A stretch of 64,000 nt of DNA, taken from an uncultured Acidobacteriota bacterium (GTDB lineage: Bacteria > Actinomycetota > Acidimicrobiia > Spongiisociales > ZC4RG35). The position numbers and the translations under genes are program-made. Below the pieces are notes generated by a model. The model had not been told where the DNA came from, made no database searches, and saw nothing but the letters and a program-made list of their open reading frames with translations. The stretch spans positions 352,001 through 416,000 of the forward strand of contig CAWHEU010000022.1 in assembly GCA_963828465.1 (NCBI GenBank), written 5' to 3'. Of the stretch, positions 1 through 64,000 are shown piece by piece. The stretch's first letter is position 1; every line of letters starts with the position of its first letter.

Positions 1-37
1 TCGAATGGGTCGCCCTCGGGGACAGACCTAAGCCCTC

Positions 38-111
38 GCCCCTGTAGCTCAATTGGATAGAGCGGCGGACTTCTAATCCGCAGGTTGGGGGTTCGAGTCC
101 TCCCGGGGGCG
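38..111 (+). tRNA. tRNA-Arg(TCT)
   Basis: Cloverleaf: acceptor GCCCCTG/CGGGGGC, anticodon arm GCGGA-CT-TCT-AA-TCCGC, T-loop GTTCGAG. Confidence 0.95.
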
Positions 112-136
112 CGAAGGTAAGACCCATTCGATACAT

Positions 137-215
137 GGTGGCCGTAGCTCAGCCCGGTTAGAGCACCTGGTTGTGGTCCAGGAAGTCGCGGGTTCGAATC
201 CCGTCGGTCACCCCA
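137..215 (+). tRNA. tRNA-His(GTG)
   Basis: G-1, anticodon arm CCTGG-TT-GTG-GT-CCAGG, GTTCGAAT, encoded CCA. Confidence 0.95.
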
Positions 216-218
216 GGG

Positions 219-244
219 GAAGGGCGCAGGGATGCGCCCTTCTT
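219..244 (+). terminator. Hairpin/intrinsic terminator after tRNA-His
   Basis: GAAGGGCGCA-GGGA-TGCGCCCTTC followed by TT. Confidence 0.6.
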
Positions 245-264
245 CATGACAACCAGGAAGACGA

Positions 265-1698
265 ATGACAACAACAGTCACAGAGACAGGCCCGTTCGAG
301 CGTCTGGTCACCTTTCAACTAACCGACGACCAGATCACCGCCGGCAAGGCTGCGACCGCTCGGAAGCTGTCCCAGGACATGAAGCTGAAGGGCTTCCGGC
401 CGGGCAAAGCGCCGTTGCCCGTGATCGAAGCGGCAGTAGGCCCAGCCCGATTGCGAAGCGAAGTGATAGATGACCTCGTTCCGCCGGCGCTGAGCGAGAT
501 CCTCAACGACGAGGAGTTGCGCCCGGCTGTTACTCCCCAACTCGAAGCACTGAACGACGTCGATGGCGGAGTCGAGGTCGAGGTCAAGGTGACCTTGTGG
601 CCCGAAATCGACCTACCCAAATATCGGGACCGCGAGGTCGAAGTGACGTCACCCGTGGTCACACCCGAAGAGCTCGACACCCAGGTCGAGCGCATGCTCG
701 AGCAGTTCGCCACCGTGGAGGAGGCAAACCGGCCTGCGGCGTCCGGTGATTTCGTCTCCGTAGACGTCAAGGCAACCAAGGATGGCGACTCGGTAGATGG
801 GGCTAACGCCGCAGATCTCCTCTATGAGGTCGGCTCTGGTCTGTTCGTCGAGGGAATCGATGAGCTCCTCGAAGGTGCCGAGCCGGGGACGGTGCTCAAC
901 TTCGAGGCTCCGTTGCCTGTCGGTTTCGGCGACCGTGCCGGGGAGCAGGTCGGTTTCGAGGTGATCGTCAACGAGGTGAAGGAGCGGATCCTCCCCGAGC
1001 TCGATGATGCATGGGTCGACGAGAACACCGAGTTCGAGACAGTCGAGGAGCTGAAGGCAGAGCTGGGGGAGCGGCTCGCCGAGGCAAAGTTGCAGTCTGT
1101 CTCACGTCAATACGCCGAGAGAGCGCTCAGCACTCTCGTCGATCAGGTGGATATCCAGCTGCCGGAGGGATTGGTCCGGTCGGAGATGGACGACCACCTT
1201 CATCGGTTCGTCCATCGTCTAGAGGACAGCGAGCTGACCCTCGACGACTACTTCCAGGCTTCGGGAATCGATCAGGAACAGTTCCTCGACGACCTCCGCC
1301 AACAGGCAGAGATGTCCATACGGAACCAGCTGATTCTCGAAGCTGTAGCCAAGGATGCGGGGATCGATGTCACTCCTGAGGATGTCTCGGCGGTGATCCA
1401 GAACGCGGCGGCTCGTTCCGGCGACCCGGTCGCCTATCTGCAGGCCTTCCGCCAAAGCGGCCGGGAATTGGCGGTGGCCGGTGATATTCTCAGAAACAGG
1501 GCGTTGGACGCCATCCTCTCGGCAGCGAATCCGGTCGACGAAGACGGCAACCCGATCGATTTGAAAATGAATGTGACGGAAGTCGAGGCCGAGATCGTCG
1601 AGGCTGAGATCGTCGAGGCCGAGCCGGTCGGGGACATCCCGCCGGGCGAGGTTCCAATCGGCGAAGTGGTTGCGACAGCGGCGGAGGAAGAAGAATGA
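265..1698 (+). CDS. tig: Trigger factor
   Basis: GFRPGKAP ribosome-binding motif, FKBP-like middle domain, tig-clpP-clpX synteny. Confidence 0.97.
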
Positions 1699-2318
1699 AC
1701 GACCAGTTCCAGAACTATGTGATCCCCACAGTCTTCGAACAGACGAGTCGGGGCGAGCGCTACTTCGACATCTACAGCCGGCTCCTCAAGGACCGGATCA
1801 TCTTCCTTGGGACGCCGATCGACGACACCATCGCCAATTTGATCATGGCCCAGCTCCTCCACCTCGAGTCAGAGGACCCAGACAAGGACATCTTCCTCTA
1901 CATCAACTCCCCGGGAGGTTCGATCACCTCCTTGTTCGCCATCTACGACACCATGCAGTACATCAAGCCTGAGGTGAACACGGTGTGCATGGGCATGGCC
2001 GCCTCGGCGGCTGCGGTCATCCTCGCCGGTGGGGCGGTGGGCAAGCGCTACGCCCTGCCCCACGCCCGAGTCATGCTTCACCAGCCGCACGGTGGCGCCC
2101 AGGGCCAGGCCTCAGACATCGAAATCCAGGCCCGGCTCATAGTGCAGATGCGAGAGTCGCTGAACCAGATCCTTGCCGAGCACACCGGCCAGGAGCTGGA
2201 GAAGATCGCGACGGACACAGAGCGTGACTACTGGATGCTGGCCGCCGAGGCCAAGGACTACGGGGTCATCGACGGAATTCTCACCCGTCGGGAGCTTGCG
2301 GCGGTAGCCTCCACCTGA
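1695..2318 (+). CDS. clpP: ATP-dependent Clp protease proteolytic subunit
   Basis: [31 protein letters not shown]. Confidence 0.98.
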
Positions 2319-2334
2319 GGAGGTTCAAAACTCG

Positions 2335-3597
2335 ATGGCACGACTCGGTGACGGCGGTGAGCTGCTCAAGTGCAGCTTCTGCGGCAAGTCTCAGAAGCAA
2401 GTCAAGAAACTGATCGCCGGGCCCGGCGTTTACATCTGCGACGAGTGCATCGATCTCTGCAACGAGATCATCGAAGAAGAGTTCTCCGCCACCGAGGAGA
2501 TCACCTTCACCGAGCTGCCCAAGCCGGTCGAGATCAACTCGTATCTCGACGACTACGTGGTCGGCCAGGAAGACGCCAAGAAGAAGCTCTCCGTCGCCGT
2601 CTACAACCACTACAAGCGGATCCGGGGCGGCGACGTCCAGCGCGATGTCGAGCTGCAGAAATCGAACATCCTCCTCATCGGCCCCACCGGGTCGGGTAAG
2701 ACCCTTCTCGCCCAAACTCTCGCCCGCCAGCTCAATGTCCCCTTCGCCATCGCCGACGCCACGAGCCTCACCGAGGCGGGGTACGTCGGGGAGGACGTGG
2801 AGAACATCCTCCTCAAGTTGCTCCAGGCCGCCGACTACGACGTCAACCGGGCCCAACAGGGGATCATCTACATCGACGAGATCGACAAGGTCTCTCGCAA
2901 GGCCGAGAACCCGTCCATCACCAGGGACGTCTCGGGAGAAGGGGTGCAGCAAGCTCTCCTCAAGATCCTGGAGGGCACGGTGGCTTCGGTCCCGCCTCAG
3001 GGTGGGCGCAAGCACCCCCATCAGGAATTCATCCAGCTCGACACGACCAACATCCTCTTCATCTGTGCGGGAGCTTTCGGCGGCCTCGAGGACATCATCG
3101 CCAACCGAGTGGGACGGCGGGGTGTCGGCTTCGGTGCCGAGGTCCGCGGCAAAGCCGACGGGCGGCCATCCGACTTGCTCAACCAGGTCATGCCTGAGGA
3201 CCTGATGAAGTACGGGCTGATCCCCGAGTTCATCGGGCGTCTACCGGTGATGGCGACCGTGGAGGATCTCGACATGGACGCCCTGATCCGAATCCTGACC
3301 GAGCCGAAGAACGCCCTGATTCGTCAGTACGCCCGCATGTTCGAAATGGACGAAGTCGAGCTCGTCTTCACGCCCGACTCGCTCGATGCCATCGCCGCCC
3401 AGGCCATCAAGCGGGGGACCGGGGCCCGCGGCCTCCGGGCGATTCTCGAGGAAGTCCTTCTCAACACGATGTATGACCTGCCTTCCCGCACGGATGTGGA
3501 GAGAGTCGTCATCGACCGCGACGTGGTCGCAGAGAAGGTCAACCCCACTCTGGTGCCGGCGCGCGTCGAGGACGGTCCAGCCGAAAAATCGGCCTGA
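2335..3597 (+). CDS. clpX: Clp protease ATP-binding subunit ClpX
   Basis: CSFCGK C4 zinc finger, [20 protein letters not shown]. Confidence 0.98.
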
Positions 3598-3710
3598 TCG
3601 CTCGACCGCGACCACGGACTAGCGCACTCGGAGAAGTTCGTGTCAATGACACGGGCAGGTAACCCGCGCCCGTTAGGGTGTCGGCGACCGACCTCGGGCG
3701 GGCGGTCATA

Positions 3711-3795
3711 AGGGGAAAAAGGGAGGCCTTGATCCCGCGACCTGTATGCGGTCACCTGGGTCGTGGGGTAGCCAATGGTGAGACCGGCTCGTCCC
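3711..3795 (+). promoter_or_regulatory. c-di-GMP-II-type riboswitch (possibly the GAG variant)
   Basis: GGAGGC..TGA, stem CCCGCGACC/GGTCGTGGG, loop CGGTCACC pairing with GGTGAGACCG (pseudoknot); matches c-di-GMP-II architecture by eye. Confidence 0.75.
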
Positions 3796-3820
3796 AACGC
3801 GCAATGAAGGGATGGGATTC

Positions 3821-5285
3821 ATGCGGGTTAGCGTGCGACGGGTTCGCTTCGTCGTCGCAATGATGATGGCTCTGATGCTGGTTTCGTCGTTGTCGATCGT
3901 TCTCTCTGGAACGGCCTCAGCGACCACCGGGCAGCAAATAGACGGCGATCACCAAGGCGAGGACTGTACCGAGCTCGATGTCCAGGGCGCTGGAACGGAT
4001 CAAGAGGAATGTGAGCCTCGAGGAGTGTGATGATCTTGCCGTTCAGAGCTTTGGCGGTGGCGATCACGAGGATTGTGAGCCTGCCGAGGAGTGTCCGGAT
4101 CTAGCGGTTCAGAGCTTTGGTGGGGGTGATCACGAGGATTGTGAGCCTGCCGAGGAGTGTCCGGAGCTCACCACGCAGAGTCGTGGCGGTGGCGATGATC
4201 CCAAGGATTGTGAGCCTGCCGAGGAGTGCCCCGACCTAGCGGTTCAGAGCTTTGGTGGGGGCGGTCACGAGGATTGTGAGTCCCCTGAGGAGTGTCCGGA
4301 GCTCACCACGCAGAGTCGTGGCGGTGGCGGTCACGAGGATTGTGAGTCCCCTGAGGAGTGTCCGGAGCTCACCACGCAGAGTCGTGGCGGTGGCGATGAT
4401 CCCAAGGATTGTGAGCTCCCCGAGGAGTGCCCGGAGTTAGCCGTTCAGACTGGTGGGGATCACGGTGATGATGAGGATTGTGATTCCGAGGAGTGTCCGG
4501 AGTTAGCCGTTCAGACTGGTGGGGATCACGGTGATGATGAGGATTGTGATTCTGAGGAGTGTCCGGAGTTAGCCGTTCAGACCGGTGGGGATCACGGTGA
4601 TGATGAGGATTGTGATTCCGAGGAATGTCCGGACCTAGCCGTTCAGACTGGTGGCAGTGATCACGGTGATGACGACGATGATTGTTCAGGCACCACCACT
4701 ACGACTTCGACCACCATGCCCACGGTCGCTCCACCAACCCTCCCCGAAGAGCTCGATCTGGCGGCGGTCGGAGCGGAGTGCTTCAGCGACATCCCGTATC
4801 TGAGCTACACGATCGACTACCCGGCAGGGGAGTCGGCGACTATCACCTTCATCAATCCCGCTGGCGCCGACGTCGTCTACGAGGACGTGCCGCTGAGCGG
4901 AGCCGTGCTGTGGCCGGGGGCGAGCGAAACCCCTCCCGACTGGCCCGGCTGGATTCTCCAGGATGGAGTGTGGGTGGCGGCCGATGACGGGTTCCTCTGG
5001 GCGCGAGGAGAAATCGACGTTCTCTTCGAGGTGAACCCGAGCACGGTGCTCACGGTTTCGTATCCACAGTCAGGGGAAGCATGCGCCGATCCGGAGAACA
5101 TCCCGGACGAAGTCGAAGGAACGGTGGTCACGCCACCCACGACGCCGGACCAGGTCGATGGTGTGGACGTGCTTCCGTTCACCGGTGTCCACGGGGGTGC
5201 GCTGGCAGCGGTTGCTTTTGCCGCTCTGGCTCTGGGTGGCCTGATGCTGCTCAGCGTTAGGAGGGGTGAGGCCGAGGACGGCTGA
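3821..5285 (+). CDS. Secreted Cys/acidic-repeat surface protein with LPFTG anchor (frameshift near 4018 joins ORF 3812..4030 to ORF 3978..5285)
   Basis: Signal peptide MRVSVRRVRF..ASA, 11 EEC..C repeats, Thr linker, WPGA/WPGW domain, LPFTG + TM + RR tail. Confidence 0.8.
3959..4687 (+). repeat. Coding tandem repeat array, ~66-69 nt unit, 11 copies
   Basis: Recurrent GAGGAGTGTCCGGA...GATTGTGA units encoding EECP(D/E)L..Q..GG..DC. Confidence 0.9.
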
Positions 5286-5306
5286 ACCCGACCGTAAGTC
5301 GATGAC

Positions 5307-5338
5307 AAAGCCCCGGGATTAACCTCCCGGGGCTTTTT
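5307..5338 (+). terminator. Intrinsic terminator
   Basis: AAAGCCCCGGGA-TTAACC-TCCCGGGGCTTT followed by TT. Confidence 0.8.
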
Positions 5339-5339
5339 C

Positions 5340-6623
5340 ATGAACTATCCCGACGCCCTTGCCTATCTAGATGGGCACATCACACACGGCATCAAGCCAG
5401 GCTTGGAGCGCATCAATCGGCTGCTCGACGACATGGGCCGGCCCGACGAGGGATACCCGATAATTCATGTGGCGGGGACCAACGGAAAGACATCCACGTC
5501 AAGGTTTGCCACCTTGCTCTTGGTCGCCCACGGCCTGAGCACCGGCACCTATACCTCACCCCACCTCCAGAACGTGGAAGAGCGGCTTGCGATCAACGGT
5601 CGGATGGCGACCGAGGAGGAGTTTGCCGTCGCCGTCTCCGACGTGGCCGCCTTTGCCGAACTGCGGGCCAAGGCCGGCGAAGAGCCCAACACGTACTTCG
5701 AGCTCACCACGGCTGCCGCCTTCGCTTTCTTCGCCGATCAGGCAGTCAACGCCGCAGTGCTCGAAGTGGGCCTGGGCGGGCGTCTCGATGCAACCAACGT
5801 CGTGGACGCCGAGGTATGCGTCCTGACCAGCATCGGCATCGAGCACACCGAATACCTCGGCGAGGACGTGGCCACGATCGCCGGGGAGAAACTCGCAATC
5901 GCCGGGGCGAACGCGACCCTGGTCAGCGGACCGCTGCCAGACCTGGCCCTGGAAGTCGCCGATTCCCGCGCCCGTGATCTCGGCATCCATCACCGTCACT
6001 ACGGGAAGGACTTCTCCGTGCTCGACGCCGAGCGTGGAGTCAGGGGCTGGCTGGTGACAATCGGAGGCGCGGAGGACACATACGAGGACCTGTTCCTTCC
6101 CCTTCACGGAAGGTATCAACTGGTGAACCTGGCGAACGCTGTGGCTGCCACCGAGGCACTGCTGGGACGGAAGCTCGACGAAGAGGCGGTTCGAGATGCG
6201 TTGTCGGTCGCCACGGCGCCGGGTCGGATGGAGATGCTGGGCACCCATCCTCTGGTGATGGTCGATGGAGCCCACAACGCGGACGGCGTCGACGCCCTCG
6301 CCGAATCGCTCGACGAGGAGTACCCGACGACTCGATGGCAACTGGTGCTGGGCGTCATGGGCGACAAGAACGTGGAGGCAATGGTCGAAAGCCTCGAACC
6401 GATGCTGGCCGGGATAATCGCCACGGCGCCCAAGGCGGAGCGGGCGGTCCCACCGTCAGTGCTCGCGGAGAGGATCAGGACCCTGACCGACGTGGCCGTG
6501 ATCGAGGCCGAGGACGCGGAGATCGCCCTCGACATGGCTCGCGCAGAAGCCGGGCCTGAAGGGGCGGTTCTCGTAGCCGGCTCGCTCTACTTGGTGGGCG
6601 AGGCCCGGGCGCTGTTGATCTGA
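5340..6623 (+). CDS. folC: Folylpolyglutamate synthase/dihydrofolate synthase
   Basis: HVAGTNGKTS, TSPHL, LEVGLGGRLDATN, DGAHN, GSLYLVG. Confidence 0.96.
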   Translation: MNYPDALAYLDGHITHGIKPGLERINRLLDDMGRPDEGYPIIHVAGTNGKTSTSRFATLLLVAHGLSTGTYTSPHLQNVEERLAINGRMATEEEFAVAVSDVAAFAELRAKAGEEPNTYFELTTAAAFAFFADQAVNAAVLEVGLGGRLDATNVVDAEVCVLTSIGIEHTEYLGEDVATIAGEKLAIAGANATLVSGPLPDLALEVADSRARDLGIHHRHYGKDFSVLDAERGVRGWLVTIGGAEDTYEDLFLPLHGRYQLVNLANAVAATEALLGRKLDEEAVRDALSVATAPGRMEMLGTHPLVMVDGAHNADGVDALAESLDEEYPTTRWQLVLGVMGDKNVEAMVESLEPMLAGIIATAPKAERAVPPSVLAERIRTLTDVAVIEAEDAEIALDMARAEAGPEGAVLVAGSLYLVGEARALLI

Positions 6624-6656
6624 CTCCTGCCCGACCTGAAGTACGCTCCCGCCGAC

Positions 6657-7061
6657 ATGGCAATGGAAAGCACTTTCATCATGGTCAAGCCCGATGGCGT
6701 CGCACGGGGCCTGGTGGGGGAGGTCATCGCCCGATTCGAGCGAAAGGGCCTGACCCTGGAGAAGATCCGGAAACTCGATATCGACGAAGATCTGGCGCGT
6801 CGTCACTACGAGGAGCACGTTGAGAAGCCCTTCTTCCCCGAGTTGCTCGACTTCATCACCTCCGGACCGGTGGTCGCGATGGAGTGGTCGGGGGAGTCGG
6901 CGATATCGGTGTGCCGGGACCTGATGGGGGCGACGGACCCCAAGATGGCGGCTCCCGGAACCATCAGAGGAGACCTGGGCCTGATCGTCACACATAACCT
7001 CGTCCATGGCTCCGATGGGTCGGAGAGCGCGTCCCGGGAGTTGGAGCTCTTCTTCGGCTGA
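6657..7061 (+). CDS. ndk: Nucleoside diphosphate kinase
   Basis: MVKPDGV, PGTIRGD, NLVHGSD. Confidence 0.98.
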   Translation: MAMESTFIMVKPDGVARGLVGEVIARFERKGLTLEKIRKLDIDEDLARRHYEEHVEKPFFPELLDFITSGPVVAMEWSGESAISVCRDLMGATDPKMAAPGTIRGDLGLIVTHNLVHGSDGSESASRELELFFG

Positions 7062-7161
7062 GATGCACTCGGGAAAGTGCCCTACCTGGTGAAACGCGCT
7101 CTGGCACAAGATCTAGTCGACACCTACACTCCCCGAGTCGTCGCGGGAGTCATCGTCAGCC

Positions 7162-8193
7162 ATGGCTGAAACCCTTTTTTCATTCGCTGGCCAGGACATG
7201 GCCATCGACCTCGGAACCGCCAACACGCTGGTCTACGTGCGGGGCGGTGGCATCGTCCTAAACGAGCCCTCGGTGGTCGCCATCAACTCCCAGAATGGCC
7301 GCGCTCTGGCCGTCGGCATGGAGGCGAAGAGGATGATCGGGCGCACTCCAGCCCACATCACAGCCATCAGACCGCTCCGGGATGGGGTCATTGCCGACTT
7401 CGACGTGACCGAGAAGATGCTCCGCTACTTCATCCAGAAGGTCCACCGCAGGAAGTGGGCCCGCCCCAGGATCGTGGTCTGCGTGCCGTCCGGGATCACG
7501 CCGGTGGAGCGAAGGGCTGTCGAGGAGGCGGCTTATCACGCCGGCGCACGGAGGGCATACACCATCGAAGAGCCAATGGCCGCTGCCATCGGGTCAGGGC
7601 TTCCCATCGCCGAGCCGGCTGGGTCGATGGTCGTGGACATCGGCGGCGGCACGACCGAGGTGGCGGTCATCTCTCTCGGTGGCATCGTCGTCTCCCGCTC
7701 GATCAGGGTCGGCGGCGACGAACTGGACACAGCAATCATCGACTGGGTCAAAAAGGAGTACAACGTCCTCATTGGGGAGCGAACGGCGGAGCAGCTCAAG
7801 CTCGCGGTCGGATCGGCATGGCCATACGCAGATGAGCCGTCTGCCGAGGTGCGCGGGCGTGACTTGGTCACCGGTCTGCCCAAGACGATCCTTCTCTCCA
7901 GCCCCGAGATCAGGGAGGCCATCGAGGAGCCGACTCAAGCGGTCGTCGATGCCGTGAAATTCACACTCGACAAGACGCCGCCAGAGCTGGCGGCCGACAT
8001 CGTCGAGCGTGGGATCGTGCTCACCGGGGGAGGAGCGCTGCTGGTTGGGCTGGACCATCGTCTGGCCCATGAGACGGGGATGCCCATCGTCACCGCGGCC
8101 AATCCGCTGCAGTCGGTGGTGCTCGGCTCGGGGAAGTGTCTGGAGGAGTTCGACACATTGCAAGAGGTGCTCGTGTCGTCCTCCCGGCCATGA
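7162..8193 (+). CDS. mreB: Rod shape-determining protein MreB
   Basis: [26 protein letters not shown]. Confidence 0.98.
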
Positions 8194-8215
8194 CTTCCTC
8201 GACCCGTCTTGACTC

Positions 8216-9142
8216 ATGCTGACTTCGAAGCCATCCGACCGAGCCCTACCCACCTTCATCAGCCTCCTGGTGATCGGTGTGCTCCTCATGACTTTCGACG
8301 TCCGGTTGGAGGGTGGGGGAGTGGTGGGCGTTTTGCGGAGCGGGACACAGGCCATCGTGTCGCCGATGCAGCGCATCGCCGCTTTCGCGGTCACACCCAT
8401 CGCCAATGCCCTCGACAGCCTTTCCAATGTCGCTTCGCTCAGAGAGCAGAACGCCGCCCTTTCGGCCCAGCTGGCCGAATCGCAGGCCTCGCTCGTCGCC
8501 GTCCAGGACGACCTTGCGAAGCTCGATCTACTCGAACAGATCTACGACCTGGAAACCGATGGAGCGGAGTTGGGTCAGACCGTTGCCAACGTCATTGGGT
8601 CGGTTGACGCGGCCCTCATCATCGACAAGGGCATCAGCGACGGCGTGCTGATCGGCCAACCGGTGATAGACACCAATGGATACGTGATTGGAACCGTCAA
8701 GAGCGCGAGTTCCGGGAGCGCGACAGTCCTCCCCATCACGGCGAGCCGAGATGGTCTGACCGTGCTTGTCGGCTCGCAGACCGGGACGCTGGTCACGAGG
8801 CCTTTCTCGTCGGATCTGGGGCTGGAGATGGATCTCGACGTCTTCGATGCCCGTGAGCCAGTGCTGGCAGGTGATCGGGTCCTCACGTCGGCGGCGAGCA
8901 CCGACTACCCGGCAGGTCTCCCCGTCGGTGAGGTGATCGAAGATGCCTCGCCCGAGTCCACCTCGCTCACGACGAGTGTGCGGCCGTTCGTGGATCCCGA
9001 GGCCCTTCGATTCGTCGTCGTACTGGCATGGCCCCCTGATCCCGTGTCGGCTGCCACCGACGACACCATTCCCGAGACCACCGAAACGACCATCGCCGAA
9101 GACGCGACCACCACCACTACCACCCCCGAGGACGATGGTTGA
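8216..9142 (+). CDS. mreC: Rod shape-determining protein MreC
   Basis: N-terminal TM, coiled coil, IDKG..G, YPAGLPVG; follows mreB. Confidence 0.92.
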   Translation: MLTSKPSDRALPTFISLLVIGVLLMTFDVRLEGGGVVGVLRSGTQAIVSPMQRIAAFAVTPIANALDSLSNVASLREQNAALSAQLAESQASLVAVQDDLAKLDLLEQIYDLETDGAELGQTVANVIGSVDAALIIDKGISDGVLIGQPVIDTNGYVIGTVKSASSGSATVLPITASRDGLTVLVGSQTGTLVTRPFSSDLGLEMDLDVFDAREPVLAGDRVLTSAASTDYPAGLPVGEVIEDASPESTSLTTSVRPFVDPEALRFVVVLAWPPDPVSAATDDTIPETTETTIAEDATTTTTTPEDDG

Positions 9143-9645
9143 TGAGAGGCCGCACCGCGCTGGTAATCGGCCTAACGGTCGTGATCGCCGTCGTGATCCA
9201 GACCACTCTGTTCGGGAGGTTGAGGGTCGTTACTCCCGACCTGGTGATGTTGATCGGGATCCTGCTCGCCTTGACGAGGGTGCGGACGGAGGCCGTTCTT
9301 GGGGTCGCATTCCTGTCCGGACTCATCATGGATCTGCTGGGAGCATCGCTCATCGGTCTTCGAGCGGTCGTGTACACCACCGTGGCCTTCATCGCTATCC
9401 GGACGAAGGAACGAGCAGAGCTGGGGCGGGTGACGATCGCCTTGTGGGCCGGGTTGCTCACCCTGATCGGAGTCGTCCTCATCCTCCTCATTGGGACACT
9501 GTTCGGGCAGGCGGCCCTGCTCGGAGAGGGTGCGGTTAGCGTCATGATCCTCGTCCCACTCGCCAATGTGGCCGTTGCCGCCCTTCTGGCACCAACCTTC
9601 GTACGATTGGTCGACCGCGACCGGACCGTCCTTCGATACCCATGA
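9139..9645 (+). CDS. mreD: Rod shape-determining protein MreD
   Basis: Hydrophobic, PDL and GLIMD motifs, operon position. Confidence 0.9.
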   Translation: MMRGRTALVIGLTVVIAVVIQTTLFGRLRVVTPDLVMLIGILLALTRVRTEAVLGVAFLSGLIMDLLGASLIGLRAVVYTTVAFIAIRTKERAELGRVTIALWAGLLTLIGVVLILLIGTLFGQAALLGEGAVSVMILVPLANVAVAALLAPTFVRLVDRDRTVLRYP

Positions 9646-11603
9646 AGTTCGCGCTGAGACTCACGACGCTGGGGATCATCTTCACCGCGATGTTTTCGGT
9701 GGTCGGGCTCAGGCTGTGGTTCATCCAGGTGGCCGAGGGGCCTCAGATCGCTCGAGCTGCTGAAGAGTCGACCTGGGTGGGCAAGACGACGTACGCGCCA
9801 CGTGGCGACATCTATGACCGAAACGGGACGCTCCTTGCCACGAGCCGAATGGTGCCGGCAATCATGATCGACCGGACGTTCGTCCAGCCCGAGCAGAAAG
9901 AGACCCTGATCCAGGAACTGGCTTCCATCGTCGGGGTCGACCCGGTCGAACTCGACGCCATGTACGAGGAGGCCGGGATCAACGGCCGCTTCCAGGTGAG
10001 CACGGTCGCGAACGAAACCGCATATGCGATCAACGAGTCGCTCGACGAGCTCCCCGGGGTCGAGGTGGTCAAGGTCCCGGAACGGGTCTACCTCTCCGGG
10101 GACACAATGGCGCATGTCATCGGTCACCTCGGTCTACCGGAGGAAGCCGATCTCACCGAGCGCCCAGAACTCGATCGAGACGTCCGCATCGGCAAGCTCG
10201 GGGTGGAGCGGGTGTACGACGAAGTGCTGCAGGGCACCGGAGGCTCAGTCGAGTACCGGGTGAGGAGGAGCGAGATCATCGAGCAGCGCCCACCGGTCGA
10301 CCCGGTCACGGGCAGCTCGATCGTGCTCAATCTCGACTTCGCCCTGCAGGAGCAGGTCGAGCTCGCCCTCGAGAATGGGGTGGCTCTGTCCAACGAGGTC
10401 AAGGAAGAGGAGAAAGCCGACGGGGAAGAGGTGTTCAACGAAACCCAGCGAGCCGCGGCTGTGGTGCTCGATGTCGACAACTTCGATGTTCTCGCCCTCG
10501 CCTCGTACCCCGACTTCGATCCGAGCAACTTCGTTGCCGGCATCGATGAGACCACGTTCCAAGAGCTCAACGAGACCCAGGCTTTCAACAATCTCGCGGT
10601 GAGTGGGCTCTATCCGCCGGCGTCGACCTTCAAGGCGATCACCTACACCGCCAAGCTCGAGGAGAACCTGCCCTTCCCGAGTGACGTGGAAGGAGTCGAT
10701 GGCGACCTGATCCATTGTGACGGGACTTTGGTCCTCGACCAGCTCGCCGATGGCTCGGCACAGGAAAAACACGACTGGTACGACCCCCGCAACCTGGGCT
10801 GGCTCGACATCCACGGAGCACTGTCGAACTCCTGCAATATCTATTTCTGGAACGTTGCCTTGGGGACCTACACCAACTACCCCCAGGGGTCGGCCAAAGA
10901 GAACATCCTGCAGGAATGGGCCACCCGCGTGGGATATGGGCACGAGACCGGGATCGACCTGACCAGCGAGGCGCCCGGCATCATCCCGACCCGGCAGCTC
11001 TTCGAGGAGTGGAAGGAATATCAGCTCGAGAACCCCGATGAGCCGCCTCGGCTCGAGCCGGCCCGCCTCGAACTGGCATCACCATGGCTCGGTGGAGACC
11101 TCATGGACTTCGCCATCGGCCAGGGCGCCTTCACGGCCACCCCGCTTCAGGTCGCGTCCTCGTTTGCGGTGCTGGTCAATGGCGGGAAGGTGATGGAACC
11201 CCGCGTGGTGAGGGAGACGATCGACAGCGAGGGAAATGTCACCCAGGTCGAGCGCCCTGCTCCGGTGATGGTGGACATCGACCCGGCAACGCGGGCTTCC
11301 CTGCTGGAAGATCTCGGCAGCGTCGTAAACGGGGGAACAGCGGCGGCCGCCTTCGCCGACTTCGGTGAAGGGGTGGAGAACGTCGGAGGGAAGACCGGGA
11401 CCGCCCAGGTGTCGGCGACCCGGGACAACCACGCCTGGTTCGTTGGGGTCGCCCCTCTCGACAACCCCAAATACGTTGTGGCGATCCTCATCGACGAGGG
11501 CGGGTCCGGAGGGCAGGTGGCGGCGCCGGTGGCCCGGAACATCATGCAGTATCTGACTGGCAACGAGCAGACCCCCATCGTCGAGGGCGAGGAGGCCGAC
11601 TGA
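9642..11603 (+). CDS. mrdA: Penicillin-binding protein 2 (class B)
   Basis: APRGDIYDRNG, STFK, SCN, KTGTAQ. Confidence 0.95.
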   Translation: MKFALRLTTLGIIFTAMFSVVGLRLWFIQVAEGPQIARAAEESTWVGKTTYAPRGDIYDRNGTLLATSRMVPAIMIDRTFVQPEQKETLIQELASIVGVDPVELDAMYEEAGINGRFQVSTVANETAYAINESLDELPGVEVVKVPERVYLSGDTMAHVIGHLGLPEEADLTERPELDRDVRIGKLGVERVYDEVLQGTGGSVEYRVRRSEIIEQRPPVDPVTGSSIVLNLDFALQEQVELALENGVALSNEVKEEEKADGEEVFNETQRAAAVVLDVDNFDVLALASYPDFDPSNFVAGIDETTFQELNETQAFNNLAVSGLYPPASTFKAITYTAKLEENLPFPSDVEGVDGDLIHCDGTLVLDQLADGSAQEKHDWYDPRNLGWLDIHGALSNSCNIYFWNVALGTYTNYPQGSAKENILQEWATRVGYGHETGIDLTSEAPGIIPTRQLFEEWKEYQLENPDEPPRLEPARLELASPWLGGDLMDFAIGQGAFTATPLQVASSFAVLVNGGKVMEPRVVRETIDSEGNVTQVERPAPVMVDIDPATRASLLEDLGSVVNGGTAAAAFADFGEGVENVGGKTGTAQVSATRDNHAWFVGVAPLDNPKYVVAILIDEGGSGGQVAAPVARNIMQYLTGNEQTPIVEGEEAD

Positions 11604-12757
11604 TGGCTGTCCTAACCCGTCTCCGCGAGGTAGCCGTAGACCGGGGCCGGAACAAGTCGGACCGCATTCTCTTCGGGACGATGCTCGCCCTCTCCGCCTT
11701 TGGATTGCTCATGGTCTATTCCGCAACCAGGAGCAGCGGATCGGTGGGAATGGAGCGGCAGATGATCTTCGTGGCTGCCGGACTGACCCTCTACGCGGTG
11801 ATCTCCAATATCGACTATCGGGAACTGAAGAACCTCATCCCGATCGTGTCGATCGCGGTTCTCGTTGGATTGTTCGCGGTCTACCTTTTCGAGCCGGTCA
11901 ACGGGGCCCGGCGCTGGATCGATCTCGGGTTCTTCAAGCTCCAACCGGCCGAGTTCGCCAAGGTGATCGTGATACTGCTCCTGGCCGCGATCCTCTCTCC
12001 CAGCAACCGCGAAGAGGTCGGTCAGCGCCAACTCACCTGGCCCACGGTATTTCGGGCGATCGCCATCGTCGCCCTCCCCGCGGTCCTGGTCCTCTTCGAG
12101 CCGGATCTCGGCACGACGCTCGTGTTCGGGTTCATTCTCTTCGTGATGCTGTTCGTGGCCGGAGCTACCTGGCGTCAGATGCTCGCGCTGGCAGCGACAG
12201 CAGCGCTGGGCGTGGTGGCGGTCCTCCAGTTCAAGTTGCTCGAGGAGTACCAGATGAACCGGATCCTGGTGCTTTTCCGACCCGAGATCGATCCACAGGG
12301 GATCGGCTACAACATCCTGCAGTCGAGATATGCCGTGGGCTCGGGCCAGCTGTTCGGCAAGGGTCTGTTCGCCGAAGGGACCCAGACCTCCTTCGAGTAC
12401 GTACCCGAACAAGAGACCGACTTCATCTTCACGGCGGTGGCCGAGCAACTTGGATTCGTAGGCGGCGTCCTGGTCGTCGCCGCCTTCGCCGTCATCATTT
12501 GGAGGCTCCTCGTGATCGCGGCCAACGCCAGGGATCGCTTCGGCGCCCTCATCGCGGCGGGTCTGGCCGCGATGATGGTTTTCCACGTGTTCGTGAATGT
12601 CGGGATGACGATCGGGATCATGCCGGTCACAGGCATCCCCCTGCCTTTCCTCTCTGCCGGCGGGTCCTTCTACTTGGCGATGACTCTCGCCCTCGGGATT
12701 GCCAACTCCGTTTGGCTATTGCGCACGCCCGTGCCAGGCGAGAACCAGCTCAGCTGA
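11603..12757 (+). CDS. rodA: Rod shape-determining protein RodA (SEDS)
   Basis: QPAEFAK, PDLGT, TDFIF, PVTGIPLPFLSAGGS. Confidence 0.95.
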   Translation: MAVLTRLREVAVDRGRNKSDRILFGTMLALSAFGLLMVYSATRSSGSVGMERQMIFVAAGLTLYAVISNIDYRELKNLIPIVSIAVLVGLFAVYLFEPVNGARRWIDLGFFKLQPAEFAKVIVILLLAAILSPSNREEVGQRQLTWPTVFRAIAIVALPAVLVLFEPDLGTTLVFGFILFVMLFVAGATWRQMLALAATAALGVVAVLQFKLLEEYQMNRILVLFRPEIDPQGIGYNILQSRYAVGSGQLFGKGLFAEGTQTSFEYVPEQETDFIFTAVAEQLGFVGGVLVVAAFAVIIWRLLVIAANARDRFGALIAAGLAAMMVFHVFVNVGMTIGIMPVTGIPLPFLSAGGSFYLAMTLALGIANSVWLLRTPVPGENQLS

Positions 12758-12785
12758 ATCCCGTTCACGTCTACCCTGCCGCCCG

Positions 12786-13376
12786 ATGGACCGACGTGGT
12801 GAACGAGGGTGGGTGGAGGTCATCTGTGGCCCCATGTTCTCCGGCAAGAGTGAAGAGCTCATCCGTCGCGTGACCCGATACCAGATCGCCCGGGTCCCGA
12901 TTCAGACATTCAAGCCACAGCTCGACGTCAGATACTCCGACTCCCAAGTCGTCTCCCATTCCAGCCTCAAGGTCGAGGCGATATCGGTGGAGACATCGTC
13001 TGAGCTCCTACACAGGGTCGACGACAGCACACAGGTCATAGGGATCGACGAGGGGCAGTTCTTCGACGATGGGCTGGTGGACGTTGTCGAACAGCTCGCC
13101 TCTGCGGAGAAGCAGGTGATCGTCGCAGGGCTGGACACCGACTATCTGAGACGCCCGTTCGAGCCCATCCCGACGCTGTGCGACCGCGCCGAGTACGTGA
13201 CCAAGATGCTGGCTGTGTGTCACAAGTGCGGTGGGCCGGGCATGTACACCCAGCGGATCGTTCAATCGGAGGAGCTCGTCGTACTCGGGGCGCAAGGTGC
13301 CTACGAAGCCCGGTGCCGCGTGTGCTACGACCCAACCGAGGTCGAACAGCCCGAGCTCGATCTCGGCGCTGGATAG
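12786..13376 (+). CDS. tdk: Thymidine kinase
   Basis: GPMFSGKSEEL, IDEGQFF, VAGLD, YEARCRVC; start reset to ATG 12786. Confidence 0.96.
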   Translation: MDRRGERGWVEVICGPMFSGKSEELIRRVTRYQIARVPIQTFKPQLDVRYSDSQVVSHSSLKVEAISVETSSELLHRVDDSTQVIGIDEGQFFDDGLVDVVEQLASAEKQVIVAGLDTDYLRRPFEPIPTLCDRAEYVTKMLAVCHKCGGPGMYTQRIVQSEELVVLGAQGAYEARCRVCYDPTEVEQPELDLGAG

Positions 13377-13407
13377 TTTCAGCGTTTCCTTTCTGGTAAC
13401 CTGGGTC

Positions 13408-13615
13408 GGTCCGCCAGACGCGACATCTTCCCCTCTTCGGAGTGTTTCGTTGATGAGCACCCTTGCATACCGGCGAGCCGGCATGTCAGTCTTTGGCGAC
13501 CGCCCTTATGCAGGGCGGGCGCCGCACCGCGATCTGGCGCATCCATTCGGGCCCGACAGCCCCTGCCAGGAAATGGGCATTCGGGTCGACCCAAGCATCG
13601 ACTCTCAGAGGAGTA
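13408..13615 (+). promoter_or_regulatory. Structured 5' leader of rne
   Basis: TG-n-TAACCT at 13394-13402, then long stem 13408-13426/13483-13501 and several GC hairpins before the RBS. Confidence 0.5.
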
Positions 13616-13622
13616 ACAACAC

Positions 13623-15179
13623 ATGGCTCTATTTCGCAAGAAGAGCCCACAGATCGTCCGGAAGTCATCGACGGAAGGGACCGTCGAGGAACGCAAGACC
13701 GTCCGCGTCAAGGGAAAAAAGGTAGAGGTCACCAGGGTCGAGGGCAGACCAGCCCCGGCCACGAAACCCAAGAAGGATCGACGTCACCAGCCGTCAGGGA
13801 AGGGTGGGGGCAACCACTCCAGGAACGGAGTCTCCACCTCCAGGACCCGGACGCGCAGGCCGGTCGACGACGAGGTGATTCTCCCGGTCGAGTCCGGGCG
13901 CAAGCAGATGCTGGTCCGGGTGCACCGGGGCCAGACACAGATGGTGATCCTCGAAGGCCCCGTCCTCGTCGAGCACTATGTCGCTCGTGAAGACGCCGGA
14001 TCGGTGGCAGGGAACATCTACCTGGCCAAGGTTCGCAACGTCCTCCCCGGCATGGAGGCGGCATTCCTGGACTTTGGTGCTTCCAAGAACGGCGTTCTAT
14101 ATGCATCGGACGTCGCCTCCGATGGGAAGGGAAACGGCCGGCCCAACCGCAGGATCGAGAACGTCCTCAAAGAGGGCGATGACGTCCTCGTTCAGGTGAC
14201 GAAGGATGCGATGGGCGCCAAGGGGGCCCGGCTGACAGGGGTGCCTTCACTACCCGGGCGCTACCTCGTCCTCGTGCCCGACTCGGACAGCGTCGGGATC
14301 AGTCGCCGGCTGCCAGACGATGACCGGACTCGACTCCGGGAAGTGATCAACAAGGTGCGCCCTGAGGGCTATGGCGTGATCGTGAGAACCGCCGCCCTCC
14401 ATGCGAGCGCCGAGGAGCTGGCTGCCGACATCTCCCGCTTGCGCAAGGTCTGGGACCAGATCGGTGAAGAATCGAAGGACGGCGGCGCGCCCCGTCTCGT
14501 TCATCAGGAGCCTGATCTCCTCATCAAGGTGATCCGTGAGCATTTCACGGCGGACTTCCGCAAGTTGCTCATCGATGACGCCAGGGCGTATGAGACCGTG
14601 GTCGACTACCTGCGGGGGACCGCGCCCGACCTCGTGTCCAAGGTGCAGCATTACACCGATGATGTCCCGCTGTTCGAGCGATATCACGTCGATGACCAGA
14701 TCAAGAAGGCCCTCGACCGAAAGGTCTATCTCCCATCAGGCGGTCATCTCGTCATCGATCGGACCGAGGCGCTCACCGTCATCGATGTCAACACCGGGAA
14801 GTTCGTCGGGTCCTCGAATCTGGAGGAGACCGTCCTGCAGAACAACCTGGAAGCGGCCGAGGAGATCGGACGTCAACTACGGCTGCGAGACATCGGCGGG
14901 ATCATCGTCATCGACTTCATCGACATGGAGACGATCGACAACCAGCAGCAGGTGCTGCGACGCCTCAAGGAAGCGCTAGCCAAGGACAAGACCCGGACCC
15001 AGGTCTTCGACGTGTCTCACCTCGGCTTGGTGGAGATGACCCGGAAGAACGTCTCGGCGGGGCTGCTCGAGCAGTTCTCATCGAAGTGCGAAGAATGCGG
15101 CGGTCGCGGTGTGATCGTCCATGACCACGCCATTCACGCAGACGATCTCGTCGTGGAGGACTTTTCGCTGGCGGAATAG
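13623..15179 (+). CDS. rne: Ribonuclease E/G family
   Basis: S1 domain GNIYLAKVRNVLPGMEAAF, DVNTG, LRLRDIGGIIVIDFIDM, CEECGGRG. Confidence 0.95.
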   Translation: MALFRKKSPQIVRKSSTEGTVEERKTVRVKGKKVEVTRVEGRPAPATKPKKDRRHQPSGKGGGNHSRNGVSTSRTRTRRPVDDEVILPVESGRKQMLVRVHRGQTQMVILEGPVLVEHYVAREDAGSVAGNIYLAKVRNVLPGMEAAFLDFGASKNGVLYASDVASDGKGNGRPNRRIENVLKEGDDVLVQVTKDAMGAKGARLTGVPSLPGRYLVLVPDSDSVGISRRLPDDDRTRLREVINKVRPEGYGVIVRTAALHASAEELAADISRLRKVWDQIGEESKDGGAPRLVHQEPDLLIKVIREHFTADFRKLLIDDARAYETVVDYLRGTAPDLVSKVQHYTDDVPLFERYHVDDQIKKALDRKVYLPSGGHLVIDRTEALTVIDVNTGKFVGSSNLEETVLQNNLEAAEEIGRQLRLRDIGGIIVIDFIDMETIDNQQQVLRRLKEALAKDKTRTQVFDVSHLGLVEMTRKNVSAGLLEQFSSKCEECGGRGVIVHDHAIHADDLVVEDFSLAE

Positions 15180-15245
15180 GCAGCCTTTGCGGTAACCGGT
15201 CGAACCGGTACCATTCAGCATCAATCCCCTTTCAGAGGTTTACCC

Positions 15246-15743
15246 ATGTACGCCATCATTCGCGCCGGCGGCAAACAGGCCAAGGTGCAATCCGGCGATG
15301 TAATCGAGATAGAGCGGGTGAAAGGCGACGCCGATGAGATGTCCTTTTCGCCTCTCCTGATCGTGGATGACAAGGGAAATGCGGTGTCGGATCGTGACCT
15401 CCTGTCCAAGTCATCGGTCACGGCCAAGGTGCTCGGCGAGTCCCAGGGCCCGAAGATCGACATCTTCAAGTACAAGAACAAGACCGGCTATCGGCGTCGC
15501 CAGGGTCACCGCCAGAAGTACACACAGATCGAGATCACCGGGATCACGTTGCCCGGCGCAAAGGCCAAGTCTTCTCAGGCCAAGCCTGCTGCCAAGTCGG
15601 GCTCGGCGAAGGCTTCCGAAGCGAAGCCGGCCGCGGCGAAAGCCCCAGCTGCCAAGACAACAGCTGCCAAGACTGCAACCACAAAGGCAGGGGCAGCGAA
15701 AACCAGCAAGCAAGCAAAGACCGACTCGTCAGAGGAGGAGTGA
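15246..15743 (+). CDS. rplU: 50S ribosomal protein L21 with Ala/Lys-rich C-terminal extension
   Basis: [27 protein letters not shown]. Confidence 0.97.
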
Positions 15744-15744
15744 G

Positions 15745-15996
15745 ATGTCAAAGACAAAAGCAGGCGGTTCCTCCAAGAACGGTCGGGACTCCGCCGCGAA
15801 GCGACTCGGTTCCAAGGTGTTCGACGGCGAGTTCGTGAACGCCGGAGCGATCCTGGTGCGTCAGCGTGGGACCCGAATCCATCCAGGTGAGAACGTGGGC
15901 AAGGGGTCCGATGACACCCTGTTCGCTACCGCACCCGGCACAGTCAAGTACGGGACCCGAGCCAAACGGCGTCGGGTCAGCGTCCTTCCCGAGTAG
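15745..15996 (+). CDS. rpmA: 50S ribosomal protein L27
   Basis: [30 protein letters not shown]; RBS GGAGGAG. Confidence 0.97.
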
Positions 15997-16009
15997 TTAG
16001 CTTCCGGTC

Positions 16010-17260
16010 GTGTTCGTCGACCGGGTCCGTGTCAACCTCCGCGCCGGCAACGGCGGCGCGGGGGTTGTGTCGTTTGTGAGGGCCAAGGGGAAGCCCAAGG
16101 GCAAGCCGATCGGGGGAAACGGCGGTCCGGGCGGGTCGGTGTACCTCAGGGCCGACCCTTCGGTGGCCACACTGCTCCGCTACCAGCGAAACCCGCATTA
16201 CGCAGCGGGTCACGGCACCCACGGCCAGGGTGATGTTCGACACGGCAAATCCGGTGAGGCTCTGTACCTTCCGGTGCCGCTTGGAACCGTCGTGATCGAC
16301 GGTGAAGGCACAATGGTCGCCGACCTGGTCGAAGAGGGTCAAGAGATCGAAATTGTCAAGGGAGGGCGGGGTGGCCGGGGCAACGCCGCCTTCGTCAACC
16401 CCTCCAACCGGGCTCCGGGCGTTGCCGAGCAAGGGGAGTACGGGCGGTCGGAATGGCTCACCCTCGAGCTGAAACTCCTCGCCGACGCGGCCCTCATCGG
16501 ATTCCCTAACGCCGGGAAATCCACATTCATCTCCAAGGTGTCGGCCGCCAAGCCCAAGATCGCCGACTATCCCTTCACGACCCTCGTGCCGAACTTGGGT
16601 GTAGTGAGCTTCGACGGGCGGGAGTTCGTCCTGGCCGACATCCCGGGCCTGATCGAGGGTGCAGCCTCTGGGAAGGGTCTCGGTCACGAGTTCCTCCGTC
16701 ACGTCGAGCGGGCACGGGTCCTCGTCATACTTCTCGATCCGTCGCCGATGCAAGAACGTTCGCCGGAGGAGCAGTTGCAGATCTTGAGGCGTGAGATCGC
16801 CGACTATTCCTCCGAGATCGCGGCAAGGCCGAGCATTGTGCTCCTCAACAAGTCGGACCTAGCTGACGTCACCGACCTCGCGACGGCGCTCGATGCGACG
16901 CCGGTCTCAGCAATCAGCGGGGAGGGCATTCGAGAGTCGCTGCATGCCATCGCCGACCTGGTCGACGAAGCGGAGCGGGTCGCGCCGCTTCGTAAGGGAT
17001 ATGTCCTTCACCGTCCGTTGGGCCCGACATTCACCGTGCGTAGGGAAGAGGGTGGCTGGCGCATCGAGGGCCTCGCCGCCGAGCGAGCGGTTGCGTTCGC
17101 CGACCTGACCCTGCCAGAAGCGGCCGACATGGCAGCCTGGCGCCTCTCTCGACTCGGTGTGGATCAGGCGCTGTTGGATGCAGGGGCGATCGAGGGCGAC
17201 GAGGTAAGGATCGGAGAGATCTCCTTCGAATTCACCCCGGAGCGGGACGAGGAGGAATAG
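16010..17260 (+). CDS. obg: GTPase Obg/CgtA
   Basis: Gly-rich Obg fold, GFPNAGKS, DIPGLIEGA, NKSD, OCT C-terminal domain. Confidence 0.97.
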   Translation: MFVDRVRVNLRAGNGGAGVVSFVRAKGKPKGKPIGGNGGPGGSVYLRADPSVATLLRYQRNPHYAAGHGTHGQGDVRHGKSGEALYLPVPLGTVVIDGEGTMVADLVEEGQEIEIVKGGRGGRGNAAFVNPSNRAPGVAEQGEYGRSEWLTLELKLLADAALIGFPNAGKSTFISKVSAAKPKIADYPFTTLVPNLGVVSFDGREFVLADIPGLIEGAASGKGLGHEFLRHVERARVLVILLDPSPMQERSPEEQLQILRREIADYSSEIAARPSIVLLNKSDLADVTDLATALDATPVSAISGEGIRESLHAIADLVDEAERVAPLRKGYVLHRPLGPTFTVRREEGGWRIEGLAAERAVAFADLTLPEAADMAAWRLSRLGVDQALLDAGAIEGDEVRIGEISFEFTPERDEEE

Positions 17261-17270
17261 CCATGCGGGT

Positions 17271-17597
17271 TCAACCGCGAGCGGCACACTCGACGCAACG
17301 TGAGGCGGCGGGCAGAGCGTCCAGCCGAGCAACTCCGATGTCGTTTCCGCACACGTCACACTTCCCGTAGGTGCCGTTGTCGATCTTGACCAAAGCCCGG
17401 TCGATGTCCTCGATGGTGTGCGTGATGGATCGCGCGGTAGCTGTGGTGCTAAGTCGCTCCACCGCCTCCGTGGTGCCGTCCCCGACCCGTTTCCCGAACG
17501 AGACGGCGGCACCGGTCGTCGGCGGCGCGGTCAGTCTGCCCAATTCGACCTCGAGCTCGGCTTTGCGATCGACGAGGGTCTGACGGAGCGCGTCCAT
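17271..17597 (-). CDS. TraR/DksA C4-type zinc finger protein
   Basis: Coiled coil plus YGKCDVCG..RLDALP..CVEC. Confidence 0.88.
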   Translation of the reverse strand: MDALRQTLVDRKAELEVELGRLTAPPTTGAAVSFGKRVGDGTTEAVERLSTTATARSITHTIEDIDRALVKIDNGTYGKCDVCGNDIGVARLDALPAASRCVECAARG

Positions 17598-17653
17598 GCG
17601 ATCGAACCTTAGGAAGCGGAGTCATCAGTGTTCACCCGTACAATGGTCGGCCG

Positions 17654-18517
17654 ATGAGTTTTGAGACCCCGCGAGCGGTCGCTGAAGCGTTGCGCTCGGT
17701 CGATTATCTGCCCGACGACCGCATAGCGCAGGTCGTCTTTCTCGCTGACCGACTCGACAAGCCAATCCTTGTCGAGGGACCAGCAGGGGTCGGGAAGACA
17801 GAGCTCGCCAAGTCGCTGGCCAGGGTCACCGGACGCGACCTGATCAGGCTCCAGTGCTACGAGGGCCTCGACGAGGCCAAGGCGCTCTACGAGTGGAACT
17901 ACAAGAAGCAGTTGCTCAGAATCCAGGCCGACGTCGACCACGACTGGGAGGACATCGAGCAGGACATCTTCTCGGAGGATTTCCTTCTCACCCGCCCACT
18001 TCTCGAGGCTATTCGCTCCGAGAATCCCGTCGTGCTGCTCATCGACGAGGTGGACCGGGTCGAGGTCGAGACCGAGGCATTGCTCCTCGAGATCCTCTCC
18101 GATTTCCAGGTGTCGATCCCCGAGTTGGGGACGATGGAGGCACGAACCCAGCCGATGGTGGTTCTCACGTCCAACAACACCCGGGAGTTGAGCGAGGCGC
18201 TGAAGCGCCGCTGCCTCTTCCTCCACATCGACTACCCCGATGCTCAGAGGGAGCAGGAGATTCTCGCCGCTCGGGTTCCCGGGTTGTCCGAGCATCTGGC
18301 CGTACAGGTGGCCAAAGTGGCCCGGTCGATCCGAAGCCTCGACCTGAAGAAGGCGCCCTCCGTCTCTGAGACCATCGACTGGGCGCGGACCCTCCTCGCC
18401 CTCTCCATCGAGGATGTCGACGAGGCGATCCTGGGCGACACGCTGCACGTCCTCCTCAAGTACCAGGCCGACATCGAGAAGGCGGCCAAGGAGCTGACGT
18501 CGAGCCCTCCATCGTGA
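17654..18517 (+). CDS. MoxR-family AAA+ ATPase (CoxD-like)
   Basis: EGPAGVGKT, RLQCYEGLD, LIDEVD, LKRRC. Confidence 0.92.
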   Translation: MSFETPRAVAEALRSVDYLPDDRIAQVVFLADRLDKPILVEGPAGVGKTELAKSLARVTGRDLIRLQCYEGLDEAKALYEWNYKKQLLRIQADVDHDWEDIEQDIFSEDFLLTRPLLEAIRSENPVVLLIDEVDRVEVETEALLLEILSDFQVSIPELGTMEARTQPMVVLTSNNTRELSEALKRRCLFLHIDYPDAQREQEILAARVPGLSEHLAVQVAKVARSIRSLDLKKAPSVSETIDWARTLLALSIEDVDEAILGDTLHVLLKYQADIEKAAKELTSSPPS

Positions 18518-18518
18518 C

Positions 18519-19946
18519 GTGCTCGGGATAATCACCGGTTTCATCGACGAGCTGAGGGCGGCCGGCGTCCCTGTGTCGATGGTGGAGGCCATCGACGGGA
18601 TGCGGGCAGTCGAGGCCGTTGAGATCGGCGACAGGATCGCCCTTCGCGAGACCTTGCGGGCCACCTTGATCAAGAACCTGCGTCATGAGCGCGCCTTCGA
18701 TACTGCGTTCGACGTCTATTTCTCGATGGTTCCCCAGTCCCTTTCCGAGCCAGGGGATTCCGGGGAGTCCGATTCTCAGCCGCATGCCGACCGGTCCGAT
18801 GCCCTTGAGCCGCCCCCGTTCGATATCGACGGGCTCCTCGATTCGCTCCTCGAGGCGCTGGCCGGTCTCGAGGAGGAGGCGATCCGGCGTGGCGCCCGTA
18901 CCGCGGTAGACGAGTTGGCCGGCATGGAGCCGGGGCGGCCCGTCGGCGGGACCTACTACCTGTACCGAACGCTGCGCAGGCTTGATCTGGCGGACCTCGA
19001 GGAGAGATTGATCTCTGCCCTCACCGACGATCAGGACCTGTCCGATTTCGAAAGGCGTCTCCTCCGCGAGGAGGTGGAGGCCAGGATCGAGCGTCTGCGG
19101 CAGGAAATCGAGGAAGAGATTCGACGACGACTCGTGGCCGATCGCGGTCGTGATGCGGTGGCGCGCACCCTGCGGCGCCCTCTCATCGAGGATGTCGACC
19201 TGATGCACGCCACGACCAGCGACCTCCACGAAATGGAGGACGCCATCGGGCCCCTTACACGGAAGCTGGCAGCGCGGTTGGCCCGACGCCGTCGGATGCG
19301 GGCAGGTCGGCTCGATTTCCGTCGCACCGTGCGAAAGTCGTTGGCAACCGGCGGCGTCCCGGCAGACCCACAGTTCCGCCATCCACGGCCTCACCGGCCG
19401 GAGGTCTGGCTCCTCTGCGACATCAGCGGGTCCATGGCGACATTCTCCCGTTTCACCCTCCAGTTCACCCACGCCATGTCGACCCACTTCTCCAAGCTGC
19501 GGTCTTTCGCTTTCGTCGACACCATCGATGAAGTCAGTGACTTCTTCGGCCCGGGGGTGGATTTCGGGTCGGCATTGCGGCGGGTTACTACCGAGGCCGA
19601 GGTGGTGTGGCTGGATGGGCACTCCGATTACGGCAACTCCCTGGAGACGTTTCACACCCGGTACGGCCGTCAGCTCACCCCCCGGACGACCGTGATCATC
19701 ACAGGGGACGCCCGTAACAATTACCGGCCGCCACGGGATGGGGTGCTCGGCGACATCGCAGAGGCGTCACGTGCCTTGATCTGGCTCAACCCCGAACCTG
19801 AGGCATACTGGGACACCGGCGATTCGGCGATGTCTCACTATGCCGGCCATTGCACCTCGGTCCATGAGGTGCGGACGCTGCGCCAGCTCGAGCAATTCAT
19901 CGAGGATTTGACCCTCCCCGGGCCAAGGCTCCTCCAGAATGTCTAA
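18519..19946 (+). CDS. VWA domain protein (CoxE-like)
   Basis: MIDAS DISGSM, GDARNNY, WLNPEP; paired with AAA ATPase. Confidence 0.9.
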   Translation: MLGIITGFIDELRAAGVPVSMVEAIDGMRAVEAVEIGDRIALRETLRATLIKNLRHERAFDTAFDVYFSMVPQSLSEPGDSGESDSQPHADRSDALEPPPFDIDGLLDSLLEALAGLEEEAIRRGARTAVDELAGMEPGRPVGGTYYLYRTLRRLDLADLEERLISALTDDQDLSDFERRLLREEVEARIERLRQEIEEEIRRRLVADRGRDAVARTLRRPLIEDVDLMHATTSDLHEMEDAIGPLTRKLAARLARRRRMRAGRLDFRRTVRKSLATGGVPADPQFRHPRPHRPEVWLLCDISGSMATFSRFTLQFTHAMSTHFSKLRSFAFVDTIDEVSDFFGPGVDFGSALRRVTTEAEVVWLDGHSDYGNSLETFHTRYGRQLTPRTTVIITGDARNNYRPPRDGVLGDIAEASRALIWLNPEPEAYWDTGDSAMSHYAGHCTSVHEVRTLRQLEQFIEDLTLPGPRLLQNV

Positions 19947-20017
19947 ACCGTGAGAGGCTTTCTGCCGATGTTGTGGCACACGCCCACCTACGGGCGATCG
20001 GACTAGAGGTGAAGAAC

Positions 20018-20383
20018 ATGGGCTCGCGGATACTCGTTGTCGAGGACTCGGCCGTCATCAGACGGCTCATCGAAGTCTGTCTCCGCGCTGCCGACCTCGA
20101 AATCATCACCCGTGAGGATGGCAAGACAGGGCTCGCCGCCGTTGGCTCGGAGTCACCCGACCTGGTCGTCCTGGACATCGGGCTTCCCGGCATGGACGGG
20201 TGGGAAGTGTTGGACCGCATCCGTCGGGACGAGTCGACGAGAAACATCCCGGTAGTCGTCCTCACCGCCCACGCCGAAGAGGAATCTCGACGCAGGGCGA
20301 ATGAGGGCGGGGCAGATGCTTTCGTCACCAAGCCGTTCCAGCCCAACGATTTCCGCTCGACGGTCCTGTCGCTGCTCGAGTAG
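20018..20383 (+). CDS. Single-domain response regulator (CheY-like)
   Basis: ILVVEDS, DLVVLDIGLPGMDG, LTA, TKPF. Confidence 0.93.
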   Translation: MGSRILVVEDSAVIRRLIEVCLRAADLEIITREDGKTGLAAVGSESPDLVVLDIGLPGMDGWEVLDRIRRDESTRNIPVVVLTAHAEEESRRRANEGGADAFVTKPFQPNDFRSTVLSLLE

Positions 20384-20402
20384 GCCCACCCCAAATGCGG
20401 GA

Positions 20403-21425
20403 CTAAGCCGGCTCCTTCTCCAAGACCTCAGCTAGACGCTCGGCGAGGTCCACCACCCGGTTGGAGTATCCCCACTCGTTGTCGTACCACGACATAACTT
20501 TGACCAGGTTCCCGCCGAGCACCTGAGTGCCGCCGGCATCGAAGATCGACGAGTGCGGGTTCCCGATGATGTCGGTCGAGACGATCGGATCCTCCACATA
20601 TTCCAGTATCCCGGCCATCGGGCCCTCCGCCGCGGCCCTGACCGCTGCGTTCACCTCTTCGACTGTCACATCACGGTCCAGCTCGACCACCAGGTCGACC
20701 GTCGAACCGTCGGGCACAGGCACCCGCATCGCCATGCCGTCGAGTTTCCCGGCGAGATTGGGGATGACCTCCCCGATGGCAGCCGCGGCACCTGTGCTCG
20801 TCGGGATGATGTTCTCGGTCGCCGCCCGGCTCCGGCGTAGGTCCTGGTGCGGGACGTCGGCCAGCACCTGGTCGTTGGTGTAGGCGTGCACCGTCGTCAT
20901 CACGCCCTTGCGGATGCCGAAATTGTCGTCCAGCACCTTGGCCAGAGGCGCCAGTGAGTTCGTGGTGCACGAGGCGTTGGAGACGATGATGTCGTCGGAG
21001 TCGAGTTGGTCATCGTTGACCCCAAGGACGACTGTCTCATCCACCTTGTCCTTCGACGGGACGGTGAGAATGACTCGCTTGGCCCCGGCATCGACATGCT
21101 TCTGGAGCGTTGCGCGGTCCCTGAAGACGCCAGTCGATTCGATGACGATGTCGACATCGAGGTCCTGCCACGGCAACGAGGATGGGTCGCGCTCCATGAG
21201 CATCTTGATCTCATGCTCTCCGACCCTCATCACACCCCCGTTCACAGTGACTTCTTCCTCGAACCGTCCCATCACCGAGTCGTACTCGAGGAGGTAGGCG
21301 AGAATGTCGTCATCGGAAAGGTCGTTGATGGCGACGACTTTGAGATCCGAATTCGGCCGTGAAGCGATGATGCGAAATACCGCCCGCCCGATCCGCCCGA
21401 AGCCGTTGATTGCGACGTTGGCCAT
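20403..21425 (-). CDS. gap: Type I glyceraldehyde-3-phosphate dehydrogenase
   Basis: INGFGRIGR, SNASCTTN, TTVHAYT, WYDNEWGYSNR. Confidence 0.96.
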   Translation of the reverse strand: MANVAINGFGRIGRAVFRIIASRPNSDLKVVAINDLSDDDILAYLLEYDSVMGRFEEEVTVNGGVMRVGEHEIKMLMERDPSSLPWQDLDVDIVIESTGVFRDRATLQKHVDAGAKRVILTVPSKDKVDETVVLGVNDDQLDSDDIIVSNASCTTNSLAPLAKVLDDNFGIRKGVMTTVHAYTNDQVLADVPHQDLRRSRAATENIIPTSTGAAAAIGEVIPNLAGKLDGMAMRVPVPDGSTVDLVVELDRDVTVEEVNAAVRAAAEGPMAGILEYVEDPIVSTDIIGNPHSSIFDAGGTQVLGGNLVKVMSWYDNEWGYSNRVVDLAERLAEVLEKEPA

Positions 21426-21427
21426 GT

Positions 21428-22447
21428 TCATTCTCCGTTGAGGTAGGTGGCGATCATCCCGGTGACCTCGACCACCCGGTTCGAGTAGCCCCAGCCGTTG
21501 TTGAACCAGGTAATGGTCTTCACCAGAGTTCCCCCTGTCACCATGGTGGCCAGACTGTCATAGACACCGGAGTGGGAGATCGATCTCACGTCTGAGGAAA
21601 CAATCGGATCTGCGACATATTCGATGATTCCCTGGTACTTGCTCTCGCACGCCGCCCTGACGAGGCCATTGACCTCTTCCTTGTCCGTAGCGCGCTCGAC
21701 GTCGACCACCATGTCCACGGTCGAGCCGTCGACTACGGGAACATTGAGGGCGACCACTGCCAGCTTGTCCTCGAGCTCGGGCAGGACCTGGGTGATGATC
21801 TCGGCAGAATTCGTGTCGGCGGGGATGATGTTCTCCCCAGCAGCCCGGGAAGTCCGGTAGGAGTCGGTCGGTACATCTGCGAGCCGTCCTGCGTTGGACA
21901 TCGCCTTGACCACCGTCATGTAGGCGCGCTTGACCCCGAGCTCCTCGTTGATGGTCTTCAATATCGGTGCGGCGGCGTTCGATGTGTTGGAGCCGAGCGC
22001 CACCTGGTCGACGTCCGAAGTGAGGACGTCGTCGTTTATCCCACGAAGAAGCAGAGGGATCTCACCGGGGATCTCAGGGCTCGAGGTCAAGACGACTTTC
22101 TTCGCCCCAGCCTTGAGATGCTGCTCCAGGGCTTCCTTGGTCCGATAGCGGCTGGTGGTCTCGAGCACTACATCGACGCCGAGCTCCCCCCAGTCGGCAT
22201 CGCCCGGCTCACGTGCGTTCAGCCAGGCGACATTCCTGTCGCCGTAAGACAATGTGCCGTCGGCGTAGGACACAGGTGCCGGAAAGCGGCCGTAGATGGA
22301 GTCGTACTTGAGGAGGTAGGTGAGCGCCTCGGGATCGGCGATGTCGCTGATCGCCACGATGTCGAGGTCGGCCCGATTGTGGAGGAGGCGCATCACGTTC
22401 CGCCCGATACGGCCGAAGCCCATGAGCCCTATCCGGGTTGTCATCAT
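21428..22447 (-). CDS. GAPDH paralogue lacking catalytic Cys and His
   Basis: GFGRIGR, YLLKYDSIYG, WGYSNR retained; active site reads GSNTSN and TVVKAM. Confidence 0.9.
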   Translation of the reverse strand: MMTTRIGLMGFGRIGRNVMRLLHNRADLDIVAISDIADPEALTYLLKYDSIYGRFPAPVSYADGTLSYGDRNVAWLNAREPGDADWGELGVDVVLETTSRYRTKEALEQHLKAGAKKVVLTSSPEIPGEIPLLLRGINDDVLTSDVDQVALGSNTSNAAAPILKTINEELGVKRAYMTVVKAMSNAGRLADVPTDSYRTSRAAGENIIPADTNSAEIITQVLPELEDKLAVVALNVPVVDGSTVDMVVDVERATDKEEVNGLVRAACESKYQGIIEYVADPIVSSDVRSISHSGVYDSLATMVTGGTLVKTITWFNNGWGYSNRVVEVTGMIATYLNGE

Positions 22448-22539
22448 CGATCGATTCCTTTCTGCGGAACTGAAACTAGTGGTCATACCCCTTGGCGACC
22501 CAAACCGGCGCCGGTAGGTTCGGCTTCGGGAGGGTTGAG

Positions 22540-23134
22540 ATGCTGTTGGCTTTCGCCCTGAGCGCGGTGTGCCTGATGGCACCGGTCGATGGCCCGGTTG
22601 TCGCCGAATATGCGCCAGTGGGGTCTTATGGCGGCCACTGGGGCATCGACTATGCAGCCGGCTGTGGGTTCACAGGTGCGGGCACCGGCCTCGGGCCGGA
22701 TCACTTTCGCCGGCTCGGTAGCAGGGATGAGATCGGTGACCATCGAACCGGTCCCCGGGTTCAAGGTGTCGTTGAGCTATCTGTCGGAGATCGAGCAGTC
22801 GTCGGGAGCCAGCGTCGGTCGGGGTGAGGTGATCGGAAGATCCGGATCACCCCATGGCGTGAATGGGGTCCATCTGTCGACCAGAATCGACGGCGAGTAC
22901 GTCGACCCTGGGACCCAACTGGGATGTCGTGACACCGACATCACCCGAGCGCTCCGGCTGGTGACGCCTCCGGGACCGTATGCTCGCCAACGTGCGCACC
23001 GGGATCCTGGGCGGGACGTTCGACCCGATCCATATCGCCCATCTCCACGCCGGCGAGACGGCATTGTTCGCAGCCGACCTCGACCGGGTGTTGTTCATGC
23101 CCGCTGGCGACCCATGGCAAAAAGGAGCACGTGA
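22540..23134 (+). CDS. M23-family peptidase (frameshift near 22660)
   Basis: HWGIDY in frame 1; VRAPASGRITFAG, VHLSTR..YVDP in frame 2. Confidence 0.75.
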
Positions 23135-23564
23135 GCTCACACCAGCCGCCGAACGTCTGGAGATGACGAGGCTGGCCGTCGAAGAAACGGACGGATTCGA
23201 GATAGACGATCGTGAGATCGATCGGAACGGTCCTACCTACACCATCGATACGTTGCTCACTTTCCCTTCGGGCGAGGAGCTGTTCCTGATCCTCGGGGCC
23301 GACGCCGCCATCGGGCTTCCCACGTGGCACCGCTGGGAGGAGGTCATCGAAAGGGCGGGCATCCTCGTGGTGCCCCGACCGGGCACGGACCTCGCGGCGG
23401 TCGCCGCGACGGTTCCTGAGGCCACCATCCTGGAGATGTCGGCGCTCGATATCAGCTCGACATCGATCCGTGATTTGGCGGCGTCAGGGCGGCCCTATCG
23501 CTTCCTGGTGCCCTCAGAAGTCCACCGGTTTATCGACAGCAAGGGTGTCTACACGCAAATGTGA
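22992..23564 (+). CDS. nadD: Nicotinate-nucleotide adenylyltransferase
   Basis: GGTFDPIHIAHL, YTIDTL, ILGAD, ISSTSIR. Confidence 0.96.
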   Translation: MRTGILGGTFDPIHIAHLHAGETALFAADLDRVLFMPAGDPWQKGARELTPAAERLEMTRLAVEETDGFEIDDREIDRNGPTYTIDTLLTFPSGEELFLILGADAAIGLPTWHRWEEVIERAGILVVPRPGTDLAAVAATVPEATILEMSALDISSTSIRDLAASGRPYRFLVPSEVHRFIDSKGVYTQM

Positions 23565-23607
23565 GCAGGCGATATGGTGGGGGCGCAAACGACCAGGAGG
23601 AATCCCC

Positions 23608-23976
23608 GTAGATAGCGGAAGAGAACAGGCTCGGGTGGCGGCGGACGCCATCTTCAGCAAAAAGGGCATGGACATCGTGTTGCTCGACGTAGAAGGGCTG
23701 TTCGTTCTCTCCGACGTCTTCGTCATTGCCACCGGGACCTCTCGTCCGCACGTCCAATCGCTCGCAGAGCACGTCGAGGAACGGATGTCTGAGGAGCTGG
23801 GTCTCAAGCCTCTGCGTAGCGAAGGCCGGGTGGAAGCCGAGTGGGTGCTTCTCGATTTCGGCGATGTCATCGTCCACGTCTTTCAGGCGTCGGCACGTGA
23901 TTTCTACGGTCTGGAGCGATTGTGGGCCGATGCCGAGAATGTCGACTGGGTGGAGCCGGTCGCCGCCGACGGCTGA
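23608..23976 (+). CDS. rsfS: Ribosome silencing factor (start uncertain)
   Basis: KKGMDIVLLDV, WVLLDFGDVIVHVF, FYGLERLW. Confidence 0.93.
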   Translation, partial: VDSGREQARVAADAIFSKKGMDIVLLDVEGLFVLSDVFVIATGTSRPHVQSLAEHVEERMSEELGLKPLRSEGRVEAEWVLLDFGDVIVHVFQASARDFYGLERLWADAENVDWVEPVAADG

Positions 23977-24018
23977 TCAGTACAGGACAGGGGTCCCTGC
24001 GGCATCCCTCGTCCACAT

Positions 24019-24200
24019 GATCATCCCTACATCACGTGGTGGCACGGGCAGGCGTCTTGCGCCATTGAAGGGTCAACAAGCGCCCGAACTGGCGTCTCCA
24101 CTTGGCACCGGCACCGGGAGCAAACGCCTCAGCAGGAACAGCCCAGGTGGGGTAGCCAAGTTCAAGGCCCCTGGTACTGCTCTGTGGGGAAGGGATGATC
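24019..24200 (+). ncRNA. Putative 6S-like RNA
   Basis: 182-nt long irregular hairpin closed by GATCATCCCT/AGGGATGATC with central bubble; GCCCAGGTG..GTTCAAGG resembles the 6S 3' strand. Confidence 0.5.
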
Positions 24201-24441
24201 TCTGTACTCATGGAAAGGGTTGATTCCTCGATTCGTTGTCAGGGACGCGGACGACCACGGGTGGTGCCAGCGGGGGTGTCACGAATGCGCACTATCGCGA
24301 TTCGGTGATTAACGCATCGTTAAGACCGGGTCGCCGTATGCATCGGGCACCGGTGAAGTCGTTGTCGACTGTCTCCCGGCTGGTTTTCTCCGGGGGTTGG
24401 CTCATGCTGGCGCAGACCGATAACCTGGGGCTTCCCCGTTT

Positions 24442-24515
24442 GGGGCTGTAGCTCAGCCTGGCAGAGCACCTGACTGGCAGTCAGGGGGTCAGGGGTTCAA
24501 ATCCCCTCAGCTCCA
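24442..24515 (+). tRNA. tRNA-Ala(GGC)
   Basis: GGGGCTG/CAGCTCC acceptor with G3:U70, anticodon arm CCTGA-CT-GGC-AG-TCAGG. Confidence 0.95.
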
Positions 24516-24533
24516 CTTTCAACCCTCCCGGGG

Positions 24534-25917
24534 TCACTGTTCCGGTGGGATGTTCTGGTTGAGCCGGAACAGGTTGTCGGGGTCGTAATGGGCCTTGACA
24601 CGACGGAGCCGGTCCCAGGTTCCGCCCGGGTAGGCAGCCCGCACACGGTCCTGTCCCTCATCGGCGAGGAAGCCGACGTACCCGCTGAGGTCGCCGTTGC
24701 TTAGGGACTTGGCGAAGTCGGACACCCACGTCTCGCGCCGCTGGCGGTCGTCGGGGCCTTCGTAGAACGAAGCGACATTGATCATCATTTTCCGATCGCG
24801 GTGAGCGAACGCTGTGGCGTCGTTGGGGACACGAGCCATGGCTCCGCCCAGGACCCGGAGTTGGGCTACCCGCATTGGTGCATCCGAGTCTTCGAGATAA
24901 CCGAGGATGGTCTCCGCGGTTGCCGAATCGAAGGTGTCGGCCCACAACGTCCGGGCTACTGCCAGCGGTCGGTACTCCTCGTCTTCCGGTCCGTAGATCT
25001 CCGGATAGGGCATCTCTTGGACCATGTCGGCGATCGGCTGAGCGAGCCGGCGGAACCGATCCATCACCTTCTGCCCTTCGTCGATGTCGCCGCACCACGC
25101 CACCAGGGCCATGATCACGAGGCTGCCGTGGATCTCCTCTGGGACGAATGGCAGGGGCGGGCAGCTCATGACGTTGGCGATGGTCGACAGCTCTTCGGGA
25201 GCCTGCTCCGCCTCGGCGATGAACCCGACGATGGTGTCGACCGTGGCAGGGAGAACCATCATCCCGCCGACGATCCGGTCCAGCTCCTGTAGTCGAAGCT
25301 TGGAATTTGGTGGCGACCCCGAAATTGCCTCCACCTCCCCTGATGGCCCAGAAGAGGTCGGGATGAGACTCCTCGTCGGCGCGCACCACCTCGCCGTCCG
25401 CCGTGACCACCTCGGCGGCAAGTAGCGAGTCGATGGTCATGCCGTGCTTTCGCACGAGGAACCCGATTCCGCCTCCGAGGGTGATTCCGCCCAGTCCCAC
25501 CGATCCTGTGTCGCCGAGCCCGGTGGCTAGCCCGACGGCGTTGGTCTCGTTGCTGTATTCGGCGGCGGTGAGACCGGAGTCGGCCCATGCGGTCCTGGAC
25601 TCGATGTCGATCTCGAGGGACTTGAGGCTCCTCAGATCGATCACGATCCCGCCATCGGTGGTGCTGTGTCCGGCGGCGCTGTGCCCGCCACTGCGGATGG
25701 CGAGCTCGACACCGGTCTCCCGCGCGATGGTCAGGACCGTCGCTATGTCGCTGGCGTCTGCCACTTGGGCGACCGCGGCGGGGCGGACACCGTCGTAGAC
25801 GGGTATGAAGAGTCGGTGGGCGTCGTCGTATCCCTCGTCCTCGGGCGTGAAAACCTGTCCTGTCAGCGCTTGGCGGAGACGTTCGATGTCGATATTGGGT
25901 CTGGCTGCGATGGACAT
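24534..25917 (-). CDS. FAD-binding oxidoreductase, BBE-like (frameshift near 25300)
   Basis: RSGGHS, LFWAIRGGGGNFG, C-terminal YDPDNLFRLNQNI. Confidence 0.88.
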
Positions 25918-26029
25918 GGGCTGACCTCCTTTTCTTGCTCATCGCTTTCATCCTTACAACGAACGGGACGCTGCCCAAAACGACAGGTATCGGCCAAAGG
26001 CGATCGATGGACGTTCGCGGTAGCGTCGC

Positions 26030-26899
26030 ATGATGCGGCCCAACCACTCTTACGGCCCCTCCACGTACTCGATCGTGGGCGCCGATCCCGAGGCAGGGGA
26101 GTGTGGCGTGGCCGTGCAGTCGAAGTTCCTCGCTGTCGGTGCCTTCGTGCCTTGGGCCCGGGGAGGGATCGGGGCTGTGGCCACTCAGGCATACGGCGAG
26201 GTCACCTACGGGAGCCGCGGGCTGGATCTGCTGGAATCGGGGCTCTCACCAGAGGACACTATCGATCGTCTGACGGGCGACGACGATCTACGCAGTCATC
26301 GGCAGGTCGGGGTGGTCGCCGCCGATGGCCGCAGCGCCTCATACACCGGTGAGGAGTGCTTCGAACACGCAGTGAGCGTCACCGGGGACGGCTTCGCCGC
26401 CCAGGGCAACATCCTCACCAATCCCGACGTCCCCGAGGCGATGGCGGACACCTTCCGTGGCTCGTCGGGAAGGCTGGCGGATCGGCTCCTCGCTGCCCTC
26501 ACCGCCGGCGAGACGGCCGGGGGAGAGAAGCGTGGCATGGAGTCGGCCGCTTTGCTCGTAGTCCGGCCAGGCGGCGGGTATGGCGGGAACCACGATCGAT
26601 GGCTCGATCTCCGCATAGACCATTCCGACACCCCGATCGAAGACCTGAGCGGCCTACTCGATCTCCACACTTTGTATTTCGGCAAGACGGAGGAAGGAGA
26701 GCTCCTGGCATTCGACGAGGGTCTTCAAAACGAGGTTCGTGGGATCCTCGACTCCATCGGCTGGTGGGATCCCGGCAACACTTTGGGAGACAACCTCCAA
26801 GGGTGGCTGGGGTGGCACAACCTGGAGGAACGATGGATGGGGACGGAACGACTCGATCCCGTCGTACTGGGCGAGTTGCGCAAGGCGTCGAACGCGTAG
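26030..26899 (+). CDS. DUF1028 / Ntn-hydrolase-like protein
   Basis: TYSIVG..GVAVQSKFLAVG, AQGNIL, SAALLVV, DLRIDH. Confidence 0.85.
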   Translation: MMRPNHSYGPSTYSIVGADPEAGECGVAVQSKFLAVGAFVPWARGGIGAVATQAYGEVTYGSRGLDLLESGLSPEDTIDRLTGDDDLRSHRQVGVVAADGRSASYTGEECFEHAVSVTGDGFAAQGNILTNPDVPEAMADTFRGSSGRLADRLLAALTAGETAGGEKRGMESAALLVVRPGGGYGGNHDRWLDLRIDHSDTPIEDLSGLLDLHTLYFGKTEEGELLAFDEGLQNEVRGILDSIGWWDPGNTLGDNLQGWLGWHNLEERWMGTERLDPVVLGELRKASNA

Positions 26900-26909
26900 C
26901 CTCCCGAGA

Positions 26910-27875
26910 ATGATTGTCGACGCCGCTTGCTATCAGCTTGGACAGAGGGTCCCTGGCAACTTCGACTACGAGGAGGCAGGGAGGCTCATCACCGAGCCAG
27001 ACACGTTTGCCTGGGTGGGACTGCATGAGCCGAGCCCGGAGGAGTTCGAGAAGGCGGTCAAGACCTTCCATCTTCACGAGTTGGCGGTCGACGACGCATT
27101 GCGGGCACATCAGCGACCCAAGCTGGAGACTTTCGACGAAACCTTGTTCGTGGTGACGAAGCCGGCTCGATATGCCGACCCGGTGGAGATCATCGAATTC
27201 GGTGAGATCCTCATCTTCGTCGACCCCGACTTCGCCGTGGCGGTCCGCCACGGCGAGGCAAGCCGGCTCATCGAGGCACGGCACAAGCTCGAGGCCGATC
27301 CGCAGCGACTCGCCTGTGGGGCTGGCTCGGTGCTTCACGCCATCCTCCATCAAGTGGTGCGGGACTACGCAGTGGTCCTCGACGAACTGGGAGCCGACAT
27401 TCGTGGCATCGAGGAGGACGTCTTCTCCTCGAATGGTGATTCCGAGCGCATCTACCGGCTGAAGCAGGAGGTGCTCAGTTTCCACGAGGCGGCAGAGCCC
27501 CTCGAGGAGCCGTTGTATCGGCTGGCCACCGAGGACTTCAAGGCGATCGACGCCACATTGCGGCCCTATTTCCGTGACGTGCTCGACCACCTCCTTCGGG
27601 TATTGGACCGGATCAACATCTACCGGGACACACTCACCTCGGTCCTCGCAGCCAATCTCACCCAGGTCAGCCTCCGCCAGAACGAGGACATGCGAAAGAT
27701 CTCCGCCTATGTGGCCATCGCCGCCATCCCGACGCTGCTCGCCGGGATCTGGGGGATGAACTTCGAGCACATGCCCGAGATCAGCGCGGTCTGGGGTTAT
27801 CCGGCGGCACTGCTGATCATGGGCGGGGTCTGCCTCTTTCTCTATACCCGTTTCAAAAAGAGCGGCTGGCTCTGA
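26910..27875 (+). CDS. corA: CorA-family Mg2+/Co2+ transporter
   Basis: HQRPKLE, GIWGMNF, MPEI..WGYP. Confidence 0.93.
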   Translation: MIVDAACYQLGQRVPGNFDYEEAGRLITEPDTFAWVGLHEPSPEEFEKAVKTFHLHELAVDDALRAHQRPKLETFDETLFVVTKPARYADPVEIIEFGEILIFVDPDFAVAVRHGEASRLIEARHKLEADPQRLACGAGSVLHAILHQVVRDYAVVLDELGADIRGIEEDVFSSNGDSERIYRLKQEVLSFHEAAEPLEEPLYRLATEDFKAIDATLRPYFRDVLDHLLRVLDRINIYRDTLTSVLAANLTQVSLRQNEDMRKISAYVAIAAIPTLLAGIWGMNFEHMPEISAVWGYPAALLIMGGVCLFLYTRFKKSGWL

Positions 27876-27972
27876 GAATGCATGGGGGCGATTCCCCATG
27901 CTGATCCTTTGACGCTTCGACAGTTCGCTGCTCAAATTGTCGGTGAGCTCGTCGGCAGCCGAAAGCGGAGCC

Positions 27973-28071
27973 ATGACAGGAACGCACAACATCGAGAATC
28001 GCCCGTCCGGGCGCATGTGCATCTGTCCTCGCTCTCGGGTAGCCGTGACGAGCGACGTCATTCGCTCGTAG
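27973..28071 (+). CDS. Putative 32-aa leader peptide (MTGTHNIENRPSGRMCICPRSRVAVTSDVIRS)
   Basis: Purine-rich GAAAGCGGAG before ATG; stop embedded in alternative hairpins upstream of the OsmC gene. Confidence 0.4.
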   Translation: MTGTHNIENRPSGRMCICPRSRVAVTSDVIRS

Positions 28072-28154
28072 GGACGTCAGGCTCCCGAGAGTCATCGAGA
28101 AGATCCTCGAGGCGTCCTGTTGTTCGAGAAGCGACCAGATCAGGAGGAAGAAAG

Positions 28155-28715
28155 ATGACGACGACCGACACACCGGTCAACAATGGAGTGAACGTACAGG
28201 CACTCCTCGATGCCAGAACCGCCCTCGTCGACGCCCCGGAGGCCGCCCAGTTCACCTGGAAGGCATCCACGGAGTGGAAGGGTGGGACCCATAGTCACTC
28301 TGTGGTGGAAGAATTCTACGGCCTCGGCGGCGACCAGACCCATCGCACGACCTTCGGCTTCGATGCCGATCACCCCGAGGTGTTCGCATCCGAGGACAAC
28401 GGGGCCACCCCGGTTGAGTTCGTCCTCGTGGGGCTGGCCAGCTGTCTGACCGCTGGTGTCGCCGCGGTGGCCCAGAATCGCGGGATCCAGCTCAACTCGG
28501 TGAAGGCGACGATCGAGGGCGACATGGACATCCTCGGCATCCTCGGCGCAGACCCCGAGGTCCGCAACGGGTTCAACCACATCAAGGTGAAGTACGACAT
28601 CGATGCCGATGCCTCGCAGGAGGACATCGAGGCCTTGGTGGCGCAGTCACAGAAGCGATCCGCAGTGTTCGACGTGATCACCAACCCCACCAATGTGACC
28701 GTCGAAGTCAACTGA
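28155..28715 (+). CDS. OsmC-like protein
   Basis: RBS AGGAGG; NGVNV, ADHPE, TPVEFVLVGLASCL, RSAVFD. Confidence 0.9.
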   Translation: MTTTDTPVNNGVNVQALLDARTALVDAPEAAQFTWKASTEWKGGTHSHSVVEEFYGLGGDQTHRTTFGFDADHPEVFASEDNGATPVEFVLVGLASCLTAGVAAVAQNRGIQLNSVKATIEGDMDILGILGADPEVRNGFNHIKVKYDIDADASQEDIEALVAQSQKRSAVFDVITNPTNVTVEVN

Positions 28716-29971
28716 GCAAAGAACCCACACGCACGACGACGGTCGTTATCGGCGCTGGTCACGCCGGGCTCGCCGTCAGCCATTTCCTCAGCCAGCGCTC
28801 GATCGACCATGTCGTCATCGAGCGCGGCGAGGTGGCCAACACCTGGCGCACTGAGCGCTGGGATTCTCTTCGTCTGCTCACGCCCAATTGGCAGAGCCGC
28901 CTGCCGGGGCTCGGGTATGACGGCGACGATCCGGACGGCTACATGACCATGCCCGAGGTGATCGGGTTCATCGACACCTATGCCAAGACCGTCGATGCCC
29001 CGATCAGGACCCACACCACCGTCAAGTCCTTGCGGCCCAATCACGATGGGTACGAAGTGGTGACCGACGACGGGTCTTGGTCGAGCCCGACCGTGGTGAT
29101 GGCGACCGGCGGGTTCAATCTGGCCAACATGCCGGCCATTGCCGACGCCGTGCCCGGGTCTCTCGCGACGGTCACGCCACTTCAATACCGGGCGCCTGAT
29201 CAGCTGCCTGACGGCGGCGTATTGGTGGTCGGTGCCTCGGCGACCGGCATCCAGATCGCCGAGGAGGTGCACGCCTCGGGCCGGCCGGTGACCCTGTCGG
29301 TGGGTGAGCATGTCCGATTGCCCCGGGTGTACCGGGGCAAGGACATCATGTGGTGGCTGGATAGGACCGGAGTGCTCGACGAGCGGTGGGATGAGGTCGA
29401 CGATCTGGTCCGTGCCCGCAACATCCCATCGCCGCAGCTGGTGGGCACGCCCGAGCGCAGGACCCTGGACCTCAACGCCTTGACCGACCAGGGTGTCCGG
29501 TTGGTCGGTCGTGTGGCCGGGATCGTCGATGGAAAGGCCCAGTTGTCGGGCTCGCTGCGCAACCTGTGCAATCTCGCCGATCTCAAGATGGACCGCCTGC
29601 TCGGCACCATCGACGAATGGGTTCATGAGAACGGGTTGGAGGGCGAGGTCGAGGCGTCACATCGATTTGCCCCGACCCGCGTCGAGGAATCACCGCCCCT
29701 GAGCCTCGACCTCGCCGATGGCGGGATCTCGACGATCATCTGGGCGACCGGTTTCCGACCCGACTATTCGTGGCTCCACGCCCGGGTCCTGGACCGTAAG
29801 GGTCGTTTGAGACATGAGGCAGGAGTTGTCACTGAGGCGCCGGGTCTCTATCGAATCGGGTTGAACATGTTGCGGAGGCGCAAGTCGAGCTTCATACATG
29901 GAGCGGGAGACGATGCCCGTGACCTCACCGACCATCTTGCTGCCTACGTCGGGGTGGGCGCCGCGGTCTGA
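28712..29971 (+). CDS. FAD/NAD(P)-dependent oxidoreductase (flavin monooxygenase-like), probable CTG start
   Basis: VVIGAGHAG Rossmann motif upstream of the ORF-track start; WDSLRLLTPNW, GASATG, IIWATGF. Confidence 0.85.
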   Translation: MSKEPTRTTTVVIGAGHAGLAVSHFLSQRSIDHVVIERGEVANTWRTERWDSLRLLTPNWQSRLPGLGYDGDDPDGYMTMPEVIGFIDTYAKTVDAPIRTHTTVKSLRPNHDGYEVVTDDGSWSSPTVVMATGGFNLANMPAIADAVPGSLATVTPLQYRAPDQLPDGGVLVVGASATGIQIAEEVHASGRPVTLSVGEHVRLPRVYRGKDIMWWLDRTGVLDERWDEVDDLVRARNIPSPQLVGTPERRTLDLNALTDQGVRLVGRVAGIVDGKAQLSGSLRNLCNLADLKMDRLLGTIDEWVHENGLEGEVEASHRFAPTRVEESPPLSLDLADGGISTIIWATGFRPDYSWLHARVLDRKGRLRHEAGVVTEAPGLYRIGLNMLRRRKSSFIHGAGDDARDLTDHLAAYVGVGAAV

Positions 29972-30020
29972 ACTTCGATCGGCTACCCGGCAGCCGGCAG
30001 GCTGATACCTTGCCATCGAT

Positions 30021-31280
30021 TTGATGAACCAGGCCTTCGCATCGAGCAAACTTGCAGACTCCCGTCTCGCAAAGCCGCGTGCGAGGATCGCAGCCGTCGC
30101 TGGGCTCTTGGTACTGGCCGCCCTGGGAGCGCTGATACTCGTCAATGGGTTTCCCGACGATCCCCGATACTGGCGGACGTTCCTGCTGGGTTTGCTTCTG
30201 GCTGTTCTGGCATCTGTGCCGGCCGTCGTTCTCCTGAGGTATCTGGACCGGCGAGACCCCGAACCTTGGTCTACGGCAAGTATCGCTTATCTGTGGGGAG
30301 CGGTGGTGGCGACGGGGTTCGGGATCGTGCTTCGTGCTCGTTTGGTGGAATCCCTGTTCCTCGCCTTCGATGAAGCCGCGGGCCTCTTCCGACCCACGGA
30401 ATCGGGCGTGCGGATCCACGTAGATCTCTTCGAATGGCTGGATACGGCCGTCGCCGCGCCGATGATCGAGGAGACGCTCAAGGCACTTGCTCTTGTCTTG
30501 CTCGTCGTAGTCTTTCCTGGCTTGGTCAACGGAGTGCGCGATGGTCTCGTCTACGGCGCCCTGGTCGGGCTGGGATTCGCCGTCGTGGAGGCCGCCGTGT
30601 ACATCGGCTACTGGTACGCCAATGCCGGGTCATTTGCCTTCATCGGCGAACTGGTGCCACGTTTCGTCTTCTTCGGTGTCAACGGGCATCTCATCTACAC
30701 AGCCTTGTTCGGAGCGGGGTTGGGCATCGCCGTCTTGTCCGAGCGGGGATGGGTGGCGAAGACACTCACGATCATTGGAGGGCTCTTGTTAGCCATCTCA
30801 GCGCACGCCATGTTTAATGCTTTCGGCCCCGTGTCGTTGTTGATCACGGTCTCCATCTTTGGGCTTGACCCCGGGGTTGTGGACATCGGCGAGCTGTGGT
30901 GGCTGAGCGCTCTGGCGGTCCTGATGACGTATGCCTGGGCGTACGTGGTCCTCATCTATCTGACGGTGCGCAGTGGTTACTCGGAGCTTGACGTCATCAA
31001 GGCTCAACTCCCGAGGGAGGCACCTCCCGTGGTAACCATCGAGGAGCTCGAGTTGATCCAGACTGAGGGCTTGTGGCGGCTAAGGCGCGTGCCCGATCTA
31101 CCACGGCGAACGTCGATCTACTTGGTCAGAGCCCAGAACCGGTTGGCGTTCCGACGCAGCCTCATGGACCGAAACAGCCAGCCGATTGATTCCGACGAAG
31201 CGCTCGGTCGTCTGCGTGAGCTCATCCCCACGATCAGAGAGCGCTTTACCGGGGATCCTCGCACCGTTACTCCGGATTGA
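30021..31280 (+). CDS. PrsW-family intramembrane glutamic/metalloprotease
   Basis: APMIEETLK, GLGFAVVE, GHLIYT, HAMFN, multiple TMs. Confidence 0.9.
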   Translation: MMNQAFASSKLADSRLAKPRARIAAVAGLLVLAALGALILVNGFPDDPRYWRTFLLGLLLAVLASVPAVVLLRYLDRRDPEPWSTASIAYLWGAVVATGFGIVLRARLVESLFLAFDEAAGLFRPTESGVRIHVDLFEWLDTAVAAPMIEETLKALALVLLVVVFPGLVNGVRDGLVYGALVGLGFAVVEAAVYIGYWYANAGSFAFIGELVPRFVFFGVNGHLIYTALFGAGLGIAVLSERGWVAKTLTIIGGLLLAISAHAMFNAFGPVSLLITVSIFGLDPGVVDIGELWWLSALAVLMTYAWAYVVLIYLTVRSGYSELDVIKAQLPREAPPVVTIEELELIQTEGLWRLRRVPDLPRRTSIYLVRAQNRLAFRRSLMDRNSQPIDSDEALGRLRELIPTIRERFTGDPRTVTPD

Positions 31281-31367
31281 TCACGCCTGGCCGCCGCCGG
31301 AGTAGGGTCTTGCAGGGTGGTCAGGTATCCATGTTGGACCTGGATCATCTCAGAAGGATGGAGTGGG

Positions 31368-32268
31368 ATGAAACGGAGCGCTTCGGCATTGGTGCTGGTC
31401 ATGCTCGCGGCTCCTAAGCGCATGTGACGCCACGACCTCTCTGGAGGCCACACCGGGGGCGGTGAGGGCCGGTGTGTGTCCTCGACCCCATGATCAGGTG
31501 ACAGGACCATCGGCCGATCAGGCTTGGGGCAGCGTGACTCCGGTGGCCAAGGGCGTCGAGTACACCGTCAACGCCGGATTCACTGCCACCATCTGCGCCA
31601 AGGGCGGAGACGACTACACCATCGTGACCGGTGTCGTCGGCCCGGCATCTGGATATGTCGAGACACCGGAGAACGATGGCGGGAACATCCCCGATCTGTC
31701 GCATTGGTCGGTGACGGACGTCACCGGCAGTTCGTCGTCGTCTAGTTCGTCGTCGTCTAGTTCGTCGTCGTCTAGTTCTTCGTCGTCTAGTTCTTCGTCT
31801 AGTTCTTCGTCTAGTTCTTCGTCTAGTTCTTCGTCTAGTTCTTCGTCTAGTTCGTCCTCGTCGTCCACCTCAACACTTGGCGGTGGGCCCCCGATCACCG
31901 AGGGCGGAGGGGGAGATCCCACGACCACTGCTGGCGAAGGTGGGGCCACCACCACGGTGGAGGTCGGCGCAGGTGGTCTGACCACGACGCCAGATGGCGA
32001 GGGTGAGGGTGGGGCTACGACAACCGTTGATGTCGGGGCCGGTGGTCTGACCACGACGCCAGATGGCGAGGGTGGGGCCGAGGGCGGGGGCACCCTGGAT
32101 CCAAGCCAAGAGACCAGCACCACGGGGGACGAAGTCGCAGGTGGCTCCGACGAAACCCTTCCCCGTACCGGCACCGGGCAGGTGTCGCTCAGTGGTCTGG
32201 CCGGGCTGTCGTTGGCGGCCGGAGCCATTCTCTTGCTGCTGCTCCGACGACGATCTCGAGAGGACTGA
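31368..32268 (+). CDS. Ser-rich secreted/lipoprotein with LPRTG anchor (frameshift near 31409)
   Basis: MKRSASALVLVML + LLSAC lipobox across the shift; CAKGG..PDLSH domain; 46-Ser tract; LPRTG + TM + RRR. Confidence 0.75.
31729..31866 (+). repeat. Poly-serine tandem repeat (15-mer TCTAGTTCGTCGTCG, then 12-mer TCTAGTTCTTCG)
   Basis: Directly visible; 46 consecutive Ser codons. Confidence 0.95.
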
Positions 32269-32277
32269 TCCGGCTAG

Positions 32278-32803
32278 TCAGCCCGCTAGGAGCTCCAGAT
32301 AGAGCTTCAGGTCCTTTCGCCCGAAGCACACGAAGAGGACCTTGTCGACCGCGCCGGGCTGTGGCGTGACCCAATCACTGACGGCGGCAACGGCCGTGTG
32401 GGCCGCCAGCGGCTTGGGAAACAGGTAGACACCGGTGGAGATGCTCGGGAAGGCGACGCTTTTTGCGTCCACGTCTCTGGCCAGGTCGAGGCTGCTTCGA
32501 TAGCACGAGGCCAACAACTCGACCGCCTCGTCCTCGGTGACGGTGCCCCAGATCGGGCCCACGGTGTGCACCACATGGCGGGCCGGCAGGTCGCCTGCGG
32601 TGGTGATCACTGCCTGTCCGGTGGGCAGCTGACCCATGCTGGGCCACGATCTGCTTGCACTCGGCGAGGATGGTGGGCCCCCCGGCACGATGAATGGCGC
32701 CGTCGACCCCGCCGCCACCCATCAACGACGAGTTGGCCGCATTGACGATTACGTCGGCGTCGACAGTGGTGATATCGCCCTGGATGGCCTCGAGTCGGGT
32801 CAC
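32278..32803 (-). CDS. Macro domain O-acetyl-ADP-ribose deacetylase (frameshift near 32635)
   Basis: [34 protein letters not shown]. Confidence 0.9.
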
Positions 32804-32847
32804 GAACCGACTGTGGAGAGGGATCCTCCTCATTCAGGACGAGAAGC

Positions 32848-33351
32848 TCAGGCGACTGCGCTGGGTGTGTGGAGCCGGATCACTGAGCCGAGCAGGGCGG
32901 ATTCCTCGGTGCGGGAGAATGCCCGACGGCGCACGGCCTCGGCTACGGCGTCCCGGCGCGGGTTGGGACCGCGTCCGAAAGCGTGCAAGGCGGCCTCGGT
33001 GCTCATGACTGCGGCCCGGAATGGATCGGGGAGCACCGCATTCAAGGCGACCAGCCATACCGACCTGGTGACTCTCGAGGCGGCCTCGAGACCGGTCATG
33101 AGGGCTCGCTCGATCGAGGCCAGCTCGTTCTCTCGACCCGCCGCGACCAGAGTCAACGCCTGATGCAGGAGGCGCTGAATCAGTTCCCGGGCCGGCTCGG
33201 TGAGGTCGGGGAGGTGATAACGAAACACGATCGAAGCACAGTCGATGGCGTAGAGCCGGGCGTACGGCTCGTCCCAGTCTCCGAGGCGGTAGCGCTCGAC
33301 CTCGAGAAGTGCGGAAATGCTGTCGAGGCCGTCATACCGGCTCGACATCAT
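32848..33351 (-). CDS. Hypothetical helical protein (start uncertain)
   Basis: Open frame with coding-like codon use; ARLYAIDCA motif. Confidence 0.6.
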   Translation of the reverse strand: MMSSRYDGLDSISALLEVERYRLGDWDEPYARLYAIDCASIVFRYHLPDLTEPARELIQRLLHQALTLVAAGRENELASIERALMTGLEAASRVTRSVWLVALNAVLPDPFRAAVMSTEAALHAFGRGPNPRRDAVAEAVRRRAFSRTEESALLGSVIRLHTPSAVA

Positions 33352-33556
33352 CCCGCCCGCTTCCACGTGGTTTGGTGCCACCATCACCGTTGTCCTTGCC
33401 CTTTCCTGGAAACCCATTTGCCTGTCCTGTGGATAATCCACAATTTCCGACGATTTGGGCATGGGCCGCATGGCCCATTCTTTCCACAACCATCTGAACT
33501 AGTCCCCTGGACCCAGAGACATGCCGGGATTGCGGCGACCCTCGGCTAGATTGCCC

Positions 33557-33687
33557 CGCTTACCGCCGAACCTGGCATGTGCCGGGTGGGGGGAACCAAC
33601 CCCATCGGGGGCGAATCCCGGCATCGAGGGCCGGGTAGGGCGAACTTCCAGCCCGAGCCCGTCAGCTAACTCCCAAGGCGACAGAGG
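33557..33687 (+). promoter_or_regulatory. c-di-AMP (ydaO/yuaA) riboswitch
   Basis: CGCCGAAC..GGGGGAACCA..GGGGCGAATC..GGTAGGG..GCCCGAGCCCGTCAGCTAACTCC..GGCG; -10 TAGATT at 33547. Confidence 0.9.
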
Positions 33688-33707
33688 AAGAAAAAGAGGC
33701 ACCGACT

Positions 33708-35822
33708 TTGGAGACGTTCAGCGCCGCCTCCCACGGTGAGGTCTTGCAACTCGTGATACAGATCGCGGTGTTGCTCGCCGCCGCCCGCTTCCTCGGTGGG
33801 TTGGCACAGAGGATGGGTCAGCCGGCGGTGGTCGGCGAGATCCTGGCCGGAGTGATCTTGGGCCCATCGATCCTGTCCGGACTGGTGCCGTGGATCGGGG
33901 AGTGGATCCTGCCCCAGACGGAGGCCCAGGGTTACATGCTCGAGGTCGTGGCCTTGATCGGGGTCATGCTGTTACTGGTCATAACTGGTTTCGAGACCGA
34001 CTTGGCGCTCATCCGGCGTCGCTTTGGAGTAGCTCTCGGAGTCGCGGTGGGCGGTCTCGTAGTCCCCTTCGTCACGGGTTTGGCCCTGGGATTTGCACTG
34101 CCAGAGAGCCTTCTCGTCGACCCATCGGATCGAACGGTTTTCGCCCTCTTCGTGGCCACCGCCCTTTCCATCTCGGCGATCCCGGTGCTGGCCAAGATCC
34201 TGATGGACCTCGACCTCATGCGGCGGGAGTTCGGTCAAACGGTCCTCGCCGCCGGAATGATCGATGACATCACAGGCTGGACGATGCTGGGGGTGGTCAC
34301 CGCCCTGGCCAGCGCCGAGGCCATCACCGCCGGTTCGGTAGTGCTGACCTTCGCCATGGTGGCCATATTCATCCTGATGACGATGACAGTCGGGCGATTT
34401 GTCGTCGAGAGAGGACTGGGCCTGATTCAGGACCGATTCCGGGGTCGGGACGCCATCCTGACTTTGGTGGTCGTGCTCGCATTTGCCTGGGGTGCCTTCA
34501 GCCAGGCGCTCCGGCTCGAGCCGGTGATTGGAGCGTTTGCCATCGGCATCCTTTTCGGTCGTCTGCCGCGACTTCCCACGGACGTCGTCCACAAGCTGGA
34601 GAGCATGGCCTTAGCCGTCTTTGCTCCGATCTTCTTCGCGGTGGCGGGCCTCAAGGTGGACATCCGCGCCATCCTCCAGCCCGACCTCATCTTTGTTGCC
34701 GCGCTGGTGATCCTGATCGCCACCTTCGGCAAGGTCGCCGGCGCTTACGTGGGGGCCAGATATCTCTCGGGCCAGGACCACTGGTCTGCACTGGCCTATG
34801 GCGCCGGTCTCAACGCACGTGGGGCCGTCGAGATCATCATCGCCACCATCGGGCTCTCGCTGGGGATCCTGACGACCGAGATGTTCTCCATCATCGTGCT
34901 CATGGCTGTGGTGACGTCCATCGCGGCGCCCGCCGGACTTCGGTATTGCCTGGCGCGGGTCCAGCCTGGCGATGAGGAGGAGTTGAGATTGGCCCGTGAG
35001 GAGGTGCTGAAAGGCAGTTTCCTCGCCGGGTTGAAACGGGTCCTGGTGCCGGTCAGGCCTCGGATAGGTCAAGTGGGCACGCAGACGATCCAGGCGGTGC
35101 TGGTGGCCCGCCTCGGTGAGGCCAGCGACATCTCGACCACGCTTCTGGCCGTTGCCGGGGATCAGGACCGCGTTCTCGCCGGCGCCTATGTCAACTCGCT
35201 CCGCGCCGTCTTCAGGGATCGGGGGACCACGACACGGATCGTTTCCAGCCAGGATCCGGTGGAGGCGATCCTGCACGAGGCTGAAGCCGACTATGACCTG
35301 CTGGTCATCGGCACGCCCACGATGAGTGGCTCAGGCCAAGGAGTGTTCGGGCCGGTCATCGACGATCTCATCAAGCTCTCCCGCACCCCGACCCTGGTGG
35401 TGAGAGGAGAGAACGTCCCCGAAGACTGGGCTCCCAGCCGGATTCTGGTCCCGGCTAGTTCCAGCACGAGCTCCCGAAACGCTGCGGACCTCGCCTTCGC
35501 CATCGCCGGGGCGGACGCAGTGGTGACCGGGGTGCATGTGGTGACGCCGTCTCGGCTCTCGGGAATGCGGCCCAACGTCGCGCTCGACGTGACAGCCGAA
35601 TTCGAGATCCTCGCCACACGGATGGGCCAGCATGTCGAGACCGAGGTTCGCGAGGCGGATGACATCGAAACAGGGATCCTCGAAGCCTTGACTGAATTCG
35701 ATGCCGACCTGCTGGTCCTGGGCACCAATGTCCGTGCCGGCACCACGCACCTGCACCTCGGCCCGCGTGTCGAGTATCTGACCCGGCTGGCGCCCTGCCC
35801 TGTCGTGATCTTGAACAGCTAG
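33708..35822 (+). CDS. CPA2 (Kef-type) cation:proton antiporter with two USP-like domains
   Basis: GQPAVVGEILAGVILGPS, MIDDITGW, LNARGAVE; C-terminal DLLVIG/DLLVLG, APCPVVI. Confidence 0.9.
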   Translation: METFSAASHGEVLQLVIQIAVLLAAARFLGGLAQRMGQPAVVGEILAGVILGPSILSGLVPWIGEWILPQTEAQGYMLEVVALIGVMLLLVITGFETDLALIRRRFGVALGVAVGGLVVPFVTGLALGFALPESLLVDPSDRTVFALFVATALSISAIPVLAKILMDLDLMRREFGQTVLAAGMIDDITGWTMLGVVTALASAEAITAGSVVLTFAMVAIFILMTMTVGRFVVERGLGLIQDRFRGRDAILTLVVVLAFAWGAFSQALRLEPVIGAFAIGILFGRLPRLPTDVVHKLESMALAVFAPIFFAVAGLKVDIRAILQPDLIFVAALVILIATFGKVAGAYVGARYLSGQDHWSALAYGAGLNARGAVEIIIATIGLSLGILTTEMFSIIVLMAVVTSIAAPAGLRYCLARVQPGDEEELRLAREEVLKGSFLAGLKRVLVPVRPRIGQVGTQTIQAVLVARLGEASDISTTLLAVAGDQDRVLAGAYVNSLRAVFRDRGTTTRIVSSQDPVEAILHEAEADYDLLVIGTPTMSGSGQGVFGPVIDDLIKLSRTPTLVVRGENVPEDWAPSRILVPASSSTSSRNAADLAFAIAGADAVVTGVHVVTPSRLSGMRPNVALDVTAEFEILATRMGQHVETEVREADDIETGILEALTEFDADLLVLGTNVRAGTTHLHLGPRVEYLTRLAPCPVVILNS

Positions 35823-35897
35823 GCGCAGCCCGTCATCGACGGTGGTCCCCAGCCAATTGGGACGCGCACGACCGCATGTGACATCTCTCTGTCCCGA

Positions 35898-36899
35898 TTA
35901 CGCAGGGCTGATCGCGAGGTCCCCGGCGCGAAGCCAGCAGGCAGCCTGGTGATGGGGGCCCTGGGGGGAATCCATCAACATGGGATCCTCGACATCGCAG
36001 AGGGATTGTCGGGCGATGGGACAACGAGGGTGGAAATGACATCCGCGGGGTGGGTTGAGTGGCGAAGGGATCTCGCCTTGCAGGATCCTGCGGTTCCGAG
36101 GCCGGTCGGGGTCAGCGATCGGGATCGCGGAGAGAAGAGCCTCGGTATAGGGGTGGAGCGGGTTTCGATACAGGGTGTCCCGATCGGTCAACTCCACGAC
36201 ACGGCCGAGGTACATGACCGCGACCCGATCCGAGATGTGCTCGACGACAGCGAGATTGTGGGCGACGAAGAGAAGGGTGAGGGCGAGCTCTTCCTGGAGC
36301 TCGGTGAGCAGATTGAGGACCTGGGCCTGCACCGAGACGTCCAGGGCAGAAACCGGCTCGTCCGCCACGACCAGGTCCGGTTTCAGGATGAGGGCGCGAG
36401 CGATGCCGATTCGCTGCCGTTGGCCACCGGAGAACTCGTGGGGGTAGCGGCTGGCATGGGACGCTCGGAGGCCGACGAGTTCCAGCATCTCTTTGACCCG
36501 CTCCTGCTGCTCATCCTTGGTTCCGATGCCATGGAGACGCAGGCCCTCGGCGATGGCCGGCCCGACCTGTGACCTGGGATCGAGCGAGCCATAAGGGTCC
36601 TGGAAGATGATCTGGACGCGTCGTCGGAAAGGCTTGAGGTCGTTGCCCGAGAGATGGGTGATGTCCTCACCGTCGAATTGGATCGTCCCGGACGTCGGCT
36701 CCATCAGCCGGGTCAGCATCCGGCCAAGGGTGGTCTTGCCACAGCCTGACTCGCCGACGAGGCCCAGAGTCTCCCCTTTGAAGATGTCGATAGAGACGCC
36801 GGCCACGGCCCGGACCGAGGCCACCTGACGTTGCAGGATGCCCCCACGGACGGGGAACTCCTTGACCAGGTCGCGGATCTCGACCAGCGTCTCAGTCAT
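35898..36899 (-). CDS. Peptide ABC transporter ATP-binding protein (DppF/OppF)
   Basis: [28 protein letters not shown]. Confidence 0.95.
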
Positions 36900-37962
36900 C
36901 GGGGTCCTCGACCTTCTCCGGCCCGTAGTACAGCCAACAACGAACCTTGTGCCCCTCCTCTACTTCCCGCAGGTCGGGCTCGATCTCGGTACAGATCTGC
37001 AACGCATTCTCGACTCGCGGGATGCACCTCGGAGCGAAGCGGCAGCCCTTGGGGAGGTCGATCATCGAGGGCACTACCCCGGGGATCACATCGAGCTGGT
37101 CCCGGAGCGATCCCAGCACCGGGATGGATCCGATCAGCCCCTTGGTATATGGGTGCAGCGGGTTCCTGAAGATCGAGCGGACATCGGTCTCCTCGACGAT
37201 CTCGCCGGCGTACATGACCGATACCCGGTCGGCCATCTCGGCGACGATTCCGAGATCGTGGGTGATGAGGATGACTGAAGTGTTGGAAGTCTTCTGGAGG
37301 TCCCGGATGAGGTCGAGGATCTGGGCCTGGATGGTTACGTCCAGTGCAGTCGTCGGCTCGTCAGCGATCAACAACTCTGGCTCGCAGGCCAGGGCCATGG
37401 CGATCATGATCCGTTGCGCCATCCCTCCGGACAGCTCGTGCGGGTATGCCTCCGCCCGGCGCTTCGGATCGGGGATCCCGACCTTGGTCAGCATCTCGAT
37501 GACCTTCTCCTCCTCGACTTCGGCGCTCCAGTCACGGTGGAGCTCGAAGACCTCCTTGATCTGCGCACCCGCCCGGTAGACCGGGTTGAGAGCAGAGGTC
37601 GGTTGCTGGAAGATCATCGACATGTGCTCGCCGCGCAGGGCTCGGACCTCGTCGGCCTTCATCCTGGCGATGTCCTTGCCGCCGAAGAGGATCTCTCCGG
37701 CAACCACCTTCCCGGGGTGCGGGATCAGGCCCATGATCGAGAGCGAGGTCACCGACTTCCCGCATCCCGACTCTCCGACCAGGCCCAGGACCTCTCCGCG
37801 CTTGACATGGAAGTCGGCGCCGTCGACGGCTTTGACCACACCCTGCCTCGTGTCGAAATGGGTCTTGAGCCCTCGTACCTCGAGGAGAACTTCGCCTGCA
37901 GGCACCGGCAAGGGTGCGTCTGTATCTATGGCGCTCTCCGGGAGGGGTCGGGCCGCACTCAC
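36892..37962 (-). CDS. Peptide ABC transporter ATP-binding protein (DppD/OppD)
   Basis: [32 protein letters not shown]. Confidence 0.95.
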
Positions 37963-38890
37963 TTGTTGAGAGTGGGATCGAGAGCATCGCGAAGGCCGTC
38001 ACCCATCAGGTTGAAGCCAAGGACAGTGATCATGATTGCGAGCCCGGGGAAGATCATGAGATGGGGGGCGGTGAAGATCCTGTCGCGTTCCTCGGCGAGC
38101 ATCGAGCCCCATTCGGGAGTCGGGGGGACGGCACCGAGCCCGAGGAACCCCAGGGCAGCTGCCTCCAGGATCACGGTGGCGATGCCCAGCGTGCCGAGGA
38201 CGACTAGCGGAGTCAGGGCATTGGGGACGACCCGGGTGACGAGAACCTTCCATCGGGATGCGCCCAGGGCCCGGGAGGCCGACACGTAGTCGACCTCCTT
38301 GATCGAGAGCACCGATGCCCTCATCACCCGTGCGTACTGGGGAATGGTGACGATGGCGATGGCGAGCAGCGTGTTGCGGAGGCCAGGACCGAGAACGAAG
38401 ACGATGGCGATGGCCAGGATCAGGGACGGGAAACCGAGCACCACGTCCATGATCCGCATCATCACGTTGTCGCTCCACCCTCCTGCATATCCGGCGATCG
38501 CACCGATCACGGTCCCGATGACGATCGTGATGAGGACGGTCGTGAAACCGAGGGGAAGGCTCACCCTGGCCGCATAGATGACCCTGCTGAAGAAGTCCCT
38601 GACATTTCCGTCCAGCCCGAATATGTGCTGGGTCCCCTCGCACCCGAAGGCGTTGATGCAAGGGGGCAACCACCTCTCCGCTCCGGGCTGCCCGATGAAG
38701 TTCTCGTAGGGGTCGTAGGGGGCGATGAGCGGGGCGAATAAGCGACCAGGATCATGAAGCAGACCAGGATCAACCCCACGATCCCGACCTTCCGCTGAAA
38801 GAAGCGCCGTAGGACAATCCGCCACATCGAGCCCGGCTGCTCGAGCAGAGCCTCAGGGTCGGGCACGGTGATATCGGGCCGTAGCGTCAT
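37959..38890 (-). CDS. Peptide ABC transporter permease (DppC/OppC; frameshift near 38740)
   Basis: RDFFSRVIY, ASRALGAS, LGFLGLG..PEWG. Confidence 0.9.
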
Positions 38891-39966
38891 TCCAGCCTCA
38901 CTCTCGGGTCCAGATAGCCATAGGAGACGTCAACCAACAAGTTCACGACCACATAGGTGGTGGCGATGATCAGGGTGAAACCCTGGATGATGGGGAAGTC
39001 CCTGGCGGTGATCGCCTCGAAAAGGGCTGTGCCCACTCCGGCCAGCCCAAATACCGTCTCGGTGAGCACGGCGCCGCCGAGCAGCAGCCCCAGCTGGAGC
39101 CCGATGATGGTCACGACCGGGAGCATCGCATTGCGGAGGGCGTGCCTTCTCACAACCTTTCGCTCGATCGCTCCCTTGGCCCGGGCGGTGCGGATGTAAT
39201 CGCGGCCCAGTACGTCGAGGAGCGATGACCGGGTCATCCGGGCGATGATGGCCATGGGAATCGTTGCCAGTGTGATGGCGGGGAGGATGAGGTGCTTGAA
39301 CCCGTCCCAGAACACCGCCCATTGGGCGCTGATCAGGGCGTTGGTCACCGTCATGTAGGAGACGAACTCGGCGGCGGTCGCCACGAATCCCTCCTCGGCG
39401 ATCTCCCAGCCCCACACCTCGTAGAACGGGAGTCCGCGGTTTCCCGGGCTGAGCGACCCGCTGGGCGGCAAGGCGAAGATCGTGCCCGACAGGACGACGG
39501 CGAACAGATAGGCGAGCAACAAACCAAGCCAGAAGATGGGCATGGAGACGCCGACATTGGCGAAGGCCATCGCCGCCACGTCGACGCCCGAGTTGTGTCG
39601 CCGTGCTGCGGCGATTCCGAGCGGGATTCCGACGATGATCGCCACACTCAGTGCGGCGATGGTGAGCTCGAGCGTCACCGGAAGCCGCTCGATGATTATC
39701 TGGGTGACCGGCCGGGAGAAGCGGATCGACTCTCCGAGGTCACCGCTGATCACGTTCCCGAAGTAGATGCCGAGTTGGACGATGATCGGCTCGTTGAGGC
39801 CGTTTGCCTCATTGAATCGCTCACAGGCCTCGGCCGTCGCCCTCTCGCCAAGGATGGCGGTGCACGGTTCTCCAGGGAGCAGCCGGACCAGCAGGAACAC
39901 GAGGAGCAGGACCCCGATCAGGACGGGTATCGCGACCAGGATGCGGCGCAGGATGTATCCGATCAT
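38887..39966 (-). CDS. Peptide ABC transporter permease (DppB/OppB)
   Basis: YILRRIL, DYIRTARAKG, YGYLDPRV. Confidence 0.95.
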   Translation of the reverse strand: MIGYILRRILVAIPVLIGVLLLVFLLVRLLPGEPCTAILGERATAEACERFNEANGLNEPIIVQLGIYFGNVISGDLGESIRFSRPVTQIIIERLPVTLELTIAALSVAIIVGIPLGIAAARRHNSGVDVAAMAFANVGVSMPIFWLGLLLAYLFAVVLSGTIFALPPSGSLSPGNRGLPFYEVWGWEIAEEGFVATAAEFVSYMTVTNALISAQWAVFWDGFKHLILPAITLATIPMAIIARMTRSSLLDVLGRDYIRTARAKGAIERKVVRRHALRNAMLPVVTIIGLQLGLLLGGAVLTETVFGLAGVGTALFEAITARDFPIIQGFTLIIATTYVVVNLLVDVSYGYLDPRVRLE

Positions 39967-39987
39967 TTCCTCTGTCCGGAGCGTAGA

Positions 39988-40019
39988 ACGGGGGGAGGCG
40001 CTGGTGCGCCTCCCCCCGT
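39988..40019 (-). terminator. Intercistronic hairpin between binding-protein and permease genes
   Basis: ACGGGGGGAGGCGC-TGGT-GCGCCTCCCCCCGT, 14-bp perfect stem. Confidence 0.65.
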
Positions 40020-40042
40020 CATCAGTCAGAGTGATCAGAGCG

Positions 40043-41768
40043 TCATCCAGCCGCTGTCGTCGTGGGCGGCGGGTTGATCAGGCCACCCCAGAGGGCAGCC
40101 GGGTATTCGAACACTCCGGTGTTGCCGGTGTGCAGCGGGTTTGCTCCATCGAGCAAGGCGGACCATGAGGCGACCACGTCGTTGGCATCGAACGGAGAGC
40201 CGTCATGGAAGGTGACACCTTCGCGCAATGCGCAGGTCCACACCACGCCCTCGGCGTCCGGCACACACTCGGTGGCCAGCTTCGGCACGGCCTGTCCTTC
40301 GAGGTCGTATCCGTACAAGCGCTTCCTGGGTCTGCTGACACGCCGACAGTGATTCACCGTCGGTCTCATCGGGGCAGTAGAGCGAGATCGGCTCGGCGTT
40401 CTGGACGAACACCAGATCGGTGTCGCCCGGATTCATCAGAGCGAACTGTGGCGCACCGAATGGCGGTGTCACCGCTCCCTCCAGAGTGGCGAGCCCGGCA
40501 TTGGCCGCGGCTCCCCAAGCGATCGGAACCATCGGCACATCCTCGACGAGCAGATCGTTGATCTGCGCGTAGATGGGCTGCGCCGCCGCCGGGTCGACCG
40601 TCCCCGATCCCTCGATCACTGCGGCCGTGATGTCCGGGTTCATCACACCGAACTGGACGTTGATGCCACCGAAGTGATAGTCGAGGAAGTTCGTCACGTG
40701 CGGGTAGTCGGCGCCCCAGCCCAGCAGGTGGATGCCCTCCACCTGGCCGGCGGCCGTCGCCTCGATGAACGCGCCTGACTCCATGACCTCGACCGTGGCC
40801 TCGATCCCCAGATTCTCGGACAACTGGGCCCGGATGTCCTCGGCCACCGCCGTCGGCTCCGGGAGATAGACCCGGAACACGTCGCGGAGCGTGATCGTGG
40901 TCTCGAACCCATCGGGGAATCCGGCCTCTGCGAGCAGCGCCCGTGCCGCTTCGGGATCGAAGTCGGGGAACGGTGCGCCTTCACAGCCGTTCTCCAGGAT
41001 GCAAGGCGTGAAGTGGGTGGCCACTGCCGACCCTTCCGGGTAGAAGGTGTCGATGATCCTCTGCCGGTCGATGCCCAGCGCGATCGCCTGCCGCACCAGC
41101 GGGTTGTCGAACGGAGGGAACTGATTGTTGAACCCCGCGTAGAACACGTTCGGGTTGTTGTCGACGAGCAACTGCAGATTGGCATCACCCTCGATGCCGG
41201 CGTAGTCGCTGGCCGCAAGGTTGGTGATGAAGTCTGCATTGCCCGAGGTCAACTCGGTGATCCGCCCGGTGCTGTCCTCACGCCAGCGGAAGACCAGGGT
41301 GTCGAACGCCGGAGCCTCGCCCCAATAGTCGGGGTTCGCCTCGAAGACGATCTCGGAGCCACGTGCCCAGCCCCCTTCGGGGAGCATGAACGGACCCGTG
41401 CCTACCGGATTCTCCAGCGGGGAGCCGCCGGTCGCCTCGAGGTGCTCGGATGGCTGGATGGAGAACGGGACGAACGCAATCTTCACCAGGAATGCCGGGT
41501 CGGCCGCGCACAGGGTGAAGACGACCTCGCTCGGCGAGGTGGCTTCGATCTTGTTGATCTTGCCCCCGTAATCACAACCCCCCGAGTCGAGGGTGAGCAA
41601 TTCCGACGGCGCCTCGGTAGTGGCGACCGATGTGGTCGTCTCCCCGGCTGCCGTCGTCGTTGCCGCTTCCCCCCCGGTGGTTGTCGTCTCGTCGCCACCC
41701 TCGCTGGCACAAGCGCCGGCGATGAGGGCGAGTACTGCGACGAGCGCCAACCAGCGCATTCGTTTCAT
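40043..41768 (-). CDS. Peptide ABC transporter substrate-binding lipoprotein, family 5, circularly permuted (frameshift near 40320)
   Basis: Lipobox IAGAC; PVGTGPF, NPDYWG, VRQAIALGIDR; LREGVTFHDGSPF block at the C-terminus. Confidence 0.88.
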
Positions 41769-41900
41769 ACTTTCTTCCTCCCTTGTTGGGTTAGGTCGCG
41801 GCGAAGGCAGGCCAACCCCGCGACTTCGCCCACGCTACCGGTTTCGATCGGACCGCGCGGCAAGTCTCGGCTACCTGCCAGGCGCTAATTACCCTTGACC

Positions 41901-44328
41901 ATGATGTCGTATGACCACCAGGCGATCGAAGCGAAATGGCAGGACCGATGGGAGTCGGAGGGCGTGTTTCACACCACCGAAGACTCGACCAGGCCCAAGT
42001 TCTACAACGTGGCCATGTATCCCTATCCGTCGGGGGAGCTGCACATCGGCCACGTCCGCAACTACACCTACATCGACCTGATCACCCGCTACAAGATGAT
42101 GCAGGGCTTCAACGTCTTGAGCCCTATGGGGTGGGACAGTTTCGGGCTCCCGGCCGAGAATCTGGCGATCGAAACCGGCATTCATCCGAGGGTCAGCGTC
42201 GAGGCTCAAATCACCCGAATGAAGGAGCATTTCCGGAAGCTGGGGGCCGCATTCGACTGGAGCCGGGAAGTGGCGAGCCACGACCCTGCCTACTACCGAT
42301 GGGACCAGTGGCTGTTCCTCGAGCTCTACGACCGTGGTCTCGCCTACAAAGCGACCGCGCCCGTCAACTGGTGCCCCAAGGATCAGACCGTGCTCGCCAA
42401 CGAGCAGGTAGTGGATGGCGCCTGTGAGAGATGCGGGACGCTGGTCGAGAAGCGAAACCTCGCCCAATGGTTCTTCAAGATCACCGATTACGCCGATCGA
42501 CTCCTCGATGACCTGGATCATCTCGACGACTGGCCGGACCGGGTCCGCACGATGCAGCGGAACTGGATCGGCCGGTCCGAGGGCGCCCGGTTCAAGATTC
42601 CGATCGACGGCATCGATGCCTCGTTCGATGTGTTCACCACCCGGCCCGACACGATCTTCGGGATGACATTCTGCGTCCTCGCTCCCGAGCACCCACTTGT
42701 CGAGGAGTTGATCTCGGGCACCGACGTCGAGGCCGAGGCCAGGGAGTACATAGCTCGGGCGGCCCGTGAGTCGGAGATCGAGCGTCTCGCCGAGGGCGAG
42801 AAGACAGGGGTATTCACCGGTCGGTTCGCCATCAACCCGGTGGACGGGAAGCCGGTTCCGGTCTACATCGCCGACTATGTGCTGATGGGCTACGGCACCG
42901 GGGCGATCATGGCCGTCCCGGGTCAGGATCAGCGTGACTGGGATTTTGCCGTCAGGTATGGCCTCGACATCGTTCGCACGGTCGACCCGGGCCCTGAATG
43001 GGAGGGCGAGGCCTTCCTCGGGGACGGGCGGACGATCAATTCCGAGTTCCTGGACGGTCTCGACCGGGCCGGGGCAAAGGAGCGGATCATCACCTGGCTC
43101 GAGGAGCAGGGCATCGGCGAGGGGACGATCCAATACCGGCTCCGTGACTGGCTGATCTCAAGACAGCGTTACTGGGGATGTCCGATTCCGATGGTCGAAT
43201 GCCCCGAATGTGGGCTGGTCCCAGTTCCACGAGATCAGCTTCCGGTGACCCTGCCCGAGGTCGAGGACTATGCCCCGAAGGGACGCTCACCTCTGGCGGC
43301 CGTCGAGGATTGGGTGGCCACGACGTGTGCCCAGTGTGGGGGACCGGCCAGCCGGGAGACCGACACCATGGACACCTTCGTCGACTCGTCCTGGTACTAC
43401 TTCAGGTACACCGACCCCCACAACGTGGAGGCCATCTTCGACCGGGCCAAGGCCGAGTACTGGATGCCACTCGATCAGTACATCGGTGGGGTCGAGCACG
43501 CGATCCTCCACCTTCTCTACGCCAGGTTCATCACCAAGTTCCTCAATGACATCGGGCTGAGCCCGGTCACCGAGCCCTTCAGGCGGATGTTCACCCAGGG
43601 GATGCTCGTGAAGGACGGGGCAAAGATGTCCAAATCCAAGGGCAATGTCGTTCCACCAGACCGCTATTACCAGGAGTACGGCGCCGATGCCCTGCGCTTG
43701 TTCGAGCTGTTCGTGGGGCCGCCGACCGACGACGCCGTATGGAATGACAGCGGTGTTCCCGGCACGAAGCGGTTCCTCGACCGGGTTTGGAAGATGGGCA
43801 CCGCCGATCATCCCTTCGTGGACCGCGGCAGCGAACGATGACGATGCCGTGCTGATGGCGGAGACGCATCGCGCATTGAAGCGGGTCACCGAGGACATCA
43901 ACCGATTCCACTTCAACACCACGGTCTCCTCGCTGATGTCCCTGGCCAACGTGTTCCAGGAGTACCTGGGCCGCTCGCCGGTCGAGAAGACCTTCGACGA
44001 GGCTTACCGGATCATGGTCCTGATGCTGGCGCCCGCCGCACCCCATGTCGCCCACGAGTTGTGGGAGATGAGGGGGATGGGATCGATGCTGGCGGAGGAA
44101 CCCTGGCCCGGGTGGGACGAGTCGCTCGTGGCGGAGTCGACCGTGACCATGGTGGTCCAGGTCAACGGGAAGGTGCGCGACAGGGTCGATGTGCCGGCTG
44201 ACATCACCGCCGAGGAGGCGGAGCGGGTGGCGCTCGACCTCGACAAGGTCCAGGGTTGGATCGACGGCGCCGTGGTGCGCAAAGTCATCGCCCGTCCACC
44301 GAGCGTCATCAACTTCGTCGTGGGGTGA
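41901..44328 (+). CDS. leuS: Leucine--tRNA ligase (frameshift near 43820)
   Basis: YPYPSGELHIGH, TTRPDT, RLRDWLISRQRYWG, KMSKS, VQVNGKVR. Confidence 0.96.
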
Positions 44329-44717
44329 ACGCCGGCCAGATGCTGCGTGCTGGTGGGATCGACTTCCTTCGAGTGCGTGTGCTCATTGATCCCGTCGACC
44401 CGGAATCGGTCCGGGTCCGATCCGCCCCCGGGTTTATGCGCCGTCTCTGGGGCCGTGACATCCGCGCAATGACTTTGGGGAAGACCATCTTCCTCGACCC
44501 GGCTTTGATCACCGCCGTCCAGCAGAGGCCGGGCTTACTCCTCGTCCACGAGTTGGTCCACGTGCGTCAGTGGGGTGAGCTGGGGGTGATCCGGTTCCTC
44601 TGGCGGTATGTGACCGGGTATCTCGGCGGGCGTTGGAAGGGTCTCAGCCACCGCGCCGCTTACCTGGCGATCCCTCTCGAGGTGGAGGCGCGGGTGACCG
44701 CGCGTCTCCTCGAATGA
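44325..44717 (+). CDS. DUF4157-like HEXXH protein
   Basis: AMTLG..I, LLVHELVHVRQW, PLEVEAR; GTGA overlap with leuS stop. Confidence 0.75.
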   Translation: MNAGQMLRAGGIDFLRVRVLIDPVDPESVRVRSAPGFMRRLWGRDIRAMTLGKTIFLDPALITAVQQRPGLLLVHELVHVRQWGELGVIRFLWRYVTGYLGGRWKGLSHRAAYLAIPLEVEARVTARLLE

Positions 44718-44726
44718 CGCCACTGC

Positions 44727-45536
44727 CTATTCGACTACCACTCCATCCAGATCCGGCTCGGGCGGATAAGTCGGATTCATCTGCTCCAGCGCTTTGATCA
44801 AAATGCTCGCCACGGCCAGGTCGCGGTACCACTTACGATCTGCAGGCACCACGTACCACGGCGCATGCTCGCTCGAAGTGCGGCTGAGAGCCTCCTCGTA
44901 GGCGAGGGAGAAGTCTTCCCACAATTTGCGGTCCTCGAGGTCGCCGACGTTGAACTTCCAACGCTTGTCCGGTTCCTTTAGACGGGCCTCGAGACGCTCC
45001 TTCTGCTCCTCTTTCGAGATGTGGAGGAACAGCTTGACCACGGTCGTCCCTTCATCGACCAGCAGCCGTTCGAATTCGACGATGTGGGCGTAGCGCTGAC
45101 GCCAGCGTTGCTCCGGGACCAGGCCCTTCACCCGCACTATCAGGACGTCCTCGTAGTGGGAGCGGTTGAAAATGGCTATCCCGCCGTTCTCCGGGGTTCG
45201 TTGATGGATGCGCCAGAGATAGTCGTGGGCTAACTCCCACTCATTAGGAACGCCGAATCCCCAGACCCGGACCCCCTGTGGGTTGACCCCCTTGAACACG
45301 CTGCGGATGGTCCCGTCCTTTCCGCCAGTGTCCATTGCCTGAAGGACGATCAGCAGTTTTTGCTTCGACTCGGCCCAGAGACGCGTCTGCAGCTCAGCCA
45401 GTGTCGAGTTCAACGGCTTCAGCGCCTCCTTGCCCTCGGACTTCCCTCCGTCGAAGCCTTCCGTGGAACGGGGGTCCCGGGCGGCGAGGTTGGCCTCGTT
45501 GCCGGGGGGGACCAAATAGGGGGCGATGTCGAGCAC
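44727..45536 (-). CDS. ppk2: Polyphosphate kinase 2 family
   Basis: QAMDTGGKDG, FNRSHYEDV, PWYVVPADRKWYR. Confidence 0.93.
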   Translation of the reverse strand: MLDIAPYLVPPGNEANLAARDPRSTEGFDGGKSEGKEALKPLNSTLAELQTRLWAESKQKLLIVLQAMDTGGKDGTIRSVFKGVNPQGVRVWGFGVPNEWELAHDYLWRIHQRTPENGGIAIFNRSHYEDVLIVRVKGLVPEQRWRQRYAHIVEFERLLVDEGTTVVKLFLHISKEEQKERLEARLKEPDKRWKFNVGDLEDRKLWEDFSLAYEEALSRTSSEHAPWYVVPADRKWYRDLAVASILIKALEQMNPTYPPEPDLDGVVVE

Positions 45537-45625
45537 GAGGCCGACCCTACCGAACGACCTTCTTCCCTCATCGGCAGCCGATTGGTATCTACGAAGTGAG
45601 TGGAGCGCGGTCGGTGGGGGTCGCA

Positions 45626-46180
45626 ATGGGTCGAACACAGACGCTGGCGCTGGGCTTGATCCTCGCCGCCATCCTCGTCGGAGCGGGGCTTGGAGTCACA
45701 GGAGACACGGCTCCGGTCGAAACGGCGCCAGTGACGGTGGAAACTGCGTCGACGCGTGATCCTGTCTTTCCGGTGTACGTGTCCGGTTGGGTGACGGCTC
45801 CGGGTGTAGTCGAGATGTCCGATGGAGCGATCGTGGCCGACGCAGTCGCCGCGGCCGGCGGCGCCCTGGAGGGGGCATTGCTCGACGCGATCAATCTGGC
45901 CAGGCCCCTGGTCGAAGGAGACCACGTGCAGATCCCGGGGCCCGGCGACTCATTGGCCGCCAGCGGTGGCGGGGAGAGGGATGACGGTCTGATCTCTCTC
46001 AACCAGGCGGATGCGTCGGCATTGGAAGAACTCCCCGGCGTCGGCCCCGTCCTGGCCGATCGGATCGTGGCCCATCGCGAGGCCAATGGGCCATTCGAGA
46101 CGGTTGAGGACCTCCTGGAAGTGCCGGGTATCGGCGAGGCCAAGTTGGCTGCGATGAGAGACTCGATCGCCGTGCCTTGA
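45626..46180 (+). CDS. comEA: Competence protein ComEA
   Basis: SLBB domain, LPGVGP and VPGIG helix-hairpin-helix motifs. Confidence 0.92.
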   Translation: MGRTQTLALGLILAAILVGAGLGVTGDTAPVETAPVTVETASTRDPVFPVYVSGWVTAPGVVEMSDGAIVADAVAAAGGALEGALLDAINLARPLVEGDHVQIPGPGDSLAASGGGERDDGLISLNQADASALEELPGVGPVLADRIVAHREANGPFETVEDLLEVPGIGEAKLAAMRDSIAVP

Positions 46181-48252
46181 CCATCGACCATCCAGCGCTC
46201 CCCCCGGTTGTCTCCCGACCCTGGATCGGTGCCGCGGTGGCAGCGATGCTCGCGGCATGGGCCGGGCGCTCTCCTGGCTGGGGTCTCGTTCTGGCCTCGG
46301 TCCCTGTCCTTTGGATGTCGGCGAAGGGCCGGATCGGGGCTGCCCTGATCGTGGCTGTTGTCGCACTCCACTCTTCGATCGCCAATGCATCTCTCGAGCC
46401 GTTGCCCAGGGGCCGCCTCGAAACCGAGGGGGTGATGGCCGGCGATGTCATCGACGGCCGATATGGGCCATACGCCCTGGTCGATGTCGTTTCTGGCCCG
46501 ATCCTGGCCGACCTTCCGCCGAGCGCAGAAGCGTCACTCGGTGACGTCGTCCGGATCGAGGGAAGCGTCGTCGGTGAGGCAGGGGAGCTCGGGGGCCGGC
46601 TCTATCTCGGAACGGTCGACGTCGACGAGTTCGAGGTTGTTTCCGGTGCCAGGTCGCCGTTGATCGCACTGGGGAACGCGATGCGTAACCGGGTCATCGA
46701 GCGTCTCAGGCCGCTCGAGGGTGGCCGTGGCCTTCTCGCCGGATTCATGGTGGGCGACACCAGCGGGGTGGATGAGGTCGACCAGGCGGCGATGAGGAGG
46801 GCGGGTCTCTCGCATTTCACGGCTGTGAGCGGTTCGAACGTCGCGATCTTCCTGGGTCTCCTCTACGTGGCGGTAGGCCCGATCGGAATCGGGCCGAAGC
46901 GGAGGGCGGTTCTAGGCCTCCTCGGTCTGCCGGTGTTCGCAGCAGCCACACGATTCGAGCCCTCCGTCCTGCGTGCCTCCGCGATGGCCGGCTTGATTCT
47001 CGCCGGTCGTCTGATCGGGGTCGCGATGGAGACCTGGCAGGTTCTGTCCGCCGCCGTGATCGCGCTGGTGATCATCGACCCGGGTCTGGTGGCCAGCGCC
47101 GGGTTTCAGCTCTCGGTTGCAGCCACGGTTGGGGTGATCGTCGGCGCCAGATGGCCGTCCTCCGGCGGCAAGGTGATGCGGGCCCTGGCTGTGAGCATCG
47201 GTGCGCAGGTGGCAGTCGCCCCGCTGCTCATCCTTCACTTCGGCGTCGTACCCCTCCTCTCTCCCCTCGCCAACCTCCTGGCGGCGCCGCTGGTCGCTGG
47301 TTCCACCGTTCTGGGTGTGCTTGGAGTCGTCGGGCCGACCCTCCTGTCCGATCTGGGTGCGGGCCTGGCGGACGTCGTCCTTTGGATAGCTCGAACGGCA
47401 GCAGCATGGCCTCAGGTCGGCTGGTTGGGGATGGGGATCATGCTCGTGGCGGGGTTGATTCATCTGTTTCGACCGGGGCTCAGGGGTGTCGTGGCCCTAT
47501 TGGGAGCGGGCGTAGTCGCCTTTCTGATGCTGGCCCCAGCCCGCTCACTACCCGAGCATGGTGCGGTGGTCCTCGATGTGGGCCAGGGTGACGCGGTGCT
47601 GCTGTCGGGCGGTCCTGGGAATCTCGCTCTTGTCGACGGCGGTCCCGATCCGGTCACTCTGATCGAGAACATGGACGAGTACCGGGTGAAGGCGCTGGAT
47701 CTCGTGGTCCTGACCCACGCCCACGCCGATCACGCTCTCGGTCTCACAGCTCTGGCGGGGAGGATCTCGATCGGGGAGGTTTGGGCCCGGGTCCACCCCC
47801 ATGAGACGGCAGCCTCGACTGACCTCTTCAGACTCCTCTCGGGAGCCGGTATCCAGGTCGTGGAGCCGTCGATGGGTGAGGAGTACCGCCTCGGGGCGCT
47901 GACCCTCGCTGTGGACGGCCCATCCCGTCAATACGCCTCATCGAACGACCAGTCGATCGTCCTCACCGTGAGAGGTCCCAGGAGAACCATGCTGCTGGCG
48001 GGCGACATCGAGACCTACGCCCAGGCCGAGTTGGCGCATCTGAGGGCGGATGTGCTGAAGGTGCCCCATCATGGTGCCGGTACTTCAGACGCTCGCTGGC
48101 TGGAACACGTGGGTGCCGACCTGGCTGTGATCTCAGTTGGCGCTAACGATTTCGGGCATCCCGTCGACTGGGTCATCTCAACACTCGAGAAGAGCGGCGC
48201 CACTGTCTTGCGCACGGATCTGGTCGGAGACGTCCTCGTTCCTCTCGGCTGA
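46177..48252 (+). CDS. comEC: Competence protein ComEC/Rec2
   Basis: GLSHFTAVSGSN, PSVLRA, LDVGQGDA, THAHADH, KVPHHG. Confidence 0.93.
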   Translation: MTIDHPALPPVVSRPWIGAAVAAMLAAWAGRSPGWGLVLASVPVLWMSAKGRIGAALIVAVVALHSSIANASLEPLPRGRLETEGVMAGDVIDGRYGPYALVDVVSGPILADLPPSAEASLGDVVRIEGSVVGEAGELGGRLYLGTVDVDEFEVVSGARSPLIALGNAMRNRVIERLRPLEGGRGLLAGFMVGDTSGVDEVDQAAMRRAGLSHFTAVSGSNVAIFLGLLYVAVGPIGIGPKRRAVLGLLGLPVFAAATRFEPSVLRASAMAGLILAGRLIGVAMETWQVLSAAVIALVIIDPGLVASAGFQLSVAATVGVIVGARWPSSGGKVMRALAVSIGAQVAVAPLLILHFGVVPLLSPLANLLAAPLVAGSTVLGVLGVVGPTLLSDLGAGLADVVLWIARTAAAWPQVGWLGMGIMLVAGLIHLFRPGLRGVVALLGAGVVAFLMLAPARSLPEHGAVVLDVGQGDAVLLSGGPGNLALVDGGPDPVTLIENMDEYRVKALDLVVLTHAHADHALGLTALAGRISIGEVWARVHPHETAASTDLFRLLSGAGIQVVEPSMGEEYRLGALTLAVDGPSRQYASSNDQSIVLTVRGPRRTMLLAGDIETYAQAELAHLRADVLKVPHHGAGTSDARWLEHVGADLAVISVGANDFGHPVDWVISTLEKSGATVLRTDLVGDVLVPLG

Positions 48253-48270
48253 AGCTGGGAGACTGGGTCG

Positions 48271-49065
48271 GTGCTGGATCTAGGTGTGACGCAACTTCCC
48301 CTGGGAGAAATCACATATGTGATGGGAGTCATCAACGTCTCCCCGGATTCCAAGAACGTCCACACCGTCGTCGGTTCCGTTGACGAGGCGTTGCTCTTGG
48401 CCGACCGTTATCGGTCCTGGGGGGCCACGATGATCGACCTCGGTGGGCAATCGTCACACTTCGACAACCTGACAATCGAGGCGACGGACGAGATCGCAAG
48501 AGTGGTCCCGGTCATCGAGGCCCTGGTCGCCGAGGGGCATCTGGTCGGAATCGATACCTGGAAGCCGGATGTGGCCTCCGCAGCCGTCGACGCCGGGGCG
48601 GTCATCATCAACGACACCGGTGGTCTGGCCGACCCGGAGATGCGCCAGGCCGTCGCCCAGGCCGGGGTCGCGGCCATCGCCGTATATGTGGAAGGGGACA
48701 ACCCGCACAATGTCGGAGAGATCGAGATCACGGAGGACAAGGCCGACCAGACGGCGAATGCCTTTGGCGTTCTGCTCTCTGAGCTGGCAGAGGTCGGCAT
48801 CGAGAACGTGATCCTCGATCCGGGAATCGCCCTCAACTATCGAGGCGACTACGAGGCGTATACCCGGATGCAACTCCGGGTCATCGCCGATTCCGGGCGG
48901 TTGCGGGATCTCGGCAAGCCGGTCCTGATCCCGATCCCGCGGAAGCGAGATTTCCATCGCGTGGTGGCCTACATCTCACTCGCATTGGAGCACAAGGCGG
49001 ACATCATCCGGGTCCACGACGTGGCCGTCGCTTGCGACCTGGCCAAGCTCTTCGGGCGTGCCTGA
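48271..49065 (+). CDS. folP: Dihydropteroate synthase-like pterin-binding protein (divergent)
   Basis: MGVINVSPDS, IDT, IIND, LDPG, RK, IIRVHDV. Confidence 0.8.
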   Translation: MLDLGVTQLPLGEITYVMGVINVSPDSKNVHTVVGSVDEALLLADRYRSWGATMIDLGGQSSHFDNLTIEATDEIARVVPVIEALVAEGHLVGIDTWKPDVASAAVDAGAVIINDTGGLADPEMRQAVAQAGVAAIAVYVEGDNPHNVGEIEITEDKADQTANAFGVLLSELAEVGIENVILDPGIALNYRGDYEAYTRMQLRVIADSGRLRDLGKPVLIPIPRKRDFHRVVAYISLALEHKADIIRVHDVAVACDLAKLFGRA

Positions 49066-49103
49066 CCAACGAATCGGTCGGTGGTTCTGATTACCGTCAA
49101 GCC

Positions 49104-50087
49104 ATGGCGTTGCTGCTGATCTCGGCGCAGTCGAATGCAGGGCCCGGAGAGCGTGAGCAGATGCTCGATGGAGCGGCACAGCATTTCGCACGAGCCGGGC
49201 TGGAGCGGGGCCAGGTGGTCAGGGTCGACGTGCCGGGTCGCGGGGCAGGGGAGGAGGGTGACGGTGCCCTCCGCACCGAGTTGGAGCCGGTCATCCCGTT
49301 GCTGCAATCCGGTTCGCTCTTCGGAGAGGGTCAAGGCTTGCAGCTCGTAGACGCCCAGAATCTTCAAGCCTCGGAGGGCGCCGTATTGGAGGAGTTGATC
49401 GAGACGGCCGACCTCGCCACGATCGAAGTGGTGATCCTGGCTACCGGAGCCCTGCCCAGGTCATTGTCCGCCCTCGTCAAGAGGCTGGGCAGCTCCCAGT
49501 CGGTGCGAAAAATGTGGGAGAGGCAGGCCATGCAATGGCTCGAAGCCGAAGTCCGCGATCGTGGCCTCACCCTCGAGAAGGGCGCCGAGAAGGCCCTTCT
49601 CCAGAAATTTGGTTCCGATACGGCAGCCATGGGACAGGCGCTCGATCAGCTCGAGCAGACCAGCGGGAAGATCACCAAGGATGTCGTGCTCGACCGGTTC
49701 AAGAACCGTCCCGACGAGCCGACCTTCCTGATCACAGATGCGATGTCGAGAGGCGACGTTGGGGAGGCGCTGCGACGTCTCTCGGATTTCCTCGTCCACG
49801 GGCATCCGCTGGTGTTTCTGGCGGCTGTCGAGTCGGATCTGAAGAAGCGAGCGCTTGCGGCGGCGGCGCCGGATGAGCCGACGTTCCGCCAATGGCTCGG
49901 CGCCACAGCCGCCGATCGGGGGCCGGCACGGTTCTGGTCACAGCGGGGACGGGTCAGGGAGTCGTCGTTGCGACGAGCTCAAGAGGCCTTGGTGCGGGCG
50001 GACCGGGTGATCAAGTCACAACCGGAAGAGGTGCATCGGGTGACTCTGGAGCGGCTGACGGTTGCCTTCTGCCGCTGGTATGGGTGA
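49104..50087 (+). CDS. holA: DNA polymerase III delta subunit
   Basis: SLFG motif, length and comEC-holA-rpsT synteny. Confidence 0.8.
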   Translation: MALLLISAQSNAGPGEREQMLDGAAQHFARAGLERGQVVRVDVPGRGAGEEGDGALRTELEPVIPLLQSGSLFGEGQGLQLVDAQNLQASEGAVLEELIETADLATIEVVILATGALPRSLSALVKRLGSSQSVRKMWERQAMQWLEAEVRDRGLTLEKGAEKALLQKFGSDTAAMGQALDQLEQTSGKITKDVVLDRFKNRPDEPTFLITDAMSRGDVGEALRRLSDFLVHGHPLVFLAAVESDLKKRALAAAAPDEPTFRQWLGATAADRGPARFWSQRGRVRESSLRRAQEALVRADRVIKSQPEEVHRVTLERLTVAFCRWYG

Positions 50088-50109
50088 ACGCTCCTGCCGG
50101 GGCGTTCAC
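50084..50109. terminator. Hairpin between convergent holA and rpsT
   Basis: GTGAACGCTCC-TGCC-GGGGCGTTCAC. Confidence 0.6.
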
Positions 50110-50119
50110 GTACTAGAAA

Positions 50120-50377
50120 CTAGGCGCTAGTAGTGACTCGCTTGGCGAGTCGTGACTTCTTGCGGGCGGCGGCCTTCTTGTGGAGGACGCCCTTCGAGAC
50201 CGCCGTGTCGATCTTCGCCTGCGCCTCGCGGAGCAACTCGTCGGTTGGCTCGCCTGCGGCGGCAGCTGTCTCCACTTTCTTGACACTCGTCTTCAGGTTG
50301 GAGTTGATCGATTTGTTGCGCATACGCCGGATCTCGTTCTGGCGGTTCCGCTTGATCTGTGACTTGATGTTGGCCAT
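50120..50377 (-). CDS. rpsT: 30S ribosomal protein S20
   Basis: [27 protein letters not shown]. Confidence 0.97.
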
Positions 50378-50495
50378 GTTGAAAAAGGTCTCGATTGGTC
50401 GGGAATCGGCACTCATGGGTCGGGTCTGTGCGCCGGAAACTGCAGAGTAGCAGCCCCATATTCCAAGGTACAATGCCGCCTCCTCCCGGTTTCCC

Positions 50496-52304
50496 GTGAC
50501 CAATCAATCGCGCATACGCAACTTCTCGATAATCGCCCACATCGACCATGGGAAGTCGACCCTGGCCGATCGCCTCCTGGAGTTGACCGGCGCGGTCAGC
50601 GAGCGTGACATGCGTGAGCAGATCCTCGACACGATGGACCTGGAGCGGGAGCGCGGGATCACTATCAAGGCACAGACCGTCCGGCTCTCCTATCGGGCCG
50701 CCGACGGTCATGAATACGAGCTGAACCTCATCGACACGCCGGGGCATGTCGACTTCTCCTACGAGGTGTCCCGCTCGCTTGCTGCATGCGAAGGCGCCTT
50801 GCTGCTGGTGGATGCCGCCCAGGGCGTCCAGGCGCAGACTCTGGCCAATGCCTACCTCGCTGTCGACGCCGGGCTCGAGGTGATACCGGCCATCAACAAG
50901 ATCGATCTGATCGCCGCAGACCCCGACCGCGTCGCCGGCGAGATCACCAACGTGATCGGCGGATCCTCCGACGACATCGTGCGAATCTCGGCCAAGACCG
51001 GAGAAGGCGTGACCGGGCTACTCGAGCGTCTCGTCGAGCAGGTGCCACCACCGGCGGGCGATCCCGATGCCCCTCTGCGCGCCCTCGTCTTCGACTCTTA
51101 CTACGACGCGTACAGGGGAGTGGTCTGTTACGTCCGTGTCGTCGACGGCCGGCTCCGTTCCGGATTCCGGCTGAAGTTCATCGCCACTGGAGAGACACAC
51201 GACGCAGCGGAAGTAGGCGTCCTCACGCCCTCGGCGAAACCGGTCAGCGCCCTCGAAGCGGGAGAGGTTGGCTATCTGATAACCGGGGTCAAGGAGATCG
51301 ACCGGATCAAGGTCGGTGACACTCTGACCGACGCCGCAAGCCCGGCTCGTGACCCGCTGCCCGGTTACGCCGAGCCCAAACCGATGGTTTTCTCGGGTCT
51401 GTTTCCCACCGATGGCGACGACTTCGAACGGTTGCGGGAGGCGCTCGAGAAGCTCCGCCTCAACGACGGGTCATTGATGTGGGAGGCGGAGACGAGTCGC
51501 GCCCTGGGATTCGGGTTCCGGGTCGGCTTCCTCGGCCTGCTCCACATGGAGATCGTGAGGGAGCGCTTGGAGCGCGAGTACGACCTGGACCTGGTCGCCA
51601 CGGCGCCTTCGGTCGCCTATCGAGTGACCCTCCCTGACGGCAGCATTCGAGAGATCAAGTCGCCCCAAGATCTGCCTGACCCCGGGGGCCGGGTCGGCGT
51701 CTCCGAGCCGTACGTTCGGGCGATGATCCTCACCCCGACCGAGTACGTCGGCCCGATCATGGAGCTGGTCACGACGAAACGGGGCGAGATGGGCAACATG
51801 AGCTATCTGAGCCCGGAGCGGGTCGAGCTCGACTACCAGATTCCCCTGGCCGAGATCGTGTTCGACTTCTTCGACCTCCTCAAGTCGAGGACGAAGGGCT
51901 ATGCCTCGCTCGACTATGAGCCGGCCGACTACCGGACGGCTGACCTGGTCAAGGTCGACATCCTGCTCAATGGCCAGCCGGTGGATGCGTTCTCCGCCGT
52001 TCTCCATCGTGACAAAGCCTCCGACTACGGGAAGACGATGACCGGGCGTCTTCGCAGTCTGATCCCGCGCCAGATGTTCGATGTGCCGATACAGGCGGCG
52101 ATCGGGGGCAAGATCATCAGTCGGGAGACGGTGAAGGCGAAACGCAAGGACGTGATCGCCAAGTGCTACGGCGGTGATGTCACACGCAAGAAGAAGCTTC
52201 TCAGCAAGCAGAAGGAAGGCAAGAAGCGAATGAAGATGGTGGGCTCGGTGGAGGTCCCCCAGGAGGCGTTTGTGGCCGCACTCCGGGTCGACGACGACTC
52301 ATGA
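50496..52304 (+). CDS. lepA: Elongation factor 4
   Basis: [26 protein letters not shown]. Confidence 0.98.
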
Positions 52305-53476
52305 ACAGCACAGACGTCGACATCCACGCCTCGAAAGCCGCTGCTTACGTCCACATCCCGTTCTGCTCCGCCGTCTGCCCATACTGCGACTTCGCCGTGG
52401 TGGCTGGGGCGGATGACCGAATCGAGCGTTACATCGATGCCGTCGTCGCCGAGATCCGCATGGCGGGGCCCTGGCAGGAGCTCGAGGCGGTGTACTTCGG
52501 TGGGGGCACCCCAAGCCATGTCAGTCCGCATTTCCTGGGACTGGTTCTCGACGCCCTTCAGGCCTGTCATGGCATCGCAGAAGATGCCGAAGTATCACTG
52601 GAGGCCAACCCCGAGGACTTCAGTGAGCAAAGGGCTGACGCCCTGCTCACCGCCGGATTCAACCGGGTGTCATTCGGGGCTCAGAGTTTCGATGACGGAG
52701 TGCTGGCCAGGTTGGGCCGGCGTCATCGAGCCGAGGACATCGAGGGCTCAGTCGACAACGCACGTCGGGCGGGCTTTGGCAACATCTCGCTCGACCTGAT
52801 CTTCGGCACACCGGAGGAGACTGAACGGTCGTGGGAGGATTCACTGCAACGAGCGGTCGACCTCCGGCCGGACCATGTCTCCTGCTACGCGCTGACCGTC
52901 GAGCCGGGCACTCCGCTTCATCGTGAGGTGAAGGCCGGGGCCGATGCGCCGGATCCCGACGTCCAAGCTGATCGCTACGAGCTTGCCGAGCGACTCCTTC
53001 CCATCGCAGGGCTCGAAAGGTACGAGGTGTCCAACTGGTCCCGAGCCGGCCAGGAATGCAAGTACAACCTCGTCGTTTGGGCCCAGGGCGAGTACGAGGC
53101 CTACGGCAACGGGGCCCACCGCTTCCTGAACGGGGTGCGAAGTCACAACGTGCGCCGGCTCGACGCATACGTGGATCGTGTCGAGGGCGGAATGAGGCCC
53201 ATTGCCGGCGCCGACCCGATCGAGGGTTGGGATGTCGAGATCGACCGCCTCTTCGTTGGTTTGCGCCGATCGGCAGGCGTGGGTACCGGCCCCGGCGTGG
53301 AGTCGCTGCTTCAGACCAGCGGTGGGCAGATGCTGCTCAGAGAAGGGATCATCGAGGTCGCCAAGGGCAGACTCATGGTCCGGCGACCGTTGCTCACCGA
53401 CGAGGTGCACCGCCAAGTGCTCGATCTGGACCCACCGCAGGGGTGGGTGGAGTCGACCAACACGGATAACCTCTGA
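52301..53476 (+). CDS. hemW: Radical SAM heme chaperone HemW
   Basis: [28 protein letters not shown]. Confidence 0.92.
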
Positions 53477-53482
53477 TGCAAC

Positions 53483-54484
53483 ATGCTTGAAGATCGTCGG
53501 TCCGAGATCCTTCGCGCCCTGGTTGAGGAGCACATTCGTTCGGGGGAGCCGGTGAGTTCCCGTGCCATCGTGGACCGCGCCCATCTGCCGGTCTCCAGTG
53601 CGACCGTGAGGAACGACTTGGCCGCCCTCGAGGCGGAGGGCTTCGTCATCCAGCCCCACACGTCGGCCGGCAGGGTCCCTACCGCCGCCGCTTATCGGTA
53701 TTACGTCGACCATCTCGGCCCGGGGAGGCTTCGCTCGACGGCGCAGGCCAAGATCAACTCCTTCTTCGGCGAGGTTCATCTCGAGCTCTCCAAGCTGCTC
53801 AAGGAGACTTCCGATCTCCTTGCCGAGGTGACAGATTTGCCTGCTGTCGTCGTGGCCCCGGCCCTCCGTGGGGACCGGGTGCGTGATCTGCACAGCGTTC
53901 AGGTCACGGCCGATCAGATGCTGCTGATCGTCGTCACAGACGGGGGCCGTGTGCTCCAGCAGAGGGCCAGGGTCCGGGTCCCGATCACCGCGACCGAGTT
54001 GGAAGAGGCCCACCGAGTGGTCAGTGCTGCCGTCGTCGGGTCGGACCTCGGGGCCACCCCGATGATCAGCGAAGAGGTGCTCGGAGGACTCGACGAGCGA
54101 ACACGTGAGGCGGTCCTGACCATGAACGACGGATTGCATCTGGCCGCGGCCGCAGGCACGGAGATCTTCATCGGAGGGACTCAGCGGCTCACCTCGGTGT
54201 GGGAGGACCTCAGCGCCGTGCAGCGAATCCTGGAAGTGCTTGCCCGTGAGGCCGAGGTCATGAAGATCCTTGCGGTGGCCTCGGGGACATCGATTCAGAT
54301 TGGTGCCGAGTTGCATTTGCAAGATGTCGACCTTGCCGTCGTCTCCAAGACCTACGAGGCGGGGGCCAGCGGCGGGTCGGTTGGCGTCATCGGGCCGATG
54401 CGGATGAACTACAAGCGGGCCATCTCGGCGGTCGAGGAGGTCTCCCGCGAGTTGGAGGACCGGATCAGCTCCGAAAAAGACTGA
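53483..54484 (+). CDS. hrcA: Heat-inducible transcription repressor
   Basis: SSATVRN, QPHTSAGRVPT, IGPMRMNY. Confidence 0.96.
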   Translation: MLEDRRSEILRALVEEHIRSGEPVSSRAIVDRAHLPVSSATVRNDLAALEAEGFVIQPHTSAGRVPTAAAYRYYVDHLGPGRLRSTAQAKINSFFGEVHLELSKLLKETSDLLAEVTDLPAVVVAPALRGDRVRDLHSVQVTADQMLLIVVTDGGRVLQQRARVRVPITATELEEAHRVVSAAVVGSDLGATPMISEEVLGGLDERTREAVLTMNDGLHLAAAAGTEIFIGGTQRLTSVWEDLSAVQRILEVLAREAEVMKILAVASGTSIQIGAELHLQDVDLAVVSKTYEAGASGGSVGVIGPMRMNYKRAISAVEEVSRELEDRISSEKD

Positions 54485-54487
54485 CCG

Positions 54488-55564
54488 ATGGCCAAGAACT
54501 ATTACGACATCCTGGGGGTCGGTAGGGACGCCACCAGTGAAGAGATCAAGAAGGCCTTTCGGCTGATCGCGCGCGCCACCCATCCCGATGCCAATCCGGG
54601 CGATCCGGTGGCGGAGGCTCGGTTTCGTGATGCAGCCGAGGCCTATGAGGTCCTGTCCGATCCGGATCGGCGACGCCGATACGACAGGGGAGACACGATC
54701 GATCTCTCAGATCTGTTCGCCGGCTTTGGCGGATTCGACGATCTTCTGCGTTCGGTGTTCGGCGACAGCTCGATGTTTGGTGGTGGGGCCCGGAGTCGTC
54801 CGACCCGGGGTGGCGACGTCCTGGTTCGGACGGAAGTCGATCTGATCGATGCCGCCTTCGGCACCGATGTCGAGGTCACCTTCGCGACCATGGACACGTG
54901 CCAGGTCTGTTCCGGCACCGGAGCCGAGGAGGGTCATGGTCAGACCACCTGTCCTGAGTGCGGCGGCGCAGGCTCGGTGCGGATGGCGCGACGATCCCTC
55001 TTCGGCACGATGATGACCGTTGTCACGTGCCCGAGCTGTCGTGGCGAGGGCGTGCTGGTGACCAGCCCGTGTTCGGCTTGCTCAGGGATCGGCGCCGTGG
55101 ATGGCGAGCGAACGATGACCGTCGAAGTTCCCGCGGGCGTGTCCTCCGGGACGCGCTTACGCATCTCGGGTCGTGGTCAGTCGGGAGGACGTTACGGGCC
55201 GCCCGGCGACCTCTACGTCGAGATCCTGGTTGCCCCCGACACCCGGTTCGAGCGTCACGACTCCGATCTCGTCCATCGTGTGTCGGTCGGCATCGCCGAG
55301 GCGTCGCTCGGGACCAGGATCGCCATCCCTTTGATCGAGGGCGGCGAGAGCGATCTCGACATCCCGGCCGGCACCCAACCCGAGACCGTGTTCCGGATGC
55401 CAGGCATGGGCGTCACGCATCTCGGCCGGCGGACGAGGGGCGACCTCCATGTAGTCGTCTCCGTCGCAGTTCCGCGCGACCTCACCAGTGACGAGGAGGA
55501 AGCCCTCCGGCGATGGGCCGAGTTGCGGGGTGAGAGGACGGACCGGCCCGCCTCGGCCGGCTGA
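54488..55564 (+). CDS. dnaJ: Chaperone DnaJ
   Basis: J domain HPD, four CxxCxGxG repeats, PAGTQP. Confidence 0.95.
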   Translation: MAKNYYDILGVGRDATSEEIKKAFRLIARATHPDANPGDPVAEARFRDAAEAYEVLSDPDRRRRYDRGDTIDLSDLFAGFGGFDDLLRSVFGDSSMFGGGARSRPTRGGDVLVRTEVDLIDAAFGTDVEVTFATMDTCQVCSGTGAEEGHGQTTCPECGGAGSVRMARRSLFGTMMTVVTCPSCRGEGVLVTSPCSACSGIGAVDGERTMTVEVPAGVSSGTRLRISGRGQSGGRYGPPGDLYVEILVAPDTRFERHDSDLVHRVSVGIAEASLGTRIAIPLIEGGESDLDIPAGTQPETVFRMPGMGVTHLGRRTRGDLHVVVSVAVPRDLTSDEEEALRRWAELRGERTDRPASAG

Positions 55565-55576
55565 TCCAGTAAGCCG

Positions 55577-56208
55577 ATGGGCCACGTGCCGCATCTTCTG
55601 GTTCCGGGTCCCTGGACCGGGGACCTTCTGAAGCTGTCGGTGGAGCAAAGACGCCATCTCGAGAAGGTCCTCCGCGTTGGAGACGGAGAGCCGGTGTCTT
55701 ACACCGACGGCGAAGGGCGGGCCGGCGACGGGCAGCTTCTGAGCGGTGGGGTGGTGAGGGGGCAGGAGATCTTGGTCCCTGCCCCATCTGACCTGATTGT
55801 GATTGCCGCCCCGCCAGACAATCGGGATCGAGCCCGATTCCTGGTCGAGAAGCTCGCCGAGATGGGTGTAGCCGAATTGCTCTTCGTCGACACCAGGCAC
55901 GGGCACGGCCGACCGCCAAATGCAACGAAGCTTCGATCGTGGTCGGTGTCAGGCCTGGAGCAGTCTCGAGGTGCATGGTTGATGAGGACTTCGGACACTC
56001 TGGTCGCCCTCGCCGCGATCGATCGACCCTTCGTGGTGTGCGATCGGGGCGGAGGACGGGAGACTCCCCCCGCGGGACAGTGGTCATCGGGCCCGAGGGC
56101 GGATGGGCATCGGGTGAGATCCCGGAGGATGTGATCCGCTGGGATCTAGGCGATACGGTGCTCCGGGTGGAGACTGCCGCTCTCGTGGCCGCAGCGCGCC
56201 TCCTATGA
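55577..56208 (+). CDS. rsmE: 16S rRNA m3U1498 methyltransferase (frameshift near 56070)
   Basis: HLEKVLR, EKLAEMGV; IGPEGGW and LRVETAA in the second frame. Confidence 0.9.
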
Positions 56209-56260
56209 ATCCTGGCGCGGAACATGTAGCATCTCGCCACGGGCTTACGGGAGGAGACCC

Positions 56261-56674
56261 TTGGTGGACAGGTTCAGTGCTTCGCTTGGCTTGCGCCTGC
56301 GCGCAGCACGTCGTCAGCGGGGTTGGTCGCTGGGGGAGCTCGAGTCATATACAGGCGGTGAGTTCAAGGCGTCCGTCGTCGGCGCATATGAGCGTGGAGA
56401 GCGCGCGCTGAGTGTTCAACGACTGGTCCGCCTGGCGGAGATCTATGCGGTCCCACCCTCCGATCTCTTACCCCTCGGTTCTCAGGAGCGAGGTGTTTTG
56501 ATCGATCTGGATGTGGCCGCCGAGGGCAAGGATGGCGATCTCATCGACCGATATCTCGCTGCAATCCATTTTCTGCGCCGTGAGGGCAGGCCCGATGAGG
56601 TCCGCGACTCCGACAAGGCGGTGATCGCCTCATTGCTCGATTCGACGGTGGAAGTCGCCTCCGGGCCTGACTGA
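56261..56674 (+). CDS. BldD-like XRE-family regulator
   Basis: LGLRLRAAR..FKASVVGAYERGERALSVQRL..LLP; C-terminal IDL..RYLAAI..RDSD. Confidence 0.85.
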   Translation: MVDRFSASLGLRLRAARRQRGWSLGELESYTGGEFKASVVGAYERGERALSVQRLVRLAEIYAVPPSDLLPLGSQERGVLIDLDVAAEGKDGDLIDRYLAAIHFLRREGRPDEVRDSDKAVIASLLDSTVEVASGPD

Positions 56675-56741
56675 ATTCTCCGAATCAGCATGGGGCGGCC
56701 TCTACAATGGTCGCGACGCCACAGAGAGGGCGTCGTCTTCT

Positions 56742-57722
56742 GTGCCCACTGAGCAACCCACCGAATCTATCGACTCGCGTTTACGCGTCCCCAGCCATCA
56801 TTTGATGCTGGATCTCTTGGGCGAGGCCGACAGACACCTGCGTCAGGTCGAAGCCCATTTCCCGGACGTGCGATTCATCGCGCGCGGAGACGAGGTGGCT
56901 TTCAAGGGGCCCGATACCGAAGTCGAGCGAGCCCGAACTGTGCTCGAAGAGTTGCTCATCCTCGTCCAGGAGGGCCATGCCCTCGACTCGGCCCGGGTCG
57001 ACGAAGTCGTGAAGATGGTCATCGAGGACGTGCCCAGCCCATCGGGCGTGCTCTCCGATGGGATCCCGGTGGGGCGCGGGCGGATGATCCGCCCCAAGAC
57101 CCATGGCCAGCAGAAGTACATGGAAGCCATCAGGGAGAACACTCTGACCTTTGGCATCGGGCCTGCCGGCACCGGGAAGACTTATCTGGCCATGGCCGCA
57201 GCGGTGGACAGCTTGGTCAGCGGGTCGGTGCGTCGAATCATCCTCACCCGCCCCGCCGTCGAGGCGGGGGAGAGGCTCGGATTCCTGCCGGGGGATCTCG
57301 CCGCCAAGGTCGATCCTTACCTGCGACCCCTTTACGACGCCTTGTGGGACATGCTCGGCCCCGAGGAGACCGGAGCGCTGGTCGAGAAGGGAACTATCGA
57401 GATAGCCCCGCTCGCTTATATGAGAGGAAGGACTCTCAACGACGCCTGTGTCATCCTCGACGAAGCTCAGAACACGACGCCGGAGCAGATGAAGATGTTC
57501 CTGACCCGGCTCGGGTTCAACTCCAAGATGATCATCACAGGTGACATGACCCAGACCGATCTCCCGGACAACCGGCGGTCGGGTCTCATGGTCGTCCGCG
57601 AGATTTTGAGCGATATTCCCGGTGTCTCCTTCGTGGAGCTCACTGCCCGCGACGTTGTGCGGCATCGCATCGTCGCCTCGATCGTCGAGGCGTATGCCAG
57701 GTTCGAGAGCAAGGTCAAGTGA
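56742..57722 (+). CDS. phoH: PhoH-family ATPase
   Basis: GPAGTGKTYLA, RPAVEAGERLGFLPG, MRGRTL, DEAQN. Confidence 0.96.
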   Translation: MPTEQPTESIDSRLRVPSHHLMLDLLGEADRHLRQVEAHFPDVRFIARGDEVAFKGPDTEVERARTVLEELLILVQEGHALDSARVDEVVKMVIEDVPSPSGVLSDGIPVGRGRMIRPKTHGQQKYMEAIRENTLTFGIGPAGTGKTYLAMAAAVDSLVSGSVRRIILTRPAVEAGERLGFLPGDLAAKVDPYLRPLYDALWDMLGPEETGALVEKGTIEIAPLAYMRGRTLNDACVILDEAQNTTPEQMKMFLTRLGFNSKMIITGDMTQTDLPDNRRSGLMVVREILSDIPGVSFVELTARDVVRHRIVASIVEAYARFESKVK

Positions 57723-60232
57723 TGCCGCGGCCGACACTGGTCCGCCTCGCAACCTTCGTCGCCACAGTTGTGGCGGCGTGGGGCGTGTTGTCCCTAGGAG
57801 GGGGGTCGGCTGACCCCGAGTTGACGGTGGGCGAATTGGCCCCTCGTGAGTATCGGGCCCAGATTCCGGGGACGGTGACCGACGAGGCCGAGACCGAAGC
57901 GCTGAGACAGGAAGCCAGGGAATCCGTCCCGCCGATCGAGCAGATCAACGAGCAAATCGAGAGCACGGTGAATACGAATGTGACGGGCGTGTTCGACGAC
58001 GTGCAGGCACTGGCGATCGGTGAGCCCTTGGATCCCCCGGCACCACAGGCCACGGAGGCCCCTCCCACGACGGTGGCCGAGGAGACGACCGAGACCACCG
58101 ACGTACCCGAGCCCGCCGTCCTGACCGGCACCGTGTTCCTCGACGTGGAATCCGATGGCGAGTTCGACCCGGAGGCGGAAGGGGCACGAGTCGACGCCGG
58201 GGTCGAGCGGATCGCAGTGACTATCCAGGCGGGCGAGCAGACGTTCGAGGTGATGACCGATGCAAACGGTGTCTGGTCGGCCGAGGTGCCCGCAGGTGCC
58301 GCCCTGGTGCGCATGGACCCCGCGGATGCCCAGATACCGGAGGGCTACGTCGTGGGCAGTCCCAACTACCAGCAGTTGGTGGAGTGCGATTCCGCCGACA
58401 CGTGCACGGCCGAGGTGATCCCGTTGCAAGTGAACCTCCGCCCGATCGATGAGGTGATCGCTCGAGTGACGGCGTCCCACACCGTCGCCAGCGATGCGGT
58501 CTCGACACTTGCACTCGCCGCCAGCGATGACGTCATCAGGGCGGCGCTGGGTGAGGACCCCCACTTCCCATTGATCCGACAGGCGGCGGTGGATCGGCTC
58601 TTCCAGGAGTTCGGCCTCAGGATCACGCCCGACCAACTTCAGACTGCACAGCAACGCCTCCGCTCCAACCCACCCCAGGTGGTCTATCTGGACACCAGTC
58701 CTCCGGGCCCAGACGCCGCAGCAAGTGAAGCTGCAGGTGAGATCGTGGCGACGTTCCTCCAGGCCAACTATCTGGTCGACGAGGCGGCAACCGAAGAGGC
58801 GAGGGACGAGGCTGCGGAAGCAGTAGAAGACGTGCAGGCCGACTACGCCTTTGACCAGTTGATAGTCGCCCCGGGAGTTCCGGTCACCCAGCTCCAGATC
58901 GACGCGATAGCTGCCACGACGTCCTCCGCATCACAGGCGGAGGCGGACGGTGGCCTGCTCGCCGTTCTCGGTGTGCTGGTTGGGCTTCTTGGCCTCTATC
59001 TCTCGCGATTCCGGGCCGAGTTCTGGGCCCGACCCCGGATGATTGCTCTCCTCGGCATTCTCATCGTCCTTGCCGCTGGTGCAGTCAAGGCGACGGTCAT
59101 CTTCCAGCCTCAATCGAGCTGGTACGTCCTCCCGGCAGTGGCATTCGGATTCATGACAGCCGTTCTCTTCGACTCGCGCATCGCCGTGCTCATGGCATTG
59201 GCGGTTGGCGTCATCGCCGCGGTTGGGACCCAGGACACCGGGGTCGCGGTTTATGCCACCCTCGCCACCCTTGCCCCGATCCCGTTCGTGAGCTCGGTGA
59301 CGAGCCGCGGCGGCTTCCGGACCGCGGTCGTCTTCTCTGCCTTGACCGCCGCTGTCGTCGCCGGAGCCACGGCGTCTTTCTTCCACGTCGGCCCCAATGA
59401 CATCGTGTGGGAGGTGGTCGGCATTTCCATGGCTTGGGCATTCGGCATCTCGGCGGTCGCCGCGCTCGTGGGTCTGGCCGGCTTGCAGTTCTTCGAGTCG
59501 GCTTTTGACATCACCACCAGTCTCAGCCTCCTCGATCTGACCGATCGCAACCACGAGGCACTCCAGTTGCTCCAGGAAAAAGCCTTCGGGACTTTCAACC
59601 ACTCCCTGATGGTGGGGACTCTTGCCCACGCCGCCGCCCGTGCCATCGGGGCCAACGCCCTTCTGGCTCGAGCAATGGCCTACTACCACGACCTGGGCAA
59701 GACGGAACACCCGACGATGTTCATCGAGAACCAGTTCGGGATCCAGAACCCTCACGATTTCATGACGCCGCTCGAATCCGCCGAGGTCATCCGCAGGCAC
59801 GTGAGCGACGGGATCGTGCTGGCCCGGCAATTCAAGATCCCATCGGACGTTGCCACGGGAATCGTCAGCCACCATGGCGATGGGATCATGCGCTTCTTCT
59901 ATGAGAAGGCCAGGTCGCAGAACGGCGATCACGTGGATCCCAACGATTTCCGCCACATCGGGCACAAGCCGAGAACGGCCGAGACGGCGATCGTGATGCT
60001 GTCCGACTCTCTGGAAGCGGCCTGCCGGGCCAACTTCCAAACCGAGGAGCCAACGCCCGAAGCCATAGAGAAAGTCGTGGACAGAGTCATCGATGAGAAG
60101 CTGAACGACGGCCAGCTCTCCGAGTCGCCGCTGACACTCGCCGAGATGACCTCGATCCGCTCGGCTTTCCTCGACTCGCTGGTCGGTCATTACCATCAGC
60201 GGATCGCGTATCCCAACTTCCCCGGAACCTGA
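57719..60232 (+). CDS. 7TM-HD (HDIG) phosphohydrolase, PgpH-like c-di-AMP phosphodiesterase
   Basis: GTFNHSL, YYHDLGK, FIENQ, SHHG, RIAYP; phoH-X-ybeY synteny. Confidence 0.88.
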   Translation: MMPRPTLVRLATFVATVVAAWGVLSLGGGSADPELTVGELAPREYRAQIPGTVTDEAETEALRQEARESVPPIEQINEQIESTVNTNVTGVFDDVQALAIGEPLDPPAPQATEAPPTTVAEETTETTDVPEPAVLTGTVFLDVESDGEFDPEAEGARVDAGVERIAVTIQAGEQTFEVMTDANGVWSAEVPAGAALVRMDPADAQIPEGYVVGSPNYQQLVECDSADTCTAEVIPLQVNLRPIDEVIARVTASHTVASDAVSTLALAASDDVIRAALGEDPHFPLIRQAAVDRLFQEFGLRITPDQLQTAQQRLRSNPPQVVYLDTSPPGPDAAASEAAGEIVATFLQANYLVDEAATEEARDEAAEAVEDVQADYAFDQLIVAPGVPVTQLQIDAIAATTSSASQAEADGGLLAVLGVLVGLLGLYLSRFRAEFWARPRMIALLGILIVLAAGAVKATVIFQPQSSWYVLPAVAFGFMTAVLFDSRIAVLMALAVGVIAAVGTQDTGVAVYATLATLAPIPFVSSVTSRGGFRTAVVFSALTAAVVAGATASFFHVGPNDIVWEVVGISMAWAFGISAVAALVGLAGLQFFESAFDITTSLSLLDLTDRNHEALQLLQEKAFGTFNHSLMVGTLAHAAARAIGANALLARAMAYYHDLGKTEHPTMFIENQFGIQNPHDFMTPLESAEVIRRHVSDGIVLARQFKIPSDVATGIVSHHGDGIMRFFYEKARSQNGDHVDPNDFRHIGHKPRTAETAIVMLSDSLEAACRANFQTEEPTPEAIEKVVDRVIDEKLNDGQLSESPLTLAEMTSIRSAFLDSLVGHYHQRIAYPNFPGT

Positions 60233-60269
60233 TGGACGACCCTCCGAGTCGAAAACCCGGCGCCGGCCA

Positions 60270-60734
60270 GTGAGCGTCTTCCTGGCCGACGAACAAGGTG
60301 AGCCGGTCGATCTCCTCCAGTTGCGTCATCTGGCTGAGGTGGTGCTCACCGAGGAGGGATACCCGGACGAGACCGAGGTGACCGTGCTCCTCGTCAGCGA
60401 CGACGAGATGGCCTCTTACAACGAGCGCTTCCTCGATCGATCAGGCCCTACCGATGTCCTCGCCTTCCCGGTCGAGGAGTTGACACCGGGCTTCGTGCCC
60501 GACCAACACCCCGCCGGACCTCCGCTCGTCATCGGCGATGTCATCGTCGCCCCGGCCTATGTCAGCCGCCAGGCGGCCGAGACCGAGATCGGTTTCGACG
60601 ACGAGATGGCCCTCATGGTCGTCCATGGCATCCTGCATCTGCTGGGGTATGACCACATCGACGACACCGACGCCGAGCGGATGGAGCGTCGGGAAGCCGA
60701 GTTGTTGTCGATGGTTGGTGTGGTGCGAAGATGA
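60270..60734 (+). CDS. ybeY: rRNA maturation RNase YbeY
   Basis: PTDVLAF, HGILHLLGYDH. Confidence 0.96.
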   Translation: MSVFLADEQGEPVDLLQLRHLAEVVLTEEGYPDETEVTVLLVSDDEMASYNERFLDRSGPTDVLAFPVEELTPGFVPDQHPAGPPLVIGDVIVAPAYVSRQAAETEIGFDDEMALMVVHGILHLLGYDHIDDTDAERMERREAELLSMVGVVRR

Positions 60735-61918
60735 ATGTGGCGATCATCATCGTGGCCGTTGCCGCCCTGGCTCTCGCGGCGTGGTTGCGTGCCGCCGGAT
60801 CGGCAATCACCCGAGTTCCCCGAGCGGACGCGCTGCGAGACGAAGCCGATGGCGTGCGCGGTGCCGGAATCGTGGCCGAGTTACTCGAGGAACGTGAGGC
60901 GATAACCCCGGCCGTGGCCATGGTCGGCTCGGCCTTGCTGGTAGTGGCCGCAGTGGCGGGGACTGCTCTGGTTACTGCTGAGCAGACGCTCGGCACCGCC
61001 ATCGCCTACGCCGCCATCGTCTTCCTGGTTGTGTTTCTCCTCGGCGACCTGGCCCCACGCCAGCTGGGAAGGCGCAGACCGCGCTCGATCGCATACAGGT
61101 CAGCGAGGTTGCTCGCCGTCGCGGTCAGCCTCGGTGGATGGGCATCCGATCTGATCACTGAATCGAATGGTGATGACGAAGGTGAGATCGAGCCGGAGCC
61201 AGAAACCGTCACCGAGCAGGAGCGCGAGATGATCGACTCCGTGCTCGAGTTCGGAGACACGGTTGTCCGTGAGGTGATGACCCCACGGCCGGACATGGTG
61301 ACGGTGCCTGTGACGGCTTCTGTGGATGATCTGATCTCGGTCACCACCGACGAGGGCTTCTCCAGGATCCCGGTGACCAGCAACGGCGACGTCGTGGGCA
61401 TGGTGATGGTCAAGGACCTGTTGCCTCTTCTGGGGGAGGGCCGACGTCCCGCCTCCGTTGCGGAGGTGATGAGGCCCGTCGAGTTCGTCCCGGAGACCAA
61501 GCTCGCCTCTGCGCTGCTGGGTGAGATGCAGGCCAATCACCGGCACCAGATGATCGTCGTGGACGAGTATGGGGAGGTGGCCGGCCTGGTCACCATCGAG
61601 GACTTGCTCGAGGAGCTGGTGGGAGAAATTGCCGACGAAACGGACGAAGAGGAGATATTCATCTCCGCACGTCGTGACGGTGGTTGGGACGTCGACGGTC
61701 GATTACCCGTCGATGATCTGGCTCGTCTCGCCGGTGTGGACCTGCCCGATGAGGATTGGGACACCGTCGCCGGCTTGGTCATGGGTCTCGCCGAGCGTGT
61801 TCCGGACGAGGGTGAGCAATTTTCACATGGTCCGCTCACGCTTACCGTCACCCGGATGCAGGGAAGGCGAGTGGCGGATGTCTCCGTGTCCGTATCGGAG
61901 GCTGTGGACGCCGAATGA
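60731..61918 (+). CDS. Hemolysin-family CNNM/CBS/CorC-HlyC protein
   Basis: VREVMTPR, FSRIPV, VVDEYG, EDLLEELVGEI. Confidence 0.92.
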   Translation: MNVAIIIVAVAALALAAWLRAAGSAITRVPRADALRDEADGVRGAGIVAELLEEREAITPAVAMVGSALLVVAAVAGTALVTAEQTLGTAIAYAAIVFLVVFLLGDLAPRQLGRRRPRSIAYRSARLLAVAVSLGGWASDLITESNGDDEGEIEPEPETVTEQEREMIDSVLEFGDTVVREVMTPRPDMVTVPVTASVDDLISVTTDEGFSRIPVTSNGDVVGMVMVKDLLPLLGEGRRPASVAEVMRPVEFVPETKLASALLGEMQANHRHQMIVVDEYGEVAGLVTIEDLLEELVGEIADETDEEEIFISARRDGGWDVDGRLPVDDLARLAGVDLPDEDWDTVAGLVMGLAERVPDEGEQFSHGPLTLTVTRMQGRRVADVSVSVSEAVDAE

Positions 61919-62802
61919 GGTCAGGGTTCGTGCCCGTCGTGGGACGCCCCAACGTCGGGAAGTCGACGCTGGTGAACGCGATGGTGGGGTCGAAGGTGGC
62001 CATCACCTCTTCACGACCCCAGACCACCCGCAACGCGATCCGCGGCATCGTGAACGGCCCCGGTGACGATCCCGAGTATCAGATCGTCCTTGTCGACACC
62101 CCCGGGCTGCACAAGCCACGCAACGAGCTGGGGACCAGGTTGAACTCGCTGGTCTACGGCACGCTTGCCGAAGCCGACGTCGTGGTGTTCCTCGTCGATG
62201 CGACCCAGGCGATCGGGCCGGGCGACCGGCTGATCGCCGAACGTCTCGGCGAGGCGGAGGCCGAAGTGCTCGTGGTCGTGAGCAAGCTCGACATCAGCCG
62301 CCGAGGCCAGGTCGTGGAGCAGTTGACCAAGGCCGGAGAGTGGGATTTCGCCTCCTATGTGCCGGTTTCGGCCCTCGACGGGTCCGGTGTCCCCGAGCTC
62401 GTGACCGAAGTCGTCTCCCGGCTGCCAGAGGGACCGGTCTACTACCCGCCGGGGATCACAACCGACCAGCCCGAAGACCTGGTGATTGGCGAGATGGTCC
62501 GCGAGAAGTTCCTCGACCGGCTTCGTGAGGAGCTGCCGCACTCACTGGTGGTGGTGGTCGAGGACCTCGAGCAACGCGACGACGGGCTCATCGACATCGC
62601 CGCCGACGTCATCGTCGAACGCAAGAGCCAAAAGGGGATAGTGATCGGGAAGGGTGGCTCGCTTCTCAAGGAGGCTGGTACCGCGGCACGACACGACCTC
62701 GAGGCCTTGCTGGGGAACCGGGTGAATCTCAGACTTCAGGTCAAGGTCGAACCCGACTGGCAACGAAAGCCCCAGCTCCTCGACCGCCTGGGTTTCGACT
62801 GA
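61915..62802 (+). CDS. era: GTPase Era
   Basis: GRPNVGKST, PQTTR, DTPG, EELPHS, GIVIGKGG. Confidence 0.97.
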   Translation: MRSGFVPVVGRPNVGKSTLVNAMVGSKVAITSSRPQTTRNAIRGIVNGPGDDPEYQIVLVDTPGLHKPRNELGTRLNSLVYGTLAEADVVVFLVDATQAIGPGDRLIAERLGEAEAEVLVVVSKLDISRRGQVVEQLTKAGEWDFASYVPVSALDGSGVPELVTEVVSRLPEGPVYYPPGITTDQPEDLVIGEMVREKFLDRLREELPHSLVVVVEDLEQRDDGLIDIAADVIVERKSQKGIVIGKGGSLLKEAGTAARHDLEALLGNRVNLRLQVKVEPDWQRKPQLLDRLGFD

Positions 62803-62811
62803 TCGGTCCGG

Positions 62812-63090
62812 TCAGAGGAGCCCGTCGCAGAGGTCGGCGAGGTTCAGGTCTTTGGCGGTGACCCCGCCCTCGGAGTGAGTGGACAGAGTCAGGGTGACCT
62901 TGTTCCAGCGAATGTCGATGTCGGGATGGTGGTCGGCCTTCTCGGCGGCCAGGGCGACCCGTGTCACCAGGCCCATCGACTCGTTGAAGTCGGCCAACTC
63001 ATAGGTGCGCGCGATGCCGTCGTCGACCTTGGCCCAGCCGGGGTGGGAATCGACAAAAGCCTCGATCTCGCTGTCGGAAACGATTGCCAT
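62812..63090 (-). CDS. Pterin-4-alpha-carbinolamine dehydratase
   Basis: AEKADHHPDI, LSTHSEGGVT..D. Confidence 0.93.
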   Translation of the reverse strand: MAIVSDSEIEAFVDSHPGWAKVDDGIARTYELADFNESMGLVTRVALAAEKADHHPDIDIRWNKVTLTLSTHSEGGVTAKDLNLADLCDGLL

Positions 63091-63151
63091 ACCTGGAACC
63101 TACAACCTAAGACCTATAACGGGCTCTCAGGCTTTTAGCCTGAGGGCACCA

Positions 63152-63868
63152 ATGGCCCTCCGTCACGATCAAGGAATCGTCCTCCGCAGCTACCCGTTCG
63201 GGGAAGCAGATCGGGTCGTGGTGCTGCTCAGTCCCAACAGCGGCAAGATCCGGACGGTGGCCAAAGGGATCCGCAGGACGAAGAGCCGGTTCGGTGGTCG
63301 CCTCGAGCCCTTCACCCACGTAGATCTGGTTCTCTATGAGGGCCGAAACCTCGACACCATCACTCAGGTGGCGGTGATCGAGCCCTTCCCCCGACTGCGG
63401 GCGAGCCTCGATGCGGTGGTGGCTGCGGGCACCATGGTCGAGGCGGCCGATGCGGTGGCCCAGGAAGAGGAATCCTCGACGCGGCTGTTCCTCCTGCTCC
63501 ATCGGGGTCTTCGGGCTCTCGAGGCCGGTCAGATAGGCGCGGACCTCATCACCAGCTATCTGTTGAAGCTGGCCGATGTGGTGGGGGTGGCGCCTTCGCT
63601 TCTCGTCTGTGCATCCTGTGGCCGGGCCGACGACCTGCATGGCTTCTCCTTCGGCGGTGGCGGTGCCATCTGTGACCTGTGCCGGACCGAGGGCGCCGTG
63701 CGCCTCCGCGACGGAGTGACCGTCTACCTCGCCGCCCTGGCCCAGGCCGAGTTCGGTGAGATGCCGGAGACAGATGTGAGCCTCGCCGGTGAGGCGATGG
63801 GCATCGCTCGCCGCTTCGTCGAGTACCACCTCGATCGCAAGCTCATCTCACTGGCGGTGATGGAGTGA
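63152..63868 (+). CDS. recO: DNA repair protein RecO
   Basis: [33 protein letters not shown]. Confidence 0.95.
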
Positions 63869-64000
63869 CCCTGGATGTCTCCGGGGTCGACCCCGAGCGC
63901 ATCCCGAGGCATGTCGGGCTGATCCTCGACGGGAATGGACGATGGGCCAATGCGCGTGGCCTGCCCCGGACTGCGGGGCATGCGGCCGGTGAGGCGGCTT
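63865..64000 (+). CDS. uppS: Isoprenyl transferase / undecaprenyl diphosphate synthase (partial, runs off window)
   Basis: [16 protein letters not shown]; GTGA overlap with recO. Confidence 0.9.

Follow-up and report, generated by a model that had tools for sequence, protein, structure and literature searches.

A GAPDH-like paralogue without the catalytic residues, encoded directly upstream of gap, is probably a non-catalytic partner of GapA

The window, by which we mean the whole stretch of 64,000 nucleotides analysed, comes from a soil actinobacterium and carries two tandem genes of the glyceraldehyde-3-phosphate dehydrogenase (GAPDH) superfamily on its minus strand (Table 1). These are the two GAPDH genes of the genome: gap, the sole canonical one found, and a divergent copy upstream of it, here called gapX. 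The gapX reading frame is intact from ATG 22447 to the TGA stop at 21430-21428. It stays open upstream as far as GTG 22582; ATG 22447 is the likely start, since homologues are 339-342 aa long and a Shine-Dalgarno-like AAAGGA lies 8 nt before it. Long upstream open frames also occur in three high-GC relatives (L030, L032 and L033), but these candidate N-terminal extensions contain no Pfam domain and were rejected as spurious. The downstream gene ends with its stop at 20405-20403 and encodes 342 aa from ATG 21431 or 340 aa from ATG 21425. Its product (P0002) scores 452.5 bits against TIGR01534, over the cut-off of 367.2, and has the SCTTN, VHAYTNDQ, AMRVPV and WYDNEWGYS motifs intact.

The junction of the two genes is tight. 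A sequence-only reading of this DNA had placed the upstream stop 2 nt before gap, which holds if gap starts at ATG 21425; a start at ATG 21431 gives a 4-nt overlap. The GGAG within the 3' end of gapX is spaced 7 nt from the former and 1 nt from the latter. A scan of positions 20200-22800 found no promoter-like site, and the two terminator-like sites found there are no more than chance would give (1.1 expected). In three RNA libraries, from soil or rhizosphere, contigs of relatives 90-97% identical span the junction (X15, 21085-21616; X16, 21376-21511; X17, 21279-21515), and those of X15 cover most of gapX, bearing in mind that RNA libraries can carry DNA and that a two-gene contig is no proof of a single transcript. 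A gap-pgk-tpi operon context was considered and rejected, as pgk lies on a different contig.

Table 1. Features of the gapX-gap locus (positions in the window; residue numbers of GapX beside the canonical GAPDH positions)
Feature	Position	Strand	Basis or remark
gapX, 339-aa GAPDH-like paralogue without catalytic Cys/His (P0001)	21428..22447	-	ORF, translation; stop included
gap, canonical type I GAPDH (P0002)	20403..21431	-	Alternative start ATG 21425; TIGR01534
ATGA, gapX stop overlapping possible gap start	21428..21431	-	Second ATG 21425-21423, 2 nt past the stop
GGAG, Shine-Dalgarno-like, for gap, within gapX 3' end	21433..21436	-	Motif match only
AAAGGA, Shine-Dalgarno-like, 8 nt before gapX start	22456..22461	-	Motif match only
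AAC, Asn154 at catalytic Cys149 position	21986..21988	-	SCTTN reads SNTSN
AAG, Lys181 at catalytic His176 position	21905..21907	-	VHA reads VKA
ACT, Thr199 at substrate-phosphate Arg195 position	21851..21853	-	Alignment with P0002
AAT, Asn235 at substrate-phosphate Arg231 position	21743..21745	-	Alignment with P0002

GapX (P0001) has the two GAPDH domains that are also present in P0002 (Pfam Gp_dh_N, 1.7e-29; Gp_dh_C, 2.6e-42), with no DNA-binding or other extra domain found by Pfam, and aligns with the gap protein end to end over its full length at 44% identity. Its AlphaFold2 model is confident (pLDDT 89.2) and matches solved GAPDHs with TM scores of 0.89-0.90; a search of the ESM Atlas returned generic GAPDH clusters only. 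Against TIGR01534 it scores 290.5 bits, under the curated equivalog cut-off of 367.2, and it falls outside that equivalog. The motifs GFGRIGR, SRAAGENIIP, VPVVDGSTVD and WGYSNR are all retained, as are the NAD-binding residues Asp32 (Asp35 in window numbering) and Asn313 (Asn317), from which binding of NAD(H) is predicted.

The active site is altered throughout. Besides the four replaced codons listed in Table 1, Thr179 has become Ser, Asp181 Ala, Gly209-Ala210 Asn-Ser and Glu314 Gly, and WYDNE reads WFNNG; Ser148, Thr150 and Thr208 are retained. The anion sites for the substrate phosphate and inorganic phosphate, which we take to be formed by Thr179, Arg195 and Arg231 and by Ser148, Thr150, Thr208 and Gly209, are not those of a type I GAPDH in GapX (Arg195 to Thr, Arg231 to Asn, Gly209 to Asn). 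Having lost its nucleophile and its base along with the two anion sites, this protein should be incapable of GAPDH chemistry. The sequence-only reading had described the upstream copy as full length and free of frameshifts, with the four motifs kept, the catalytic Cys and His codons replaced by Asn and Lys and DNE changed to NNG, and had proposed that it is catalytically dead or, alternatively, an enzyme with new chemistry; the 339-aa ORF and its codons bear out the description, and the lost sites support the loss of GAPDH catalysis.

The conservation of gapX was followed in 37 Acidimicrobiia genomes, comprising all 21 sampled of the window's family, nine more of its order and seven of about 1 Mb; the gapX-gap pair is kept in the ~1 Mb genomes too. 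Position 149 is Asn in all 37 gapX copies, and the motif GSNTSN was found in 117 of 122 proteins scanned (the query, the active copy and 120 close homologues). Position 176 is His in 22 of the 37 copies and Lys in the other 15; the Val, Leu or Asp suggested for some relatives by a regex survey proved on alignment to be false motif matches. Position 195 is freer (T in 19, L in 7, Q in 5, S in 3, K in 2 and A in 1 of the 37). In the active-site loop, Ser148-Asn149-Thr150 is invariant, Thr208 and Ser210 are nearly so and Asn209 is found in most copies. It is not obvious why a purely structural subunit should keep this loop, or allow only His or Lys at position 176; the pattern points to a ligand bound, or some reaction carried out, at the old active site. 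In 17 genome pairs, dN/dS (NG86) is 0.05-0.22 for gapX and 0.012-0.14 for gap. Although gapX evolves faster than gap, with a mean clade depth of 0.92 versus 0.38 and 89 versus 164 columns at least 90% conserved across the 37 copies, the low dN/dS indicates that it is kept by purifying selection and is not decaying. In another Acidimicrobiia family (f14), second GAPDH copies occur that are not in tandem, some of them fragments.

Beyond Acidimicrobiia, gapX belongs to an old paralogue family of its own that spans many phyla; it is not a recent local duplicate. In a tree of 75 rows (IQ-TREE LG+C20 PMSF, quick search), a single branch with SH-aLRT 100 parts the upstream family (42 rows) from canonical GAPDH (33 rows), and the window's gapX sits on the upstream-family side, in the starred Acidimicrobiia clade of 12 rows; a phylogeny had been proposed as a check on the tandem pairs, and the upstream copies do form one family. 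Among 126 family members, the canonical residue is found in none at Arg231, Glu314 or Gly209 (replaced in gapX of the window by Asn, Gly and Asn, respectively), whereas Arg231 and Glu314 are present in 144 of 144 canonical sequences. These sites are not randomised: position 231 is Asn in 110 of the 126 members, and position 209 is Trp or Asn in 108. The NAD-binding residues are nearly universal in the same set (Gly7, Gly9 and Gly12 in 126, Asp32 in 123, Asn313 in 122). Position 149, in contrast, varies widely (S 39, N 37, C 36, A 5, I 3, T 2, V 2, P 1, G 1), with at least 14 parsimony changes on a FastTree tree, and 36 of the 126 members retain both Cys149 and His176. A pair with Cys149 retained is present in the complete genome of 'Acidobacteria bacterium Mor1' (L137).

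The hallmark of the family is the loss of Arg231, Glu314 and Gly209, rather than of the Cys/His pair. This revises the sequence-only reading, which had stressed the lost Cys/His dyad: Asn149 does stand in every Acidimicrobiia copy examined, but Cys149 persists elsewhere in the family, and the Lys at position 176, although real in the window, arose late, in a single sub-lineage. The early loss of Arg231, Glu314 and Gly209, together with the repeated loss of Cys149, argues that the selected role of the family never depended on GAPDH catalysis. The 36 members with Cys149 and His176 suggest that the family may have begun as an enzyme or may in part still be one.

The association of gapX with an active gap is equally widespread. 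At 78 of 80 loci from other phyla, a canonical gap immediately follows the divergent copy on the same strand, the remaining two being cut by a contig end; counting all loci uncut by contig ends, the arrangement is found in 115 of 115, in agreement with the coupling proposed from the window alone, and no orphan gapX was seen among the loci surveyed. At least ten phyla carry the pair, among them Acidobacteriota, Fibrobacterota, Eiseniibacteriota and Krumholzibacteriota. Of the 115 pairs, 59 have a possible gap start that shares 4 nt with the gapX stop, 18 one that shares 1 nt and 7 one with an overlap of another length, while in 19 it follows the stop by 0-15 nt, so that 103 pairs overlap or are spaced by at most 15 nt. 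The gap partners themselves carry a signature, T123+V124+M235, in 107 of 113 cases as against 1 of 93 control representatives, a pattern compatible with a dedicated partner but also explicable by shared ancestry. By ORF layout, 10 loci sampled from other phyla have no flanking gene in common. A natural gapX-gap fusion, which would hint at physical association, was also sought among 91 longer homologues (E <= 1e-30), of which 16 were inspected, a search that carries little weight; both units occurred only in two singletons, P0305 and P0308, taken as assembly artefacts: the complete sequence of P0305 looks frameshifted over the final third of gapX, and P0308 was assessed by its motif positions only.

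Several known systems resemble the pair in part. Type I GAPDH (GapA; EC 1.2.1.12; TIGR01534; Thermotoga maritima 1HDG and Geobacillus stearothermophilus 1GD1) shares with GapX the two domains and the fold, 36-44% identity, the NAD motif, Asp32, Asn313 and the subunit-interface strands. GapX differs in lacking Cys149, His176 (Lys), Arg195, Arg231, Gly209 and Glu314, and in that its gene is never the sole GAPDH gene, a canonical one always following downstream. Epd (TIGR01532) and the ArsJ-associated GAPDH (NF033735) are specialised paralogues of the same superfamily that retain the catalytic Cys; P0001 scores far under both cut-offs (248.6 versus 530.55 and 264.2 versus 450). The nearest precedent for a heteromeric GAPDH is that of chloroplasts (2PKQ and 7Q57 among the structure matches), in which two paralogous subunits, GapA and GapB, likewise occur, forming mixed A2B2 tetramers with regulation carried by one subunit. 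GapB has catalytic activity and exerts its regulation by means of a two-cysteine extension at the C terminus, whereas P0001, at 339 aa, has neither the extension nor the catalytic residues and is not of the GapB type; the two pairs have separate origins. Another parallel is offered by the prozymes. The trypanosome AdoMetDC prozyme (PMC6221367) and plant PDX1.2 (PMC6829848) are described as dead paralogues that are kept by selection beside the active enzyme and act by hetero-oligomerization. Like them, GapX is predicted to be a catalytically dead paralogue kept beside an active enzyme by purifying selection. The prozymes are, however, eukaryotic and experimentally shown, whereas GapX-GapA is bacterial, is encoded by translationally coupled genes and forms a complex by prediction only.

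Two further lines of evidence bear on whether GapX assembles with GapA. Positions of the predicted interface are conserved at 90% or more in 23 of 42 cases, compared with 66 of 297 at all other positions (29 of 124 for those in the catalytic domain), counts in which neither columns nor relatives are independent. Complex prediction gave the GapX-GapA pair an ipSAE of 0.63, versus 0.00 for the best of three controls, a mark that 58 of 80 solved complexes attained, against 2 of 110 mismatched pairs; the runs share at least 97% of contacts and the partner pLDDT is at least 92. This pass may reflect likeness to solved GAPDH tetramers, and such a prediction does not distinguish a heteromer from two homotetramers. 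From gene coupling, interface conservation and complex prediction together, the most likely role of GapX appears to be that of an NAD(H)-binding, non-catalytic subunit assembling with GapA. In full, we propose that GapX is a folded GAPDH-like protein that binds NAD(H), lacks GAPDH catalysis and enters mixed GapA/GapX tetramers in which it might modulate the active subunits, a reading to which we give a probability of about 0.55. GapX and GapA would be made together in roughly equal amounts and would join through the conserved beta-sheet (P-axis type) interface into mixed tetramers; the dead subunits might then, more speculatively, set the stability, the cooperativity or the NAD+/NADH response of the active ones.

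The strongest competitor, which we nonetheless consider unlikely, is that GapX is a stand-alone NAD-dependent enzyme with a new, thiol-free chemistry, for instance passing hydride to, or taking it from, a substrate that has no phosphate or a different charge, and is tied to gap by pathway only. The NAD-binding residues kept across the family would serve such an enzyme, as would the S-N-T-S-N loop and T-N-S conserved in Acidimicrobiia, the constant His or Lys at position 176, the remodelling of the phosphate sites to preferred residues and the members in which Cys and His remain. A conserved catalytic role fits poorly with the repeated changes at position 149, and no pathway gene lies consistently nearby, the flanks differing among the 10 loci; gene overlap, moreover, is typical of subunits of one complex, though not exclusive to them. 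Somewhat less probable again is a sensor or regulator that binds NAD(H) but acts outside the GapA tetramer, and that might form a tetramer of its own and bind another protein, RNA or a metabolite, tuning glycolytic flux. Canonical GAPDHs are known for non-catalytic binding roles, a kept NAD site with lost substrate sites is what a sensor could show, and the conserved subunit interface would serve a homotetramer equally well. The adjacency to gap at every complete locus is, however, stricter than the usual loose link of a regulator with its target, GapX has no DNA-binding or other added domain, and the signature in the partner gap fits a dedicated partner, shared ancestry again being possible. 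That gapX is a decaying, functionless duplicate of gap, as its lost catalytic residues and faster evolution might suggest, is refuted as far as sequence analysis allows by its intact frame, low dN/dS, invariant Asn149 in Acidimicrobiia, confident predicted fold and retention in ~1 Mb genomes and many phyla.

Few enzymes have been studied as much as GAPDH, and the bacterial form is regarded as a homotetramer whose subunits are identical and all active. The full-text literature searched, with subscription journals and supplementary files outside its reach, contained no mention of a bacterial Cys-less GAPDH partner, nor did passages of a review (PMC12041015). The suggestion that the tandem genes form an undescribed system agrees with this search, and GAPDH probably has a non-catalytic partner that has escaped description. 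In public records, gapX genes are labelled "type I glyceraldehyde-3-phosphate dehydrogenase", so that metabolic reconstructions count gapX as an active second GAPDH.

The mixed-tetramer reading can be extended to the family as a whole, a proposal that we hold tentatively and at slightly short of even odds. In a large set of bacteria from at least ten phyla, most of these bacteria uncultured, the glycolytic GAPDH would be an obligate assembly of GapA and an ancient, NAD(H)-binding dead GapX, with activity coupled to the NAD+/NADH state; Cys149 of GapX would have become dispensable once the heteromer existed and would then have been lost many times independently. If this is true, a core enzyme of glycolysis takes another form in many bacteria, and the carriers include abundant soil Acidimicrobiia as well as their streamlined relatives of about 1 Mb. 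The family, with Cys149 kept in some lineages and swapped for various residues in others, would then be a clean natural case of a heteromer letting one subunit lose its active site.

The minus strand of the window carries two full-length GAPDH-type genes in head-to-tail order: upstream gapX, whose product is P0001 (GapX), and downstream the canonical gap, which encodes P0002 (GapA). The start of gap can be placed at either of two ATG codons. That at 21425 gives the interval of 2 nt past the gapX stop noted in the sequence-only reading, and the alternative at 21431 overlaps the stop as ATGA. Despite a frame that is open as far upstream as GTG 22582, 22447 is the likely start of gapX, because nearly all of the 120 closest homologues are 339-342 aa long. 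In three relatives of Acidimicrobiia family f2 (L030, L032, L033) the gapX frame is open for a further 330-410 codons ahead of the real start; these extensions contain no Pfam domain and were rejected as spurious, long open frames being common in high-GC DNA. The two genes are the only GAPDH genes detected in the genome (3.07 Mb, 92% complete). The pair is isolated, with a convergent response-regulator gene on one side and a divergent group of M23 peptidase, nadD and rsfS on the other, and no shared neighbour was seen in 10 loci from other phyla compared by ORF layout. The pgk gene is on a different contig (L138; G000 contig C11:24367-25443), and gap therefore lies outside the usual gap-pgk-tpi operon. 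Elsewhere in the window, two overlapping ORFs (24534-25917) jointly resemble, from the ORF list, one FAD-linked oxidase, which suggests a possible frameshift near 25290-25420 by assembly error or gene breakage; a MoxR/CoxE-like gene pair is preceded by a gene for a DksA/TraR zinc-finger protein.

Features of the window, in window coordinates
Feature	Position	Strand	Remark
gapX (P0001, 339 aa)	ATG 22447 to TGA 21430-21428	minus	ORF and translation
gap (P0002)	ATG 21431 or ATG 21425 to 20405-20403	minus	ORF and translation
AAAGGA	8 nt ahead of gapX ATG 22447	minus	sequence motif
GGAG	21436-21433	minus	spacing suits gap start 21425 better than 21431
FAD-linked oxidase-like ORF	24658-25917	minus	plausible N-terminal half, then Arg-rich tail
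FAD-linked oxidase-like ORF	24534-25421	minus	plausible C-terminal half
MoxR-type AAA ATPase	17654-18517	plus
VWA CoxE-like protein	18519-19946	plus	1 nt past the MoxR-type gene
DksA/TraR zinc-finger protein	17271-17597	opposite to MoxR/CoxE-like genes	just ahead of them; adjoins obg
obg	16010-17260

P0001 and P0002 are 44% identical end to end, and both contain Gp_dh_N and Gp_dh_C. Against the NCBIfam type I GAPDH model (cut-off 367.2 bits), P0002 scores 452.5 bits and P0001 290.5; P0001 is also far under the Epd and ArsJ-associated GAPDH models. The substitutions previously noticed were all found (standard GAPDH numbering): Cys149 to Asn (codon AAC, 21988-21986), His176 to Lys (codon AAG, 21907-21905) and DNE to NNG. 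The alignment adds Arg195 to Thr, Arg231 to Asn, Gly209-Ala210 to Asn-Ser and Asp181 to Ala; in GAPDH, these residues make up both phosphate sites. Asp32, Asn313 and the NAD-binding motif GFGRIGR are retained. AlphaFold2 gives P0001 a confident GAPDH fold (pLDDT 89.2, pTM 0.88), in which the S-loop (residues 185-206) is the sole low-confidence stretch. With this model, Foldseek matches solved GAPDHs at TM 0.89-0.90, and the top PDB sequence match is Thermotoga GAPDH 1HDG (E 1e-77). The gapX product therefore has a GAPDH-like fold, probably binds NAD(H), and is incapable of GAPDH chemistry. No similar bacterial protein was found described in full-text searches of the openly searchable literature or in passages of a review from 2025 that covers the aldehyde dehydrogenase and GAPDH superfamilies (PMC12041015).

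Among 5.8 billion proteins searched, at least 120 homologues of P0001 were listed at 70-96% identity, with the source names of Acidimicrobiia MAG proteins, and GSNTSN is present in 117 of 122 stored sequences scanned (query and P0002 included). Among 201 Acidimicrobiia genomes surveyed, the gapX-gap pair was read from sequence in 30, including all 21 of the window's family (window counted), 5/8 of family f2, 2/6 of f4, and members of f7 and f8. Two further f2 genomes have a tandem pair judged by coordinates, and the pair was also read in seven genomes of about 1 Mb from a different family, in which two matches were obtained for 41/47 genomes. A clade profile gave at least 504 bits in only 6 Acidimicrobiia among 401 Actinomycetota genomes, followed by partnered gap genes at 394-417 bits and the rest at 386 or less; the 13 genomes flagged unpublished in this tally gave only those lower scores. 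Asn occupies position 149 in all 37 Acidimicrobiia upstream copies. At position 176, 22 of them have His and 15 Lys, and loss of the His is therefore a late change within the window's sub-lineage. Across 17 genome pairs, gapX has an NG86 dN/dS of 0.05-0.22 and gap one of 0.012-0.14, ratios that are rough because dS frequently exceeds 1. Evolution of gapX is about 2.5 times faster than that of gap (mean clade depth 0.92 vs 0.38), and the columns conserved to at least 90% number 89 in gapX and 164 in gap (37 copies). The earlier claim that the upstream copy is dead for GAPDH catalysis but functional is well supported.

A possible gap start was located relative to the gapX stop in 115 pairs: it overlaps the stop by 4 nt in 59, by 1 nt in 18 and by another length in 7, and lies 0-15 nt past it in 19, 16-60 nt in 9 and more than 60 nt in 3. 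The junction is spanned by contigs of three soil or rhizosphere RNA libraries (X15, 21085-21616; X16, 21376-21511; X17, 21279-21515), and X15 contigs additionally cover most of gapX; the contigs come from relatives 90-97% identical to the window, and RNA libraries can carry DNA. These data fit co-transcription, one contig over two genes being no proof of a single transcript. No true gapX-gap fusion was found among longer homologues. Two singleton metagenome proteins that join a gapX-type to a canonical unit, P0305 (677 aa; in its complete sequence, the final third of the gapX unit looks frameshifted and Arg-rich) and P0308 (703 aa; assessed from motif positions alone), are probably assembly or gene-calling artefacts, which the overlapping frames probably make easy.

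Complex prediction for P0001 and P0002 (one run set, alignments A3 and A2) gave an ipSAE of 0.63, the best of three controls being 0.00, where the mark is reached by 58/80 solved complexes and 2/110 mismatched pairs; this pass may reflect mere likeness, since GAPDH tetramers are already solved, and the method cannot tell heteromers from homomers. The runs share at least 97% of contacts, with partner pLDDT of at least 92, and the two chains are predicted to meet at the large beta-sheet interface seen in GAPDH dimers. Predicted interface positions at least 90% conserved number 23 of 42 in gapX (37 copies), against 66/297 elsewhere and 29/124 in the rest of the catalytic domain; in gap they number 25 of 41, against 140/301 elsewhere. 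The substrate sites of gapX have thus drifted while the subunit interface held, a pattern that argues for GapX forming an oligomer of either kind. We infer that the pair is best explained by GapX joining GapA in heterotetramers, at a probability of roughly 0.55. The main rival, which we regard as unlikely, is that GapX works as a thiol-independent enzyme or binds a ligand at the active-site loop, which is remodelled yet still conserved. GapX could also act as a sensor outside the GapA tetramer, which we consider somewhat less likely again. Within the limits of sequence analysis, a decaying pseudogene is excluded.

Beyond the Acidimicrobiia, the best 150 representatives were taken from a library of 1.84 billion proteins. 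The canonical Cys/His/Arg231 triplet is present in 109 of the 139 sequences checked (query and P0002 included), and the representatives nearest P0001 are mostly without the Cys; these nearest ones, which come from Acidobacteriota, Planctomycetota and other bacteria, are called simply "type I GAPDH" in public records. With P0134, one of these, as the query, 80 loci were recovered from species-representative genomes; in 78 the divergent gene immediately precedes a canonical gap and shares its strand, and the other two are cut by a contig end. By record title, where MAG labels may err, the loci belong to Acidobacteriota (22), Fibrobacterota (12), Eiseniibacteriota (9), Krumholzibacteriota (5), Pseudomonadota (4), and Latescibacterota, Gemmatimonadota, Fidelibacterota and Bdellovibrionota (1 each), with no phylum in 24 titles. 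The phylogeny of tandem pairs, proposed earlier alongside dN/dS as a check, grouped all 42 upstream proteins together behind a single branch supported at SH-aLRT 100 (IQ-TREE quick search, LG+C20 PMSF, 75 rows), and FastTree on 270 rows agreed.

Among 126 family members, position 231 is never Arg (Asn in 110), 314 never Glu (Gly in 121) and 209 never Gly (Trp 74, Asn 34). At the NAD site, G7, G9 and G12 never vary, and Asp32 is found in 123 members and Asn313 in 122. Position 149 is variable (S 39, N 37, C 36, A 5, I 3, T 2, V 2, P 1, G 1), and the FastTree topology calls for no fewer than 14 changes. The family hallmark is therefore loss of the phosphate sites rather than of the cysteine, which was lost repeatedly while the family stayed under selection and beside gap. 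In the partner, T123, V124 and M235 (P0002 numbering; LTVP...AMRVP) occur together in 107/113 gapX-partnered gap genes (window 20403-21431, minus; L005-L040, L058-L137) and in 1/93 control GAPDH representatives, which may themselves include partnered genes. They may mark a GAPDH subfamily, not co-adaptation, because an unpartnered Acidimicrobiia gap (L041) also has them. In the canonical subtree, with gapX as a tentative root, partnered gap genes form the nearest grade and are short-branched, which would fit an old tandem duplication of this gap subtype. The Cys-keeping members (36/126; L095-L137, from Acidobacteriota and Eiseniibacteriota) retain Cys149, His176 and often Arg195, and lack Arg231, Glu314 and Gly209; they would be the best material for asking about the ancestral function of the family.
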